Shown: positions 1 to 64,000, counted from the stretch's first letter. The stretch is 64,000 nucleotides of DNA from Gloeobacterales cyanobacterium (GCA_038245785.1 JBBRSB010000015.1:34941-98940); one strand, 5' to 3'. The notes: generated from the letters alone by a model not told the origin. Numbers and translations: made by a program.

Positions 1-307
1 GATTGTAGTAGCTGCCAGTGCCACAGAGCAGTAGAGCTTCGCAGGATAAAACCGTTGCGTCATGACCAATTTGGGCAACGGGGAAGAGAATCGGTTCAAT
101 ATCCTCCGGTTGCCAGTCCTTTACCGAGCGGTCTTCCACTGTCCCTCGCACCCAGGTTGCCAAACGCGGAATCACCGATTCGCTCAGCAAACGGTAGGAC
201 TCCCGTGGCCTTCCTAGCCAGCACAAAGTCTGTTCATAAAATTCTGCAAGGGCACTATCTGGAGGCATACGCACCGAAACGGATGATACTCTGTGCGAAG
301 GCTGCAT
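1..307 (-). CDS. Hypothetical protein, N-terminal part (runs off the left edge)
   Basis: Manual translation of the minus strand from ATG at 307 gives MQPSHRVSSVSVRMPPDSALAEFYEQTLCWLG..., open to the window edge; divergent from the 365 gene. Confidence 0.5.
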   Translation of the reverse strand, partial: MQPSHRVSSVSVRMPPDSALAEFYEQTLCWLGRPRESYRLLSESVIPRLATWVRGTVEDRSVKDWQPEDIEPILFPVAQIGHDATVLSCEALLLCGTGSYYN

Positions 308-364
308 ATTAATACTGCACTGCACATCGCGTAAAGTAACAGTAATAGAACCTAGCTAGCCTCC

Positions 365-1171
365 ATGAATCTTCGAGAATCTTCTCCGCTCCGAATCGGT
401 ATTTCTGTTTCTTTTTCCCATGCAGACTCAGAACGGGCTTTATTTCGCGGCAAAACCCTCCACTATGTGGAAGAGGAAATGGCTCTGGCGATTGCCCGCA
501 GTGGAGCAATTCCCACCCCTTTGCTTGACCTCAAAAGTGATGAAGGGGCGCACTTAGTCTTACAAGACTTAGACGGGGTGATTTTCTCAGGGGGTGCCGA
601 TGTTTCTCCCCTCGCCTATGGCGAAGAGCCCCTCCACGAAGATTGGCACGGTGATTCCATTCGTGATAGCTATGAATTTCGGCTCATTAATGCTGCAAGA
701 ACACGCGGCTTACCCATGCTCGGCATTTGTCGCGGAGCCCAAATCATCAACGTTGCCCTCGGCGGCAGTTTATATCAAGACATCAATACCCAACAGCCAG
801 AAACGCTACAGCATCGCTGTGGAGAACGGTATGACCATTTGGTCCATCTGGTGCATCTGGTCCAGCCCTCTTGGCTAGAGGGACTCTACACTGCCCCTGA
901 AATTTTGGTAAATACGGTCCACCATCAAGCCGTTAAAAACTTAGCTCCAGACCTCAAACCCACTGCCCAAGCTCCTGATGGCATTACCGAAGCCTATGAA
1001 CGCATCAACGAAGAGGAGTGGATCGTTGGGATTCAGTGGCATCCCGAATGGCTCAATGGCACCTGGGAAGATGGACGGGTAGAAGGAAGTATCGTCTTTG
1101 AAGAGTTCTATCAAGTGTGTGCCACCCGTCGCAAGCAGCGTTCTTTGCGTACGATAGAAGTAGCGAGCTAG
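365..1171 (+). CDS. Gamma-glutamyl-gamma-aminobutyrate hydrolase family (peptidase C26, PuuD-like glutamine amidotransferase)
   Basis: SGGADV, GICRG (catalytic Cys), VNTVHHQAV and QWHPE motifs. Confidence 0.9.
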   Translation: MNLRESSPLRIGISVSFSHADSERALFRGKTLHYVEEEMALAIARSGAIPTPLLDLKSDEGAHLVLQDLDGVIFSGGADVSPLAYGEEPLHEDWHGDSIRDSYEFRLINAARTRGLPMLGICRGAQIINVALGGSLYQDINTQQPETLQHRCGERYDHLVHLVHLVQPSWLEGLYTAPEILVNTVHHQAVKNLAPDLKPTAQAPDGITEAYERINEEEWIVGIQWHPEWLNGTWEDGRVEGSIVFEEFYQVCATRRKQRSLRTIEVAS

Positions 1172-1181
1172 GCAAAGTCCT

Positions 1182-1577
1182 GTGCAATACACGGTTATCT
1201 ACGATGGAAACTGCAACCTCTGTGTCACTTTGGTTCAGTTACTCGAAAAACTCGACCAAGGACAATTATTTCTCTACCTGCCCATGCAAGATAAAGCGGG
1301 CCTAGAGCAGTTTGGAATTACGCCAGAAGACTGTGAAATGGGCATGATTCTCTTGAAAGAAAACCAGCGCTGGCAAGGCAGTGAAGCGGCCGAAGAAATC
1401 GCCCGTCTACTGCCTATGGGAGCAATCTTTATTCAAGCCTACCGCGCCTTGCCTGGTATGAAACCGCTGGGCGATGGGGTGTATACCCAAGTTCGAGATA
1501 ATCGCTATACGCTCTTTGGCAAACGTTCATCAACCTATCGATCGCCTTACCCCGTGTGCGTAGATTGCAAGGTCTAA
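1182..1577 (+). CDS. DCC-family thiol-disulfide oxidoreductase (DUF393)
   Basis: N-terminal YDGNCNLC (DxxCxxC); C-terminal RDNRY.LFG. Confidence 0.85.
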   Translation: MQYTVIYDGNCNLCVTLVQLLEKLDQGQLFLYLPMQDKAGLEQFGITPEDCEMGMILLKENQRWQGSEAAEEIARLLPMGAIFIQAYRALPGMKPLGDGVYTQVRDNRYTLFGKRSSTYRSPYPVCVDCKV

Positions 1578-1680
1578 ACATCGTCGGTTGAATAAAACCC
1601 TGAGAGATCTCTCTGTTTATTGATCGTCTCTCCCCTTACGATTGAAGGCTAAAGGCATTACCAAGGTTAGGGACAGTATC

Positions 1681-2373
1681 ATGCGTCTTCTGCTCTTTGA
1701 TATTGACGGAACGCTTATTCGAGCGCGGGGTGTAGGCAAACGAGCCTACCTCCGAACCTGCAGCCAAGTATGCGGTTTACCAGAAGCCAATTTTTATCAT
1801 GCCTCGTTAAACCTGGCAGGTAAGACGGACCCCTTAATCATTGAAGAAATGCTGGCAGTCGCTGAGGTGGCGGCTACGCCAGAGGTTATCGAAGAAATTT
1901 TAGATCGCTATCCACAGGCCTTACAGAAAGAACTCGCCGATAATCCGGACATCGTTCAGGCACTCCCCGGCATGCGGGAGTTGTTAGAAATTCTGGCCCC
2001 AGAAGTTAAACAAGGCAAAGCCGCCCTCGGCCTTGTGACAGGTAACGTCCGAGCCGGAGCGGAACTAAAGCTCGCTCCCGTCCAGATGAATTCTTTCTTC
2101 TCGGTGGGAGCCTATGGCTGTGATGCTCGTGACCGTAACCACTTGCCTGCTATTGCTGTGGGCCGAACAAAAAACCCAAAAATTACTCCAGAAGACGTAA
2201 TCATCATTGGCGATACCCCTAGAGATATTGCTTGCGCCCGTTACTTTGGAGCCCGCGTGATGGCAGTAGCTACGGGTAGCTACCCTGCTTCCGATTTGTC
2301 TAAATATGTCCCCGATTGGCTTGTAGAGGAAGTTATGCCCAAGAACATGGCCGAAACGCTCCTCGATGCATGA
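1681..2373 (+). CDS. HAD-superfamily hydrolase/phosphatase
   Basis: FDIDGTL motif I, TGN motif II, IGDTPRD motif IV; ATG at 1681 preferred over TTG at 1642. Confidence 0.85.
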   Translation: MRLLLFDIDGTLIRARGVGKRAYLRTCSQVCGLPEANFYHASLNLAGKTDPLIIEEMLAVAEVAATPEVIEEILDRYPQALQKELADNPDIVQALPGMRELLEILAPEVKQGKAALGLVTGNVRAGAELKLAPVQMNSFFSVGAYGCDARDRNHLPAIAVGRTKNPKITPEDVIIIGDTPRDIACARYFGARVMAVATGSYPASDLSKYVPDWLVEEVMPKNMAETLLDA

Positions 2374-2396
2374 ACTCTTTTAGCGATTATTAGGTG

Positions 2397-2423
2397 TTAG
2401 CACTCACCATGGTTTAGTGCTAA
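2397..2423. promoter_or_regulatory. CIRCE element (HrcA operator)
   Basis: TTAGCACTC-N9-TAGTGCTAA, one mismatch to the TTAGCACTC-N9-GAGTGCTAA consensus, directly upstream of groES. Confidence 0.92.
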
Positions 2424-2469
2424 TATTTTGCCTGTGCACCTTTGAATTTTGTGAATCAGGGAGAATGAT

Positions 2470-2781
2470 ATGGCAGCCATGGCCCTCAATGTAAGCACTC
2501 TTAAGCCTCTTGGCGACAGGGTTTTTCTTAAGCTGGTAGCCGCTGAAGATAAAACAGCCGGTGGAATTTTGTTGCCCGACAGTGCCAAAGAAAAGCCACA
2601 AACGGGAGAAATCGTCGCCATCGGTCCAGGCAAGCGCAAGGATGATGGTTCCTATGCCACGGTTGATGTTACCGTCGGCGACAAAGTTTTGTATTCCAAG
2701 TACGCCGGAACGGAAGTGAAACTGGGCACCGAAGACTACATTTTGATTGCTGAAAAAGACATTCTGGCAATTCTTGCCTAA
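2470..2781 (+). CDS. groES: Co-chaperonin GroES
   Basis: [38 protein letters not shown]. Confidence 0.98.
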
Positions 2782-2800
2782 ATAAAATTACGACTCGTAG

Positions 2801-4444
<1,644 letters not shown>

Positions 4445-4462
4445 GCCACATGCTTGACCCCT

Positions 4463-4637
4463 TGTATGTTGAGAGTGAGCGGTAAACTGACGACCCCTAG
4501 ATACTGGCTACCGTGACTGAGCCTAGGTTGCCGCTTACTCCCTCTAGCACCCGTACAGTCGCTTAGAGAGTGGTGGAAGATGGCTGAGCTGGCCGAAGAG
4601 GGGATTTAAGGGTTCAAGCCCTTGACTCTCAACACAC
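4463..4637. ncRNA. Candidate rod-shaped ncRNA (6S/SsrS-like)
   Basis: About 175 nt with no ORF; the ends pair (TGTTGAGAGT 4467 / ACTCTCAACA 4625), with further internal stems; identity and strand unverified. Confidence 0.4.
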
Positions 4638-4660
4638 TGTTTCACCAATGTGAAGTGACC

Positions 4661-4790
4661 TATGGCTTTGGCAGCGTCTGTAGCTAAATCCCATCCATCC
4701 TTCTCCTTCCAGAAGAGGCTCCCTTCGACTCCGCTCAGGGAGCTCCCTGAGCGGAGTCGAAGGGAGCTGTCCCATAGGGACTCAGGGGTT
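4661..4790 (-). repeat. Dispersed MITE/REP-like element, partial copy A, carrying a 50-bp perfect palindrome (4718-4767)
   Basis: Reverse complement AACCCCTGAGTCCCTATGGGACAGCTCCC...ATGGGATTTAGCTACAGACGCTGCCAAAGC matches the copy at 46513; the terminal part matches 63827. Confidence 0.8.
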
Positions 4791-5582
4791 GGGTAGGGAG
4801 GCGAAACTAGCCTCTACTTCTAATCGAATCATCTTGACGTGACTTTGACCTAAAGCATCCAAAGGGTGAACCGATAAGTAGTCCTGTACAACATCAGAAA
4901 TAAAGGCTTCACGCAATTCCTCAGGAATGCAATCGGTGTAAGGCATCCAGGTAGTGCGTAGCCAACCAGCCAAGCCCTCAGCTCCTTGGTGCGTCATATC
5001 TTTCTCGACCAGTTCCAATCGTTGGGGGCTTAATCCTGCTTCCTTTAGCCAGTGAGCGTACTGGGCATCGGAATAAAAGAAATAGGGAAACACAAACGTG
5101 GTGAAGTAAGGCCCCCAGCGCGGTCCTTGAATGAGCCTATCTATGGCAGCAAGAATTCCTGCGGCATTGCCTGCACCGCCACAGGAAAGAATCAGCTTGC
5201 CCTGGGGAGATAAAAGGCGTGAGCAGCCAGCTAGAAAAGCTTGATGGTCATCCACCCAATGGAGCGTAGCGTTAGAAAAGATAACGTCAAATTGATAGTC
5301 TGCTTCAAGCTTCTGAGCATCCATTTGCAAGAATTGAAGGTTGGCATATTGGGAAGTTGGATAATGTCTTTGTGCGTAGTCTATAAACTCCACGCTGCTA
5401 TCGACGCCAAGCACCAAGCCATCGGGAACCGCTGCTGCAAATTCTGCGGTAATCTTTCCATCGCCGCAACCCACATCCAGTAGTGTTTCATGACCTTGGA
5501 GATGGAGTTTGGCAATTAATTCTTTTGCCCAGACAAGCTGAGCGCCAGAGTTCTTAGCGTAATCTTCAGGGTTCCATTTCAT
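4782..5582 (-). CDS. Class I SAM-dependent methyltransferase (trans-aconitate methyltransferase-like)
   Basis: LDVGCGDG and FSNATLHW motifs. Confidence 0.85.
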   Translation of the reverse strand: MKWNPEDYAKNSGAQLVWAKELIAKLHLQGHETLLDVGCGDGKITAEFAAAVPDGLVLGVDSSVEFIDYAQRHYPTSQYANLQFLQMDAQKLEADYQFDVIFSNATLHWVDDHQAFLAGCSRLLSPQGKLILSCGGAGNAAGILAAIDRLIQGPRWGPYFTTFVFPYFFYSDAQYAHWLKEAGLSPQRLELVEKDMTHQGAEGLAGWLRTTWMPYTDCIPEELREAFISDVVQDYLSVHPLDALGQSHVKMIRLEVEASFASLPNP

Positions 5583-7219
5583 GAGATGTAAGAATTGGTG
5601 GGTTCAGCATGAGCCTGGCTAGCCTCAGCAAGCCGCATAACTATATTTGACGCCAATCTACCCGTTTGGGCAGCACCATCCATGAATCCGTAAAACTTAT
5701 CGCTAAGTTGTTCTCCAGCAAAAACCAGATTGCCAACACTGACCTCCTGTTTCTTATTTGGATCGTCTGATTCGACATAAAGAAACTTCTTAAACGTCGT
5801 GTACTGTCCAGGACTAAACGTAGAGTAAGCCCCTTTACTGAAGGGATTGTTAGTCCACTGGGTTCGGAAGAATTGACCGTTAACGGCAGCCACAGCACCG
5901 GGAATGATTTGCTCCAATAAACCCACAAATCGCTGTCCTTGAGCTTGTGTGCTCCTTCCTTGAATAGTGGAGACTTGTTTACCACCAAAAAAGAAGGTAA
6001 ATTCACCATCAGGTCTGTCTGCTTGGCGCTGAGAACCATCCCAACCTTGAGCAAATCCTAAATCGGCTGATATGGTCTTTACAAAACCATTGCTTTGACG
6101 CCAGACCTTTTGATTAAATCCAGCCAAGATTTTCTCATTCATACCCAGTTTGCTTTCCTGGATAAACCGCAGCAAAGTATTGGGAAGCTTAACTTCGATA
6201 TCAACCTTTCGGAGCGTAGTGAAGGGAATCGCGAGAACGACATAATCTGCATTAACGGATTCACCCGTCGCAAAGGTTAATCTAAACCCTTTGCCTTAAG
6301 ATTTGATCGCTGTTAGAGATTTTTTAAGCAGAACCTGTCCAGCTAGAGCAGTGGTTAGACCATCAACAATTTTACTAACACTGTCCTTAACAACAAAAAC
6401 TTCATCGCTATAACTTGCTATGTCAACCTCAGTTCTATTCACCGTTGGCAGGGCAAAGAGCAGCTGTAATGCGGTCGATTGTTTCGCCTCAACCCCATAC
6501 TCCGTGCGAATCACGCCCACAATCAGTTCACGAATAAAGGGCTCAGGAATCTTATCTTCATTGGAGTTCAAATAATCTTCCACAGAGGACTGATCAAAGA
6601 TGGGTCCATAGCGATCGAAATCCTGATCCAGAAGGGCTGCATCTTTAGCAGTTTGCCCAGCAAGCGGGCGGAGCTTCTCTGCAATTTCAGCTTCGGAACG
6701 TATTCTATTGTTAAAGTAAAAACCCGTTGGTGGAAATGAAAATTTCGCTGCATCTTCTACCCGATTGAAGAGGGGCAAGCCAAAGTCATTGGCTAGAGCA
6801 ATCATGTCAGCGTGATCCGTATTGAGCAGGTGTCCTCCCATATCTGATATCAGTCCAGTTCCAACTGCTCCTGTAACAGACTGAGCACGCCCCCCTAAAC
6901 GATTATTCGCTTCGTAGACCGTAGATATATATCCCTGTTTCTTGAGTTGATAGGCCGCATTTAACCCAGCCAGACCACCCCCGATTACGGCAATTTTTGA
7001 GTTCCCCTGTGGCTTCGGTTTACTGAAAACGGGTTTAGCGTGGGATACCGATACTAAAGCTGCTCCTCCAGCTAAAGCAGCAGATTTCACAAAATGACGG
7101 CGTGTCCACTGAAATTCGGCTTTAGTCAGCGGTAAAGGATTACCTTCATCTTTACGATTTTCTCGCCGTGCCTGTTGGAGCATTCGGACAAGGTATTGAA
7201 ATAAAGGGGAATGTGCCAC
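5579..7219 (-). pseudogene. Flavin monoamine oxidase family protein interrupted by one in-frame stop
   Basis: TRRHFVK Tat-like motif, GGGLAGL FAD motif, C-terminal FAGE...GFMDGA; TAA at 6296-6298 lies in frame (TAIKS*GKGFRLTF...ADYVVLAIPF) and joins the two ORFs. Confidence 0.85.
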
Positions 7220-7319
7220 GAGAAACCCTCATCAAGATAAACAAAGCTTCAGCGCTGCCAAGGTCGGGCCAAAACTTTAGGTGAGTATATTCAGTTTTCG
7301 TGGAATTAGGCAAAATTCG

Positions 7320-9302
7320 TCAAAAGTCGATGTCATCATCATCGTCGTCAGCCGCTTCCACAGGGACGATCAGGGGCGGATCGGTCTTGCCTGGTATGTC
7401 ATTATCGGATTCCGACACAATCTGACCTGCAAAAAAGTCAGCCAAGGAATGGGAGGCTTGGTCCAATTCCCCCATCTCATGGAGTGCAACTTTACGCGGA
7501 CGTTCTACGGGGGCAGCCACTGCAGCAGGTCTTGATGAACCATTGGTGGGAGGTAGCGCCTCTTCCCGTTTGGGTGGGGCCGTCATTTCCTCGTCTTCTT
7601 TCGGCAGAATAGAAGCCCGTGAGGGGAGGTCTCTCGTGGTCGTTGGGGCAGAAGCGGTGGATGCAGCGGCGTGAAAGGCCTGAGCGGGTGAAGATACCGC
7701 CACTTCAGGGAGCCTTTCTTCTGGAGGGAGGTCTGTTTCTTTGCTTAGAACAAAAGTCACTTCCATCGGGATATAGCCCAAGGTTCCTAGGAATGCTTTG
7801 TCGAGTCTCTTTTTAGCCAGAAAAGACTTGAACTGTCTGATTAAGTTGAGGCTGGAAATTCCAAAAACTACTTTGTGCGGTGCTTCGGATACGGGTTTGA
7901 TGTGCTCCGTGAAAAAGGGACGGCACTGAATGTCTAAAAGGCTGGAAAATTTATCCCAGTCACGGGCCAGGGTGCTGGAGCCAGCAACGGCAGGAGTTCT
8001 TGCGGGCACGTTCGCGGGAACTGACTTAGGGGGGAGCGGACGAGATTCTGACGCTGTATTTCTAGAGGCTGGAACAGCAGGGTATGCTTTGGCAGGTTCT
8101 TCAAAAGGAGGGGTCTCCGCCGTAGATTTAACGACGGTTGGGACACTGGGGACAGAACGAGTGGGTTCTGGAGGTCTAGGCGGTGCGCTTCTCGGGGGCA
8201 AGTCAAGGGCTTTGCTTTCCGGCTCTTGCAGGAGTCCGAGCAGGGTTACCTCTAGCCATAACCTGGGCTGGGTCGTGTTCTTGACTAAAGGCTCTGAAGC
8301 TTTCAGGCGTTCTTGAACCGCAAGAATTTGGGACAAGCTAATGTTCTTTGCCCGTTCTAAAAGGGCCGTCCAGGTGGCAGCGGTCACCGAGACTAAATCT
8401 CGACGGCCAGGAGACTGTTGGGCAATCATCAGATCTCGACAGAAAGCGGTCAAGTCTTGGATCACCTGGATTGGCTCTTTGCCCGTATCCATCAGCCGCC
8501 GGGTTTGGGTGAGAACCTGGATGCTGTCTCCTGCGTTCAAGCTATCCCAGAGGGTGAGCAAATCCCGTTCTGGGACCGCCCCTACCAAATTCCAAATTGC
8601 TTCGACGCCGATTTCTCCTTCTAAAAGGCTGAGTTGGTCGAGCAAACTCTCGGCATCCCGAAGTCCGCCCTGGGAAATTTGAGCGACCAGTTCTAGCGCT
8701 TCTGGGGTGATCGAAATCCCTTCGACCGCAGCAATGTGGGTCAAGTGAGCAACCATCGCTTCTAGGGGAATGCGGCGGAAGTCGAAACGCTGACAGCGGG
8801 AAATAATCGTCGGCAAAACCCGCTGAGCATCTGTAGTTGCCAGGATAAAGACCACCCGATTGGGAGGTTCTTCTAAAGTTTTGAGCAAGGCATTGAAGGC
8901 TGCATTGCTTAGCATGTGTACTTCGTCGATGATATACACCTTGAAGCGCGCCTGGACTGGAGCAAACTGTGCCCGTTCAATCAATTCCCGGATATTGTCT
9001 ACGCCCGTGTTGCTGGCCGCATCAATTTCAATAATGTCTAGGGCAGAACCGCGCGTGATGCTGGTACAGAGTTCACAGACCCCACAGGGCGTCGGCGTCG
9101 GTCCTTGGGTACAGTTCAAGGACTTGGCCATAATTCTGGCGGTGGAAGTTTTACCCGTGCCTCTAGAACCCGTAAATAGATAGGCATGGGCTGTCCGGTC
9201 TGAGCGGATAGCACTGCTTAGGGTCCGGACAATCGCTTCTTGCCCAACAATTTCCAGGAAGGTTTGAGGACGGTACTTGTGATAGAGAGGCTCGTAGGTC
9301 AT
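7320..9302 (-). CDS. dnaX: DNA polymerase III subunit gamma/tau
   Basis: YHKYRPQTF, GSRGTGKT, zinc-site cysteines, IDEVHML, SRCQRF; start taken at MTYEP. Confidence 0.97.
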   Translation of the reverse strand: MTYEPLYHKYRPQTFLEIVGQEAIVRTLSSAIRSDRTAHAYLFTGSRGTGKTSTARIMAKSLNCTQGPTPTPCGVCELCTSITRGSALDIIEIDAASNTGVDNIRELIERAQFAPVQARFKVYIIDEVHMLSNAAFNALLKTLEEPPNRVVFILATTDAQRVLPTIISRCQRFDFRRIPLEAMVAHLTHIAAVEGISITPEALELVAQISQGGLRDAESLLDQLSLLEGEIGVEAIWNLVGAVPERDLLTLWDSLNAGDSIQVLTQTRRLMDTGKEPIQVIQDLTAFCRDLMIAQQSPGRRDLVSVTAATWTALLERAKNISLSQILAVQERLKASEPLVKNTTQPRLWLEVTLLGLLQEPESKALDLPPRSAPPRPPEPTRSVPSVPTVVKSTAETPPFEEPAKAYPAVPASRNTASESRPLPPKSVPANVPARTPAVAGSSTLARDWDKFSSLLDIQCRPFFTEHIKPVSEAPHKVVFGISSLNLIRQFKSFLAKKRLDKAFLGTLGYIPMEVTFVLSKETDLPPEERLPEVAVSSPAQAFHAAASTASAPTTTRDLPSRASILPKEDEEMTAPPKREEALPPTNGSSRPAAVAAPVERPRKVALHEMGELDQASHSLADFFAGQIVSESDNDIPGKTDPPLIVPVEAADDDDDDIDF

Positions 9303-9565
9303 ATCAAGACTATCTTCCCCTAACCATCGCTTCAAAAACGGGAAGGGCAAAAGAAATTTTTCCGAATGGAGAGAACGGTCAGTTCGTGATTTTAGGTCCT
9401 CCAGCGCCCGGAATGATCGGCAGAAATCCTCTTTCTTCGAGCGTTTAATGATTCTCTAAGGAAAAGGGTGGCTGGATTTGTTAGGATGTGCAAATCTAAT
9501 CCAGCAGTGAGGTCATTTCTTGTCCTTGTTCGCTTGGTTTAGTTGCTTTAATTAAAGAGACGAAA

Positions 9566-9856
9566 ATGACAATATTTGTTGGCAACCTGCCTTTCTCCGT
9601 AAGTGAACAAGCGATTACGGATGCCTTCGCTGAGTACGGTACTGTGAAAGCTGTAAAAATCCCCACCGATCGCGAAACAGGTCGTCCCCGTGGTTTTGCC
9701 TTTGTAGACATGGAAGATGCAGCCTCTGAAGACACCGCTATCAAAGAACTCGACGGCGCCAACTGGGATAACCGTGCCATCCGCGTGAACAAAGCTGAGC
9801 CGAAGCCAGAGCGTTCTAATGACAATCGCGGCGGCGGTGGACGCGGTCGCTACTAA
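9566..9856 (+). CDS. RRM RNA-binding protein (cyanobacterial Rbp family)
   Basis: IFVGNL (RNP2), RGFAFV (RNP1), Gly-rich tail. Confidence 0.95.
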   Translation: MTIFVGNLPFSVSEQAITDAFAEYGTVKAVKIPTDRETGRPRGFAFVDMEDAASEDTAIKELDGANWDNRAIRVNKAEPKPERSNDNRGGGGRGRY

Positions 9857-9873
9857 GCTTCCGTTTTAATACT

Positions 9874-9907
9874 AAAACCCAGCCCTCCGATGGGGGCTGG
9901 GTTTTTT
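9874..9907. terminator. Intrinsic terminator, probably bidirectional
   Basis: AAAACCCAGCCCTC / GGGGGCTGGGTTTTTT between convergent genes. Confidence 0.85.
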
Positions 9908-9928
9908 GTTAGCCCAAGCGCATAGGGC

Positions 9929-11680
9929 CTAGATCTTCAGTGCGTACTTGATCAGGTCTGCCATGTCGAAGTTTTTACCCTTCCCGATCGTCGGCACCCA
10001 GGCGGGTGCCTGCCTCAGCAGAGAATGACTGTCATTCAAGATGATTCCGACAAGGGTCTCGACCACAATCCGACTGCCGATGGTGCCCAGTTTAATCGGG
10101 GTCTCGCTTTTACCTCCAGCTTCGTACCAATCATGTTGAGCCTCTGCCAGCAAGTAGTACCAAAGGGGTGCCTTGCCGATGAAACTTGAGTCCACCTGAC
10201 TTAGAGAAGGTACTGCATCGAATTCTTCCTTCGTAGTAGCCTTTCCCACCTTGAGCTTGTCATCGGCAAGGGGCGTAGTACCCATAGCAAGAGCCACATC
10301 CTGGCCAGAGGGCAATTCCATCGCCACACCACGCATCAAATTGCGCAGGGCCAAATTAGGGATCTGATTTGGTTGCGCCGGGGGTTGGAGCTGCGACACG
10401 CTAGTGAGTGGCGGTTTTGCATTCACCACCGAGAACTCCGGTAGGAATGCAAGGGGGTTTACCAACGAGGTGTCAATTTTGTAGGCGGGCTGCGTCCGAT
10501 TCTTGGTAACACGTTGGTCCTTATCGCCCGTCAAATCGAAAAATAGGTTCCAGTCGATACCCCATTCCTTAGGGAAAGCATCAAAGCCATTCAACCCCCG
10601 CTCTTTTAGTCCAGCAAAGATGAACTGGCGCCCATCAATGCCACGACTGCGCTCGTCCGGATTGGTGGTGTCAGGGTGATTACCGCCGCTGAGTTTGGTA
10701 TTCAATCGATAGATCGGGCGCACCATAGAATGGCCAAAGCGGTAAGCCGCCGTCGAGAACTCAATCGGCATGAAAGCATCGTTGCGGGGCTTGTAGAAGC
10801 GCAGCTTAGGCGGTTCGTCAAAGATCGAGTGGCCGCTCTTCAGATGGGGCAGTACGCTATCGATAACATCGCTTCGCGCAATCGTGGGCAGGAAATCATG
10901 CAGCACAACATACTGGTAATGCCAGCGCACTAGCCGCTGGATCTCGCTGAAGTCTAAATGTATGTGCTCATCGGCCAGTCGGTTATGGAACTGCAGGAAT
11001 GCCGAGTGCATTTGGGAGACAATGACATTTTCATCGTTGCGCTTGTCTCCAATCAGGGCGCGGTGAAAATCTTTCCCGGATTCGGACCAACTGTGACGCG
11101 GCAGATCGTGCCCGATAACTTTGCCGTTTGGCCCTTCAATAAGCTTCCGACCGAGCTGGAACCTGCGCCCATTGCTCTCATAAAGGTACGGCTGGTCGTC
11201 AGGTCCGCTACCGTAAAGGGAGTCCAGGTCGAGCGCCGGAGTGCGGAAGTCCACCAGCGCATCGACGTCGTTGCGTTGCTGAAGGCTGCTGGCCGGATCG
11301 AACGTGATGTCGTGGTCGATGAACTGTCCAAGGTAGGTGTAGCCTGCATCAATGCCACTGTTCTCCTCGTCGTCGTGCAAGCGAGAGGTATGCGGCTTGC
11401 CCTCGTCGTCGACATCTTCGCGTGGGGCAATCGGCAAAGGTGGGTTGCTCTCGTCCTTCTCTGGCTCAGCGGACATACAGTTTGCTTGATTTCCGTCACC
11501 GGCCAGTTTGCGCAGGGCGGCCTCTGACCAGTTAGCTGGCGGCAAGCTCCGAAAGATGCGGCCGAAGCGGCCCTCGAATTGAGAGGAACGCCGATCGAAA
11601 TCTGCGCCACGAACGCCGCCATGTGAGGAACCACCCTTGCTTGGCAATGAAGTCATAAGTCTCTCTCCAGAAAAAATCAT
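9929..11680 (-). CDS. Heme peroxidase, peroxidase-cyclooxygenase (animal heme peroxidase) superfamily
   Basis: YLGQFIDHD (distal His), GDKRNDEN, AAYRFGHS (proximal His); start may be 11656. Confidence 0.88.
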   Translation of the reverse strand: MIFSGERLMTSLPSKGGSSHGGVRGADFDRRSSQFEGRFGRIFRSLPPANWSEAALRKLAGDGNQANCMSAEPEKDESNPPLPIAPREDVDDEGKPHTSRLHDDEENSGIDAGYTYLGQFIDHDITFDPASSLQQRNDVDALVDFRTPALDLDSLYGSGPDDQPYLYESNGRRFQLGRKLIEGPNGKVIGHDLPRHSWSESGKDFHRALIGDKRNDENVIVSQMHSAFLQFHNRLADEHIHLDFSEIQRLVRWHYQYVVLHDFLPTIARSDVIDSVLPHLKSGHSIFDEPPKLRFYKPRNDAFMPIEFSTAAYRFGHSMVRPIYRLNTKLSGGNHPDTTNPDERSRGIDGRQFIFAGLKERGLNGFDAFPKEWGIDWNLFFDLTGDKDQRVTKNRTQPAYKIDTSLVNPLAFLPEFSVVNAKPPLTSVSQLQPPAQPNQIPNLALRNLMRGVAMELPSGQDVALAMGTTPLADDKLKVGKATTKEEFDAVPSLSQVDSSFIGKAPLWYYLLAEAQHDWYEAGGKSETPIKLGTIGSRIVVETLVGIILNDSHSLLRQAPAWVPTIGKGKNFDMADLIKYALKI

Positions 11681-11863
11681 GCGAAATACTGGCCTAATCG
11701 AGGCCGCTCAAAATTTCCATTCAAGATCCGAACGGCAAAAACCAGCGATGGCTCAGCCAAAACGTTGACTAGCTGTTTCAATGCAGAACAGTACTAAAAG
11801 AACCAGACTGCCGAAGAGTTGCATTGACTCAGGAGCATTCGGATAAAAATGATACTAAACCAC

Positions 11864-11897
11864 AATTGATAAATAGAAATATAACTATTTATCAATT
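11864..11897. promoter_or_regulatory. AT-rich inverted repeat, candidate operator
   Basis: AATTGATAAATAG-N8-CTATTTATCAATT in a divergent intergenic region. Confidence 0.4.
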
Positions 11898-12077
11898 TTC
11901 TTCGCTTAATACAGTAAGTTCAGAAGCTAACGATAGAGATAATAAGGGCCTCAGAATTTATCTGCAATAGACAATCTTTCGGTTCAATAGGCTGTTCTTT
12001 CGGTCCTCTTCTTAAAAATAAGAAGGGCGTTAGAATCGAAGGGCCTGAAATTTGTTGTAATTCCCCTTATTGAAAAC

Positions 12078-12575
12078 ATGCCCTATTCTCAACGCATTGA
12101 ACCCCAGCCAGGTCAAGAATCTGTATGGGATTATCCTCGTCCACCCCGTTTGGAGTCCACACCCAAACATCTCACTATCACCTTCAATGGCGAAACGATT
12201 GCCAATACCAAAAAGGCTTGGCGGGTTCTAGAAACCAGTCATCCTCCCGTCTATTACCTGCCACCGGAAGACATCCGCATGGAATTTTTGACGCTGACCC
12301 AGCGCCGTTCATTTTGTGAATTCAAAGGGTCTGCTAACTACTGGACGGTGAAAGTAGGCAGTCGAGAAGAAAAAGATTGCGCCTGGAGTTATGAAAACCC
12401 ATCCCCTGCCTTCCAACCGCTCAAAGGCTATATCGCTTTCTATGCCAGCAAAATGGACACGTGCACGGTAGAGGGAGAAGAAGTGGATGCTCAGGAAGGA
12501 GATTTCTACGGCGGCTGGATTACTGCCAATATTGTCGGGCCCTTTAAGGGCTCAGTCGGTACTTGGGGCTGGTGA
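12078..12575 (+). CDS. DUF427 family protein
   Basis: ESVWDYPRPP, LETSHPPVYY, CEFKG, FYGGWIT. Confidence 0.9.
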   Translation: MPYSQRIEPQPGQESVWDYPRPPRLESTPKHLTITFNGETIANTKKAWRVLETSHPPVYYLPPEDIRMEFLTLTQRRSFCEFKGSANYWTVKVGSREEKDCAWSYENPSPAFQPLKGYIAFYASKMDTCTVEGEEVDAQEGDFYGGWITANIVGPFKGSVGTWGW

Positions 12576-12577
12576 CT

Positions 12578-13375
12578 CTAGCCCAAATTGCGGACCACGG
12601 TTATCTCAAGCTTAGCGCTAGAAGAAAGAGATACTTCCTCTGAACCGTAGTACTGATGACACCATAGCCTGAACTTCTTCATCGCTTGTGGGAAAACCGT
12701 ATCGGAGACCAACCAGCAGGATCCGTGGTCTCTCGTCTCATAGATCGCCAACAGTTCCCCAACCGTTTGTTCAACACGCCACTGGGCAGCCGTTACCGTT
12801 TCAACCGTGGCTCCTTGTGCCGTAAACCAACTTTTGACCTTTTCAAGATTGGCTCGGTCTTCAGACTCATAGGCAGGAGGTTGGAATCCTTCTTGAGTGG
12901 CCAGTATGGACCGCCAATGCGCTTCAAACTCTCTCTGGTGGGCAGTCCAAGGACTCTCACAGTAGAGGTATAACCCAGAAGGCTTTAATACTCTACAAAA
13001 TTCACGTAACGCTTGACGCCAATCAGGAAGGTGATGCAGCAGGTGCCGAGTCAGAATCACATCAAAAGAATGGTCCTCGAACGGCAGCGACGAAGCATCC
13101 CCTTCGAGAAGCGTCACTTTGTCCGGGACCTCTTTCAACTTTCGACGGAGCTGGTTGAGCATCTTTTGAGAGATATCAAGGCCCGTATAGAAGTACCCTC
13201 TTTTGATAATTGGTAGGGCATTCAATCCTGTGCCAATCCCTGGTTCTAGAAATGTTGTCTCTGGAGTCGCTTCCACGAGGCGCAAAACAGTTTCTGTCAC
13301 CTGTTTATCAATGGAGGTAGGCATAGCCCTTGTCACATCATAGATGCTGGCTATCTGGTCGTAATAGAGGTTCAT
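12578..13375 (-). CDS. Class I SAM-dependent methyltransferase
   Basis: LEPGIGTG, GDASSLPF, RVLKPSG. Confidence 0.85.
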   Translation of the reverse strand: MNLYYDQIASIYDVTRAMPTSIDKQVTETVLRLVEATPETTFLEPGIGTGLNALPIIKRGYFYTGLDISQKMLNQLRRKLKEVPDKVTLLEGDASSLPFEDHSFDVILTRHLLHHLPDWRQALREFCRVLKPSGLYLYCESPWTAHQREFEAHWRSILATQEGFQPPAYESEDRANLEKVKSWFTAQGATVETVTAAQWRVEQTVGELLAIYETRDHGSCWLVSDTVFPQAMKKFRLWCHQYYGSEEVSLSSSAKLEITVVRNLG

Positions 13376-13429
13376 CGCCTACAGGACACCCCTTCCAACC
13401 TATAAGTTGCCGATAGGATCGAGAAATTT

Positions 13430-14950
13430 TCAATTTGTGACAATTGGGGACGATTTAGATTGTAATCCTGCTGGAATGAGCCAGCGATCCAATAGATCAA
13501 ACCCAAATTGAACGAGTAAGGCGAGGGCTGCAGCCGGGATCGCTCCAGCGAGTAAGGTGGCATTGTCATTCAGCGCTAGGCCAGAAGCGATGCGTTCGCC
13601 ATAGCCTCCCGCTCCGATGAAGGCTGCGATGGTCGCGGTACCTACGTTAATTATCGCCGAAGTTTTGATGCCTGCCAGAATGGTTCGGGCCGCTAGAGGT
13701 AGCTCCACCAAGCGCAAACGAGCGAACGAGGGCAAGCCAAGGGCAAGGGCGGATTCTTTCAAAGAAGGTGGAATATCTGAGAGCCCAGTGTAGGTATTGC
13801 GGACGATGGGCAACAGAGCATAGAGGAAAAGGGCTACTAAGGCAGAAGGAGTTCCAATTTGGAAAAGAGGAATCAAAAAAGCTAAAAGGGCTAGCGATGG
13901 AATCGTCTGGATTATCCCAACAATCGAAAGAATGGGTTGAGCGGCCTGAGGTACCCGCACTGCCCAAATGCCAAGCGGGACACCGACCAAAACGCCAAAG
14001 GCCAAAGAAATAGAGACCAACGTAATGTGTTCCGTGGTCAATTTCCAGAAATCATCTCCGAAGAGTTTGGCCAGAAAGGGTTGTTTCTCATCGGTAGTAG
14101 TCGGCGTGTTCACCGCTTGATTTAAAAATCGGGCGGCAATGGTGGCAAAGCTTTTACCTTCTAGTTCAGCCTCTGCGTTCATGGCAATCATCTGCTTTTC
14201 TGAAATTTTGCCTTCGAGCTTTTGCAGGGCTGCCCAGGTTTTGGGCAGACGTTTCGCTATATCCAGACGATAGAGAAGCACGGCTTCATAGGAGGGGAAG
14301 AATTTACGGTCATCGGTCAGCACCCGCAGCTTGTAACGGTTGATTTTGGCATCGGTCGTATAGATATCGGTAATATCAACTTGCCCTTGGGCCATCGCTT
14401 CATAGCTCAGCCCGTGGTCGATGCCCCGTGGTGTAGCAAACGGGAGCCTGTAGGCTTTTCGCAGACCAGGCCAACCATCAGCACGACCTAGAAATTCTGG
14501 GGAAAGAGCGAGTTTCAGCTCTGGGTGTTTTGTCAAATCGGAAAGGGTCCGGATTCCCAATTTCTCCGCCTTTTCTTCACGCATGGCGAGGGCATAGGTA
14601 TCGCTAAAGCCAAGAGGGACAGCAATGCCTAAACCTTCCGGAGCCAATTGCCGATTGAGCGTGGCGATATCTGCTGGAGCTTTGTTTTTGAGAATTTCCT
14701 TGTCCAGGGTGCCGACATATTCAGGGTAAACATCGATACTGCCGCTTTTTAAGGCAGAAAAAACGATGCCTGTATTGCCCAAACCCTGTTTGTGCGTAGT
14801 TTTGGCCTCTTGGGTTGCCTTAGCCGTTTGTCGGATGATTTCGCCGAGGATGTACGACTCTGTGAATCGTTTGGAACCGACGGTCAATTCCTGGGCAAAG
14901 ACCGTTGGGGTGAGCGTTAGCACGATTAAGAAGGCTAGCCAGATTCTCAA
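13430..14950 (-). CDS. Osmoprotectant (glycine betaine/choline) ABC transporter, fused substrate-binding and permease protein
   Basis: VGSKRFTE, YPEYVGT, FFPSY; C-terminal TIPSLALL and IGAGGYG permease motifs. Confidence 0.9.
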   Translation of the reverse strand: MRIWLAFLIVLTLTPTVFAQELTVGSKRFTESYILGEIIRQTAKATQEAKTTHKQGLGNTGIVFSALKSGSIDVYPEYVGTLDKEILKNKAPADIATLNRQLAPEGLGIAVPLGFSDTYALAMREEKAEKLGIRTLSDLTKHPELKLALSPEFLGRADGWPGLRKAYRLPFATPRGIDHGLSYEAMAQGQVDITDIYTTDAKINRYKLRVLTDDRKFFPSYEAVLLYRLDIAKRLPKTWAALQKLEGKISEKQMIAMNAEAELEGKSFATIAARFLNQAVNTPTTTDEKQPFLAKLFGDDFWKLTTEHITLVSISLAFGVLVGVPLGIWAVRVPQAAQPILSIVGIIQTIPSLALLAFLIPLFQIGTPSALVALFLYALLPIVRNTYTGLSDIPPSLKESALALGLPSFARLRLVELPLAARTILAGIKTSAIINVGTATIAAFIGAGGYGERIASGLALNDNATLLAGAIPAAALALLVQFGFDLLDRWLIPAGLQSKSSPIVTN

Positions 14951-15699
14951 CGTATCTGTTCCTCAAGGGAGGGTAGCGGTGAGCGCTGGGCACGGATAAA
15001 GTCGGTGACATAGGGCTCAACCGGGCGTTCGAGCAGGTCGTCTAAAGATCCACGCTGAACAATGCGACCCTCGCGCATCAGAACAATCTCATCACCAAAA
15101 TAGGCGGCTTCGCCCATGTCATGGGTGACCAGGACAACGGTTTTTTTCAGGTCTGTGAAAATATTTTTGAGTTGGGTTTGCAGTTCGCTGCGGGTAATCG
15201 GGTCTAAGGCTCCCAGCGGTTCATCGAATAGCAATATCGCTGGGTCTAGCATCAGTGCTCGCATCAGGCCTACCCGCTGTCGCTGCCCTCCGGATAGGTC
15301 TTTCGGATATCGGGATAGAGACGCCCGAGAAAGTTGGACTAAATCGGATAAGGCCGCTATCCGCTGACTAATTTCATCGGAAGAGCGCTTGAGGAAGCGA
15401 GCGAGGAGTGTGACATTCTCCTCCGCCGTGAGATGGGGAAATAAGCCGCCATCTTGGATCACGTAACCAATCCCATGACGCACCGTTTGCGCATTCTCCG
15501 CCGTTAATTCTTGCGTTCCCAGAACTATCCGTCCTCCATCGGGACGGACCAATCCGACAATAATTCTTAGCAGCGTAGATTTACCGCATCCACTCGGCCC
15601 GATAAGAACTGTGGTCGCACCAGGTTGGAAGACCAAGGTGGTTGAGGCCAAAGCGGTCTGCTTGCCATAGGTCTTTGAGACATTTTCGACATGAATCAT
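14947..15699 (-). CDS. Osmoprotectant ABC transporter ATP-binding protein
   Basis: GPSGCGKST, LSGGQRQR, DEPLGALD. Confidence 0.92.
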   Translation of the reverse strand: MIHVENVSKTYGKQTALASTTLVFQPGATTVLIGPSGCGKSTLLRIIVGLVRPDGGRIVLGTQELTAENAQTVRHGIGYVIQDGGLFPHLTAEENVTLLARFLKRSSDEISQRIAALSDLVQLSRASLSRYPKDLSGGQRQRVGLMRALMLDPAILLFDEPLGALDPITRSELQTQLKNIFTDLKKTVVLVTHDMGEAAYFGDEIVLMREGRIVQRGSLDDLLERPVEPYVTDFIRAQRSPLPSLEEQIR

Positions 15700-15726
15700 A
15701 GGACCATGCTACCTTGCCTTACCGGA

Positions 15727-15945
15727 CTAGCTGTTCCGAGGGTAAAGGTACACATCATAATTTTCAACGTCGTCCACCCCTCCAAAAGAGATAGTGTCTT
15801 CACCCAGTTCCCAAGTCAGATCTTCTTCTTCGATGGTTGGGGAAATTATTAGTAGATTGTTTTCCCTCCGAATCTCTACCTCCTTCACTCTCACCAGGAA
15901 CTCTTTTGGGATGAGTGCACCCTGTTCTGTCACCTTTATTTTCAT
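15727..15945 (-). CDS. Small AbrB/MazE-like antitoxin-type protein
   Basis: KVTEQGALIPKEFL...VEIRRENNLLII pattern; no partner toxin seen. Confidence 0.5.
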   Translation of the reverse strand: MKIKVTEQGALIPKEFLVRVKEVEIRRENNLLIISPTIEEEDLTWELGEDTISFGGVDDVENYDVYLYPRNS

Positions 15946-16100
15946 AGGTCCTCCACTTAGGAGTTCAAAATTTATACTCTAGTTTTAGTGTCGCTCTATT
16001 TGTCTGAAGAAGCACCGAATGAGCTACTGATGAACATAGAGGTGTACTTTATACTGAAGGAAAGTCTTTCAGGCGTGAATCCTGACCTGGAGCCATCTCC

Positions 16101-16688
16101 ATGACCATCATCACCCAAAAATTAACCTTCGAGGAATACCTCATCTATGACGACGGCACAGATACCCGTTATGAATTGGTTGATGGAGAACTTGTACCCA
16201 TGAGCCTGGGTACCGGAAAACATGGAGCCGTCATCCGTTTCTTGGTGCGTCAGTTTGATGATGCCCTTTCTCAATCAGGGAAACCCTGGGTGTCTCTCCC
16301 TGCGCTTGTTGGTGTGCGCTCTCCTCGTGGCAAACGCTGGGACACCTGCCGCATTCCCGATGTCACTGTTCTATCCCTTGCACAATGGGAATCGATGGCA
16401 GACCGCGAGGCCGTAATTGACCTGAATGAACCACCGCCTTTGTTGGTCGTCGAAGTTGTCAGCCCATCTACCAAAACCGATGACTACCGCTCAAAACGCG
16501 CAGAATACGGACTCCTAGAAATCCCCGAATACTGGATCGTAGACCCCCTCACCGAGAAAATTACCCTTTGCCTGCTGGACCATCAGTTTTACGATTCCAC
16601 AGAATTCCGAGGCGATGACATCATTCAGTCTCCTACCTTCCCAGAACTCAACCTAACTGCTGCTCAATTTTTGGCGGGCAGAGCGTAA
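16101..16688 (+). CDS. Uma2 (DUF820) family endonuclease-like protein
   Basis: RYELVDGEL, PD, VEVVSPS, IPEYWIVDP. Confidence 0.92.
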   Translation: MTIITQKLTFEEYLIYDDGTDTRYELVDGELVPMSLGTGKHGAVIRFLVRQFDDALSQSGKPWVSLPALVGVRSPRGKRWDTCRIPDVTVLSLAQWESMADREAVIDLNEPPPLLVVEVVSPSTKTDDYRSKRAEYGLLEIPEYWIVDPLTEKITLCLLDHQFYDSTEFRGDDIIQSPTFPELNLTAAQFLAGRA

Positions 16689-17196
16689 CAGGCGGGAAAT
16701 AAACAGGGCTATTTGTCTTTTAGGCTCTTACTTTTTCTGGTAATCATATGCACTGCAAATATCTCTAAAAAATTGATATCAGACTATCAAAATCCGTACA
16801 TACGGAGAACATTAAGTTTTTGCAACTGTCCTAAAGTGTCATATCTTGCATACGCTATGTAGCAAGAGACTTATGAGCTTTGTTGTTAACACTTTAGGGC
16901 TTTAGGTCTAGTTTTCAAAATTGGTAAGTAGCGCACGATACACAAATGTTAGAACTCTACATAAAAAAGTGCAGACTTATCTAAAGCAGATTTGCAGAGG
17001 TAGGATCGCATGATGGAACTATCAAATGTATCAGACGAACCTGTGAATCCTTTTATAGACCTTGATCTTAGGCTCTCCCACTTCAAGTTATTGGCTCATT
17101 TCTCAGGAATAGTCAAAAAATTGGACACTCAAAACCATAAACTGTAAAGACGTTTCTGGATGCCGTTGCGATTAGATGGACTGATTAGCGCAAAGT

Positions 17197-20100
17197 ATGA
17201 CAATAGAATCAGCCAATTTTGAGTTTTTGCGACCTCATGACGTGCAGTTAGTACGCCTTAGTGCTTTGGCTGAGCGATATTTCCGAGATGACCCCAGCAC
17301 CTGCCTGATCAAGTTACGACAGTTTGCTGAACTACTGGCACAATCGACCGCTGCTAGGACAGGGCTGTTCGTATCAACCGAGGAACCCCAGGCAGACCTG
17401 TTGCGCCGATTGAAAATTGAGCGGGTTTTGTCCCATGAAGTAGCTGATCTGTTCTATCAAATCAGGGTCGCAGGAAACAGGGCAGCCCATGAATATACTG
17501 GCGATCATGCAGAAGCTCTGACCATGTTGAAGATGGCTCGACAACTAGCCATCTGGTTTCATCGAACATTTAACGCGGACACCAGATTCAAAGCTGGTGC
17601 TTTTGTGCCGCCTCCCAATCCAGCTGATGCGACGGCAGAGCTGGCAGCGGAATTGGAACGCCTACATATTGCTCTTGAAGAGACGCGCACCGAGGCAGAG
17701 CGAACAAGGCTGGCAGCGGAAGAACAGGCCAAGGTGTTGCTAAGTGCTGAGGAGAAGGCCCGTAAGGAAGCAGAAGAACGGTCACTGTGGGAAGAACTGG
17801 CTGGAGAATCTGAACAGGCCAGAGCAGCCCTTGAAGCGCAATTGGCTTCGCTTCAGGCCACCGCTAAGCAGTTACCCGCGCAACAGACCGCTGCGATTAT
17901 TTCTCTGGCTGACCAGGCTGCTTCGGTCATCGACTTGGATGAGGATGAGACAAGGGCGATTATTGATCAGCAATTGCGGGATGCTGGCTGGTCGGCTGAT
18001 ACCAGGGATTTACGTTATGGGAAGGGAATAAGGCCAGCCAAGGGCAAGAACATGGCGATCGCCGAATGGCCAACCGCCAAAGGCATAGCTGATTACGCGC
18101 TGTTTATTGGAACAAGCTGTATAGGCTTTATTGAAGCTAAGCGCAGACGGAAGAATGTTTCAGCCGCGATTGACCAAGCGGAGAGATATGCTAAAGGGTT
18201 TCAGGCGGGTGATGGTTTTGAGACAATAGGCGGCGGTTCATGGAGTGAGTTTCATGCCCCCTTTGTGTTTGCAACAAATGGACGGCCATATCTGAAACAG
18301 ATTGAAACGGAGAGTGGGATATGGTTTCGGGATGTTCGTAAACCCACCAACCGCCGCCGCGCCCTGGCTGGCTGGCCCACGCCGGAAGGATTGGAAGCCC
18401 AGTTAGGGGTTGACCGTGAAGCAGCCCACGCCGCCCTGAAAACCCAGCCTTATCAGTTTGGTTTCCCTTTGCGTCCCTATCAGCAACGGGCGATTGAAAC
18501 TGTTGAAAGCAGTCTGGAAGACGATAACCGCGCCATGCTGGTGGCGATGGCTACTGGAACTGGCAAGACCAAGCTGGCAATCGCTCTTCTTTATCGTTTG
18601 TTGACGGCTAAGCGTTTCCGTCGTGTCTGTTTTGTAGTCGATCGCAGTGCCTTGGGGAGTCAAGCAGCAGGGGAGTTTCGCACCACTAAAGTCGTAACCG
18701 CCAAGACCTTTGCCGATATTTTCGGGTTGCAGGGGCTGGGAGACGTTACCCCAGAGTCAGAAACTAAGGTTCACATTTGTACCATTCAGGGGCTAGTGAA
18801 ACGGGTTCTCTATGCCAGTGAGCCAGCGAGCATTCCACCAATTGATCAATATGACCTGTTGTTGATTGATGAATGTCACCGAGGATATTTGCTCGATCGG
18901 GAAATGTCCGATGCCGAACTGAGTTTCCGCAGCCAGGATGATTATGTTTCCAAGTATCGCCGCGTTCTAGAACATTTTGATGCCGTCAAGATTGGCTTGA
19001 CCGCCACGCCTGCCCTGCACACCGTGCAAATCTTCGGGGAACCAGTTTTCAAATACTCCTATCGAGAAGCGGTGATTGACGGTTTCTTGATTGACCATGA
19101 ACCACCCGTTCGGATCCAGACCTCCCTGAGCAAAGCGGGCATCCGCTTTCGTACCGGAGAAGCGATGGATGTCATCTATCCCACTACTCGGCAGATCGAG
19201 CAAACCTATGCCCCCGATGATCTGAATTTCGAGGTGGATGAGTTTAACAAGAAGGTCGTAACTATACCGTTCAATCAGGCGGTGGCGAGGGAACTGGCCA
19301 AATACATTGACCCCAATCTGCCCGGAAAAACCCTGATTTTTGCCGCCAATGATGCCCATGCTGACATTGTGGTTGAGCAGGTTAAAAAGGCGATGGAGGA
19401 CTATTACGGCGAGATTGAGGATGCCGCTGTTCGCAAAATTACGGGCAGTGTGGATCGGGTGGGTGATCTGATCCGTTCCTACCGCAATGATGCCATGCCT
19501 AAGATTGCGGTGACGGTTGACCTGCTGACGACAGGCATTGATGTGCCTAGCATTACTAACCTGGTGTTTTTGCGGCGGGTAAATAGTCGTATTCTCTATG
19601 AGCAGATGTTGGGACGGGCCACCAGACAATGCAACTAAATTGGCAAGGAGACCTTCCGAATTTTTGATGCGGTTGACCTTTATGCCAATTTGCAAGCTTT
19701 AACTGAGATGAAACCCGTAGTGGTGAATCCGAACATCACCCTGGAGCAGTTATTTGATGAGTTTGCCCAGATTACTAACGACATCCACCGCGCTGAAATA
19801 CGTGATCAGATATTGGTGAAGCTGGGCCGAAAATTGCGACGGCTACCGGAGCAGGCCAAGGAAAGCTATGAGGCTCAGATTGGCGAAACACCGGAAGCCA
19901 CTCTGGAGCGATTTAGAACATCCTCACTGCCAGAACTGACAGGGTGGGTCAAGGAGCGGTCAGGTATCGGGCGGATTTTGGACTGGAATGCTGAAGGTAG
20001 TGGATTGTACATGCCGATTTCTAATCATCCGGATCAGGTGATAGCCGTGACCCGTGGGTATGGCACAGCTCAAAAACCTGATGACTTTCTGGACAGCTTT

Positions 20101-20580
20101 ACCGCCTATATTCGGGATAACGTCAATAAACTGGCGGCTTTGACGGTAGTATTGCAGCGACCACGTGAGCTGACCCGCGCCCAGCTTCGAGAATTGCGAC
20201 TAGAGCTTGATAAGATGGGCTACTCAGAAACCAATCTGCGGCAGGCATGGCAGGATGCCAAGAATGAGGACATTGCGGCTTCTATTATTGGCTTCATCCG
20301 TCAGGCAGATTTGGGTGATCCGCTTATTCCCTATGACGAGCGGGTAAAGAACGCCATGAAAAGCATCTTGAGCAAGCGGTCATGGACGGACCCGCAGCGC
20401 AAATGGTTACAGCGGATTGGAGAACAGGTCGCCCGTGAGTTTATTGTTGATCGGGATGCCCTTGACCAGGAACCCTTCCAGGCGGATGGCGGGTTTAACC
20501 GACTTAACCGAATATTTGATGGACAGCTGGAAGCAATTCTAGGAGACATAAACGAGGAACTATGGCGAAAGACAGCTTGA
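17197..20580 (+). pseudogene. hsdR: Type I restriction enzyme R subunit (EcoKI-like) with one nonsense codon
   Basis: ADY..IEAK nuclease motif, MATGTGKT, DECH, QMLGRATR; TAA at 19636-19638 is followed in frame by IGKETFRIFDAVDLY, continuing to 20580. Confidence 0.92.
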
Positions 20581-22034
20581 TCAGTCCCAGCAACGTGACC
20601 CGCGATATTGTCGCAAAGCTTTGGAGTTTGTGTAATATCCTTCGAGATGATGGCATTACCTACAACGAGTACGTCACGGAGCTGACCTATTTGCTGTTTC
20701 TGAAGATGCTGGCTGAGACAGGCCGTGAAAGCCGTTTGCCAGATCAGTACCGTTGGGCTGATCTAGACCAGCGGGAAGGTCTGGAGCAACTGGAGTTTTA
20801 TCGGCAGCTCCTGCTCGATCTGGGCACTCAGAAAAAAGTGTCAGACGCTGTTGTGCTGGCTATTTTTACCGATGCTCAGACCAAGCTAAGGAAGCCAACC
20901 AATCTGAAGGCATTGACGGATGCGATTGACCGACTGGACTGGTTTTCGGCCCGTGAGGAAGGGTTAGGCAATCTTTATGAAGGGTTGCTGGAGAAGAACG
21001 CCGCCGAGAAGAAATCAGGGGCAGGCCAATACTTTACACCGCGTCCGTTGATCGATTGCATTGTCCGGCTGGTTAAGCCCCAGGCGGGAGAGGTAGTGCA
21101 AGATCCAGCGGCGGGGACGGGGGGGTTTTTGGTGGCGGCTGATCAGTTCATCAAGAAGCATACGAATGATCTCTACACGCTGACCAAGGAGCAGGTGTAT
21201 TCCCAGCGCAATGAGGCTTACCGAGGACTGGAGCTGGTGCCCGATGCGCACCGACTTTGCCTGATGAATTTGATGCTGCACGGGATTGAAAGCAGCGTGG
21301 AGTGTGGTGATAGCCTATCTCCTGATGGAGAATCCTTGGGGAAAGCGGATGTTATCCTCACCAATCCACCTTTTGGCACGAAGAAGGGCGGCGGACGACC
21401 AACGCGCTCTGATTTTTCGACTACGGCGGAAACCTCTAACAAGCAGTTAGCCTTTGTAGAGCATATTTATCGCGCCCTGAAACCAGGCGGACGGGCGGCG
21501 GTAGTTTTACCGGATAACGTGCTGTTTGAGGACAATACGGGTCGCAAGTTGCGGCAGCAGCTTATGGAACTGTGTGATCTGCATACTATTTTGAGATTGC
21601 CGACGGGAATTTTTTACGCCCAAGGGGTGAAAACGAATGTGCTGTTTTTCACTCGTGGCAAGAGCGACCGAGGCAATACCAAATCTGTCTGGGTCTATGA
21701 CATGCGGGCAAACATGAACAGTTTCGGTAAGACCAGGCTCTTGACCGTGGCTGATTTTGCTGACTTTGAAACAGTCTTTGGTGATGACCCATTGGGCAAG
21801 TCACCCCGCTTTGACCAGGGAGAAGAAGGGCGTTTCCGTTGTTTTACCCGTGAGCAGATTGCCGATCGCAACGACAATTTAGATATTGCCTGGCTCAGAG
21901 ACACGAGCAATGACCCAGAAGACGAGATGACTGAGCCGGAGGAGATTGCGGCTGCTATCGCCGGACATTTACGCACGGCTCTGGCAGAAATTGAGGCACT
22001 GATGCAGGAGGTGGGCGATGAAAACGCGGGATGA
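20562..22034 (+). CDS. hsdM: Type I restriction-modification N6-adenine methyltransferase
   Basis: GQYFTPR, DPAAGTGGF, NPPF. Confidence 0.96.
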   Translation: MAKDSLISPSNVTRDIVAKLWSLCNILRDDGITYNEYVTELTYLLFLKMLAETGRESRLPDQYRWADLDQREGLEQLEFYRQLLLDLGTQKKVSDAVVLAIFTDAQTKLRKPTNLKALTDAIDRLDWFSAREEGLGNLYEGLLEKNAAEKKSGAGQYFTPRPLIDCIVRLVKPQAGEVVQDPAAGTGGFLVAADQFIKKHTNDLYTLTKEQVYSQRNEAYRGLELVPDAHRLCLMNLMLHGIESSVECGDSLSPDGESLGKADVILTNPPFGTKKGGGRPTRSDFSTTAETSNKQLAFVEHIYRALKPGGRAAVVLPDNVLFEDNTGRKLRQQLMELCDLHTILRLPTGIFYAQGVKTNVLFFTRGKSDRGNTKSVWVYDMRANMNSFGKTRLLTVADFADFETVFGDDPLGKSPRFDQGEEGRFRCFTREQIADRNDNLDIAWLRDTSNDPEDEMTEPEEIAAAIAGHLRTALAEIEALMQEVGDENAG

Positions 22035-22311
22035 GATTTTACAGATTTTAGCGAATCAAAAATTGTCGTTATTGGAAACGTATCAAATTACGAGGTTGGG
22101 TATTTTTGGCTCTTATGCCAGGGAACAACAAACAGAGACAAGCGATCTGGACGTGTTGGTGGATTATAGTCAGCCCCCTAATTTGCTGAAGTTGATTGAG
22201 CTGCGAGACTACTTGAGTCAACTCTTTACGATCAAGGTGGATGTAGTAACCCAAAGTGGCCTTAAGCCTCGCATTCGTGATCGGGTTCTATCTGAGGTGA
22301 TTTATCCATGA
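22018..22311 (+). CDS. Minimal nucleotidyltransferase (MNT/MntA-type antitoxin)
   Basis: FGSYAR..SDLDVLV, KVDVVT. Confidence 0.9.
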   Translation: MKTRDEILQILANQKLSLLETYQITRLGIFGSYAREQQTETSDLDVLVDYSQPPNLLKLIELRDYLSQLFTIKVDVVTQSGLKPRIRDRVLSEVIYP

Positions 22312-22613
22312 ATGCTACTAAGGAAACAATTATTGCTTGTTTACGGCAAAATTTTGCTTATCTCAAAGATCAATATCACGTTAAAAGGATTGGTCTTTTT
22401 GGTTCATTTGCAACGGAAACAGCAACAGCAAACAGTGATGTCGATCTCGTTATAGAGTTTGAGCAGCCCATTGGTTTGAAGTTTATAGAGCTGTGCGGAT
22501 ATCTTGAGAGTTGTTTGGGCAGGAAAGTAGATGTCTTGACTACGGCAGGTGTTGCAAGTATTCGTAATCACTCTGTAGCAGATCGCATTACCAAGAGTGT
22601 TATTTATGTCTAG
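22308..22613 (+). CDS. Minimal nucleotidyltransferase (MNT/MntA-type antitoxin)
   Basis: FGSFA..SDVDLVIEF, GRKVDVLT. Confidence 0.9.
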   Translation: MNATKETIIACLRQNFAYLKDQYHVKRIGLFGSFATETATANSDVDLVIEFEQPIGLKFIELCGYLESCLGRKVDVLTTAGVASIRNHSVADRITKSVIYV

Positions 22614-22693
22614 CCGAAGCGATAAGAAGCCCAGCAGCGTGAGTAAAGTTTTGTTCTATTGAATTAGTAGCTATTGCGATCATTTTGAGGTGA

Positions 22694-24126
22694 TTGAAGT
22701 TAATGAATGATCAAACAGATGAAGAAGCTCTAGAAGAAAGCAGCAGTGTAAGTGAGCTGCCGAAGGGGTGGGTTGAAGCAAAATTTACAGACTTCCTCGA
22801 TATACAAGGTGGTACACAACCTCCTAAATCACAATTTTCAGAATCGTATAAAGACGGTTTAGTTAGGCTATTGCAAATTCGTGATTTCAGTAGTGATGAA
22901 AAGGCAATCTACATTAAAGATTCCCATAAATGGAGAAAATGTAATGAAGAAGATATTCTCATAGCTCGTTATGGAGCAAGTCTTGGGAGAATTCTCACTG
23001 GCAAAACTGGTGCATATAATGTGGCTCTAGCTAAAGTAGTTTTCTTAAGGCAGTACTTTGATAGAAAATATATTTTTTACTTGTTAAAAACACCTTACTT
23101 TCAAAACCCACTATTGTCTACATCTAGGTCTGCCCAGAATGGGTTTAACAAAGACGATTTGGATAGGATACTGCTTCCAGTAACTCCCCTCAACGAACAA
23201 CGCCGCATTGTTGCCAAGCTGGACAGCCTATTTGTCCGCAGCCGCTATGCCCGTGAGGAATTGGAGCGGATTCCTAAGCTGATTGAACGTTATAAACAAG
23301 CTGTGTTGACGGCTGCTTTTCGAGGTGATCTGACAGCGGATTGGAGGGAAGAAAACAATTCTGCACCTTTGATAGGAAATAAAACCTTAATTGATGGTCG
23401 ATTAGATGAATTACCAAGTTTGCCAGATGAATGGGTTTGGAGAAATGTAGGTCAGGTAGCAGAGGTTACAGGAGGACTGACTAAAAACCAGAGTCGCACA
23501 AGATTTGAAAAAAAAGTCCCTTACCTTCGTGTGGCTAATGTTTATGCAAATGAACTTCGTCTTAATGAAATTTTGGAAATTGGAATTGCCGAGACCGAAT
23601 GGGAACGGGTTAGACTCAAGTCAGGAGATCTTTTAATTGTTGAGGGCAATGGAAGCCTTGATCAGATTGGACGAGTTGCTCTCTGGAATGGTGAAGTCGA
23701 TCCATGTGCTCACCAAAATCATCTAATAAAGATGAGAGTAGGAGATTCTATTTTGTCAGAATTTGCACTCTATTGGTTATTGTCATCCAGTGGACGTCGT
23801 GCAATTGAGCAAGTTGCTTCTTCAAGTGCAGGTCTTCATACTCTTAGCATTTCTAAAGTTAGTGCATTACCAATACCTCTATGCTCTATCAAAGAAATGA
23901 AGGTTGTAGTAGAAAGAATCGAGAAACTTTTCAAAGCAGTTGATCTGATAGAGCAGCAGTATCAAAAAGCAAGCAAACTATACGATCGTCTTGAACAACC
24001 ACCCTTACCAAAGCCTTCAAGGGTGAATTAGTTTCCCAAAATCCTGACGATGAGCCAGCATCAGTATTACTAGAGCGTATTCGTGCCGAGAAGAAGGAGC
24101 AGCCAAAGGGAAGAAAAGTAAGATAG
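22694..24126 (+). pseudogene. hsdS: Type I restriction-modification specificity subunit with a frameshift near the 3' end
   Basis: LPKGW, PLNEQRRIVAKLD, AFRGDLT and two target-recognition domains; the conserved tail TLTKAFKGELVSQNPDDEPASVLLERI lies in another frame from 24001, implying a 1-bp loss near 23998. Confidence 0.88.
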
Positions 24127-24129
24127 TAC

Positions 24130-24390
24130 GTGGATGCCCAGAGGATGATCATGACTACACTGCTTAAACCTTCCGCCCTAATCCCTAAAGGACTGCAAGT
24201 TCAGCAGATTAATCACCTTACGCTGTTCAAATTCACCGATGAACTGGGCGATCGGCTGCAAACTTTGCTTGAGCAGAAAAAAGCCAATACCCTTACCCCA
24301 GAAGAAACCCTTGAGCTAGAAGCGATCGACGAACTCGACGAAATTTTCAGCTATATTAATGGCGTCATGGCTGCTAATGACCGTTCCTAA
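24130..24390 (+). CDS. Small hypothetical protein (antitoxin-like)
   Basis: 86-aa ORF in a TA cluster; RLQTLLEQKK..LTPEE..EL pattern. Confidence 0.55.
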   Translation: MDAQRMIMTTLLKPSALIPKGLQVQQINHLTLFKFTDELGDRLQTLLEQKKANTLTPEETLELEAIDELDEIFSYINGVMAANDRS

Positions 24391-24430
24391 ACCAGGATAA
24401 AAAGGTAATATCGAAATCTGGAGAGCGATC

Positions 24431-24670
24431 ATGACAACAGAAGAACTGTTACTAGAAAAATGGCGCACCCTTCCCCCAGCAAAACAGCAGGAAGTTTTAG
24501 CATTTGTCAATCACCTGACAAAGCCTTCTCTCACCGCCGATAGCCCCCTTGGACAAAAACTCCGGGCTATCCGCAGCCGCCTTGTCGAATCTGGAGTCTC
24601 ACTCTTGAGCGATGCTGAACTAGAACGGGAAATTGCAGAGCGACGGGGAGAGCGAGACACGATCGGCTAA
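24431..24670 (+). CDS. DUF2281-like antitoxin
   Basis: LLEKWRTLPPAKQQEVLAFV; stop overlaps the start of the PIN gene. Confidence 0.7.
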   Translation: MTTEELLLEKWRTLPPAKQQEVLAFVNHLTKPSLTADSPLGQKLRAIRSRLVESGVSLLSDAELEREIAERRGERDTIG

Positions 24671-25068
24671 TGGTACTCTCTTTTATTGATTCCGGTATTC
24701 TGATCATGGCGGCTCGCGGGAGTTCCCCTCGTTCTCAATTGGCTTTAGATATTTTGGCTGGTGGCGATCGCATTTTTGGTTCCAGCATTTTTATCAAACT
24801 GGAAGTCCTGCCAAAGTCAGTATGTTACCAACAAATCATAGAACAAGAATTCTATGAATCCTTCTTTCAAGGCGTAACTCACTGGATAAGCGATTTTGAC
24901 ACACTGACTCAATCAGCCTATCAATTAGCTTGTACCTATGGGCTATCCGGACTTGATGCCCTAAATGTAGCTGCTGCAATCTTGCTTGAAGCTGATGAAT
25001 TCATCACGACCGAAAAGCCAACAAAGCCAATGTATCGTGTTCCTGGTATTCAATTTGTGACTGTTTAG
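24670..25068 (+). CDS. PIN-domain (VapC-like) toxin
   Basis: FIDSGILI, LEVL, LDAL.VAAA..FITTE. Confidence 0.8.
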   Translation: MVLSFIDSGILIMAARGSSPRSQLALDILAGGDRIFGSSIFIKLEVLPKSVCYQQIIEQEFYESFFQGVTHWISDFDTLTQSAYQLACTYGLSGLDALNVAAAILLEADEFITTEKPTKPMYRVPGIQFVTV

Positions 25069-25300
25069 GGCAATCGCCGCTTATGTCGTTCTCGCAGGGC
25101 GCGGATCTTCTCACTGGAATACTCTGGGATGGGCGCAAGGCACAGTGCATCATACGAACGCATCCTGCGCTCGTCAATGAAGCCCACCGCGTGAAGATCT
25201 TGCGCGATCTCGTGAACTGTGTCCAGTATCTGACTGGTTGTCTTAGTCATGGCAAATCTCCTGTAATGCTCCACTCTTTACTTGGACATCAATCTCAGCA
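25065..25300 (-). pseudogene. Truncated XRE/HigA-like antitoxin preceded by the C-terminal fragment of a RelE/HigB-like toxin
   Basis: MTKTTSQILDTVHEIAQDLH..GFID...KIRALRERH stops before the HTH; the overlapping upstream frame ends ..KSGALQEICHD*. Confidence 0.55.
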
Positions 25301-25320
25301 GGTCAGAAGCGATACTATTT

Positions 25321-25728
25321 TCAAGATTCCACCTCCCAATCTTCAAGGCGTAGGTCATTCACACGGCTAAATTCTCCAGTGTTGTGGGTGATCAGCATCA
25401 GGTTGTGCGTGAGGGCAATTGCAGCAATTTGTAGGTCATTTGGCCCAATAGGTGTTCCCTTTGCTGCCAGATCTGCACGGATTTGTCCATAGGCAATCGT
25501 AGCCTCATCATCAAATGGAAGAGAGACAAACGGTTCAAGAAACTCATGATATCGAGTTAGCGTTTGAGCAGGATTTCGACTTTTCATCGCACCATAAAAT
25601 AATTCCGCTTTAACCACGGAACAAACTACTACATCGCCTTGCCTGGTCGCTTTGAGCCGTTGCTGAACTGCGGCAGATGTTCCATTGAGAAGACGGATAC
25701 AAACATTGGTATCGAGCAAATAAAACAT
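25321..25728 (-). CDS. vapC: VapC PIN-domain toxin
   Basis: YLLDTNVCI, AELFYG, GTPIGPNDLQIAAIA, THNTGEF. Confidence 0.92.
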   Translation of the reverse strand: MFYLLDTNVCIRLLNGTSAAVQQRLKATRQGDVVVCSVVKAELFYGAMKSRNPAQTLTRYHEFLEPFVSLPFDDEATIAYGQIRADLAAKGTPIGPNDLQIAAIALTHNLMLITHNTGEFSRVNDLRLEDWEVES

Positions 25729-25730
25729 TG

Positions 25731-25988
25731 CTAATCGAATACTCCTTCCATATCATCATCCAGTGCTTCTGAAATACCTTCATCATCAATCACGATTGGA
25801 TCATCGGCACAGATCCCATAGATTCGTTCAAAAAAACCAACGGGCCACCCTCGCTCATCGACTTCTTGCGGTGCAAGTTTCTGATAAGTTACCGTAACTT
25901 CTACTTCACCGTCTTGGATTTCTGTGGGAATCTCAAGATGTAGAATGCCATCTGCCCTGGTGTGCTGACGCACCTTAATACTTTTCAT
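25731..25988 (-). CDS. Putative antitoxin partner of vapC
   Basis: Directly upstream of vapC; MKSIKVRQH..DGILHLEIP..WPVGFFE; start taken at ATG 25988. Confidence 0.65.
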   Translation of the reverse strand: MKSIKVRQHTRADGILHLEIPTEIQDGEVEVTVTYQKLAPQEVDERGWPVGFFERIYGICADDPIVIDDEGISEALDDDMEGVFD

Positions 25989-26248
25989 GGTTCGGCTCCT
26001 TGCCCACAACGCAACAACCTCTTCACCCAATTCTGCCAGAATTACTTGAACCCGCTGCACTGGTTCAGACAATTCTTCACTACTGATGTTGCTATTTATC
26101 TCAGGAACTCCAAATACGGAAGCATTACATTGTTGCCTCGTTAGCTCTAGTACGCGCTCGGTATTGGATGGACGATTTTATTCCTGTGGTTTGTATTTAT
26201 TGTTGCGTTGATGCCATTTCATATTTATATCCATCATTGGATGGTTAC

Positions 26249-26276
26249 GTAGAGACACGATATATCGTGTCTCTAC
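26249..26276. repeat. REP-like perfect palindrome
   Basis: GTAGAGACACGATATATCGTGTCTCTAC, with a GTAG end. Confidence 0.75.
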
Positions 26277-26513
26277 AGGAAATTCAATATACGCAAAAAA
26301 TGAAATGGGTTCATCCAAATTCCATCCATCGGATTGGGCAACCATGCACCATTGTCCCAAATCAATAGGGTCTTATCCGGCGCAGTGATCACCTGCCATT
26401 CCTCGAAACAACGTATGGGTCTTGGCTGTTATTGCGAATCTTTTCTGCTATTTGTCAAAAACAGAGGAAGCAGGCTACTTTAGTGAAAATTGCATATATA
26501 AGAGCCTGCTGAT

Positions 26514-27365
26514 ATGAAATGGGAAGACCTGCGCCGCAGCAACAACGTCGAAGACCAGAGAGGGGCATCCTCCGGCGGGCGCGTGGCTGGAGGCGTCGGC
26601 ATCGGTAGCATTGTGGTTGCCCTGGTCGCGAGCCTGGTTTTCGGTGTGAATCCTGTGGAGGTGTTGAATCTACTCCAAGGCGGAGAAGTTGCGCCTAATC
26701 CGAACTCACAGGTTAAACCGATCGATGACCGGGACTCCCAATTTGTCAAAGCAGTCTTGGGAGACACCGAAGACACCTGGGGCCGTATCTTTCAGCAACA
26801 GCTCCAAATGTCCTATCAGCCACCCAAGCTGGTGTTATTTAACCAAGGCGTCAACTCAGCCTGTGGCATGGCAAGCACGGCTGTAGGACCGTTTTACTGT
26901 CCGGCGGATGAAAAAGTCTACCTGGATATGGCTTTCTTTCGGAAGATTGAGGCAACGGCTGGCTCCAGCGCTGACTTTGCCCGAGCCTATGCGATTGCCC
27001 ACGAAGTTGGACATCATGTGCAAAATCTGATGGGTATTTCGGACCAGGTGAAAAATACGCAAAGTCGCTCTGGCCGGACTACAGGAAATGCCTTATCGGT
27101 GAGGGTTGAACTGCAGGCCGACTGCTTTGCTGGCGTGTGGGGACACTATACCGCTGAGCGGAATTTGGTGAATGGACAAGATGTGAAAGAAGCGATGGAT
27201 ACGGCTGCTCAGATTGGAGATGACTACTTGCAAAAGCAGGGACAGGGATACGTGGTCCCGGAAAGCTTTACCCATGGTTCATCGCAACAGCGGGTTTCCT
27301 GGTTCAGTAAGGGATTGAAGAGCGGGAATATCAAGCAATGTGACACTTTTACAGCCCGGAATTAA
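26514..27365 (+). CDS. Neutral zinc metallopeptidase (YpfJ family)
   Basis: GPFYCPAD, AHEVGHHVQ, ELQADC, ESFTHG. Confidence 0.93.
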   Translation: MKWEDLRRSNNVEDQRGASSGGRVAGGVGIGSIVVALVASLVFGVNPVEVLNLLQGGEVAPNPNSQVKPIDDRDSQFVKAVLGDTEDTWGRIFQQQLQMSYQPPKLVLFNQGVNSACGMASTAVGPFYCPADEKVYLDMAFFRKIEATAGSSADFARAYAIAHEVGHHVQNLMGISDQVKNTQSRSGRTTGNALSVRVELQADCFAGVWGHYTAERNLVNGQDVKEAMDTAAQIGDDYLQKQGQGYVVPESFTHGSSQQRVSWFSKGLKSGNIKQCDTFTARN

Positions 27366-27802
27366 TCGGGAGAACTGCTTGAAGTTAATAAGCTCTGCAT
27401 GTAGGCCCTTTGTCCTTGTCTCTCAATCAACCTTTGCACCTCTGTTCGCAATCCACGTTGTTGAACAGCTAGAGAAGCAACAATTTCTTGCTGCATTTGG
27501 CTGATAGTCAGCATAGTTTGCAACTCCTGGCGCATATCTCCGATCTGGCCTTGCTGTGCTTCAACGACCTGTTGATGGGCCTGAGCAACTCCTTGGAGCT
27601 TTAGGGTTGAGTCTTGGAGCTTTTGAGTAGATCCCTGCAATTCTCGGGTTGTACCCTGCAGCTCTTGGGTCGAGTTCTGTAGTTCTCGGGTCGCACCCTG
27701 CAGCTCACGGGTTGCACCTTGTAACTCACGAACCGATTGAGTCAAAGCTTCTATGTCTGTCGCCAAGCGATCCAGCCTGTCATCTGTCCAACGTTCCACC
27801 AT
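27362..27802 (-). CDS. Coiled-coil protein with tandem heptad repeats
   Basis: WTDDRLDRLA N-terminus; repeated (R/Q)ELQG(A/S/T)T units. Confidence 0.7.
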   Translation of the reverse strand: MVERWTDDRLDRLATDIEALTQSVRELQGATRELQGATRELQNSTQELQGTTRELQGSTQKLQDSTLKLQGVAQAHQQVVEAQQGQIGDMRQELQTMLTISQMQQEIVASLAVQQRGLRTEVQRLIERQGQRAYMQSLLTSSSSPD

Positions 27803-27972
27803 AATTTCTCTGCGTCTAGTAAACCATTCTCTGAATATACTCTATGTTCAGACTGTTTGTTGTGTGTTCTGACTGCTTCTGTCAGAGACTTTGAGAGAAG
27901 CTAAGCAATCAAGTTACAATGACTAAATGGGACATAATGAATTGCCACCACCATCAGTGTCTCTAATAGAAG

Positions 27973-28293
27973 TTGCGTATGTTGAAGAAAGAAAAATCCA
28001 AAGATACCGCATCGATACTGGCTCTATTTCTAGGCCCCTTTGCCGTGCATAAATTTTACTTAGGCGAATTAAAAGAAGGCTGGGTTCAGGTGGGCCTGAT
28101 TGTGTTTTTTACTCTTGGAATTATTTTTTCTATCGTTTCAAGCGCGAGCGATTTCTATTTGAGTCCTCTATTCATCGCTAGCACTTTAGGCGCTAGCATC
28201 ATTGGCTTTAAAGCAGCCTTTGATTCTATTCGTCTGGCCTACATGAGCGAACAGGATTTTAATCAAAAGTACAACCGGTTTGAAAGGGATTGA
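27973..28293 (+). CDS. TM2-domain membrane protein
   Basis: ILALFLG..AVHKFYLG, F.QKYN. Confidence 0.8.
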   Translation: MRMLKKEKSKDTASILALFLGPFAVHKFYLGELKEGWVQVGLIVFFTLGIIFSIVSSASDFYLSPLFIASTLGASIIGFKAAFDSIRLAYMSEQDFNQKYNRFERD

Positions 28294-28335
28294 AGGTGCT
28301 GATGCTAGGATCAGAGTCTTGATCTGTATGCTTTT

Positions 28336-29388
28336 ATGTCTGGCAATGAAAAAGTAGTGGTCGGTCTCTCCGGCGGGGTAGATAGCTCCGTCACAGCGGC
28401 TCTTTTGGTCCAGCAGGGCTATCAGGTGGCAGGGCTAACCCTGTGGCTACTGAATGGTAAAGGTTCCTGCTGCTCCGATGGTATGAAAGATGCCGCCAAA
28501 CTGTGTGACCAGTTGAACATTCCCCACTACATCGTGGATGTGCGCGAGGAATTTGATAAGCGGATTGTGCAGTTCATTGTCGATGGCTATAAGCATGGGG
28601 TAACACCCTTGCCCTGCTCACGCTGCAACAAAGACCTCAAATTTGGGCTGATGCTGGACTATGCGCGGGAAAAATTAGAGATTCCCAAAGTTGCTACCGG
28701 GCATTACGCGCGGGTAGACCAGGTAGACGGACGCTATCGCTTGCGTCGGGCAGTAGACCGCAATAAAGACCAGAGCTACTTCCTCTATGAACTCTCCCAA
28801 GACCAATTGATGGGAGCCGTATTTCCTTTGGGCGAAACCACCAAAGACCAAACCCGAGCCATTGCTCGTGAATTAGGACTCGCTGTAGCCGATAAACCAG
28901 AAAGTATGGACCTCTGCTTAGTGGAAGCTGCTGGTTCGATGCGGAACTTCTTAGATGAGCATCTAGACCCGGTAGCGGGTGAAATTGTCGATACTACAGG
29001 CGCTGTGGTGGGCAAACATGATGGAGCCCATCACTACACCATTGGTCAACGAAAAGGCTTGGGTGTGGCGGCTGCCCATCCGCTCTATGTGCTGGATATC
29101 CAGGTAGAAAATAACCGTGTCATTGTCGGCCCACGGGAAGATGCTTTTGAAGCCCAAACTATAGTCCAGCGAGTGAACTGGGTATCTTGCGCAGAACCAA
29201 GTCAGCCGATTCGTGCCGAAGTGCAAATTCGCTATCGCAGTAGTCCGGTCCTGGCCACATTGGTGCCGATGCCTGACGATCAAATCCGAATTATCTTTGA
29301 TGAACCGCAGTTTGGGATTACACCAGGCCAAGCAGCCGTTTGGTATGAGGGTGATGTTCTCTTGGGCGGCGGAATTATTTCGCCTTAA
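28336..29388 (+). CDS. mnmA: tRNA 2-thiouridine(34) synthase
   Basis: [35 protein letters not shown]. Confidence 0.97.
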
Positions 29389-29447
29389 GTGGCAAAAAGT
29401 GTCAGATAATGCTGGCTGACCTCCCCTAACCAGCGTTACCCTTTGCC

Positions 29448-30152
29448 ATGAGTCCTCAAAATACTGAACGTCCGCTTAACGCTACCAGTGATAAGAATGT
29501 CGTCCGGGAATATTTCAACAGCACAGGTTTTGAGCGCTGGCAGAAAATTTACGGCACGGGACCTGTCAATCGGGTGCAGCAATCTATCCGCACAGGCCAT
29601 CAACAAACGATGGATACCGTCTTGACCTGGCTGGGCACAGACCTCACCGGAGTCAGTGTTTGTGATGCAGGCTGTGGTCTGGGGTCTTTAAGCTTACCCC
29701 TGGCTGAGCGGGGTGCCAAAGTTTCAGGCTTTGATATATCTGAAAAAATGATTGGAGAAGCAATCCAAATTCGGAATCAACAATTCGCCAGCACCCAAAA
29801 CCCCCAGTTTGAGGTGCGAGAAGTAGAAGCGATTAGCGGAAAATACGATGTAGTCATCTGTCTTGATGTTTTGATTCACTATCCCCTGCAGGATGTGGAA
29901 AAAATGCTGGCTCACTTGAGTTCGTTAAGCCGTTCTCGCCTCTTACTCACCTTCGCTCCCAAAACGCCTTTGCTGACTATTTTGAAAAAGATTGGTGGTT
30001 TCTTTCCCGGTGCCAGCAAAACAACCCGTGCCTATCAGCATCGAGAGAAGGACATTTTAGCGATCTTGCAAAAGTTAGGATGGACCTTGAGCAATCGAGC
30101 AGCGATCAATGACAAGTTCTACTTTGCACGGCTGGTTGAGGCCAAACGCTAG
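29448..30152 (+). CDS. chlM: Magnesium protoporphyrin IX methyltransferase
   Basis: YFNSTGFERW.KIYG, DAGCG.G, CLDVLIHYP, FFPG.SK.TRAY. Confidence 0.96.
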   Translation: MSPQNTERPLNATSDKNVVREYFNSTGFERWQKIYGTGPVNRVQQSIRTGHQQTMDTVLTWLGTDLTGVSVCDAGCGLGSLSLPLAERGAKVSGFDISEKMIGEAIQIRNQQFASTQNPQFEVREVEAISGKYDVVICLDVLIHYPLQDVEKMLAHLSSLSRSRLLLTFAPKTPLLTILKKIGGFFPGASKTTRAYQHREKDILAILQKLGWTLSNRAAINDKFYFARLVEAKR

Positions 30153-30160
30153 GACTCTAT

Positions 30161-30688
30161 ATGTCAGACCTTTATATCTCCTGGGAAGAATATCATCAGA
30201 AAATTGAGCAGCTTGCCGCTAAAGTCTATCAAGCTGACTGGGCTTTCAACCAAATTGTTTGCCTCGCTAAAGGTGGATTGCGGGTTGGTGATATTCTTTG
30301 TCGGATCTATGACCAACCTTTAGCCATTCTCTGTGCCTCTTCCTATGGAGGAGAACATAATCAAGTACGCGGCAACCTAACTTTTTCCCGCGATGTGGCG
30401 ATGACCAATGCGCAGATGGGCAGTCATGTTCTACTTGTGGATGATTTGGTAGATTCGGGGGTCACTCTGCAAAAGTCTATTGATTGGTTAAAACAGCACT
30501 ATGGCACTTCTGTGCAGGAAGTGCGGACCGCCTGTCTTTGGTACAAAGCGCATTCTGTGATTGCTCCTGACTATTACGTGGACTATCTGGCCGATAATCC
30601 TTGGATCCATCAACCGTTTGAAATCTATGAAAAGATGAGTCCCGAGGAGTTAGCCAAAGAATCTAATGGTGTCGAATTGATTCCGTGA
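30161..30688 (+). CDS. Type I phosphoribosyltransferase (xanthine/guanine PRT-like)
   Basis: VLLVDDLVDSGVT PRPP-binding motif; WIHQPFE. Confidence 0.9.
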   Translation: MSDLYISWEEYHQKIEQLAAKVYQADWAFNQIVCLAKGGLRVGDILCRIYDQPLAILCASSYGGEHNQVRGNLTFSRDVAMTNAQMGSHVLLVDDLVDSGVTLQKSIDWLKQHYGTSVQEVRTACLWYKAHSVIAPDYYVDYLADNPWIHQPFEIYEKMSPEELAKESNGVELIP

Positions 30689-30847
30689 TGCTTGCACAAT
30701 AAAATGTTTTTAGTATCGGTCTAACCAACTGATAGCTCTAGGCAATCTGCGTGTTTTCCCAATCAGCATATCTGCCGATATAAGGGGATTCGGATTGATA
30801 TACGGGGAGAGCATCTACTTCCAAGGAGAAGGGCAGACATACTTTAA

Positions 30848-31150
30848 AGAAGCCAGGAGTTTGTAGAACAATGCAGTATTGACTTCTATCTTCTAGGATG
30901 CGCGTACACGCCCGCACCATCGAAAACTGCAATAGAACTTGATGGAGGAACTTGGAGAAAGGGCGGCAGTGCCCATAGTGGTGCTGGTAAGCTGCGAGAC
31001 ATAGAAAAGGACCTGATAGCTTTATATAATGGCTATCAGGTCCTTAGATTGTCGTATTGCATGATCAACGAAGATAATCTCCGGACTGTGGCTGCGATAA
31101 TAAGCCAGAGGTCAGTTAATAAAATCTTGATGCCTCTTGCGAATGTCTAG
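30848..31150 (+). pseudogene. Fragment of a DUF559/Vsr-like PD-(D/E)XK nuclease (phage-like), with no start codon
   Basis: Manual translation IDFY...KTAIELDGGTWRKGGSAHSGAGKLRDIEKDLIALYNGYQVLRLS; absent from the ORF track. Confidence 0.55.
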
Positions 31151-31462
31151 TGCTTCTGTTTCCCATTCTTCAAAACTCATAGAAACGGTTTCATCCCCTT
31201 CACATTCTCTAAGGAGTGCTGATTCTGTGCGCATTATGCAGCAAATCCAGACAACTTCCATATTTTCCTCAAAACAATGAATAAACTGACCTTCTTCGAC
31301 TGTAAGAATTTGAGTCTGTTCTATAGGCTTGTTTAGTAATTCAGGATAACGATTAAGAAAGTCTTTAACCTCTTGTGTAGTTCTTTCCTCTCTAATAGTT
31401 CCAACTAAGACTGGCACTTTAATAAAAAGCCCAGTCACTATATTGACCAATGCTTTAATCAT
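31112..31462 (-). CDS. Hypothetical protein (AT-rich island)
   Basis: 116-aa ORF; family not recognised. Confidence 0.45.
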   Translation of the reverse strand: MIKALVNIVTGLFIKVPVLVGTIREERTTQEVKDFLNRYPELLNKPIEQTQILTVEEGQFIHCFEENMEVVWICCIMRTESALLRECEGDETVSMSFEEWETEALDIRKRHQDFIN

Positions 31463-31843
31463 GATCGTTTCTCAAGGTTAAATCCAGAATACCCCGTTGT
31501 CCGGATAAAGGATAAATAGAGCAATTACCACACGATCTTCCATGTATGCATAGCTTCCCTCTACGACGTAGACCTCACTTCTGTAGAGAAAACCTTCCCT
31601 AGGGCCTTTAAAGGGTGGAGGCAACAAAAAGAGGAGAGATATCATCGGGAGAGAGCATGAACATAGAGGACCACCAAGAATAGAGAAGAACAGGACGTTC
31701 TCACTGAGGCAATAGTGAAATTGTTCTGCCCTACTTTATCTTTTCCCTAAACAGGGGGAACTATCACGTGACAGTTGTGTTTCGTCACAGAAAAGAGGGG
31801 AATTTTTTTGATTCACTTAATCTTTTTCATGAACCCTTATTGC

Positions 31844-31930
31844 CAACTTTATAAGTCCTTTATATTAGAGCTGCAACAACTTCATAAGTCCTTTATATTA
31901 GAGCTGCAACAACTTCATAAGTCCTTCATA
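31844..31930. repeat. 33-bp direct tandem repeat, about 2.6 copies
   Basis: CAACTT(T/C)ATAAGTCCTTTATATTAGAGCTGCAA at 31844 and 31877, partial at 31910. Confidence 0.9.
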
Positions 31931-31932
31931 GC

Positions 31933-32895
31933 TCAACGGACGGCCACTTCAGATTCAGTCTGCAGGGGCTGAAACATCGCAGAACTAAGATAGCGCTCAC
32001 CATTGCTTGGCTGAATAAAGACAATCAACTTACCTGCATTCTCTGGACGTTTTCCCACTTGCACTGCAGCCCAGCAAGCGGCTCCACTGGAAATCCCAGA
32101 GAGGAGCCCTTCTTCCTTGGCCAAACGACGACCGTAGTCCAAAGCATAGGCGTCAGAAACCTGGATGATTTCGTCTATCAATTCCCGCCGGAGCACGCTG
32201 GGTACGAAGCCAGCTCCAATGCCCTGGATCTTGTGGGGACCCGCCTGCCCACCGGAAAGTACAGGGCTGGCTTCGGGTTCAATGGCAATCGCTTGGAAAC
32301 TTTGCTTGCGGGCTTTGAGGGCTTCGCTGATGCCCGTAATGGTGCCGCCCGTGCCTACACCGGAGATGAGAATGTCAATCTTGCCATCGGTGTCATCCCA
32401 AAGTTCTACCGCTGTAGTTTCGCGATGGATTTTGGGATTGGCCAGGTTATCAAACTGTTGCAGCATATAGGCATTGGGAGTGGATTCCACGAGCTGCTTG
32501 GCCCGCTCAATCGCTCCCCGCATTCCCAAGTGACCAGGGGTGAGTTCCAATTCAGCTCCGTAGGCTCTGAGCAGCGCTCTTCTTTCCATACTCATCGTTT
32601 CCGGCATCGTCAAAATGAGGCGATACCCCTTGGCCGCAGCAACCATCGCTAAAGCAATCCCTGTATTCCCCGAAGTTGGTTCTACCAAAACGGTGCGTCC
32701 AGGGACAATGCGCCCGCCCTGCTCCGCATCTTCCACCATCGAAATACCAATCCGGTCTTTTACCGAAGAAGCCGGATTCATACTTTCCATCTTCATGACG
32801 ATTTGGGCAACACAGCCCTCTGCCTGAGGGATACGGTTGAGCTGTACTAGCGGTGTACGACCGATGAGTTGGGTGATGCTAGGGGCGATGTGCAT
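31933..32895 (-). CDS. cysK: Cysteine synthase A
   Basis: [10 protein letters not shown] (PLP lysine), [22 protein letters not shown]. Confidence 0.97.
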
Positions 32896-33034
32896 AAGGC
32901 TCTCCTGACGCTAGTGGCACTGTCTATATTCCACAATCAGTCCGCTCTTACATAGGAAGCGGATGGTTATATATCTACTTTAACGTCCTAGAATGCGCCT
33001 AAAATGAAATCTACTCTTAGACTTCTCTCTCCTT

Positions 33035-33322
33035 ATGGATCTATCTACTAAAATTCAGACTGTGCTTCAGGAAAAACTCGATGCCTTGGTGGTGGAAATT
33101 GAAGATGAAAGTCATCTCCACGCAGGCCATAGAGGACGGATGGATAGTCAGGGTGGTCACTACAACTTAGTAGTAGTTTCTCCTGCTTTTGTAGGCAAAC
33201 CAATGTTGAAGCAACATCGCCTTATTTATGATGCCCTGTCCCAAGAAATGGGTGTATCGATCCACGCCCTTTCTTTAAAGACCTATACGCCTGAGCAATG
33301 GTCTAAGCTACAGGCTGTTTAG
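33035..33322 (+). CDS. BolA family protein
   Basis: DESHLHAGH, HRLIY, IHALSL. Confidence 0.93.
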   Translation: MDLSTKIQTVLQEKLDALVVEIEDESHLHAGHRGRMDSQGGHYNLVVVSPAFVGKPMLKQHRLIYDALSQEMGVSIHALSLKTYTPEQWSKLQAV

Positions 33323-34301
33323 CGGAACGGCGAATGGTTTGAGCAATAGTCTGAGCCACTTCTTCACTCTTCCAGTAGCTGCTATGGGCGTCGCCCCCGT
33401 GTAACAGAGCAAGAACACTCTGGCTTACCGCTTGGGTAAAGAAGTCAAATAGCTCCTTGTTATGCATGACGATATCTTGGACGTCGAGATATTTACCATT
33501 TCCATCTACCAGTTGAGTCATCAAAGTAGCCAAAGGATAAGCTACGGGGTCTCCAGGATGAATAAAGTTTTTCCAGAGCAATTTTTTTCCAAGAGATTGA
33601 TAGAGATTCTCTAGCAATTCCTCTAATCGGGGCGTGATGTCATGGGTATTAGTAATGTTGTGTGTATTGATGTCTGTCCCCGTGGTATTCGGTAGCGTAG
33701 GATTCTCCTTCACATCAATAAGACTAAAAAGAGCAACTGGAGAGCCCATAGTATGAATACTACTAAGGCGAATCCCCTTTTCTGGATTGGGCTCTACCCC
33801 AAAGACAAAATCACGAATAGCTTTTGCGTAGGGATAGCCAGGTATTTTATCTTCATCCCAACGGGCTGCGAATAAGACGTCAAAAAGAATTACTGTTCCC
33901 CAGCTATGGGTCACTAAGTGCAGACGGTCTTTAGGCTGCCATCCTTTCAGCATTGTTTGAGACTGTTCTGCCAACTGCTGAACAACTTGAGAACCGACAT
34001 AGCGACTGATGTAAAGTGCCGCATCCCCTGCGAACTGAAGAATCTGCTTCTCTCGAAATTCTCTAAACCAGAGGTGCTTCCAGTCAGGTGAGTCTTGGAG
34101 TGTACTGAGTAGCTTTTGCTCGGTAGCAATATTCACATCTCCCCAATAGAGAGGAATCGACTTAAGCGTCAAGGGTAAGTTATTCTCGGTATCATTTGCC
34201 TTTTCTTCAATCAGTCTGAAGAGGTTATCAGCATAGGTCGCTTTTTCTCGCTCTTCTCGGGTATTCACCCCATGAATAAACAAAACATAGTCCGTGACCA
34301 T
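33303..34301 (-). CDS. Hypothetical protein, probable alpha/beta-hydrolase fold
   Basis: LFIHGV, THSWG, TMGSP, HPGDP, HSSYW. Confidence 0.7.
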   Translation of the reverse strand: MVTDYVLFIHGVNTREEREKATYADNLFRLIEEKANDTENNLPLTLKSIPLYWGDVNIATEQKLLSTLQDSPDWKHLWFREFREKQILQFAGDAALYISRYVGSQVVQQLAEQSQTMLKGWQPKDRLHLVTHSWGTVILFDVLFAARWDEDKIPGYPYAKAIRDFVFGVEPNPEKGIRLSSIHTMGSPVALFSLIDVKENPTLPNTTGTDINTHNITNTHDITPRLEELLENLYQSLGKKLLWKNFIHPGDPVAYPLATLMTQLVDGNGKYLDVQDIVMHNKELFDFFTQAVSQSVLALLHGGDAHSSYWKSEEVAQTIAQTIRRSAKQPVA

Positions 34302-34413
34302 GTCCTTACCCCTCAGGAATATTTGGAAAGATAAAATTGTTCTGAGAATTAGATATTTATATATTCAAACTAGAAAGTCAATTGAACGATTTTTCGGTGG
34401 AATCTAATTAGAG

Positions 34414-34476
34414 TCCCCCTTACGAAGGGGGACAAGGCCATTTCCAGCTTAAAGTTCTCTTCTGCCAGGGGTCTCT
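34414..34476 (+). repeat. About 62-bp dispersed repeat, copy 1
   Basis: TCCCCCTTACGAAGGGGGACAAGGCCATTTCCAGC...GGGGTCTCT; homologous to 41354-41415. Confidence 0.75.
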
Positions 34477-34484
34477 CGAACAAA

Positions 34485-35327
34485 CTACCCCTGTCTTTTG
34501 CTTCTAGGCACGAACAAAAAGCCATAAACAGCGGCACCAACTACCGTAGCCCACAAAGGCATCACCGATTTAAAGCCCAAGGTGCCGCTCCAGAGTGCAA
34601 TTTCTACTCCTGCCATCAGGGCCAAAACTTGCCCTGCTTGGACACGGGCTGGCTTCATTCCTTCCCCCGATTCATCTTCCATACTCTTTAGGGTGCTCGA
34701 CCCCAGAATTACAGGGATGAAAACCGCAGAAAATCCCAGAGCTATCGCCCCTGCTCCCCAGGAAAATCCGCCTTCAGGGAACAGCGGTCCCCGCAAAACT
34801 ACAAGGGCAACAGTGGAGAGCGCGCTTAAGCCCGCAAAAATGAGCTGCTGCTTATACGGAGGAGCCAACTGACTATCGAGCAAAAAGGCAATAGTTGTCA
34901 GCAATCCAAATCCCCAGTTGCCGTTATAGACCAGCCATCCGCTTAATCCCACCACAGCGAGCGAGTCAACTATAGTTGCAGGCAGACCTGTGGTCCGATT
35001 CACAACCCGCACCGCCAAGAGCAACCAGAACAGCCGCCCCAAGTTTGCAAGTCCCAGAAAGAACAGACCAACAAAGGCTAATCCCGCTGCGGCAAAGGCA
35101 GAATTATCGTGGTCGGGATCCAGCTCCCGGCACAAGGCCCAAGCTAAGAACACGGTTAGCCCAGCTCCAACTCCCCAAAACCAAGCCGTGAATAAATCCT
35201 TTCCGGCAAATAGCTGGAGCAGCATGGTGATGACGAGCACCACAGTGGAGAAAATACCTATCGCCCGATTCGTCGGATAGCTGAAATCAACTGGCCGCCC
35301 AATAGACGTAATCTTACTCACTTTCAT
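34485..35327 (-). CDS. Integral membrane protein of unknown function
   Basis: Multiple hydrophobic segments, YPTNRA and RELDPD motifs; start taken at MKVSKI because the upstream ORF extension is repeat-derived. Confidence 0.75.
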   Translation of the reverse strand: MKVSKITSIGRPVDFSYPTNRAIGIFSTVVLVITMLLQLFAGKDLFTAWFWGVGAGLTVFLAWALCRELDPDHDNSAFAAAGLAFVGLFFLGLANLGRLFWLLLAVRVVNRTTGLPATIVDSLAVVGLSGWLVYNGNWGFGLLTTIAFLLDSQLAPPYKQQLIFAGLSALSTVALVVLRGPLFPEGGFSWGAGAIALGFSAVFIPVILGSSTLKSMEDESGEGMKPARVQAGQVLALMAGVEIALWSGTLGFKSVMPLWATVVGAAVYGFLFVPRSKRQG

Positions 35328-35358
35328 ACACGTCAATGTCCTTATCGTCAGATCTGGA

Positions 35359-35489
35359 CCCTCACCCCCAACCCCTCTCCCGCAGGAGAGGGGCATAGAC
35401 CAAATGGAATGGAACGGAGCATCCCTCTTCTATAAAACACGAAAATGGAGAAACTCCCCTCTCCCACAAGAGAGGGGCTTGGGGCTAGG
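35359..35489. repeat. Inverted pair of CCCCTCTCC/GGAGAGGGG palindromic repeats
   Basis: CCCTCACCCCCAACCCCTCTCCCGCAGGAGAGGGG (35359-35393) and an inverted degenerate copy (35456-35489). Confidence 0.8.
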
Positions 35490-35491
35490 CA

Positions 35492-36982
35492 TCAGAACTT
35501 CTGCAGCGCTTCTTCACCACGGCGATGAATCTCCCGTGCATAGTCCGTCCAAGTCCCCTGTCCCCAGTAGCGGAAGCAGCTGGTTTGGGTCAGGAGGTTG
35601 TATAGCAGGGCTTCTCGATAGCGCGTTTGGCGGGTGAGGGGTTCCCCGGAAGAAGGCGTTGCTGCCATCAAAGGGTCTATTTTCTGATGGAACATCGCAC
35701 TGAGTTGATTCATTGGTCCCAACACGTTTTCGTAGCCTCTGACCCAACTGAGGTCATTGGTCCAGGATGCACCGTCCATATGAAAGTTGTGATGGGTCTT
35801 TTTCACCTCTTCAATCCCTTGAGTCACTTTCTCAGGCGTTGCAGATTCTGGAGAAACCTGCTCCCAGAGAAGATGTTGCCCTACGGCCTGACAAGCAGGA
35901 TAGTCTTCGGGCCTACAGCCTGCCGCTTCAATCAGTTCCAGATACTCGGTGCCATTTAGACCGACGACGCTCTGGCTCTGGGACATTTCGTACCAGGACT
36001 TTTTGTAGCCATCGGGAAATTCATTCATCATCACGCCCCCATTTTCTCCATCTCCAATTTGGGTGACGATAGGAGGGATAGAAATACCGGAAATCTCTTG
36101 GCGCGAGAGGGTTTTAGCTTCGTAGTAGGGCTGCATCTGAGCTACCAACTTCGTATCAGAGCCTTGAGTTTTAATCAGCGCCGTGATGCTGATCGTCTCG
36201 CCATGAGAATTGTGGGCAATCAGGCGATGGGGTAGATTCCTGTTCTGTAAGCCATGTCCTTCTAAGGTTTCTACAGAATGCTCTTGGACCATCAGCCAGC
36301 GATAGCCAGATTCTTTCAAGGCTTTGATGTACTCATAGAGCGTATCCGGATGGTTTGGCAGGTGCATTTCTGGAGGAGAAAATCCCTTCACACGGGCCAA
36401 AGCTTCCCAGCCAAAGACACTGGCAAAATAATGCTGCCACGCTTGGATATGCAACTTCAGGTCTGGGATGGGGGTAGAAGGGGCAACGGCATGACTCCAC
36501 ATCGTTCCCAGCCATTCCACATAGGGCTGATAGGTAGGGTCACAGGTCACTCGCTTCAGGTTGTCGAGGACATCTCCTCGCCCCATCTGCCGTAGCCCCC
36601 AGAGGAGATTGCCTGAGTAATCCAGCATCACGCGGGGGTTACAGCCATTGCCTACCAGTTCGGGAATGAAGTCTGCAATGCGGCTGTAGCACCAGGAGAA
36701 AACGCCCGCATTGTGGTTGTCTCCATCATGAGGATGCTCAAACATGTCTTGGAGGTTGCTAATCAGCGCTCCATCATGACCGGCAGGAATAGTAGGCTGG
36801 TGCATATGCAAGGCAACGGCAAAAGCAGCGGTAACATTTTCCAGACGAATATTGGTTCGGGGCAAAAATACAGGCTGGTCTTGTTGCACAACAGACTGGA
36901 CCTCCGCTTCCCATCCTGAAATATTTGGTAAATCGTCGATAATTTCTGAGAGGACCGGTAAGCGGGTGGGAGTAAAGACCAT
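35492..36982 (-). CDS. Glycoside hydrolase family 57 protein
   Basis: HMHQP, GFSPPEM, DGENGG, TSCFRYW. Confidence 0.9.
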   Translation of the reverse strand: MVFTPTRLPVLSEIIDDLPNISGWEAEVQSVVQQDQPVFLPRTNIRLENVTAAFAVALHMHQPTIPAGHDGALISNLQDMFEHPHDGDNHNAGVFSWCYSRIADFIPELVGNGCNPRVMLDYSGNLLWGLRQMGRGDVLDNLKRVTCDPTYQPYVEWLGTMWSHAVAPSTPIPDLKLHIQAWQHYFASVFGWEALARVKGFSPPEMHLPNHPDTLYEYIKALKESGYRWLMVQEHSVETLEGHGLQNRNLPHRLIAHNSHGETISITALIKTQGSDTKLVAQMQPYYEAKTLSRQEISGISIPPIVTQIGDGENGGVMMNEFPDGYKKSWYEMSQSQSVVGLNGTEYLELIEAAGCRPEDYPACQAVGQHLLWEQVSPESATPEKVTQGIEEVKKTHHNFHMDGASWTNDLSWVRGYENVLGPMNQLSAMFHQKIDPLMAATPSSGEPLTRQTRYREALLYNLLTQTSCFRYWGQGTWTDYAREIHRRGEEALQKF

Positions 36983-37221
36983 AGGAATATATCCTCGTTA
37001 AGGGAAGCTCAACCCAATACGTAGAATTCGCCCTTTCCTTATCTGGACTGGATTTTCTGCATCAGGTCTATGGCTCTCAGTGTAGTGACTGACCTACCCC
37101 CATGCAATTTCTCCACTTAACAAAGAGTCAAGGATTATTCTCCTTTGCAGGCATGCCATACTTGAGTTGCCAGAATCGGTGAAACGTCCCTGGCGTATGC
37201 GGCTCCGCGAAGAGAAGTGCC

Positions 37222-37779
37222 ATGACTGCAACAACCTACAAGTGGACCCTCGACCGTTACCACCAGGCTATTGAGGCAGGCATTTTCGATGACCAGCCTG
37301 TTGAACTCTTGCGAGGAGAGATTGTTGTTATGCCCCCAGAGCGAGAACCACACGCCTACTACAACACAGAGGCGGCGGATTATTTGCGAGGATTGCTGGG
37401 TGAGCGCGTCAAAATCCGGGATGCAAAGCCGATTACACTCCCTAATGATTCTGAGCCCGCACCAGATCTCGCCATCGTCAAACCTCTAGGCTCTATCTAT
37501 CTAGAACACCATCCTTATCCAGATGACATCTTTTGGGTGGTCGAGTTCTCTAAAGCCACGCTGAGTAAAGATTTGGGCAGTAAAAAAGAAATCTATGCAG
37601 AGGCAGGGATTCAAGAATACTGGGTCGTAAATCTGCAAGACTTCCAGCTAAGCGTCTTTCGTGATTTAGTAAATGGTCGCTACACCACAGAACTAACGTT
37701 AACCACAGGCACGATTACTCCGCTAGCCTTTGCTGATGTCCCCATAGAAGTTCAGCGACTTATTCCTGGTCATGAGTGA
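37222..37779 (+). CDS. Uma2 (DUF820) family endonuclease-like protein
   Basis: VELLRGEIVVM, EPAPD, AGIQEYWVVNL. Confidence 0.9.
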   Translation: MTATTYKWTLDRYHQAIEAGIFDDQPVELLRGEIVVMPPEREPHAYYNTEAADYLRGLLGERVKIRDAKPITLPNDSEPAPDLAIVKPLGSIYLEHHPYPDDIFWVVEFSKATLSKDLGSKKEIYAEAGIQEYWVVNLQDFQLSVFRDLVNGRYTTELTLTTGTITPLAFADVPIEVQRLIPGHE

Positions 37780-38075
37780 AGGGTGCAGCGAAATGGCTTT
37801 GATTTGAATGCATGGTTAGGCTGTTCCAGTTATCAGACCAGGAGCAACGTTAAGGCTCGGTTGGGTTTAGATGTCTTAATCGTTGGGTCGTGGGCTACGA
37901 ATCATGATGAGCTAAGTGATTAAGATTTTGAACATAAGAGCTGACAATATCCACCTAAGCGGCCAAATAGAGAGGATATGCAGAAAATTCAGTCTAAATA
38001 GTAATTTGGCCATCTAGAAATAGTGAAAGCTTAGTTTTGCACAGTTCAGTAAAATATATTCCTTGAGGTGAAAGA

Positions 38076-38384
38076 ATGAATGAAAACAAACTGATGCCAG
38101 TTCATCCTGGCGAAGTGCTTCTAGAAGAATTTCTAAAGCCAATGAACCTCAGCCAAAATCAAATAGCTTTGGCTATGAGAGTTCCAGCCCGACGGATTAA
38201 TGAAATTGTTCATGGCAAGCGACGAATTACGGCAGACACTGCTCTTCGCTTAGCCCATTACTTTAATATGTCGCCACGATTTTGGCTGGGATTGCAAATG
38301 GATTACGATTTAGATATGACTGAGGATGAAGTAGGGGATCGATTAAAAAAGGAAGTGGTTGTCTTAGCAAGTAAAGGAGGATAG
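38076..38384 (+). CDS. higA: HigA/VapI family antitoxin (orphan)
   Basis: PVHPGEVLLEEFL, RINEIVHGKRRITADTALRL, FWLGLQMDYDL; no higB upstream. Confidence 0.92.
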   Translation: MNENKLMPVHPGEVLLEEFLKPMNLSQNQIALAMRVPARRINEIVHGKRRITADTALRLAHYFNMSPRFWLGLQMDYDLDMTEDEVGDRLKKEVVVLASKGG

Positions 38385-38461
38385 ATACTGCTAACGCAAT
38401 TCTTGTCTGATCGAACCTTAAAAAGCATAACTATCAGGATGGCATGTCCAGAAAGGGTTTC

Positions 38462-38812
38462 CTAACTCCCTAGGCTATCTGCACTTAGAGGGACTAATTT
38501 GCCATCCGTCGTCAGCCCAAGCTGCATATTCTCATGAGATTGAATTGCTTTTCCGGTGATTGCACAGCGCTCTTCTCTTTGGGCGACGGCCGCGATGCTT
38601 ATCCGAATGTCTGAAGTCGTGATGTTTGGCCGATAGTCTTCGGAGCGCTGCTGGACATATTCCCAGAGAATATCTCGGACTAGACTTTGATACCCTTGGC
38701 CACCCGCCAATTCTTTAAGCTTCTCTTTCAATTCTCGTTCAAAGCGAATACTGGTCACTTCCATGTCGGTGGTGGAGGTCCGGGGTGCTGTTGAGGGGGA
38801 TAGGCTATGCAT
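38462..38812 (-). CDS. Ribbon-helix-helix transcriptional repressor, TrcR-like
   Basis: MEVTSIRFERELKEKLKELAG.QGYQSLVRDILW RHH pattern and C-terminal CAITG; GGAG RBS before ATG 38812; context matches TrcR of Anabaena PCC 7120 (recalled, not searched). Confidence 0.75.
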   Translation of the reverse strand: MHSLSPSTAPRTSTTDMEVTSIRFERELKEKLKELAGGQGYQSLVRDILWEYVQQRSEDYRPNITTSDIRISIAAVAQREERCAITGKAIQSHENMQLGLTTDGKLVPLSADSLGS

Positions 38813-38831
38813 AATTTTTCTCCAAGGCCAG

Positions 38832-38862
38832 TAGACATTTCTAATAATACAAGTGTAGTATT
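38832..38862 (+). promoter_or_regulatory. Sigma70-type promoter overlapped by an 18-bp operator (TrcR-box-like)
   Basis: -35 TAGACA at 38832, -10 TAGTAT at 38856; operator TAATACAAGTGTAGTATT at 38845-38862. Confidence 0.75.
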
Positions 38863-38867
38863 TAAAT

Positions 38868-39151
38868 GTCTTTATTTTTGTGGTCCTTGTAACCACATTT
38901 GCCATGCTGTTCAGCACTCCTGCCACCTTTAAGCCACGCGCCTTTAGCCGCTCCAGCGGTGTCGTTGGCATGCAGGGCGTAGGCAAGAACTCCATTTATG
39001 TCGGTGGACTGCAGAATCTGGCAGTCACAGGAAACTTGAAAATGCGAAGCGGGTGGTGCACACAGCTCAGACAGGCACCAACCTAGGCTCTAAGAAATTC
39101 CCTCCTGTTTTCTTGCTCCCGCTTCTTTCGTGCAGAAGCGGGAGCTTTTTT
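38868..39151 (+). ncRNA. Unannotated structured ncRNA, about 280 nt, upstream of rtcB
   Basis: Lies between a promoter and a strong terminator, with no credible ORF and several stems (see findings). Confidence 0.6.
39115..39151 (+). terminator. Intrinsic terminator
   Basis: GCTCCCGCTTCT-N7-AGAAGCGGGAGC followed by TTTTTT. Confidence 0.9.
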
Positions 39152-39225
39152 ATGTCTATGCCGCTGGAAATGTGGCAAGACGCCCAGCATGAAACGCTTG
39201 CCCTACGGGAATACTAGGGCCGTGA

Positions 39226-39255
39226 TTAACAGCTGTGTAATACAAATGTAGTATT
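39226..39255 (+). promoter_or_regulatory. rtcB promoter overlapped by a second 18-bp operator
   Basis: -35 TTAACA at 39226, 17-nt spacer, -10 TAGTAT at 39249; operator TAATACAAATGTAGTATT at 39238-39255 (17/18 identical to the first). Confidence 0.8.
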
Positions 39256-39279
39256 TTATAGTTAGAGGAGTAAAAGATT

Positions 39280-40461
39280 ATGGCCTACGAAAAATTAGAA
39301 ATTTCTACAGCAAAGCCCGTGCTTTCTTGGGCTGGTCATCCTCTGGGTCATGAAGAAATCCAGATGGCCAAAAATGTAGCTTCCTTACCTTTTATCTTTA
39401 AGCATGTAGCTTTGATGCCCGATGTCCATTTGGGTAAAGGGGCCTTGGTTGGCTCCGTAGTGGCAACCAAAGAAGCAATTATCCCTGCGGCGGTCGGTGT
39501 TGATATTGGTTGCGGGATGAGTGCGATTAAAACTCCGTTCATTGCTGACCAATTAGAAGGAAAGCTCAAGCAAATACGTAAGGATATTGAAGCGGCGATT
39601 CCAGTTGGATTCAATCAGAACAAAGCAGCGGATAAGTCTGTTTTGAACTGGCAGGGTTGGCAGGATTTTAAGAATATTCATTCCGGGGTACAGGACCTGG
39701 AAGGAAAAGCCTTGAAGCAGATGGGTTCTCTCGGCGGCGGCAACCACTTTATTGAGGTCTGTCTGGATACGGATAATCAAGTCTGGTTGATGCTGCACTC
39801 TGGTTCGCGAGGGATTGGCAATCAACTGGCTCAGTGTCATATCCACACGGCTCGTGGACTTGCGAAACTGGCCGAAACCCATTTGCCGGACCTAGACTTA
39901 GCCTACTTTGTGGCTGGCACTCCTGAGTTCACCGCCTACTGGCACGACTTGCAATGGGCGCAGAACTACGCTCGCTTTAATCGAGATGTGATGATGGACC
40001 GCTTTAAGCAGATTGTTGAAAAGCATCTGGCAGGCGGCAAATCGACCAAGCCCTTACTTTCTGTAAATTGCCATCACAACTATGCAGAAAAAGAGGTGCA
40101 TTTCGGAGAGGAAGTGTACGTCACCCGTAAGGGTGCAGTCCGTGCTCAAGAGGATGATTACGGCATTATTCCTGGCTCAATGGGCGCAAAGTCGTACATC
40201 GTGAAGGGCAAGGGAAATGCACACAGTTATTGCTCTTGCTCCCACGGTGCAGGCCGCACGATGTCTCGGAATAAAGCCAAGCGCAACTTTACCTTGGACG
40301 ACTTGATTCAACAAACTCAAGGCGTCGAGTGTCGTAAAGATGAAGGCGTTTTGGATGAAATTCCCGGTGCCTACAAATCGATTGAACAGGTGATGGCCTA
40401 TCAATCGGACTTGGTCGAAGTTGTAGCCACTTTGAAACAGGTGGTGTGTATTAAGGGTTAG
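39280..40461 (+). CDS. rtcB: RNA-splicing/repair ligase RtcB
   Basis: MPDVHLG, VGVDIGCG, GSLGGGNHF, HSGSRG, HHN, RKGA, PGSMG, SHGAGR, DEIPGAYK. Confidence 0.97.
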   Translation: MAYEKLEISTAKPVLSWAGHPLGHEEIQMAKNVASLPFIFKHVALMPDVHLGKGALVGSVVATKEAIIPAAVGVDIGCGMSAIKTPFIADQLEGKLKQIRKDIEAAIPVGFNQNKAADKSVLNWQGWQDFKNIHSGVQDLEGKALKQMGSLGGGNHFIEVCLDTDNQVWLMLHSGSRGIGNQLAQCHIHTARGLAKLAETHLPDLDLAYFVAGTPEFTAYWHDLQWAQNYARFNRDVMMDRFKQIVEKHLAGGKSTKPLLSVNCHHNYAEKEVHFGEEVYVTRKGAVRAQEDDYGIIPGSMGAKSYIVKGKGNAHSYCSCSHGAGRTMSRNKAKRNFTLDDLIQQTQGVECRKDEGVLDEIPGAYKSIEQVMAYQSDLVEVVATLKQVVCIKG

Positions 40462-40577
40462 TTCTAGAGTTGGCTGGATTCTGATTAAAGATCCAGCTAT
40501 CTCTACTCGACATAACAGCATCCTCATTCGTCGTTTTTACGGGAGAGCGGCTTATGTACGTTAAGGATTTGTAGTCC

Positions 40578-41324
40578 ATGGAACTCGCTAAAAACAAAAA
40601 ACCCTTAGGCATCAAGAACTATGGGCATATTCCTCACCTACCTGGATCTCGCATGGGGCCAGGAGACCATACATGCCATGAGGGACAAAAGCGGATTGCC
40701 ACCAAGCAACTACGCGACCAGCATGACTGCGTTATCGTGCAGGAAAAACTGGATGGCTCTAACGTTGGGGTAGCGCGTGTCGAGGGGATGCTCTATCCCC
40801 TGAGCAGAGCTGGTTACCTGGCAGATACGTCTCCCTATGAGCAGCACTGGCGATTTGCGCAATGGGTATACGCCCAGCAAGATCGTTTTCTAGCAGTTCT
40901 GAAAGACGGAGAACGTCTATGTGGGGAATGGCTGATGCAAGCCCATGGCACTTGCTACGAACTTCTCCACGAGCCTTTCGTTGTATTTGACCTGATGCAA
41001 GGAGATAAGCGGGCCACGCTCGATGCCCTAAGTGAACGGATTCAAAGTCAGGGATTTATTCAGCCTCGGCTTATCCATAGAGGAAGCCCTTTCAGCATTG
41101 AAGCTGCGCTTCAAGCGATTGCCCTATCTGGACATGGAGCTATCGATCCCGTGGAAGGGGCTATATGGCGTGTCGAGAGAAATGAACTGGTCAATCCAGT
41201 AAAAAGTAAGGAACGCGTCTGGAAAGTTGATTTCTTGGCAAAATATGTCAGACCGGATAAGCAGGATGGGCTTTATCTAGAAATGGTCAGTGGTGAGCCT
41301 GCTATTTGGAATTGGTTTCCATAA
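40578..41324 (+). CDS. ATP-dependent RNA ligase family protein (Rnl2-like nucleotidyltransferase domain)
   Basis: Motif I EKLDGSN, then SR, GEW, FDL, EGAI and KYV in the canonical order. Confidence 0.85.
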   Translation: MELAKNKKPLGIKNYGHIPHLPGSRMGPGDHTCHEGQKRIATKQLRDQHDCVIVQEKLDGSNVGVARVEGMLYPLSRAGYLADTSPYEQHWRFAQWVYAQQDRFLAVLKDGERLCGEWLMQAHGTCYELLHEPFVVFDLMQGDKRATLDALSERIQSQGFIQPRLIHRGSPFSIEAALQAIALSGHGAIDPVEGAIWRVERNELVNPVKSKERVWKVDFLAKYVRPDKQDGLYLEMVSGEPAIWNWFP

Positions 41325-41353
41325 TGGGCGTCGAGCGAAGACCCCCCGTACGC

Positions 41354-41415
41354 TCCCCTTGCCAAGGGGGGCAAGGCCATTTACAGCGTTAAATTCTCTT
41401 ATGCTAGGGGTCTCT
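41354..41415 (+). repeat. About 62-bp dispersed repeat, copy 2
   Basis: TCCCCTTGCCAAGGGGGGCAAGGCCATTTACAGC...GGGGTCTCT; homologous to 34414-34476. Confidence 0.75.
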
Positions 41416-42567
41416 ACCTTACCTCTTGGAGGACAGGTTGCAAGGCTCGCTCTGTCACTAAGAATGGATAGTTTGTGTAACCTCCTGAGTCAGGACAGCC
41501 TTCAAGAACGGGTTCAAATGAGGGGTAGTACGTTGAGCTGTCTGGAGGCGTTAAGGGTGCATTTAGGAGAAAGCGCAGGGGTAAATCAGGGTTTGAGATA
41601 AACAGAGTGCCAAAGGAAACTAAATCTGCACATCCTTCTGCTAAAACCGTATTTGCTCTTTCTTTTTCATAGCCGCCGTTGACCATGAGCGTTCCTTTGT
41701 AGAGCAACCGAAAAATAGAGGTGGGAATTTTTCGACCCCCGTGTCTAAGGTCAGCTTCACTGGCTTCCATAATTTGAAGATAAGCGAGGTCAAAGCGATT
41801 CAACGCCTCGACAACGTAGCTAAATAGCTTGATTGGCTCTGAATCCGCCATGTTGTTGTAGGTATTGCTGGGACCGAGTTTAATGCCCACTCTTCCTCGC
41901 CCCCAGACCCCAACAACAGCTTCCGTGATTTCCATCAGCAAGCGGGCCCTATTCTCAATCGAACTGCCGTATTGATCCGTGCGCTGATTGGAATTGTCCT
42001 GCAGAAACTGGTCAATCAAATATCCAAAGGCACCATGAATTTCTACGCCATCAAAGCCTGCTACTTTGGCATTTTCTGCGCCTTGGCGATACTGTTCAAC
42101 AATGCTTGAGATTTCCTCAGTTTCCAATGCTCTTGGTGTAAAGTAGGGTTTCTCTCCTTCATAGGTATAGGCTTCACCAAAGCGAGGGGCAATCGCGCTC
42201 GGTGCCACAGGTAAGGCCCCATTGGGTTGAAGCGAGGGATGGGAAATCCGCCCGACATGCCAGAGTTGCATAAAAATGCGTCCGCCGGAAACATGCACCG
42301 CCTCTGTCACCTGCCGCCATTGCGCGACCTGCTCAGGAGAATGGATGCCGGTGTTCGGGGATAGCCCTGGCCTTGGGGCGAAACCTGCGTTGCTTCTGAA
42401 ATAATCAGTCCGGCTGAAGCTCTTTGCGCATAATAGATGGTGAGCAGTGGCGTAGGAATATTATCTTTCCCAGCACGGCAACGGGTGAGCGGAGCCATAA
42501 TCATACGATTTGGTAGGCTAAGAGCACCTAACTGAAAGGGTAAAAATAAATTTACGGAACTATTCAT
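41414..42567 (-). pseudogene. Old yellow enzyme/alkene reductase (NemA-like), frameshifted
   Basis: NRMIMAPLTRCRA..YYAQRASAGLIISEAT, then a 1-bp loss near 42350 puts GIHSPEQVAQWRQVTEAVH in another frame; QLWHVGR and EIHGAFGYLIDQF follow. Confidence 0.88.
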
Positions 42568-42698
42568 GTACTTAATCCTTAGAAGCAATTGAATACGTTG
42601 AGATTAAAGGCAGCTCGACTAGAGCGTCTTGCAGTTTTTTGCAAAACTTATCAAAAAATTGTGAAATCTGAGTTCAATTGTTGTTATGAGCAAGCAGC

Positions 42699-43589
42699 AT
42701 GACAGAGCGAGAAATCCTGATCGTTGATATGACAAAACCAGAAGAATCTGTTCAGCTTGTGTCTCGTCCTCCGATTCTATCGAGCCAGCAAATTGGGTGG
42801 AAAGGCTTGCTGTTTATGCACTTTTACCATCCCGCTCAAGAGCTTCGCGAACACGTAATGCCTCATCATTTGATTTCGATTGCCCATTCCCAAATTCAGC
42901 AGGAAAGTCGGGTTGATGGGCAGTACAGTAGTTATGCTCGCGGCAAGGGCGATATTGGAATTGCCCCGGCTCACACCGCGACCTGGATTCGATGGGACAG
43001 ACCAGTGGAATTTTCGGTATTGACGCTTTGTCCTGAATTTGTCAGACAAGTGGCCTCCGAATTCAGCAATCCTGATTGCCTTGAACTGATTTTCCAAGGC
43101 GCTATGGCCGATCCTCTTATCTACCAAATTGGCCTATCGCTTAAAGCTGATATAGAAGCAGGGCATCCCACAGGTAAGTTGTTCGGCGAATCAGCAGCGA
43201 CCATGTTAGCAGCGTGGCTATTGCAGCAGCACTCTGTCCGATCACCCAAGCTGTCCGACTATAAAGATGGCTTATCGCGCTACAACCTGAAACAGATCTT
43301 GGACTACATCCAGGCCCATCTCAGTCAAGACATTAAAATTGCTGATTTAGCAAAAGTCGCTGGAATGAGCCCGTACTATTTCATCTGTTTATTTAAGCAG
43401 TCTATGAATATTACGCCCCATCAGTACATTATTCAGCAGCGGATAGAACAGGCCAAACAATTACTAAAAAATCGAAATTTAACGATTGTGGAGACTGCAT
43501 TTCAGTGCGGATTTACCAGTCAAAGTCATCTGACTAATGTATTTCGTAAGCTGACTGGAACAACGCCCAAAGCTTATCGTAAGCATTGA
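42699..43589 (+). CDS. AraC family transcriptional regulator
   Basis: C-terminal double HTH (LAKVAGMSPYYF..., CGFTSQSHLTNVFRKLTGTTP..YR). Confidence 0.93.
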   Translation: MTEREILIVDMTKPEESVQLVSRPPILSSQQIGWKGLLFMHFYHPAQELREHVMPHHLISIAHSQIQQESRVDGQYSSYARGKGDIGIAPAHTATWIRWDRPVEFSVLTLCPEFVRQVASEFSNPDCLELIFQGAMADPLIYQIGLSLKADIEAGHPTGKLFGESAATMLAAWLLQQHSVRSPKLSDYKDGLSRYNLKQILDYIQAHLSQDIKIADLAKVAGMSPYYFICLFKQSMNITPHQYIIQQRIEQAKQLLKNRNLTIVETAFQCGFTSQSHLTNVFRKLTGTTPKAYRKH

Positions 43590-43631
43590 CAAAAACCAGG
43601 TTTGTTCAGGCACTTATTATCTTGAAGGTAT

Positions 43632-44273
43632 TCAATAAACGAATGATTGCTTCCTATTAGATAAAACGGCTCCTCTGATATTTGCACCCGTTAAGATTGT
43701 GTCGGTGAGGATGGCACCGTCCAAATTGGCATTCTCAAGGTTGGCACCGAGCAAGATAGCTTCACTGAGATCGACACCCTGTAAATTAGCGCTCTCAAGA
43801 TTGGCACCCTTTAAGTTCGCACCCCGCAAGTTGGCATCGCTCAAATCGGCATCTCTCAGGTTAGCCCCTTGCAGGAAAAATCCACTCAGGTCCCTATTCC
43901 TCAAGTTCGCTGCCTCCAGATTAGAACCCCGAAGATTTTTTTTACTTAGAGACACCTTCTTTCTAGAGAAAAACCGGGAAACTCCTGCGATGAGGGATTC
44001 TGAAAATGTACTTCTGATTCGTCGAGGCGGATGTGCTTGTTGTTGGGATGAACGTGCATGGAGTTTTTTAATAGCCTGTTGAACCAGTTCTGGCGGTATT
44101 CCAGCTTCCACTCCTGCTTGCATAAGCTCTTCTGGGGAATACCCGCTGTTTTTCTCAGCATGAAGCCGGGCCGCAAGGCCGAAAACTTCTGCGGCCTCCT
44201 GTTCTGATATTCGAGGCTTCTGGTCGTTGCGTTTTTGTCCCTCAGCCTCAAATGACCCAAGATCGTTCATCAC
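43632..44273 (-). CDS. Pentapeptide repeat protein
   Basis: C-terminal A(N/D)LxG repeats. Confidence 0.88.
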
Positions 44274-44401
44274 TTCGCCTCCTCAGCGTTTGATTCTTCT
44301 CATCACTCGCTATTGCTCGACTCTGGTGTAATATTTTGATAAATCAAACTAAGTATCTTAGCAATATAAGATACTTAATAGGCTAAGAGGTATTATTCGT
44401 C

Positions 44402-44896
44402 TTGTCAAGGGAGCTTTATGAACGCACAAACCTGCTGGATTCGCTCCTTCAAGCTCTTCGGGAGAACAGCAAAGCAACGGTGCTGTTTCACACTATGGTC
44501 GCTCAGCGACTCGGGTTAAACACCACCGACCACAAAGTTTTGGATATCATTAGCCGCTCAGGCCCCATCGTTGCTGGACAACTGGCCGAATTGACTGGAT
44601 TAACCACTGGCGCAGTTACAGGCGTTATCGATAGGCTCGAGAAGGCTGGCTATGTGCGTAGAGTGAGGGATCTAAACGACCGCCGTAAGGTGATTGTCCA
44701 GCCAGTCCCAGAGAGCGCTTTCGAGATCAACCCGCTGTTTACTTCTATCGCCCAAAAGACAACTAAGTTGTTGGCACGATATAGCACTCAGGAACTCACC
44801 ACTATCCTCGACTTTGCCACCCGAAGCACGAGGATGGTTCAAGAGGAAACCGCCAAGCTGAGGATGGAAGAAGCTAAACAAAACCACCCCAAATAG
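44402..44896 (+). CDS. MarR family transcriptional regulator
   Basis: LAELTGLTTGAVTGVIDRLEKAGYVRR..DRR. Confidence 0.92.
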   Translation: MSRELYERTNLLDSLLQALRENSKATVLFHTMVAQRLGLNTTDHKVLDIISRSGPIVAGQLAELTGLTTGAVTGVIDRLEKAGYVRRVRDLNDRRKVIVQPVPESAFEINPLFTSIAQKTTKLLARYSTQELTTILDFATRSTRMVQEETAKLRMEEAKQNHPK

Positions 44897-44963
44897 AACC
44901 TTCTGAAAATTCTATGGGGGTGGCTAGCTTGTCCGCCTTTCTAATAAAAAGGCAGGTATGAAG

Positions 44964-46448
<1,485 letters not shown>

Positions 46449-46512
46449 GTAGCCATAATATAACGCTTATGCTGATGAACAGGGCAGGACTGATTAAGAA
46501 AAGTAGTCATTC

Positions 46513-46808
46513 AACCCCTCGGTCCCTATGGGACAGCTCCCCACCCTATGCCTCCGGCAAGCTGCCTCTTGAAGAGACGCTACGCGAACGCTAACGGGAA
46601 GGCTTCGCTTACGAAGGGGAGACTACTCTGGGAGCAGCAGGATTAATGGGATTTAGGTGTAGACGCTGCCAAAGCGATAACTCGCTGCCGCAAGCTCTAG
46701 GAATGAGCTTGTTCGAGTAATGTTCTAGACCCTAACCCTGTAGCTTTCTCTGCTCGAAAGGCCCAAGTTCCCCTTAAGGGGAGCTTGGGCCGTAGGGACT
46801 GAGGGGTT
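46513..46808. mobile_element. MITE/REP-like element, full copy B with terminal inverted repeats and nested small repeats (46543-46613)
   Basis: Ends AACCCCTCGGTCCCTATGG / CCGTAGGGACTGAGGGGTT; internal match to 4661-4790. Confidence 0.8.
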
Positions 46809-46809
46809 T

Positions 46810-47199
46810 CTACCCCGAGGTCTTGCTAACAAAATGCTGCTTCAAAACGTCAAGCCGGGAGCAGTCCCAGTAGTCGAGGTGTGACGCAATCAGGCCCTCT
46901 TCGTTGATTTCTAGTTCACTACGGCCTTTGATAGCAATGTGCGGTTGCCAGGGTAGGGGCGTTGTCCAGTGCAAGGTCCAGCGGGTATGAATTCGATTAC
47001 CCACCTGTTGAATATTGTGCAGGTCCATGCTTGGGGACTTGAAAAAAGTATTCATTAATCCAATCATCTGTTGGTAGCGAGCAATTCCTCGGAACTCAGT
47101 GATTGGGTCTTTGAAGAAAACATTTTCCGCATAGATACCGTAGGTTTGGTTGAGCGGAAAGCGCTGATAGTCCTCTTTGAGAATGTCTACAAGATTCAT
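46810..47199 (-). CDS. DUF2358 (SnoaL/NTF2-like) protein
   Basis: DYQRFP..QTYGIYAENVFFKDP, LPWQP, HLDYW. Confidence 0.85.
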   Translation of the reverse strand: MNLVDILKEDYQRFPLNQTYGIYAENVFFKDPITEFRGIARYQQMIGLMNTFFKSPSMDLHNIQQVGNRIHTRWTLHWTTPLPWQPHIAIKGRSELEINEEGLIASHLDYWDCSRLDVLKQHFVSKTSG

Positions 47200-47239
47200 A
47201 GATAGCCGAAATTCCGTTCTATCACTATTATGCTGATAG

Positions 47240-47842
47240 ATGACTAAGGATGCTGATAGCAAGATGTGCGAACTTGAAACAGCTCGACTGCGTTTGAGGA
47301 AATTCACCCTAGAAGATCTAGAGGACCATGCGCTTATCTATCAGAATCAAGAGGTCACTCAATTTCTGCCAGGCGGGCCTTTTCTAGACCCTGGAACCGC
47401 TCAAAATGCCTCTGCTTGGGTCATTCGTTATTTCATTAAGCATTGGCAAGTGCATGACTTCGGAGCTTGGGCTTTGATCGATAAAGAGACCGAAAAATTA
47501 ATCGGTCACGGAGGACTTAAGTTTTTGCCCGATGACCCTGCAAGACCTGTAGACGCTCCTCCGGAAATTGATATTTTTTATCTCCTAGACCGGCCCTACT
47601 GGGGTAAGGGACTGGCAACGGAAGTAGGCAAGACTTTTCTAGACTATGGCTTTGAAAAGCTTTCTTTGGACCACATCGCTGCCATTACCCGCCCAAAGAA
47701 TATAGCCTCGCAGCACGTACTAGAAAAACTAGGTCTGGTCTATGAAAAAGAGGCCTACTTCTATGGGGTGGACGTGCTGTACTATTCCATTTCGCAGGCT
47801 GCGTACGCGTTGAAAAGCCTAGAAAACGCGGGTTCCACCTAA
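47240..47842 (+). CDS. GNAT N-acetyltransferase (RimJ/RimL-like)
   Basis: ETARLRLR, YWGKGLATE, NIASQHVLEKLG. Confidence 0.9.
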   Translation: MTKDADSKMCELETARLRLRKFTLEDLEDHALIYQNQEVTQFLPGGPFLDPGTAQNASAWVIRYFIKHWQVHDFGAWALIDKETEKLIGHGGLKFLPDDPARPVDAPPEIDIFYLLDRPYWGKGLATEVGKTFLDYGFEKLSLDHIAAITRPKNIASQHVLEKLGLVYEKEAYFYGVDVLYYSISQAAYALKSLENAGST

Positions 47843-48358
47843 TAGATGACGGAACATAGCCACTTGCTCCGTGGTAGGTGTTTTGGCCCAATCGGCATAG
47901 AAGAAAATCAGATGGGCGGCCACCGGAGCCCCAATCCAGTGGATGGTCCGCCCCTTGGCATCGTTAAAGCGGCACTCAGCCCCATTGCGGTTCGCCAGGA
48001 GGAACCGTTTATTTTCTTTTAGTGAGAATCCCTTCCCCAAGAGCGTTTGAGCTTTGTTACAGGTGGCTTTAAGCGCGGCAGGTTCCATCGGAGGCACGGT
48101 ACCGTATTTTTTATCAGGGAAAGAACCTGTGTACACGGAAACCGTCTTATCGGGCAAAGTCATGATGTAATGAATCGGCTTTCCTTTAGAGCCACTTACT
48201 GTTTTGGAGTAAGGAAGGGGTACGAAAGATACGTTCAGTTGCTCATCCACCACTCGGTCTTCTCTCGCCACAGCGGGTAGAGAAGTACTCGTCACCATCG
48301 CCCCTAGAAGCAAAATGCCTAATCCCTTGTTCATAGCTCTTCTCTTCATATTTCCCAC
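47819..48358 (-). CDS. Hypothetical exported protein
   Basis: Signal-peptide-like N-terminus ending PAVA. Confidence 0.6.
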   Translation of the reverse strand: MGNMKRRAMNKGLGILLLGAMVTSTSLPAVAREDRVVDEQLNVSFVPLPYSKTVSGSKGKPIHYIMTLPDKTVSVYTGSFPDKKYGTVPPMEPAALKATCNKAQTLLGKGFSLKENKRFLLANRNGAECRFNDAKGRTIHWIGAPVAAHLIFFYADWAKTPTTEQVAMFRHLLGGTRVF

Positions 48359-48408
48359 AACCTCAAACCCTCTAGATTTTGCTAATTATTACAGGTCGAA
48401 CTCTCTAT

Positions 48409-48439
48409 AAAAAACTCCCGTCTTCATGGACGGGAGTTT
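48409..48439 (-). terminator. Intrinsic terminator of ftsH
   Basis: AAACTCCCGTC / GACGGGAGTTT hairpin with a T-tract on the minus strand. Confidence 0.8.
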
Positions 48440-48459
48440 CTAGCACGAGTACCTAATTC

Positions 48460-50358
48460 TTACGCTGTAATCGCAGAAGCGTTTCTGTGACGCTCTGCAA
48501 GAGGGATCTTCTTGGCAACGACATCGCGGAACTCTTGGCCTTCAAGGGTCTCCTTATCGATTAGGAGGTCTACCAAGCGGTCTAGAAGGTCACGATTCTC
48601 AGAAAGGAGTCGCTTGGCTTCGCTGTGGCAGAATTCCACAATCTCGCGGACCTGATGGTCCACTTGCTGGGCAACTTCTTCAGAGTACTCACTACGATTC
48701 ATCAAATCGCGGCCCAGGAAGACTTCAGAACCTTGGCCTGCTAGAGAAATCGGTCCCAGGTCAGACATTCCAAAGCGAGTAACCATATCTTTGGCAAGAC
48801 GAGCTACATTCTGAATGTCGCTGGAAGCACCAACCGTTACTTCGTCATCACCAAAGACAATCTCTTCAGCAGCACGACCACCCAGCGCTGTGATGATCCG
48901 GGCCATGATCCAGCTTCTGCTATACATGCCACTGTCAATCATTTCTTCGGAAGGATAGAACTGAGCGAAACCACCAGTTCCACCACCACGAGGGATGATC
49001 GTTACCTTGGACAAAGGGTCACCTTCAGCCAAAAGAGTACCGACCAAAGCGTGTCCCACTTCGTGGTAAGCAATCAAGCGCTTCTTCTTACCATCGACCA
49101 AAGGAGGACGAACCAGTCCGGTACTAATCCGGTCGATAGCGTCATCAATCTCTTTGAAAGAAATAGCCTCCAAACGACGACGAGCAGCCAGAATAGCGGA
49201 CTCGTTCAAGACGTTGGCCAAGTCTGCTCCAGAGTAACCAGGAGTCCGACGCGCCACACGCTCTAAGCTCACGTCAGGAAGCAATTTCTTGTTCCGCGCA
49301 TGGACCTTGAGGATTTCCAAGCGGCCCTTGTAGTCAGGACGGTCTACCGTTACCTGACGGTCAAAACGACCGGGACGCATGATGGCCGCATCAAGCACAT
49401 CAGGACGGTTGGTAGCGGCAATGACGATAACGCCTGCGTTGCCTTCGAAACCATCCATTTCGACGAGTAACTGGTTAAGGGTCTGTTCCCGCTCATCGTT
49501 CCCTCCGCCAATGCCAGCGCCCCGAGAACGACCTACCGCATCGATTTCATCAATAAAGATGATGCAAGGAGCACTTTCCTTAGCTTTCTTGAAGAGGTCA
49601 CGGACCCGTGAAGCACCAACCCCGACGAACATTTCTACAAATTCAGAACCGGAGATAGAAAAGAAGGGAACGCCTGCTTCTCCCGCAATCGCTTTAGCCA
49701 AAAGGGTCTTACCCGTTCCTGGAGGACCGACTAAGAGGACTCCTTTCGGAATTTTTGCTCCCACGGCCGTAAACCGCTCAGGCTTCTTCAGAAACTGAAC
49801 GACTTCTTGGAGTTCTACCTTGGCTTCGTCAATCCCGGCCACATCATCAAACTTGATGCCGGTTTTAGCTTCCATTTGGAAACGAGCCTTGGACTTGCCA
49901 AAGTTCATTGCTTGACCAGGGCCGCCGACCCCGCCACCAGAGCGGCGAAGCAAGAAGAAGAGACCAGCCAACAGCAAGATAGGCAAGAGCAAGGTCTGCA
50001 AGAGGCCTACAAGCGCTCCACTGTTGTTAGGAGGAACGATAGTGATATCTACATTCTTGTCTCTTAACAAGGGATAGAAGGCTTGGTCACCCGGCAGAAG
50101 ATTCACGCGGAATCTGGACGGAGTCCCGTTGATAGGGTCACGCATGGATACGACTCCAGTGCGCCCGTTATCAAAAATGTCTATCTTAGTGACTCGGTCT
50201 TGACGAACATTACTCAGAAACTCGCTGTAGGGAATCTGAGAACTTGCGTTGTTCGGACTCTGAGGCGCAGTCTGGTTAAAAGAGGTGTTAAAGAGGAGTG
50301 CGGCTACTACTGCTAGGGCAATACCCCCTAACAAAGCATTTCTCCAGGAAAATTTCAT
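48460..50358 (-). CDS. ftsH: ATP-dependent zinc metalloprotease FtsH
   Basis: [25 protein letters not shown]. Confidence 0.98.
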
Positions 50359-50444
50359 ACGGTAGTCTCGTGAGAGCTTCTTAACCTAACTTAACTCTTT
50401 ATCGTAAGGTCTTCAAGATTTTCCTAGGTTTTGTACATAGAGGG

Positions 50445-51317
50445 GTGCCCCAAGAACCTTGCGATAAATGTTCAAAATGCACTTTTTCTGATTACAGTAT
50501 CGCTCATTCTTTATGGATGAGCGTTAATCTGGACTTGTATCGACACAATGAAAACCCGCAGCCTATGGTGCGTTCAAGCTCTTTTATAGCTTCATCTGCT
50601 CAGCCCGGTCTGTTTCTCTGCGCCCACGGGAGCCAAGACACTCGGGCTCAGAAGGGGCTGCTTGATTTGACCGAGCAGGTACAGAAGGCTTTGCCCACTG
50701 TCACAGTAGGCTGTGGAGTATTAGAGATGGGACCTGCGCCTCTTGAGCAACAGATTAGTGAGTTTCTCTCTGTTCACCAGCTCTCTATGCTGACGGTCCT
50801 TCCGCTGTTTTTGCTGTCTGGAGTGCATGCTGAGGTTGATATTCCAGAAGCTATGGCTCAGGTCGGAGCGCGCGTGCAACAAACCAAGGTGCTGGGTAAG
50901 TCGCCAGGACTGGTTGAATTTCTAGCCCGCACTACGGAGCTTAAACCTGATGAGGGCATGGTTCTTTTTGCCCACGGTAGCCGTAGGGAAGAGGCGAATC
51001 TACAGATTGGCCTCTTGGCCGAATCTCTGGCGCAGTTTGTGCAAGCTCCGGTGTTACCAGCCTTTCTGAAAGAAGAAGGTTCACTGCAGCAGTCTCTTTC
51101 TTCTCTGCATCGGCAAGGTCACCGTGCCCTTGTCCTTCCATACTTTTTATTCTCGGGAGGCGTGACAGACTACTTGGCAGAAATTATTCGAGGAATGGAT
51201 TTGGATTCCACTAGGTTGGGGCAAGTTCTTTCAGACCGTGCAGGGTTTGCGCAGTTGGTGGTATCTCATGTGGAAGAAGTATTATCTCCGACGAGTTTGA
51301 CAAGGCGGAGCGTATGA
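50445..51317 (+). CDS. Sirohydrochlorin chelatase (CbiX/SirB family)
   Basis: Two HGS motifs, PLFLLSGVH..DIP, PYFLFSG; next to cobA; true start probably downstream (about 50565). Confidence 0.85.
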   Translation: MPQEPCDKCSKCTFSDYSIAHSLWMSVNLDLYRHNENPQPMVRSSSFIASSAQPGLFLCAHGSQDTRAQKGLLDLTEQVQKALPTVTVGCGVLEMGPAPLEQQISEFLSVHQLSMLTVLPLFLLSGVHAEVDIPEAMAQVGARVQQTKVLGKSPGLVEFLARTTELKPDEGMVLFAHGSRREEANLQIGLLAESLAQFVQAPVLPAFLKEEGSLQQSLSSLHRQGHRALVLPYFLFSGGVTDYLAEIIRGMDLDSTRLGQVLSDRAGFAQLVVSHVEEVLSPTSLTRRSV

Positions 51318-52066
51318 GTATACCTATAGGGAAAGTTTATTTGGTAGGGGCTGGACCAGGAGACCCTGGACTGATGACTATCAAAGGCAAGGCGCTGCTA
51401 GAGCACAGTGATGTGGTGGTTTACGACGCACTGGTCAGTCCGCAGGTAATCCAGATGATCAATCCAGCGGCGGAGAAAATCTACGCGGGGAAGCGCAGTG
51501 GGCGTCATAGTCTTCCTCAAGAAGAAATCACCGCTCTTTTAGTAGCTAAAGCAAAAGAGCATGCCGTTGTGGTGCGTTTGAAGGGTGGAGACCCATTTGT
51601 CTTTGGTCGAGGGGGTGAAGAGCTAGAGGACCTGATTGCCCACGGTATTCCTGTAGAAGTAGTGCCTGGGGTAACCGCTGGTGTGGCGGTGCCTGCCTAT
51701 GCCGGTATCCCACTCACGCATCGCAAGTACAGCTCTTCTGTCGCTTTCGTGGCGGGCCACCAAGCTACTCCTGGGCCCGGTTGGGAGGTCAACTGGAAAG
51801 CGTTGGCGCAAGGAGCACAAACGCTAGTAGTCTATATGGGGGTTCAGCAATTACCTCAAATTGTGGCCGCTATTCTAGAGGCGGGTCGTCCTCTTGAAAC
51901 CCCCATCGCCCTGATTCGTTGGGGCACTACCCCTCAGCAGCAGACTTTGATTGCCGATTTAGGCACGGTCGTGGAGCGGGTAGCCCAGGAGAATTTTGAT
52001 CCTCCGGCGATCATTGTTGTGGGAGAAGTAGTCAGGTTCTCTCAACTGTTGCAGCTTCAAAGATAA
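51314..52066 (+). CDS. cobA: Uroporphyrinogen-III C-methyltransferase
   Basis: VGAGPGDP, RLKGGDPFVFGRGGEE, GIPLTHR. Confidence 0.96.
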   Translation: MSIPIGKVYLVGAGPGDPGLMTIKGKALLEHSDVVVYDALVSPQVIQMINPAAEKIYAGKRSGRHSLPQEEITALLVAKAKEHAVVVRLKGGDPFVFGRGGEELEDLIAHGIPVEVVPGVTAGVAVPAYAGIPLTHRKYSSSVAFVAGHQATPGPGWEVNWKALAQGAQTLVVYMGVQQLPQIVAAILEAGRPLETPIALIRWGTTPQQQTLIADLGTVVERVAQENFDPPAIIVVGEVVRFSQLLQLQR

Positions 52067-52099
52067 GCATTCCTGCTTAGATCCCTGTACCCTGAGAGT

Positions 52100-52453
52100 A
52101 TGCAGACCCCGCGACAGTTTAACTTTCCTGCGTTCTTCCTCCTACTCCTCAGTTCCAGTGTGATGGGCTGGCTTCTATTAAGCCAAACGGACATGCTGCC
52201 TGGAGTATCTCGAGAGTTGCGTTGCGCAGTGGCGTATGCCCAAAAACCGGCTGTGCCCTACAAACAATTTTTAGTTTTGCTGGAGTCGGGAAAAGTACAG
52301 TCTATGCTTTACAACCCTGAGCAATCGATGGGTTATTTTCAGAAAGATGGAGTCGAGCAACGGGTCAAGTTGCCAGAGCTAGATTCCACGTGGCAAGACT
52401 TGATTGGGAGCAAACGGGTGAGTATTACCGAATTAGCCGAAGGGGGCTGTTAG
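52100..52453 (+). CDS. Small membrane protein resembling the FtsH N-terminal extracytoplasmic domain
   Basis: One TM helix followed by VPYKQFLVLLESGKVQSM. Confidence 0.55.
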   Translation: MQTPRQFNFPAFFLLLLSSSVMGWLLLSQTDMLPGVSRELRCAVAYAQKPAVPYKQFLVLLESGKVQSMLYNPEQSMGYFQKDGVEQRVKLPELDSTWQDLIGSKRVSITELAEGGC

Positions 52454-52522
52454 AAGAGTTTTCTTCCCTGCATGATCGCTAAGGCGTACGCTAGAGCATA
52501 AAGACGTGTTTGGTAGTTCTGT

Positions 52523-53269
52523 ATGCGTGTCGGTCTTTGGCTCTTGGTCTTAGTGGTCTTAGCAAGTCTTCCTGCTCAAGCTCTAGAGTTGACCCTAAAA
52601 ACAGCGAAGACTACAGAATCTATCCAAGATAATGGGCCGAAGGATCAGGACCAGCGCTCAGGATTTATCCAATACCAAAACACGCTCAATGAAAATTCAG
52701 ATTCACCCTTTGCTATTTCCCTCCGTTTATCTGAAACTAGCACACCTAAGAAAACAGCAAAGCTAAGTCTAGAAGCTTTACCCCCCAAATTTGGACAGGA
52801 ACCAGAGCCCGTAGTCGTCAATTTGGGCTTGGCCGGAAATCTGACCATAGAAGCAACCAGCGAGATGGACGCGCTCGATGGGTCTACAGTCGGAGCCCTA
52901 AACTATCGGGGAGCTGCCATTGATGAGAGCGATGGTCGGCAGGAAATACAGATAGACAAAGACGAAGTATCCGCCTCGTTTGGAGAAACTCCGCTCACGG
53001 TATCGATCAATCCGATTAAAGGGACCTCTGCAGCCTTCCAGTTTGATCAAAAACAGAATGCGATCCTCAAGAACCCCGTAAGCAGCATGAAGGTTGTCTG
53101 GAACTTAGCGCTGGGTGAAGGAGACGGCATTAAGTTGGACAACTTTACGCTCAAAGCCGAACCCGCGCCTTCTTCGCTGGCTAATGCTGGGACGATTGGC
53201 TGGGCCGCAGCAGCGGGTATCGCTGTATTGTTCTTTTTTGTTGGCTTCTTCAGCCGCCGTAATAAATAA
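52523..53269 (+). CDS. Exported protein with a C-terminal membrane anchor
   Basis: Signal peptide (PAQA); C-terminal TM helix and RRNK. Confidence 0.65.
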   Translation: MRVGLWLLVLVVLASLPAQALELTLKTAKTTESIQDNGPKDQDQRSGFIQYQNTLNENSDSPFAISLRLSETSTPKKTAKLSLEALPPKFGQEPEPVVVNLGLAGNLTIEATSEMDALDGSTVGALNYRGAAIDESDGRQEIQIDKDEVSASFGETPLTVSINPIKGTSAAFQFDQKQNAILKNPVSSMKVVWNLALGEGDGIKLDNFTLKAEPAPSSLANAGTIGWAAAAGIAVLFFFVGFFSRRNK

Positions 53270-53470
53270 GCAACTGAATTATGTGTTGCCTTAGCGGTCC
53301 AAATACAGGGTTAACCACCAGACTCCAAGAAAGGCCAAGGTCATGGCAACTAACCAAGAAAGCTGGCTCAAGGTGATCTCAGGCACAGGCGCGTAGAGGT
53401 AGCAGAAACACTATTCAGCATATATGTTCTATGCTCCTGGCATAGCAATACAGGCCAAGCTATAAGGGCT

Positions 53471-54478
53471 TTAGACCGGAAGCGCTTTATTTGAATCTGC
53501 TTCTTTTGACGGTACCAGCGAGTCTGAGCGGAGTGCACGAAACATTCCAAATCGGCACAGCCCCGCGCCAAAAGCTAGGCGCATCAGTAGGATAGTCGGG
53601 ACTTCTCTTAGAGACTTGATGAAACCCGATGGGCCGAAACGCACTAAGCCTTCAGGTCGAGCTACGCCTTGCCAGATCGAATCGATCCAAGAGGGAAGGG
53701 TTTGCCTCGTCCAGTCTGCTGTTGTCACGTTTCCTTTAACCAACCCCGTTGCCTCTAAAAGTTCAGCAAAGCCTTCGATGCTTGAAAAAGCAGGGTGTGA
53801 CCACTGATCGAGGAGTTGCTTCATGATGGGTTTCTCCAAAAAATTAAGCGGGGTTTGGCGGTCGTCTCTCTGATTCCAGTCTGCAACCACCAGCACGCCA
53901 CCAGGTTTTAGAACCCGCATCATCTCTCTAGCGAAAATGTCTTTACGGGGCATATGGGGACCTGCTTCAATCGACCAAACCACATCAAAGCTGGCATCTG
54001 GAAATGAAAGTGCCATTGCGTCATCTACTAAAAACTGAGCGTTAAGACCCTTCGGCGTTAGCTGCTGAGCTCGTTTAACCTGTTGAGGACTGATGGTAAT
54101 CCCTGTGACTGCAAAACCGTAATCCTGTGCCAAAATGCGGCTGCTCCCCCCGATGCCACAGCCAACATCCAGAACAGTGGTGTCAGGGGGTAATGTATCT
54201 AAACCGCCCCAGCGAACCATTTCATGGACAAAATCGGATTTCGCCGTCAGAAAATCCTTCCGTCGCAACGGTGCACCGTAATGTCCCAGGTGGATATGTT
54301 CACCCCAGTAAAACTCCAAAATTCCGTCTTCCGTCCACTGGTCGTAGGAATTAGCAACCGTGTTAGAGGATTGATAACGACGAGCAGTGATTAGATAAAC
54401 CACAATGCCGATCGCTAGTAGTGACAACATAAGCCCAAGCGCAGAAAAAAATAAATTCATGTAAGGTAAAGCCTCCAT
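53471..54478 (-). CDS. MPBQ/MSBQ (tocopherol/plastoquinone pathway) methyltransferase family
   Basis: YDQWTEDGILEFYWGEHIHLGHY, LDVGCGIGGS, WSIEAGPHM; start uncertain. Confidence 0.88.
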   Translation of the reverse strand: MEALPYMNLFFSALGLMLSLLAIGIVVYLITARRYQSSNTVANSYDQWTEDGILEFYWGEHIHLGHYGAPLRRKDFLTAKSDFVHEMVRWGGLDTLPPDTTVLDVGCGIGGSSRILAQDYGFAVTGITISPQQVKRAQQLTPKGLNAQFLVDDAMALSFPDASFDVVWSIEAGPHMPRKDIFAREMMRVLKPGGVLVVADWNQRDDRQTPLNFLEKPIMKQLLDQWSHPAFSSIEGFAELLEATGLVKGNVTTADWTRQTLPSWIDSIWQGVARPEGLVRFGPSGFIKSLREVPTILLMRLAFGAGLCRFGMFRALRSDSLVPSKEADSNKALPV

Positions 54479-54829
54479 ATTTTTATTACTCCTCGTTGAG
54501 TGCACTCCCAGGTGGCCATTAGGAACGAGAACCACTAGACGCCAGCTCAGGTTAAAAAAATCTAAAGGGCGTACGTATGTTACTGCAATCTATCCGTGTA
54601 TTTTAGAGCACTCTTTAAAGTACACATTTATTTTTTTCCCTGCCCAAAAGATTTTAACTCCATTTCTACTAACTAGATAAAGAAGAGTAAGTACAGGTAG
54701 TTTCCGCATGTCCTTGAGAAGAGGTATTTTAAATTCCCAGTTTTTACGGAAGCATTTCATAGGAGTACTTTCCTATAGTGTGAATAACAAAGTTTAAAAG
54801 CTGGATTGCCTGCATAGCCTTCGGTCCTT

Positions 54830-55231
54830 TTGAATCCTGGAGTCCAAATGAGCCACTTTACCTCTAACAAAATTCTAATTAAGCGCACGGAAGAAACGCT
54901 TAGGTTGGTTCCTCATTTGGTTGGTCGTGTACTCACCTTGATTTCTGTCCAGGAGCGGCGTAATGGGTTGTTCTATCTGGTCCAGTGGTCAGCCCGTGAA
55001 AATGTGGTCATTCCTGCAGCTTGGGGAGTGGTGCTAGAGCCCGATGCTCCAGAACTAAGATCTCCGCTTTATGCAGAGGCAACCGTACCAGCGCCTAAAG
55101 TCCAGAGCCTTCAAGTCAAGCAAGAGAGCATGGCAGCAGTGCATACCTCGGTGCCCACCATCACCAGAACGGCTAGACCTCAGTCCGAAGAACAGATTGG
55201 GAAGCCACGGTTCCTCCAGCCTCCTATGTAG
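54830..55231 (+). CDS. Hypothetical protein
   Basis: 133-aa ORF filling the gap; family not recognised. Confidence 0.5.
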   Translation: MNPGVQMSHFTSNKILIKRTEETLRLVPHLVGRVLTLISVQERRNGLFYLVQWSARENVVIPAAWGVVLEPDAPELRSPLYAEATVPAPKVQSLQVKQESMAAVHTSVPTITRTARPQSEEQIGKPRFLQPPM

Positions 55232-55401
55232 TCGAGAAAGAATTACGCTATTTTGCCTCCAGAAACGTTATGAACAGCCTTTGTTCGTGACGTTCCTGCA
55301 TTTTTTCAGAGATGTATGAAGATTGGACAAAGTGTTCACAGGTAACGTTTTTGCTTGAATCGGTGTGAGAGCTTAACAATAGTTAAGACTTAACGTGAGG
55401 T

Positions 55402-55881
55402 GTGGTTGTGTTCGAATTGGTCTCTTATAAGAGGTTCAGGAACACGCCGAGTGTCCGGTTCTTCGATATTACGGTTCAGCAATCCAATGTCCGTGATTTG
55501 GTCATTCATGAAGGCCCTGCCATCAGCCCACCGGACAGTGAGCGTGGCTATTGGCAGTTCTATTTACATCCTCACCAAGAAGATAACCTTTTGGCGCTCT
55601 CTGGAGGACGTACTTTTTATCTTGTCAATTTCTCTTGGAACTATCCCTTCCACATCGTGCGTTTAGATGCAGACCGCGAAATCCTCAAGATTCCACCTGG
55701 AACTTTTCATCGTTCTGTTTCTGATCCTAAGGGTTCCGTGGTTCTGAACCAAGCGGTTCGAGACGAGTGCGCCAGCGTGAAAAGTGAGTTCCGGGTCTAT
55801 GACAGCGGAAAAATTCCTCGGTTATTACGCGTAACTTCTACTTCGGCTCCCTTGCCAAAACTGCACGGGTTTCAGTGGTGA
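55402..55881 (+). CDS. Cupin-fold cyanobacterial protein
   Basis: YLHPHQEDNL and IPPGTFHRS cupin-like motifs. Confidence 0.75.
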   Translation: MVVFELVSYKRFRNTPSVRFFDITVQQSNVRDLVIHEGPAISPPDSERGYWQFYLHPHQEDNLLALSGGRTFYLVNFSWNYPFHIVRLDADREILKIPPGTFHRSVSDPKGSVVLNQAVRDECASVKSEFRVYDSGKIPRLLRVTSTSAPLPKLHGFQW

Positions 55882-56366
55882 GCTGCATACTGCTTTTCCA
55901 TGTAGTGGACCCCAGGATTTCCATCTCGGGGTCCCACATCTTGCCAGCCTTGTTTTGAATAGAATTTCATTGCTCTCAGGTTTGTTTGGGTGACGCTTAA
56001 GCGGGCAGCGGTGCAGCCAATCTGCTTGAAAAATTCTGCTGCATACTCATCAAGCATGTTTCCTAGACCACGGCCACGATATTCCGGAATCAGATAGAAC
56101 AAATTGATATAGCCAACTCGTGGATCGTCATGGAATTTTTTCATTTCTATCTGTCCAATAATCTGTTCGTCTTCCCAGAGGTGTACGCAGCTGTTTGGAA
56201 TGATTTCCATGCGTTGTTTCAGCCATGCTAGATAGCGTTCTGAACCTTCTTCCTCTCCCTCATAGAACAGGTCCGTAGAACCAAAACTGCAAAACAAAGA
56301 ATCTCCGCGAAAGCGAATACACCAAGGGGCATGCTGCTCTAAATCAATAGGTTTAAACTCAAACAT
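55872..56366 (-). CDS. GNAT N-acetyltransferase
   Basis: PEYRGRGLG, NLRAMKFYSKQGW. Confidence 0.88.
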   Translation of the reverse strand: MFEFKPIDLEQHAPWCIRFRGDSLFCSFGSTDLFYEGEEEGSERYLAWLKQRMEIIPNSCVHLWEDEQIIGQIEMKKFHDDPRVGYINLFYLIPEYRGRGLGNMLDEYAAEFFKQIGCTAARLSVTQTNLRAMKFYSKQGWQDVGPRDGNPGVHYMEKQYAAHH

Positions 56367-56582
56367 GGTGGAAATTTCTGCTCGCTTCCCAGTAGATGCC
56401 AGTGGATGTGGAGATAGATGGAGCCATTAATATCCTACTCCGCTTCTTCTGTATCTGTGGAGGCCGCAGAAGGAGGTAGATTTGGAGCACGCCTGCGTTT
56501 TAGGTAAAGACTCTCAACCATTGGGGTACCTTTACTGTTAAGTTTGTAAAGGTTCGCTTAATACATCCCCTCGGAGACCCTG

Positions 56583-57686
56583 ATGGCCAGCCCAGCCAAG
56601 ATCCCAACTGTAAATGCCCCTGAATCCTATAAATCCCGCAATAATCAACAAATAAAAGAGCTGGAAGCCCAGGCCGATCTCCAAACTGTAATCAAAAGTC
56701 TACCCCGTGAACTTTTTGAAAAGAATATGACCAAGGCCTATGTCTCTCTGGTCTCCAATATCGCCTGTGTAGCCTTGGGCTATGTCAGCCTGGCTCTGAA
56801 CCCCTTTCCTGCCCTTTTTCCCTTGTTGTGGATATTTACGGGCACAGCCCTAACCGGATTTTTCGTGCTGGCCCATGATTCAGGCCATCGCTCATTTTCT
56901 CCGCGACGTTGGGAGAATGACTTGGTGGGGCACGTTTTGCTTCTGCCTTTACTCTATCCGTTCCACTGTTGGCGGATCATGCATGACAAGCATCACAAGT
57001 ACACCAACCACATTGAAGAAGATAATGCCTGGGCACCGTTGCGTCCAGAAGTGTTCCAGTCTCTACCTTCTGTCACCCAATTTCTCTATTCCCAGGCTCG
57101 TGGTTACTTCTGGTGGTTGGCCTCGATTGGTCACTGGCTAGCGATCCATTTCAATCCTAAACTCTATCGGGAGCAGGACCGCAAGGATGCCACCTTCTCT
57201 ATGCGCCTGGTCCAAGCTTTTGCTCTTGTCCTATTTCCGACGTTGTTCTACATCGGTAGCGTATCGGGCGGCGTCTTGGGTGGCTTCTGGGCGATTGCCA
57301 ATTTCTGGCTGATGCCTTTTTTGGTCTACCACTTCTGGATGAGCACCTTCACCCTGATTCACCACACTCGTTTCGATATTCCTTTCTATGAAGCGCAGCA
57401 ATGGACAGCGGTTACAGGCCAATTATTCTCTACCATCCACTGCGATTTCCCAGCCTGGGTAGAGTACCTTTGCCATAACATCAATGTCCATATTCCTCAC
57501 CATGTGAGTACAGCTATCCCTTCCTATAACCTCCCCAAGGCCCATAAAGAAATCAAAGCTCGTTGGGGGCCGTTTATTCATGAGACCCGTTTTGACTGGC
57601 CTCTGATGAAAGGGATTGTCCGCTCTTGCCATCTCTACAACGATGAGGATGGCTACTATCGAGCGGTGCAAGACCTGAAAAACTAG
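56583..57686 (+). CDS. desA: Delta-12 acyl-lipid desaturase
   Basis: His boxes HDSGH, HDKHH and HIPHH; FWMSTFT. Confidence 0.9.
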   Translation: MASPAKIPTVNAPESYKSRNNQQIKELEAQADLQTVIKSLPRELFEKNMTKAYVSLVSNIACVALGYVSLALNPFPALFPLLWIFTGTALTGFFVLAHDSGHRSFSPRRWENDLVGHVLLLPLLYPFHCWRIMHDKHHKYTNHIEEDNAWAPLRPEVFQSLPSVTQFLYSQARGYFWWLASIGHWLAIHFNPKLYREQDRKDATFSMRLVQAFALVLFPTLFYIGSVSGGVLGGFWAIANFWLMPFLVYHFWMSTFTLIHHTRFDIPFYEAQQWTAVTGQLFSTIHCDFPAWVEYLCHNINVHIPHHVSTAIPSYNLPKAHKEIKARWGPFIHETRFDWPLMKGIVRSCHLYNDEDGYYRAVQDLKN

Positions 57687-57710
57687 ATAGGTATAAAAAA
57701 AGCGCAGGTT

Positions 57711-58247
57711 GTGATGCTGCGACGATTGAAAGACAAGTTGCACTGGTCTGGTCACCTGGAGTTCCGGGTGGCCTCGCTGGTCCTCCCTTCTGGAGAAGTT
57801 ATTGAGCGGGAATATTTTGAGCATCCTGGAGGCGTGACCATCGTAGCGCTTACGCCTCGGCAGGAATTGGTGCTTGTAAACCAATATCGATTCACCTTGG
57901 ACCAGTGCACGCTGGAGTTTCCGGGAGGCACCTTAGAGCCTGGGGAATCATGGCTGGAAGCAGCTAAGCGAGAATTGCTAGAAGAAAGTGGTTACGAGAG
58001 CAAAAATTGGACTTTATTGGGAACGTTTTTTCTAGCGCCTGGCTATTCCTCAGAAGTTCAACACGTTTACTTAGCGCGAGATAGTCAGCCTGCTGTCCAA
58101 AAGGTTGAGGCTGATGCAGATGAATACATCACCGAAGTTCTGTGCTGGTCTACCGAACAGTGGCAAGCCTTCTTAAAAGCACACAGCCAAACGGATGCTA
58201 AAACGTTAGCGGCCTGGTACTTGGCCCAAATTGAGTTAGGCAACTAG
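57711..58247 (+). CDS. NUDIX hydrolase (ADP-ribose pyrophosphatase-like)
   Basis: Nudix box GTLEPGE..AAKRELLEESG. Confidence 0.9.
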   Translation: MMLRRLKDKLHWSGHLEFRVASLVLPSGEVIEREYFEHPGGVTIVALTPRQELVLVNQYRFTLDQCTLEFPGGTLEPGESWLEAAKRELLEESGYESKNWTLLGTFFLAPGYSSEVQHVYLARDSQPAVQKVEADADEYITEVLCWSTEQWQAFLKAHSQTDAKTLAAWYLAQIELGN

Positions 58248-58352
58248 TAATAAATACTCAAGGTCCCTAAAGATAAGTAAAGTTTAGACAACTATCATTT
58301 AGTTTCTAATAATGGCTCTACACTGAAGTGGCACAAAAGTTGAGAATGTCGT

Positions 58353-58715
58353 ATGGGTAATACTGGAGAAGAAAGAGGCAAGAACAAGGCCAGCCAAGAA
58401 ACCTTGGAAAGTATGATCCATTTCTCTGAACAATATGCGCGGCGTAGTGAAACTTTCTTTTGCTCTGATCCCGTAATTACGAAGGCTGTTATTGAGGGAC
58501 TGGCCAAGCATAGAGAAGAGCTGGGTTCTCCTCTGTGCCCCTGTCGTTTTTATGAAGACAAAGAAGCAGAAGTAAAATCGGCCTATTGGAATTGTCCTTG
58601 CGTTCCGATGCGAGAACGAAAGGAATGTCATTGCCTTCTATTCCTCAGACCCGATGATCCCTATGTCGGAACTTCTCAGAGCTACATACCTACGGAAGTG
58701 GATTACAACTCCTGA
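58353..58715 (+). CDS. ftrC: Ferredoxin-thioredoxin reductase catalytic subunit
   Basis: CPC, CPC and CHC motifs; GLAKH.EELGSPLCPCR. Confidence 0.95.
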   Translation: MGNTGEERGKNKASQETLESMIHFSEQYARRSETFFCSDPVITKAVIEGLAKHREELGSPLCPCRFYEDKEAEVKSAYWNCPCVPMRERKECHCLLFLRPDDPYVGTSQSYIPTEVDYNS

Positions 58716-59092
58716 TGGATGAGTTTTGGCGGGGTTTAGAGGAATTTAACAACCGTCAGTTCTATAACTGTCATGACACGATAGAAGCTATCTGGCTCGA
58801 ATCCCAACATCCAACTAAGTTGTTTTATCAGGGGTTAATCCAAATTGCGGTCGGTTTATATCACCTAGAGAATAAAAATTGGCAGGGAGCTGTCACGCTA
58901 CTGCGCTCAGGAATAGACCGCTTAGAATATTTTTGTCCCAGATACTATGGTGTAGAACTAACACCCTTATTGGATCAGGTCGATAAGCTCTTAGAGCAAC
59001 TCTATGAGCTTGGCCCAGAAAGGATTGCTCAGATCGATTTAAGCAATTTACCCCAAATAAGCTACCAACGCTTTACGGATGGTTCTTCCTGA
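58715..59092 (+). CDS. DUF309 family protein
   Basis: FN..QFY.CHD..E..W, YQGLIQIAV..YH. Confidence 0.9.
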   Translation: MDEFWRGLEEFNNRQFYNCHDTIEAIWLESQHPTKLFYQGLIQIAVGLYHLENKNWQGAVTLLRSGIDRLEYFCPRYYGVELTPLLDQVDKLLEQLYELGPERIAQIDLSNLPQISYQRFTDGSS

Positions 59093-59163
59093 AATGACAA
59101 GCCTAATCGCAGCCCTTCGACGTAGCTCTGGGGCCACAAGCTGCGGGGTATGCGTAGTCGTTT

Positions 59164-60438
59164 TTAGATCAACCATAACAAGGGGACTAACCCCGCAATA
59201 GCCAGGATGAGCAGTAAACCAAAACTTTGTTGTCCAGTCTGGCGCTCGCCGAAACTGATCGCATAAATCCCTTTAATCAAATTGTTACTGGCGGCAGCAA
59301 TCAAAATGGCGGCACCTGCCGCTGATAAAGTTATGGATTGTCCAGCTGATTGCGTAATTCCTAAAATAAACGGGTCAACATCGGTTACGCCCATGAGGCC
59401 TGCCAGGACGTACACACCACGATTTCCCAAATACACCACCGTATAGTGTGTCAGAATCACTATGACCACAAATAGGAAGGCAAACAAGAATGCTGCTTTC
59501 AGTTCTAGTGGATTTTCAGCAGGATGAAGTTGCTTGTCTGAAGCGAGAGAATGGCTGCGGTCGTCTTTCGTTGCCCATAACCAACCACCTCCAATCCCCG
59601 CGATCGCCAAAACTATAAACGGTATTATGAGTTCCTTGAACAGTGCTGGACTAAATAAACTTACGAGCAGTCCTAACCTTAAATACATGACTCCAGAAGC
59701 TAGGAGAATGGCGCCAGCGTAAGCATGAGGACGTTGATCAATCGTTGATCGCTTTGCCAGAGCAACGGTCGTCACCGTAGACGAGTAGGCACCGCCCAGC
59801 AACGCTGTTAGTATGACTCCCCCTCGACCTTTCACTACTTTTTGCAGTAGAAAACTCCCGTAAGAAATTGTGCTGACGGCCACCACCACTAGCCAGGTCT
59901 TGAAGGGATTGATCTGAAAGGAGCTAAATGCCTGATTCGGAAGAATGGGCAGAACTACGAGGGTAAGAAACAGAAACTTGGTAAAGGTGAAGATGTCATC
60001 GGGAGAAAAGCGATGCGCCAATCCTTCTAAAATAGACTTCAGCTCCAGCAGCATCAGACTAATGATGACGAGGGTTGAAGCGACCCAAAAGTACCCACTG
60101 TAGACCAAGGCTCCGACCAGATATGTCAATAGTCCTGCCATTTCAGAGGTTAATCCTGCCTCTTTAGACGACTGGGTTTTGTGCCAGTAGGACATCATCA
60201 TTAACCCGCCAACTATCAAAAAACCAGCAGCTAAGGGCAGCAACTGCGTGGCTGATAGTAAGGCCATACCATAGCCAATCAGTCCAATTAAGGGGTAGGT
60301 ACGGACACCTCCGAAAACGTATTTACCCGGTGCAGACTTTTGTTCTTCCCGCTCCAGTCCAATTAAGAAGGAAAGGAATAGTACCAGAAAGATTTTTATG
60401 ACATCGGCGGGAATAAGGGCAAAAATTGGCAGGTTCAT
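59164..60438 (-). CDS. MgtC/SapB family membrane protein (DUF4010-type)
   Basis: LIGLERE, GGVRTY, GLTSE, GGAYSSTVTT, NPLEL. Confidence 0.88.
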   Translation of the reverse strand: MNLPIFALIPADVIKIFLVLFLSFLIGLEREEQKSAPGKYVFGGVRTYPLIGLIGYGMALLSATQLLPLAAGFLIVGGLMMMSYWHKTQSSKEAGLTSEMAGLLTYLVGALVYSGYFWVASTLVIISLMLLELKSILEGLAHRFSPDDIFTFTKFLFLTLVVLPILPNQAFSSFQINPFKTWLVVVAVSTISYGSFLLQKVVKGRGGVILTALLGGAYSSTVTTVALAKRSTIDQRPHAYAGAILLASGVMYLRLGLLVSLFSPALFKELIIPFIVLAIAGIGGGWLWATKDDRSHSLASDKQLHPAENPLELKAAFLFAFLFVVIVILTHYTVVYLGNRGVYVLAGLMGVTDVDPFILGITQSAGQSITLSAAGAAILIAAASNNLIKGIYAISFGERQTGQQSFGLLLILAIAGLVPLLWLI

Positions 60439-60595
60439 TGTAAGGTTTACATGCTTCCATTGATTGCACCAAGGCTTCTTAACCCTATCTTAACCTTTGG
60501 CTTCAGGAGTATCCTGTGGGCATTCTGCTATTTATATGCCGAACGGTCGCAGATCCCGCTAATCTGGAAATGTTACGTTTTCTTTACAATAAAAC

Positions 60596-60907
60596 ATGGA
60601 AGAATTGACCACGGCCAAGCGCATTTTATTCGGAGTCGGTTGGGGCGTCTTACGTGGAGGAGCTATCGCTGCTATCGTTTTCCCGATTACGACGGGCAGT
60701 ATCCAGATTGGCTTTATCCTGGCGATCGTGATTCTGACGGCTATAGCGCTTGGGATTTCACTCTATTGGAATGCGGCCCAGGGGCCTTGCCCCAATTGTG
60801 AAAATGTTTTGCTTGCCACTCCTTCCGGGAGCACCTGCCGCAACTGTGGCCAAAAAGTCATAGCTGAGCAACGCCAGCTGGTCGCAGTCGAGAATAAAGG
60901 GCGATAG
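60596..60907 (+). CDS. Small membrane protein with a C-terminal zinc ribbon
   Basis: Two TM helices, CPNC and CRNC. Confidence 0.7.
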   Translation: MEELTTAKRILFGVGWGVLRGGAIAAIVFPITTGSIQIGFILAIVILTAIALGISLYWNAAQGPCPNCENVLLATPSGSTCRNCGQKVIAEQRQLVAVENKGR

Positions 60908-60973
60908 GCAAGAACACCCATGATTTTGTCCTCATAATCTTGTAAACTTTTATAAACATAAGTATTTAAATTA

Positions 60974-61936
60974 ATGAATGTTTTAATAGTTGGTGGTACT
61001 GGAACCCTAGGCCGACAGATTGTTAAAAAAGTGATTGAAGACGGCCACAGTGTCCGTTGTCTAGTCCGAGACCGGATTCGGGCGCAGTTCTTAGAAGAAT
61101 GGGGTGCTGTTCTCTACAAGGGAGATCTGAACAATTTAGAGAACCTGCCCGATGTCCTCGAAGGAGTTGATGCCGTTATTACTACGGCTAGTGCTGGCGC
61201 TGGTTTAAAGGGAAATACCATCTACTCTGTAGACGACAGAGGCAATCAAGCTTTGATTGAAGGGGCCAAAAAAGCGGGTATCAAGCTTTTCATCTTCACT
61301 TCTATCCTCAAATGTGATGAATATCCAAATGTCCCCCTTATGGGTATCAAACTGGACTGTGAGAAGCAGCTTAAAGCTTCAGGCATGAACTATGTCATTT
61401 TCCGACCCAGTGCTTTTTTGCAGGGAGTTATTTCTCAGTATGCAATTCCGATTTTGGAACAAAAGACCGCCTGGGTATTGGGGGAGCCTTCTAGTGTTTC
61501 CTATATCAGCACCTTGGATGCTGCCCGCTTCTACTGCATGGCGCTCACCAAACCAGAAGTGCACAATAAGACCTTTGCTCTCTGTGGCACAGAACTCTGG
61601 ACACCCGATGAACTGATTGGTCTCTGCGATGACTTAGCAGACTGGCCGAGGGCGCCTAAGGTTACCCGCCTGCCCTTAGGCTTGTTAAAGTTCATGCGTA
61701 AAGCTGCAAAATACTTTGAATGGACCCGTTATTCTGCAGATTTCTTTGAGTTCTCGGAAGTGATTGCTTCTGGAGAATCCTTTGGTGTCGACATGAAACC
61801 GACCTGTGATGCCTTTGGTGTCGGCGTTGGTGAACTCTCGACCATGGAGCAGTTCTTGGGCGAGTACTATGCCAAGATGAAGCGAAAACTCAAGGAAATG
61901 AACTATAAACCACCCAAGGTCCGTACCCCGTTCTAG
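60974..61936 (+). CDS. Ycf39-like atypical short-chain dehydrogenase (NmrA/SDR)
   Basis: GGTGTLGRQIV, FLEEWGA, YPNVPLM.IK, QYAIPILE. Confidence 0.88.
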   Translation: MNVLIVGGTGTLGRQIVKKVIEDGHSVRCLVRDRIRAQFLEEWGAVLYKGDLNNLENLPDVLEGVDAVITTASAGAGLKGNTIYSVDDRGNQALIEGAKKAGIKLFIFTSILKCDEYPNVPLMGIKLDCEKQLKASGMNYVIFRPSAFLQGVISQYAIPILEQKTAWVLGEPSSVSYISTLDAARFYCMALTKPEVHNKTFALCGTELWTPDELIGLCDDLADWPRAPKVTRLPLGLLKFMRKAAKYFEWTRYSADFFEFSEVIASGESFGVDMKPTCDAFGVGVGELSTMEQFLGEYYAKMKRKLKEMNYKPPKVRTPF

Positions 61937-61996
61937 AGCTTTTGCAGTAAAGTACAAAAGACGTGACGTGAAGCGGCGTGCGCCTACGCTCGAAAG

Positions 61997-63823
61997 ATGC
62001 CTGTGAAAAAAATCTATTGGTCTACTCTTGTTCTTAGTCTGAGCCTAACCCTAACTGCCTGTGGTGGCAGCACTGAAACTAAAACGGGTGTAGTTCAGCC
62101 CAAAGCGAGTGATAAGCCTGTCGAGATCGGTGGAGAATATCTATCGACGACTACCGCAGACCCCAAAACCTTTAACTTAGCTCTTGCAGGGGAGACTTCT
62201 AGTACAGGGCCCTTGGGTTTGGTTTTTGAGGGCCTGGTCACGGAAAACGGACTGACTACTGAGGTTGAGCCAGAGCTGGCTGAAAAATGGGAAATAAGTA
62301 AAGACGGTAAACGGATTACTTTTACCCTGCGTCAGGGATTGAAATGGTCCGATGGAGCTCCGCTCACTGCTGATGATGTCCTGTTCACTTTTAATGATGT
62401 TTATTTCAATCTTAAAATTCCTACCGACTCTAGAGATATTCTCCGTATTGGAGAGAAGAAAGAATTACCCAAGCTTCAAAAAGTAGATGCTCAAACCATA
62501 GCTTTTATCCTGCCAGAGCCTTTTGCCCCCTTCATGCGTTCGGTTGGTTTAGCTATTCTGCCCAAACATGTTTTGGAGAAGACCGTCAAAGAGACTAATA
62601 CAAAGGGAGAACCAAAATTCTTAACTACTTGGTCTATTGAAACTGATGTGAAAAAAATTGTTGGCAATGGATTATATAAATTCCAGGAATACGTGCCAGG
62701 ACAGCGAATTCGCTATCAGAACAATCCTAACTATTGGCGTAAAGATACAGATGGACGCCAGCAGCCCTACATCACTAATAGAACTATACAAATTGTTCCG
62801 AATTTGGATACGGTCTTACTCAAGTTTACTTCGGGACAGTCAGATGCCTATGCACTGCGAGGAGAAGATTTTGAACTGCTCAAACCCAAGGAAAAAGAAG
62901 GCAACTATACGATTTACAATGGCGGACCTGATTTTGGAGAGCTTTTTGTTTCTTTTAACCTTTTACAAGGAAAGAATCCAGCTAATAACAAACCTTTCAT
63001 AGATCCTGTGAAGAGTGCTTGGTTCAATGATCTAAAATTCCGTCAGGCTATCGCTTATGCCTTAGACCGCCAGACGATGTTAGACAATATCTATCGTGGA
63101 CTTGGCGCATTGCAAGATTCACCTATTTCAGTGCCTAGTCCTTTCTATCTCAAGCCCGAAGATGGACTACCTGTCTACAAATTTGATCCAGAAAAATCGA
63201 AAACACTGTTAAAAGAAGCTGGCTTTTCTCCGGGAGGCGATGGAAAACTTAGAGACAAGAGTGGCAATATAGTCCGCTTCACTTTAGTCACCAATACAGA
63301 GAATACAGACCGAGCTAAATTGGGCTCCCAAATAAAGGCAGATCTCAATAAAATAGGAATAACCTTAGATGTTTTGCCCCTAAACTTTAATACCATTGTA
63401 AAAAAGCTAGATGTCACTCATGATTGGGACTTAGTTCTGATTGGTTTTACAGGAGGTATTGAACCGAACAGTGGAGCTAATTTATGGCGTACCGATGGCC
63501 AGCTCCATATGTATAATGCACAGCCTAATGTCGTGGATAAACAGAGATACAAAATTGAAGATTACCCTGGGCGCGTTATATATCCTTGGGAAAAAGAAAT
63601 AGATAATCTATTTGTTAAAGGCGCACAGGAAATAGATGAGCCTAAACGAAAGGAATACTACAAACGATTTCAAATCATCATTCAAGAACAGGTTCCTGTT
63701 ATCCATTTGCTGAATAACTTGTCCTTAACGGCTGTTCGCAACCGCGTGCAGAACGTCAAATATACAGCTCTTGGGGGAAACAGATGGAATGCCTACGAGC
63801 AGTTCATCACCCCCGAACCATAG
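61997..63823 (+). CDS. Peptide/nickel ABC transporter substrate-binding lipoprotein (family 5)
   Basis: Lipobox LTAC, DPKTFN, KWSDGAPLTADDV.FT. Confidence 0.92.
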   Translation: MPVKKIYWSTLVLSLSLTLTACGGSTETKTGVVQPKASDKPVEIGGEYLSTTTADPKTFNLALAGETSSTGPLGLVFEGLVTENGLTTEVEPELAEKWEISKDGKRITFTLRQGLKWSDGAPLTADDVLFTFNDVYFNLKIPTDSRDILRIGEKKELPKLQKVDAQTIAFILPEPFAPFMRSVGLAILPKHVLEKTVKETNTKGEPKFLTTWSIETDVKKIVGNGLYKFQEYVPGQRIRYQNNPNYWRKDTDGRQQPYITNRTIQIVPNLDTVLLKFTSGQSDAYALRGEDFELLKPKEKEGNYTIYNGGPDFGELFVSFNLLQGKNPANNKPFIDPVKSAWFNDLKFRQAIAYALDRQTMLDNIYRGLGALQDSPISVPSPFYLKPEDGLPVYKFDPEKSKTLLKEAGFSPGGDGKLRDKSGNIVRFTLVTNTENTDRAKLGSQIKADLNKIGITLDVLPLNFNTIVKKLDVTHDWDLVLIGFTGGIEPNSGANLWRTDGQLHMYNAQPNVVDKQRYKIEDYPGRVIYPWEKEIDNLFVKGAQEIDEPKRKEYYKRFQIIIQEQVPVIHLLNNLSLTAVRNRVQNVKYTALGGNRWNAYEQFITPEP

Positions 63824-63826
63824 AGA

Positions 63827-63863
63827 AACCCCTCAGTCCCTACGGGACAGCTCCCCTCGAAGG
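63827..63863 (+). repeat. MITE/REP-like element copy C (left end), interrupted by an IS
   Basis: AACCCCTCAGTCCCTACGGGACAGCTCCCCTCGAAGG. Confidence 0.8.
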
Positions 63864-64000
63864 CTATCCATTACGCAAAAGTCTCTAGGATAGCCTCAGG
63901 GGCTAGGGTTTAGCGGTGAGTTGTGCCCCTTCCAGTAGGTGAAAGAGCACGCCGATGCCGCGCCAAAGGGTTTTCAGTCCGGGTTCCCCATCCCCTTTAC
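63864..64000 (-). mobile_element. 3' end of an IS4-family (IS50/Tn5-like) element; transposase C-terminus at 63903-64000
   Basis: Minus-strand translation KGDGEPGLKTLWRGIGVLFHLLEGAQLTAKP*; candidate terminal repeat GACTTTTGCGTAATGGATAG at 63883-63864. Confidence 0.8.

Follow-up and report, generated by a model that had tools for sequence, protein, structure and literature searches.

In Anabaena sp. PCC 7120 the RNA ligase gene rtcB is controlled by TrcR (All0854, encoded by all0854), an RHH repressor (Wang et al. 2023; PMC10272220). The available sections of that paper report that rtcB is up 77-fold in a trcR mutant, that binding of TrcR to its operator is seen by EMSA, that the footprint on the operator of trcR itself extends from −53 to −28 relative to the start codon, and that the TrcR protein drops under chloramphenicol; the same sections leave open how translational stress is sensed. 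Long tRNA arrays (L-arrays) provide a second point of comparison, with an HNH nuclease gene and rtcB as recurrent neighbours (Santamaria-Gomez et al. 2021; PMC8421152). In the available part of that work these neighbours share direct-repeat operators, positioned over the −10 element and the transcription start, and chloramphenicol induces them.

The locus described here lies in a 64,000-nt stretch of DNA from a Gloeobacterales cyanobacterium (hereafter the window; positions are counted from its first letter), and consists of the following features:

38462..38812, minus strand: trcR-like RHH repressor gene, 116 aa from the likely start ATG 38812, within an ORF of 38462-38995
38844..38861, no strand: box 1, predicted TrcR operator, 17/18 to the published motif
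38868..39151, plus strand: leader unit, predicted transcript of ~285 nt, with the start placed from the −10 element and the end at the terminator T-tract
38904..39086, plus strand: leader ORF, 60 codons from ATG 38904, stop TAG 39084-39086
39046..39053, plus strand: GAAGCGGG, candidate antiterminator strand, a copy of the terminator 3′ arm
39055..39079, plus strand: hairpin P1, GGTGC 39055-39059 pairing with GCACC 39075-39079
39092..39114, plus strand: hairpin P2, AAGAAA 39092-39097 pairing with TTTCTT 39109-39114, from the centroid fold of the 3′ domain
39115..39151, plus strand: intrinsic terminator, 12-bp stem 39115-39145, 7-nt loop, T6
39237..39254, no strand: box 2, predicted TrcR operator over the rtcB promoter, 17/18 to the published motif
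39280..40461, plus strand: rtcB, 393 aa, Pfam RtcB E 9e-128
40578..41324, plus strand: stand-alone ATP-dependent RNA-ligase-type nucleotidyltransferase, 248 aa, PF09414 E 2e-19

All of the parts named in an initial annotation of this DNA, that is, a divergent RHH gene, two 18-bp boxes over −10 elements, a terminated unit, rtcB and a ligase gene, are present in the sequence. With the Anabaena regulon, as presented in the available sections of PMC10272220, the locus shares an RHH repressor of ~111–116 aa, an autoregulatory ATACTACACTTGTATTAC that overlaps a −10 element 30–50 nt before the start codon, and an operator also placed on the rtcB promoter, the response in Anabaena being to elongation inhibitors. 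It differs in that trcR (all0854) and rtcB (all3526) are far apart in Anabaena, whereas they are divergent neighbours in the window, and in that Table 1 of that paper, as available, holds no second ligase. Since control of rtcB by TrcR is already in print (PMC10272220, PMC8421152), the TrcR regulon is not itself new and what the window mainly adds is a compact natural arrangement; its exact gene order is absent from every other genome searched.

The TrcR-like repressor and its predicted operators

The RHH protein has 686 relatives at E ≤ 1e-10, mostly cyanobacterial proteins of ~111 aa, and 121 of 201 cyanobacterial genomes have a TrcR relative. Genera of the Figure 2 legend of PMC10272220, in the part available, are represented among the relatives (for example Coleofasciculus). 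Pfam gives a weak RHH-type match (BrnA_antitoxin, E 0.0038, 18 bits against a cut-off of 26.1), and there is no solved relative by sequence. Judged from its predicted operator and its relatives, the gene probably encodes a TrcR-family repressor; this agrees with the initial annotation, as does the placement of the predicted operators, each a 17/18 match, on the promoters of trcR, the leader unit and rtcB.

The published Anabaena 18-mer ATACTACACTTGTATTAC occurs at 38844-38861 and at 39237-39254 with one mismatch each, and these are the only matches with three or fewer mismatches in the 64 kb (0.00 expected from 100 shuffles). The boxes belong to a 19-nt direct repeat (38845-38863 and 39238-39256, 95% identity). 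Box 1 is located at −32 to −49 from ATG 38812, within the Anabaena footprint as given in the available text, and is common to the divergent trcR promoter and the plus-strand leader promoter, whose −10 element is TAGTAT at 38856-38861; box 2 covers the −10 TAGTAT of the rtcB promoter at 39249-39254. On the plus strand, promoter-like sites lie over both boxes (TAGACA-18-TAGTAT at box 1 and TTAACA-17-TAGTAT at box 2). The total count of such sites is no higher than in shuffles (3, against 3.8 ± 2.2), so it is their placement over the boxes that matters. Of 32 trcR loci that were compared, 25 have this box upstream of trcR, oriented alike and with at most three mismatches.

A strict scan of the genome with ATACTACACTTGTATTAC returned the two window boxes only. 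A regulon of two sites is nevertheless wrong for this genome, as a third box variant, which carries an indel, is present upstream of a second leader copy on contig C1. The published degenerate motif TGTWNWWNWNNWGTANYNWA was dropped; it finds five unrelated sites in the genome and neither window box is among them.

RtcB, the ATP-type ligase and the gene neighbourhood

The window RtcB is a full-length family match, covering positions 2–426 of 426 in PF01139, and is 73–83% identical to full-length RtcB matches of other cyanobacteria; its translation contains the segment SHGAGR, which we take to be the nucleophile motif. The second enzyme resembles Rnl1–Rnl5 and the fungal Trl1 domain in its predicted core, that of a covalent nucleotidyltransferase whose motif I is KxDG (here EKLDG, with K57 invariant in 19/19 relatives), and differs in being only 248 aa long, with neither a C-terminal nor an OB accessory domain recognised. 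The genome holds no other PF09414 gene. A sequence search up to E 1 gave no relative of solved structure, and the protein has a conserved 45-residue N-terminal segment (KPLGxKxYGxIxHLPxSRxG) for which the model is of low confidence. Rnl2 ligases carry a specific C-terminal domain; in the window protein the model stays under pLDDT 50 over the last 27 residues (222–248) and shows no domain folded there. Foldseek matches are to Trl1, Rnl3, Rnl5, Rnl1 and Rnl2 domains, from E 2e-6 (Trl1, 6n0t) to 7e-4 (T4 Rnl2, 2hvr), with T4 Rnl2 ranking 34th, behind Trl1, Rnl3, Rnl5 and Rnl1. The "Rnl2-type" label given to the ligase initially is thus unsupported as a specific class, as the model shows no Rnl2 C-terminal domain and Rnl2 is not the closest fold.

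There is no predicted terminator-like or promoter-like site in the spacer between rtcB and the ligase gene, which makes a single stress-inducible rtcB–ligase unit plausible. To this extent the earlier proposal of one stress-inducible repair system stands; its coupling of the RNA to the ligases is not supported, the leader element being found in 0 of 32 loci that hold a ligase relative. Eleven of these 32 loci, including those of all eight closest relatives, hold 7–26 tRNA genes, with the ligase within or beside the array, a likeness to the L-arrays which points to this small ATP-type ligase family being regular L-array cargo in cyanobacteria and Acidobacteria. The window differs from the L-arrays in having no tRNA genes (ARAGORN); among the 56 tRNA genes of the genome there is no run of three or more, a count to be read with the proviso that arrays can fail to assemble. 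A further difference is that the available part of PMC8421152 makes no mention of the ligase.

RtcB is found in 76 of the 201 cyanobacterial genomes, and 71 of these 76 also have TrcR. The trcR and rtcB genes are adjacent in 2/71 genomes holding both, the ligase lies beside rtcB in 0/9 other cyanobacterial genomes with a ligase relative, and rtcB is within 5 kb of the ligase in one of the 32 ligase loci; the neighbourhood comparison proposed with the initial annotation thus reveals that the synteny is not conserved. Two genomes of the same genus (G001 and G002) give no rtcB match. In G001, trcR has its box but other neighbours, with no leader match and no rtcB adjacent.

In Salmonella, rtcB is said to be co-transcribed with Ro60/Rsr and Y RNAs, with RtcR as the regulator. 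The window is similar in that rtcB has a structured RNA as its neighbour and a regulator that responds to stress, and differs in that this regulator is a repressor of another fold and in that the 98%-complete genome has no family match to RtcA (PF01137), RtcR (PF06956) or TROVE/Ro60 (PF05731, for which control genomes matched) and no Y RNA match. Ro60, rtcA and rtcR, which had been reported as missing from the locus, are therefore without a match genome-wide.

A leader family divergent from trcR

The leader unit belongs to a family that was detected by comparing regions divergent from trcR and then with a covariance model, R1; both R1 (nine sequences) and the alignment A4 were fitted to the proposed structure and favour that structure. 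R1 matches in 63 of 151 cyanobacterial genomes, and the family is apparently widespread in cyanobacteria and undescribed. The available text of PMC10272220 has no mention of leader, terminator, divergent or antisense, and that of PMC8421152 none of UTR, leader, terminator or attenuation. The 3′ domain of the window unit (39035-39151) scores 92.2 bits with R1 (E 5.7e-23), its sequence being among the nine builders of the model. This domain folds better than shuffles (z −2.22), whereas the whole unit does not (z −0.97). At BLAST level, only bases 2–49 of the window spacer (the box side) were matched in relatives, in one same-genus genome, and a search of 200 cyanobacteria gave 23–26-nt chance-level matches only. 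Rfam contains no family for the unit, with terminator-like sub-threshold matches only.

A TrcR box with at most three mismatches is located upstream in 32 of the 37 aligned leader copies, trcR is divergent within 1.5 kb in 27, and rtcB is downstream in only four. Where the gene after the leader was examined (25 copies), it encodes an HNH nuclease in 14 and an unknown ~130-aa protein in 11; a co-oriented ORF of 130–190 codons begins ≤20 nt past the terminator end in 12/37 copies. In Anabaena PCC 7120, whose copy was reached through a search with the HNH protein, the element stops 18 nt short of the all8564 (HNH) start codon, and 24 tRNA genes follow, all8564 being the neighbour of the reserve tRNA operon; a blastn search of plasmids with a Nostocales leader unit gave no match. 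The window genome has a second copy, on contig C1, in a complete cassette of box, leader, HNH and unknown protein. The window copy alone among the 37 has a second box directly after the leader: the rtcB box and promoter start 85 nt past the leader terminator, and the next gene lies 128 nt beyond it, behind its own promoter. With a box and promoter of its own, rtcB may not need the leader at this locus.

P1 and the terminator covary: 11 pairs are changed on both sides, where shuffles give 3.5 ± 1.3 and 0/500 of them reach as many. All four basal P1 pairs are changed on both sides, and P1 of the window is compensatory with respect to the GGTAC/GTACC of most members; the terminator helix is paired in 97.7% of cells, with five of 11 pairs changed on both sides. 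AGCGGG is nearly invariant in A4, as is the single-stranded AGCGGGAGG in the conserved 3′ domain, which has two or three hairpins. By eye, P2-like arms (TAGAAAA/TTTTCTA) are seen in many A4 rows.

The unit was first described as non-coding with its own terminator. The terminator is upheld (12-bp stem, T6), whilst the unit is not plainly non-coding because a family-conserved open frame lies inside it. The longest stop-free frame ends 22–55 nt inside the 3′ domain in 31/31 units; stops number 0, 116 and 136 in the three frames over 2588 codons, and the shuffle p combined over 19 sequence clusters is 1.7e-9. In 27/31 units the frame has an ATG or GTG 48–76 nt from the box, and out-of-frame ATG or GTG codons there number only two. 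The frame is 60–112 codons long across the family. In the window its start and stop are in register with those of the family, and it is also open from GTG 38880 (68 codons); the length of the window frame alone is not significant (shuffle p 0.19).

Pairing is possible between GAAGCGGG, upstream of the terminator, and CCCGCTTC (39118-39125), which belongs to the 5′ arm of the terminator. Across the family, such a pairing is possible in 88.2% of cells against 87.5% in shuffles, with one compensatory pair, and nascent-RNA folds with the antiterminator are obtained for 36/36 members but also for 252/360 controls in which the G-rich segment was shuffled.

Interpretation of the leader and the locus

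We consider the locus to be, probably, the TrcR translational-stress regulon of cyanobacteria in compact form, with a leader. TrcR bound to box 1 and box 2 would repress trcR itself (autorepression), the plus-strand leader and rtcB; when elongation is impaired the TrcR protein falls, as in Anabaena, and all three promoters would then open here. The rtcB gene and the downstream ligase gene are probably on one transcript. From the chemistry of their families, RtcB would seal 2′,3′-cyclic-phosphate/5′-OH breaks and the ATP-type ligase 3′-OH/5′-phosphate breaks, and together the two could mend both kinds of cut tRNA or rRNA. The module looks like long-tRNA-array cargo which may have been reassembled next to trcR, minus the tRNAs.

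A trp-type attenuator consists of a promoter, a translated leader of ~14–30 codons, a stop shortly before an intrinsic terminator, and the regulated gene directly after, with an upstream segment that can pair with the terminator 5′ arm. The leader family has the same order of parts, with a candidate segment for pairing with the 5′ arm, namely the box, a putative start codon ~60 nt on, an unconstrained frame of 60–112 codons, a covarying hairpin, the stop and the terminator; the terminator stands directly before a gene in the 12 of 37 copies noted above and in PCC 7120 (18 nt). It differs in the length of the frame and in having no conserved regulatory codons; what it would sense is the speed of elongation in general and not a single charged tRNA, by way of a candidate alternative pairing. 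We infer from these sequence features that the leader is a translated leader, or attenuator, and not a Y-RNA-like cofactor. The mechanism that we prefer is ribosome-dependent attenuation, in which ribosomes at the end of the frame would favour the terminator, whilst lagging ribosomes would allow the upstream GAAGCGGG to pair with the terminator 5′ arm, resulting in read-through; at this locus read-through would add to the box-2-driven expression of rtcB and the ligase. That the leader is in this way a ribosome-speed sensor, in which translation of an unconstrained long frame decides whether the terminator forms, giving the TrcR regulon a second, direct input from elongation stress, is a tentative proposal that we would place somewhat short of even odds.

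It is unlikely that the unit is instead a stand-alone small gene, whose derepressed, fast-evolving peptide of 60–110 aa acts itself and whose terminator just ends the gene. In its favour are a frame that is kept open, a start codon that aligns across the family and the strength of the terminator, and at some loci the next co-oriented ORF is 150–370 nt away (L059, +302; L061, +373; L053, +157). Substitutions in the frame are, however, spread evenly over the codon positions (7/13/11, 23/29/29, 24/31/31 and 38/29/43, with no bias), the peptides align poorly beyond the part fixed by the RNA motifs, the hairpin covariation alters encoded residues, and the 12 copies with a co-oriented ORF of 130–190 codons ≤20 nt from the terminator end also argue against it. 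The exact window and PCC 7120 peptides are absent from a 15-billion-protein collection, which means only that no gene was called there.

There is little probability that the unit is a non-coding structured RNA which works with the ligases, for example as a scaffold of the Y-RNA kind, as a mimic of a repair substrate, or as an sRNA that acts in trans through an exposed GGGAGG. The conserved 3′ domain, with its hairpins and nearly invariant single-stranded segment, and the terminated product of ~285 nt that is expected are compatible with such an RNA, but the frame-specific lack of stop codons together with an in-frame start is hard to explain on that basis, Rfam searched at E up to 10 gave no match to Y RNAs, to tRNA-like RNAs or to another family, the genome is without Ro60, and the element is missing from 32/32 ligase loci and upstream of rtcB in so few copies. 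Slightly less probable again is that the window leader is a relic of a trcR–leader–HNH cassette which lost its HNH gene when rtcB and the ligase were inserted with their own box, and which now ends a useless divergent transcript: the separate operator and promoter of rtcB, the complete cassette on contig C1, the G001 trcR that has a box with neither leader nor rtcB beside it, and the second box unique to the window copy would all fit, yet every family feature is intact (box, in-frame ATG at +60, open frame, compensated P1, perfect 12-bp terminator, 92 bits), which prolonged neutral decay would not be expected to leave, although the picture would be identical if the rearrangement were recent.

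The association of the ligase family with tRNA arrays suggests that L-arrays may travel with both of the ligation chemistries needed for mending cut tRNAs. If the attenuation reading of the leader is true, the TrcR regulon, which gates an HNH nuclease and rtcB and in this locus also a ligase of the tRNA-array type, would receive a second input from elongation stress, and this would be relevant to the sensing of translational stress, a question that the 2023 paper leaves open. As Anabaena PCC 7120, a genetically tractable strain, carries the leader, a translation-sensing attenuator is directly testable there. Conserved in ~40% of the sampled cyanobacterial genomes and unannotated in the sources consulted, such a leader would be central to the cyanobacterial translational-stress response.

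The trcR-like gene, its operators and rtcB

Features of the locus (window positions)
38462-38812, minus strand: trcR-like RHH gene, an ORF with ATG 38812 taken as its start
38845-38863 and 39238-39256: 19-nt direct repeat (copies 95% identical) in the 467-nt spacer between the RHH gene and rtcB
38904-39086, plus strand: leader frame of 60 codons, from ATG 38904 to TAG 39086
39115-39151, plus strand: intrinsic terminator, a 12-bp stem followed by T6
39280-40461, plus strand: rtcB (Pfam RtcB, E 9e-128)
40578-41324, plus strand: ligase gene, 248 aa (Pfam RNA_ligase PF09414, E 2e-19), separated from rtcB by 116 nt

The RHH protein has a sub-threshold RHH-type match alone in Pfam, and a longer ORF reaching 38995 is unlikely to be the true gene. 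Wang et al. 2023 (PMC10272220) give ATACTACACTTGTATTAC as the site of TrcR, the RHH repressor of Anabaena PCC 7120, which protects positions -53 to -28 of trcR, the site overlapping the -10 element. This 18-mer has two matches in the window, with one mismatch each; no further match at ≤3 mismatches was found in the window, nor any in 100 shuffles. Box 1 is located at -32 to -49 relative to ATG 38812, and rightward promoter-like hexamers are present at both boxes, which together place box 1 over the trcR promoter (one strand) and a rightward promoter (other strand), and box 2 over the rtcB promoter. The RHH gene and two boxes described in the initial annotation are indeed present and, by sequence identity, both boxes correspond to the TrcR operator of that study, to which binding is predicted.

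Just left of trcR, on the plus strand, are a Uma2-family endonuclease gene (37222-37779) and a HigA-type antitoxin gene (38076-38384), the latter without an obvious HigB partner; both are missing at trcR in the same-genus genome G001, so that in the window's genome trcR has insertions to its left and to its right. At 41414-42588 (minus strand), an apparent flavin-oxidoreductase-like gene, recognised by eye, is divided between ORFs 41414-42310 and 42307-42588, which overlap and differ in frame, pointing to either a frameshift or an error in the assembly.

The RHH protein has 686 relatives at E≤1e-10 in a large protein collection, mostly cyanobacterial proteins of ~111 aa, and trcR-like genes occur in 121 of the 201 cyanobacterial genomes sampled. 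A box with ≤3 mismatches, its orientation kept, precedes the trcR-like gene in 25 of 32 fetched loci. Several genomes (those of loci L027, L132, L143 and L155, and others) carry between two and six paralogues of the trcR-like gene, a part of which are matched as a pair of half-length fragments; many paralogues have their own divergent leader copy ~300-400 nt away.

RtcB is present in 76 of the 201 genomes and, when the two tables are compared, TrcR is also present in 71 of those 76. The genes are neighbours in two sampled genomes only, the window's and G186, the latter with a single box and an unknown 134-aa gene between them. No rtcB match was obtained in the same-genus genomes G001 and G002; trcR of G001 retains its box beside unrelated toxin-antitoxin-like genes. 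Conservation of synteny, on which the initial annotation had staked its reading, was not observed, the exact window order being found in no other genome searched. The nearest NCBIfam model for the window RtcB is that of an intein-bearing RtcB subfamily, with a score below cut-off, and no NCBIfam intein model reaches cut-off. Ro60, RtcA and RtcR, noted as absent from the locus, were not found in the whole genome.

The second ligase

The ligase family is rare, occurring in 10 of 201 cyanobacterial genomes, and its relatives in other cyanobacterial genomes are never on the rtcB contig; the window gene is the sole PF09414 gene of its genome. The only close cyanobacterial relative in the 200-genome sample (G133, contig C119:1311-1941; 61% identity) contains two internal stops and is probably a pseudogene. 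Among 32 ligase-relative loci from named genomes, RtcB lies inside the fetched flanks of one (L014, a Blastocatellia MAG) and TrcR inside those of none. Between 7 and 26 tRNA genes surround the ligase in 11 of these loci, with zero tRNA genes in the other 21. The 11 comprise the eight loci from Calothrix, Dulcicalothrix and Scytonematopsis, without exception (70-72% identity), plus three of five from Acidobacteria; the second ligase belongs to this tRNA-array-borne family.

Neighbouring genes in the arrays include a microbial PARG-type gene, an EF-Tu paralogue, GNAT, HNH and DUF6847 genes; the PARG-type family is presumably TIGR02452. In three Calothrix and Scytonematopsis arrays (L005, L009, L011) the PARG-type gene flanks the ligase and the EF-Tu paralogue follows, as does a GNAT gene in L005. 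One Anaerolineales locus has the order Fic-RlaP-ligase. A TIGR02452-family gene is among those raised in the Anabaena trcR mutant (PMC10272220).

In the alignment of relatives, K57 of the EKLDG motif is invariant and the N-terminal segment is conserved. No solved structure related to the ligase by sequence was found; an AlphaFold model (pLDDT 67) matched, in order, fungal Trl1 (E 2e-6), archaeal Rnl3, NgrRnl, T4 Rnl1 and T4 Rnl2 (E 7e-4). Judged from the modelled fold, the protein is predicted to be an ATP-type RNA-ligase nucleotidyltransferase. Both rtcB and a PF09414 ligase gene are thus as initially described, but the Rnl2 assignment is not justified, since T4 Rnl2 ranks behind Trl1, Rnl3, NgrRnl and T4 Rnl1.

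A leader family divergent from trcR

The spacer had been read as a structured ncRNA with its own terminator. The window unit has no Rfam match and no BLAST relatives, and its whole-unit fold gives z -0.97. Stretches divergent from trcR elsewhere comprise, at many loci, a box and then 300-520 nt that finish with a strong terminator and have a 3' domain in common. A covariance model of this domain (R1), built from nine sequences including the window copy, has matches in 63 of 151 cyanobacterial genomes (E≤1e-3); the window leader, as one of the nine seeds, scores 92 bits. The unit is conserved across the 37 full-length copies aligned (36 distinct): a box with ≤3 mismatches lies upstream in 32, the distance from box to terminator end is 305-523 nt in 31 and 810 nt in L058, trcR or a trcR-like paralogue is divergent within 1.5 kb in 27, and rtcB is downstream in four. 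In P1, a hairpin of the 3' domain, and the terminator, 11 pairs are changed on both sides in an alignment fitted to the model, versus 3.5 ± 1.3 in shuffles (0 of 500 as high), and slid controls gave fewer. P1 is GGTGC/GCACC in the window and GGTAC/GTACC in most members.

The next co-oriented gene, in 25 copies, is HNH-like (14) or encodes an unknown ~130-aa protein (11; MLKFTYTETG...). HNH was confirmed by Pfam in all four genes tested, and no Pfam family was found in seven ~130-aa proteins tested from leader loci or in the related 134-aa ORF of G186. The ~130-aa protein, which may be an unnamed TrcR regulon member, recurs after the leader in L050, L053, L059, L061, L065, L081, L087, L092, L097 and L101, and also at L067:5489-5893; in three genomes its gene lies between leader or box and rtcB.

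The terminator stands directly before HNH-type genes. On pCC7120delta of Nostoc/Anabaena sp. PCC 7120 (R1 match of 53 bits, E 8.5e-14; leader at L104 2169-2446), its T-tract stops 18 nt short of the start codon of an annotated HNH gene that matches all8564 of the papers and is followed by 24 tRNA genes; an unannotated 72-codon frame precedes this gene, with the layout of other leaders. The window's genome holds a second, more diverged leader copy on another contig (C1, ~85327-87300; 31.7 bits), in the order box variant with a one-base insertion (C1:85327), leader, HNH gene, unknown ~130-aa gene (MLKIVYT...) and Uma2-like gene. Together with the two window boxes, this gives at least three TrcR-type operators in the genome. 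No assembled tRNA array was found in it.

Leader frame and possible mechanism

Wherever the box is recognisable (31 of 31 units), the longest stop-free frame begins a short distance beyond it and closes immediately downstream of P1, at a stop located 22-55 nt inside the 3' domain. Over 2588 codons this frame has, by selection, 0 stops, versus 116 and 136 in the other two; frame-length shuffles gave p 0.008-0.20 (one representative for each of 19 clusters; Fisher's combined p 1.7e-9). Of the 31 units, 27 have an in-frame ATG/GTG at a distance of 48-76 nt from the box, a stretch with only two out-of-frame ATG/GTG, and the frame from the aligned start is 60-112 codons. Changes by codon position in close pairs (7/13/11, 23/29/29, 24/31/31, 38/29/43) reveal no third-position excess, and between L057 and L059 changes have accumulated more quickly within the frame (31 in 246 nt) than on either side of it (4 in 107). 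The peptides align poorly outside stretches fixed by RNA motifs; those of the window and PCC 7120 have no exact counterpart in the large protein collection. A maintained open frame free of amino-acid constraint is how a leader whose putative translation matters would look. The terminator and a covarying 3' domain stand, but the unit is not plainly non-coding, since the frame is maintained; from its sequence, it is a member of a widespread, putatively translated leader family, which was not found described in the accessible parts of PMC10272220 and PMC8421152, in a literature search or in Rfam.

TrcR represses rtcB and a tRNA operon, and TrcR protein drops under chloramphenicol (PMC10272220). 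The leader might act as a ribosome-dependent attenuator. GAAGCGGG (39046-39053) repeats the terminator 3' arm and is able to pair with the 5' arm; when the 3' arm is left off, nascent RNA of the window unit adopts this pairing (-25.2 kcal/mol), whilst the full domain favours the terminator (-39.1 versus -31.1 kcal/mol with the GAAGCGGG pairing forced). The alternative pairing is possible across the family; covariation gives it no support, and the nascent-fold pairing occurs in 36 of 36 members versus 252 of 360 shuffled controls, a control that does not discriminate. For these two reasons we regard attenuation as a tentative reading, somewhat more open to doubt than to belief. Box 2, rtcB's own, lies 85 nt past the leader terminator, and the window leader may be a second input to rtcB or a recent relic.

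What was initially observed at this locus is confirmed, and its interpretation as one repair system of regulator, RNA and ligases is partly right: the RNA is a leader with a maintained frame, the exact gene order was found in no other genome searched, and the TrcR/rtcB regulon is already known (PMC10272220). The functional link between the parts remains, through shared regulation and a shared mobile context.
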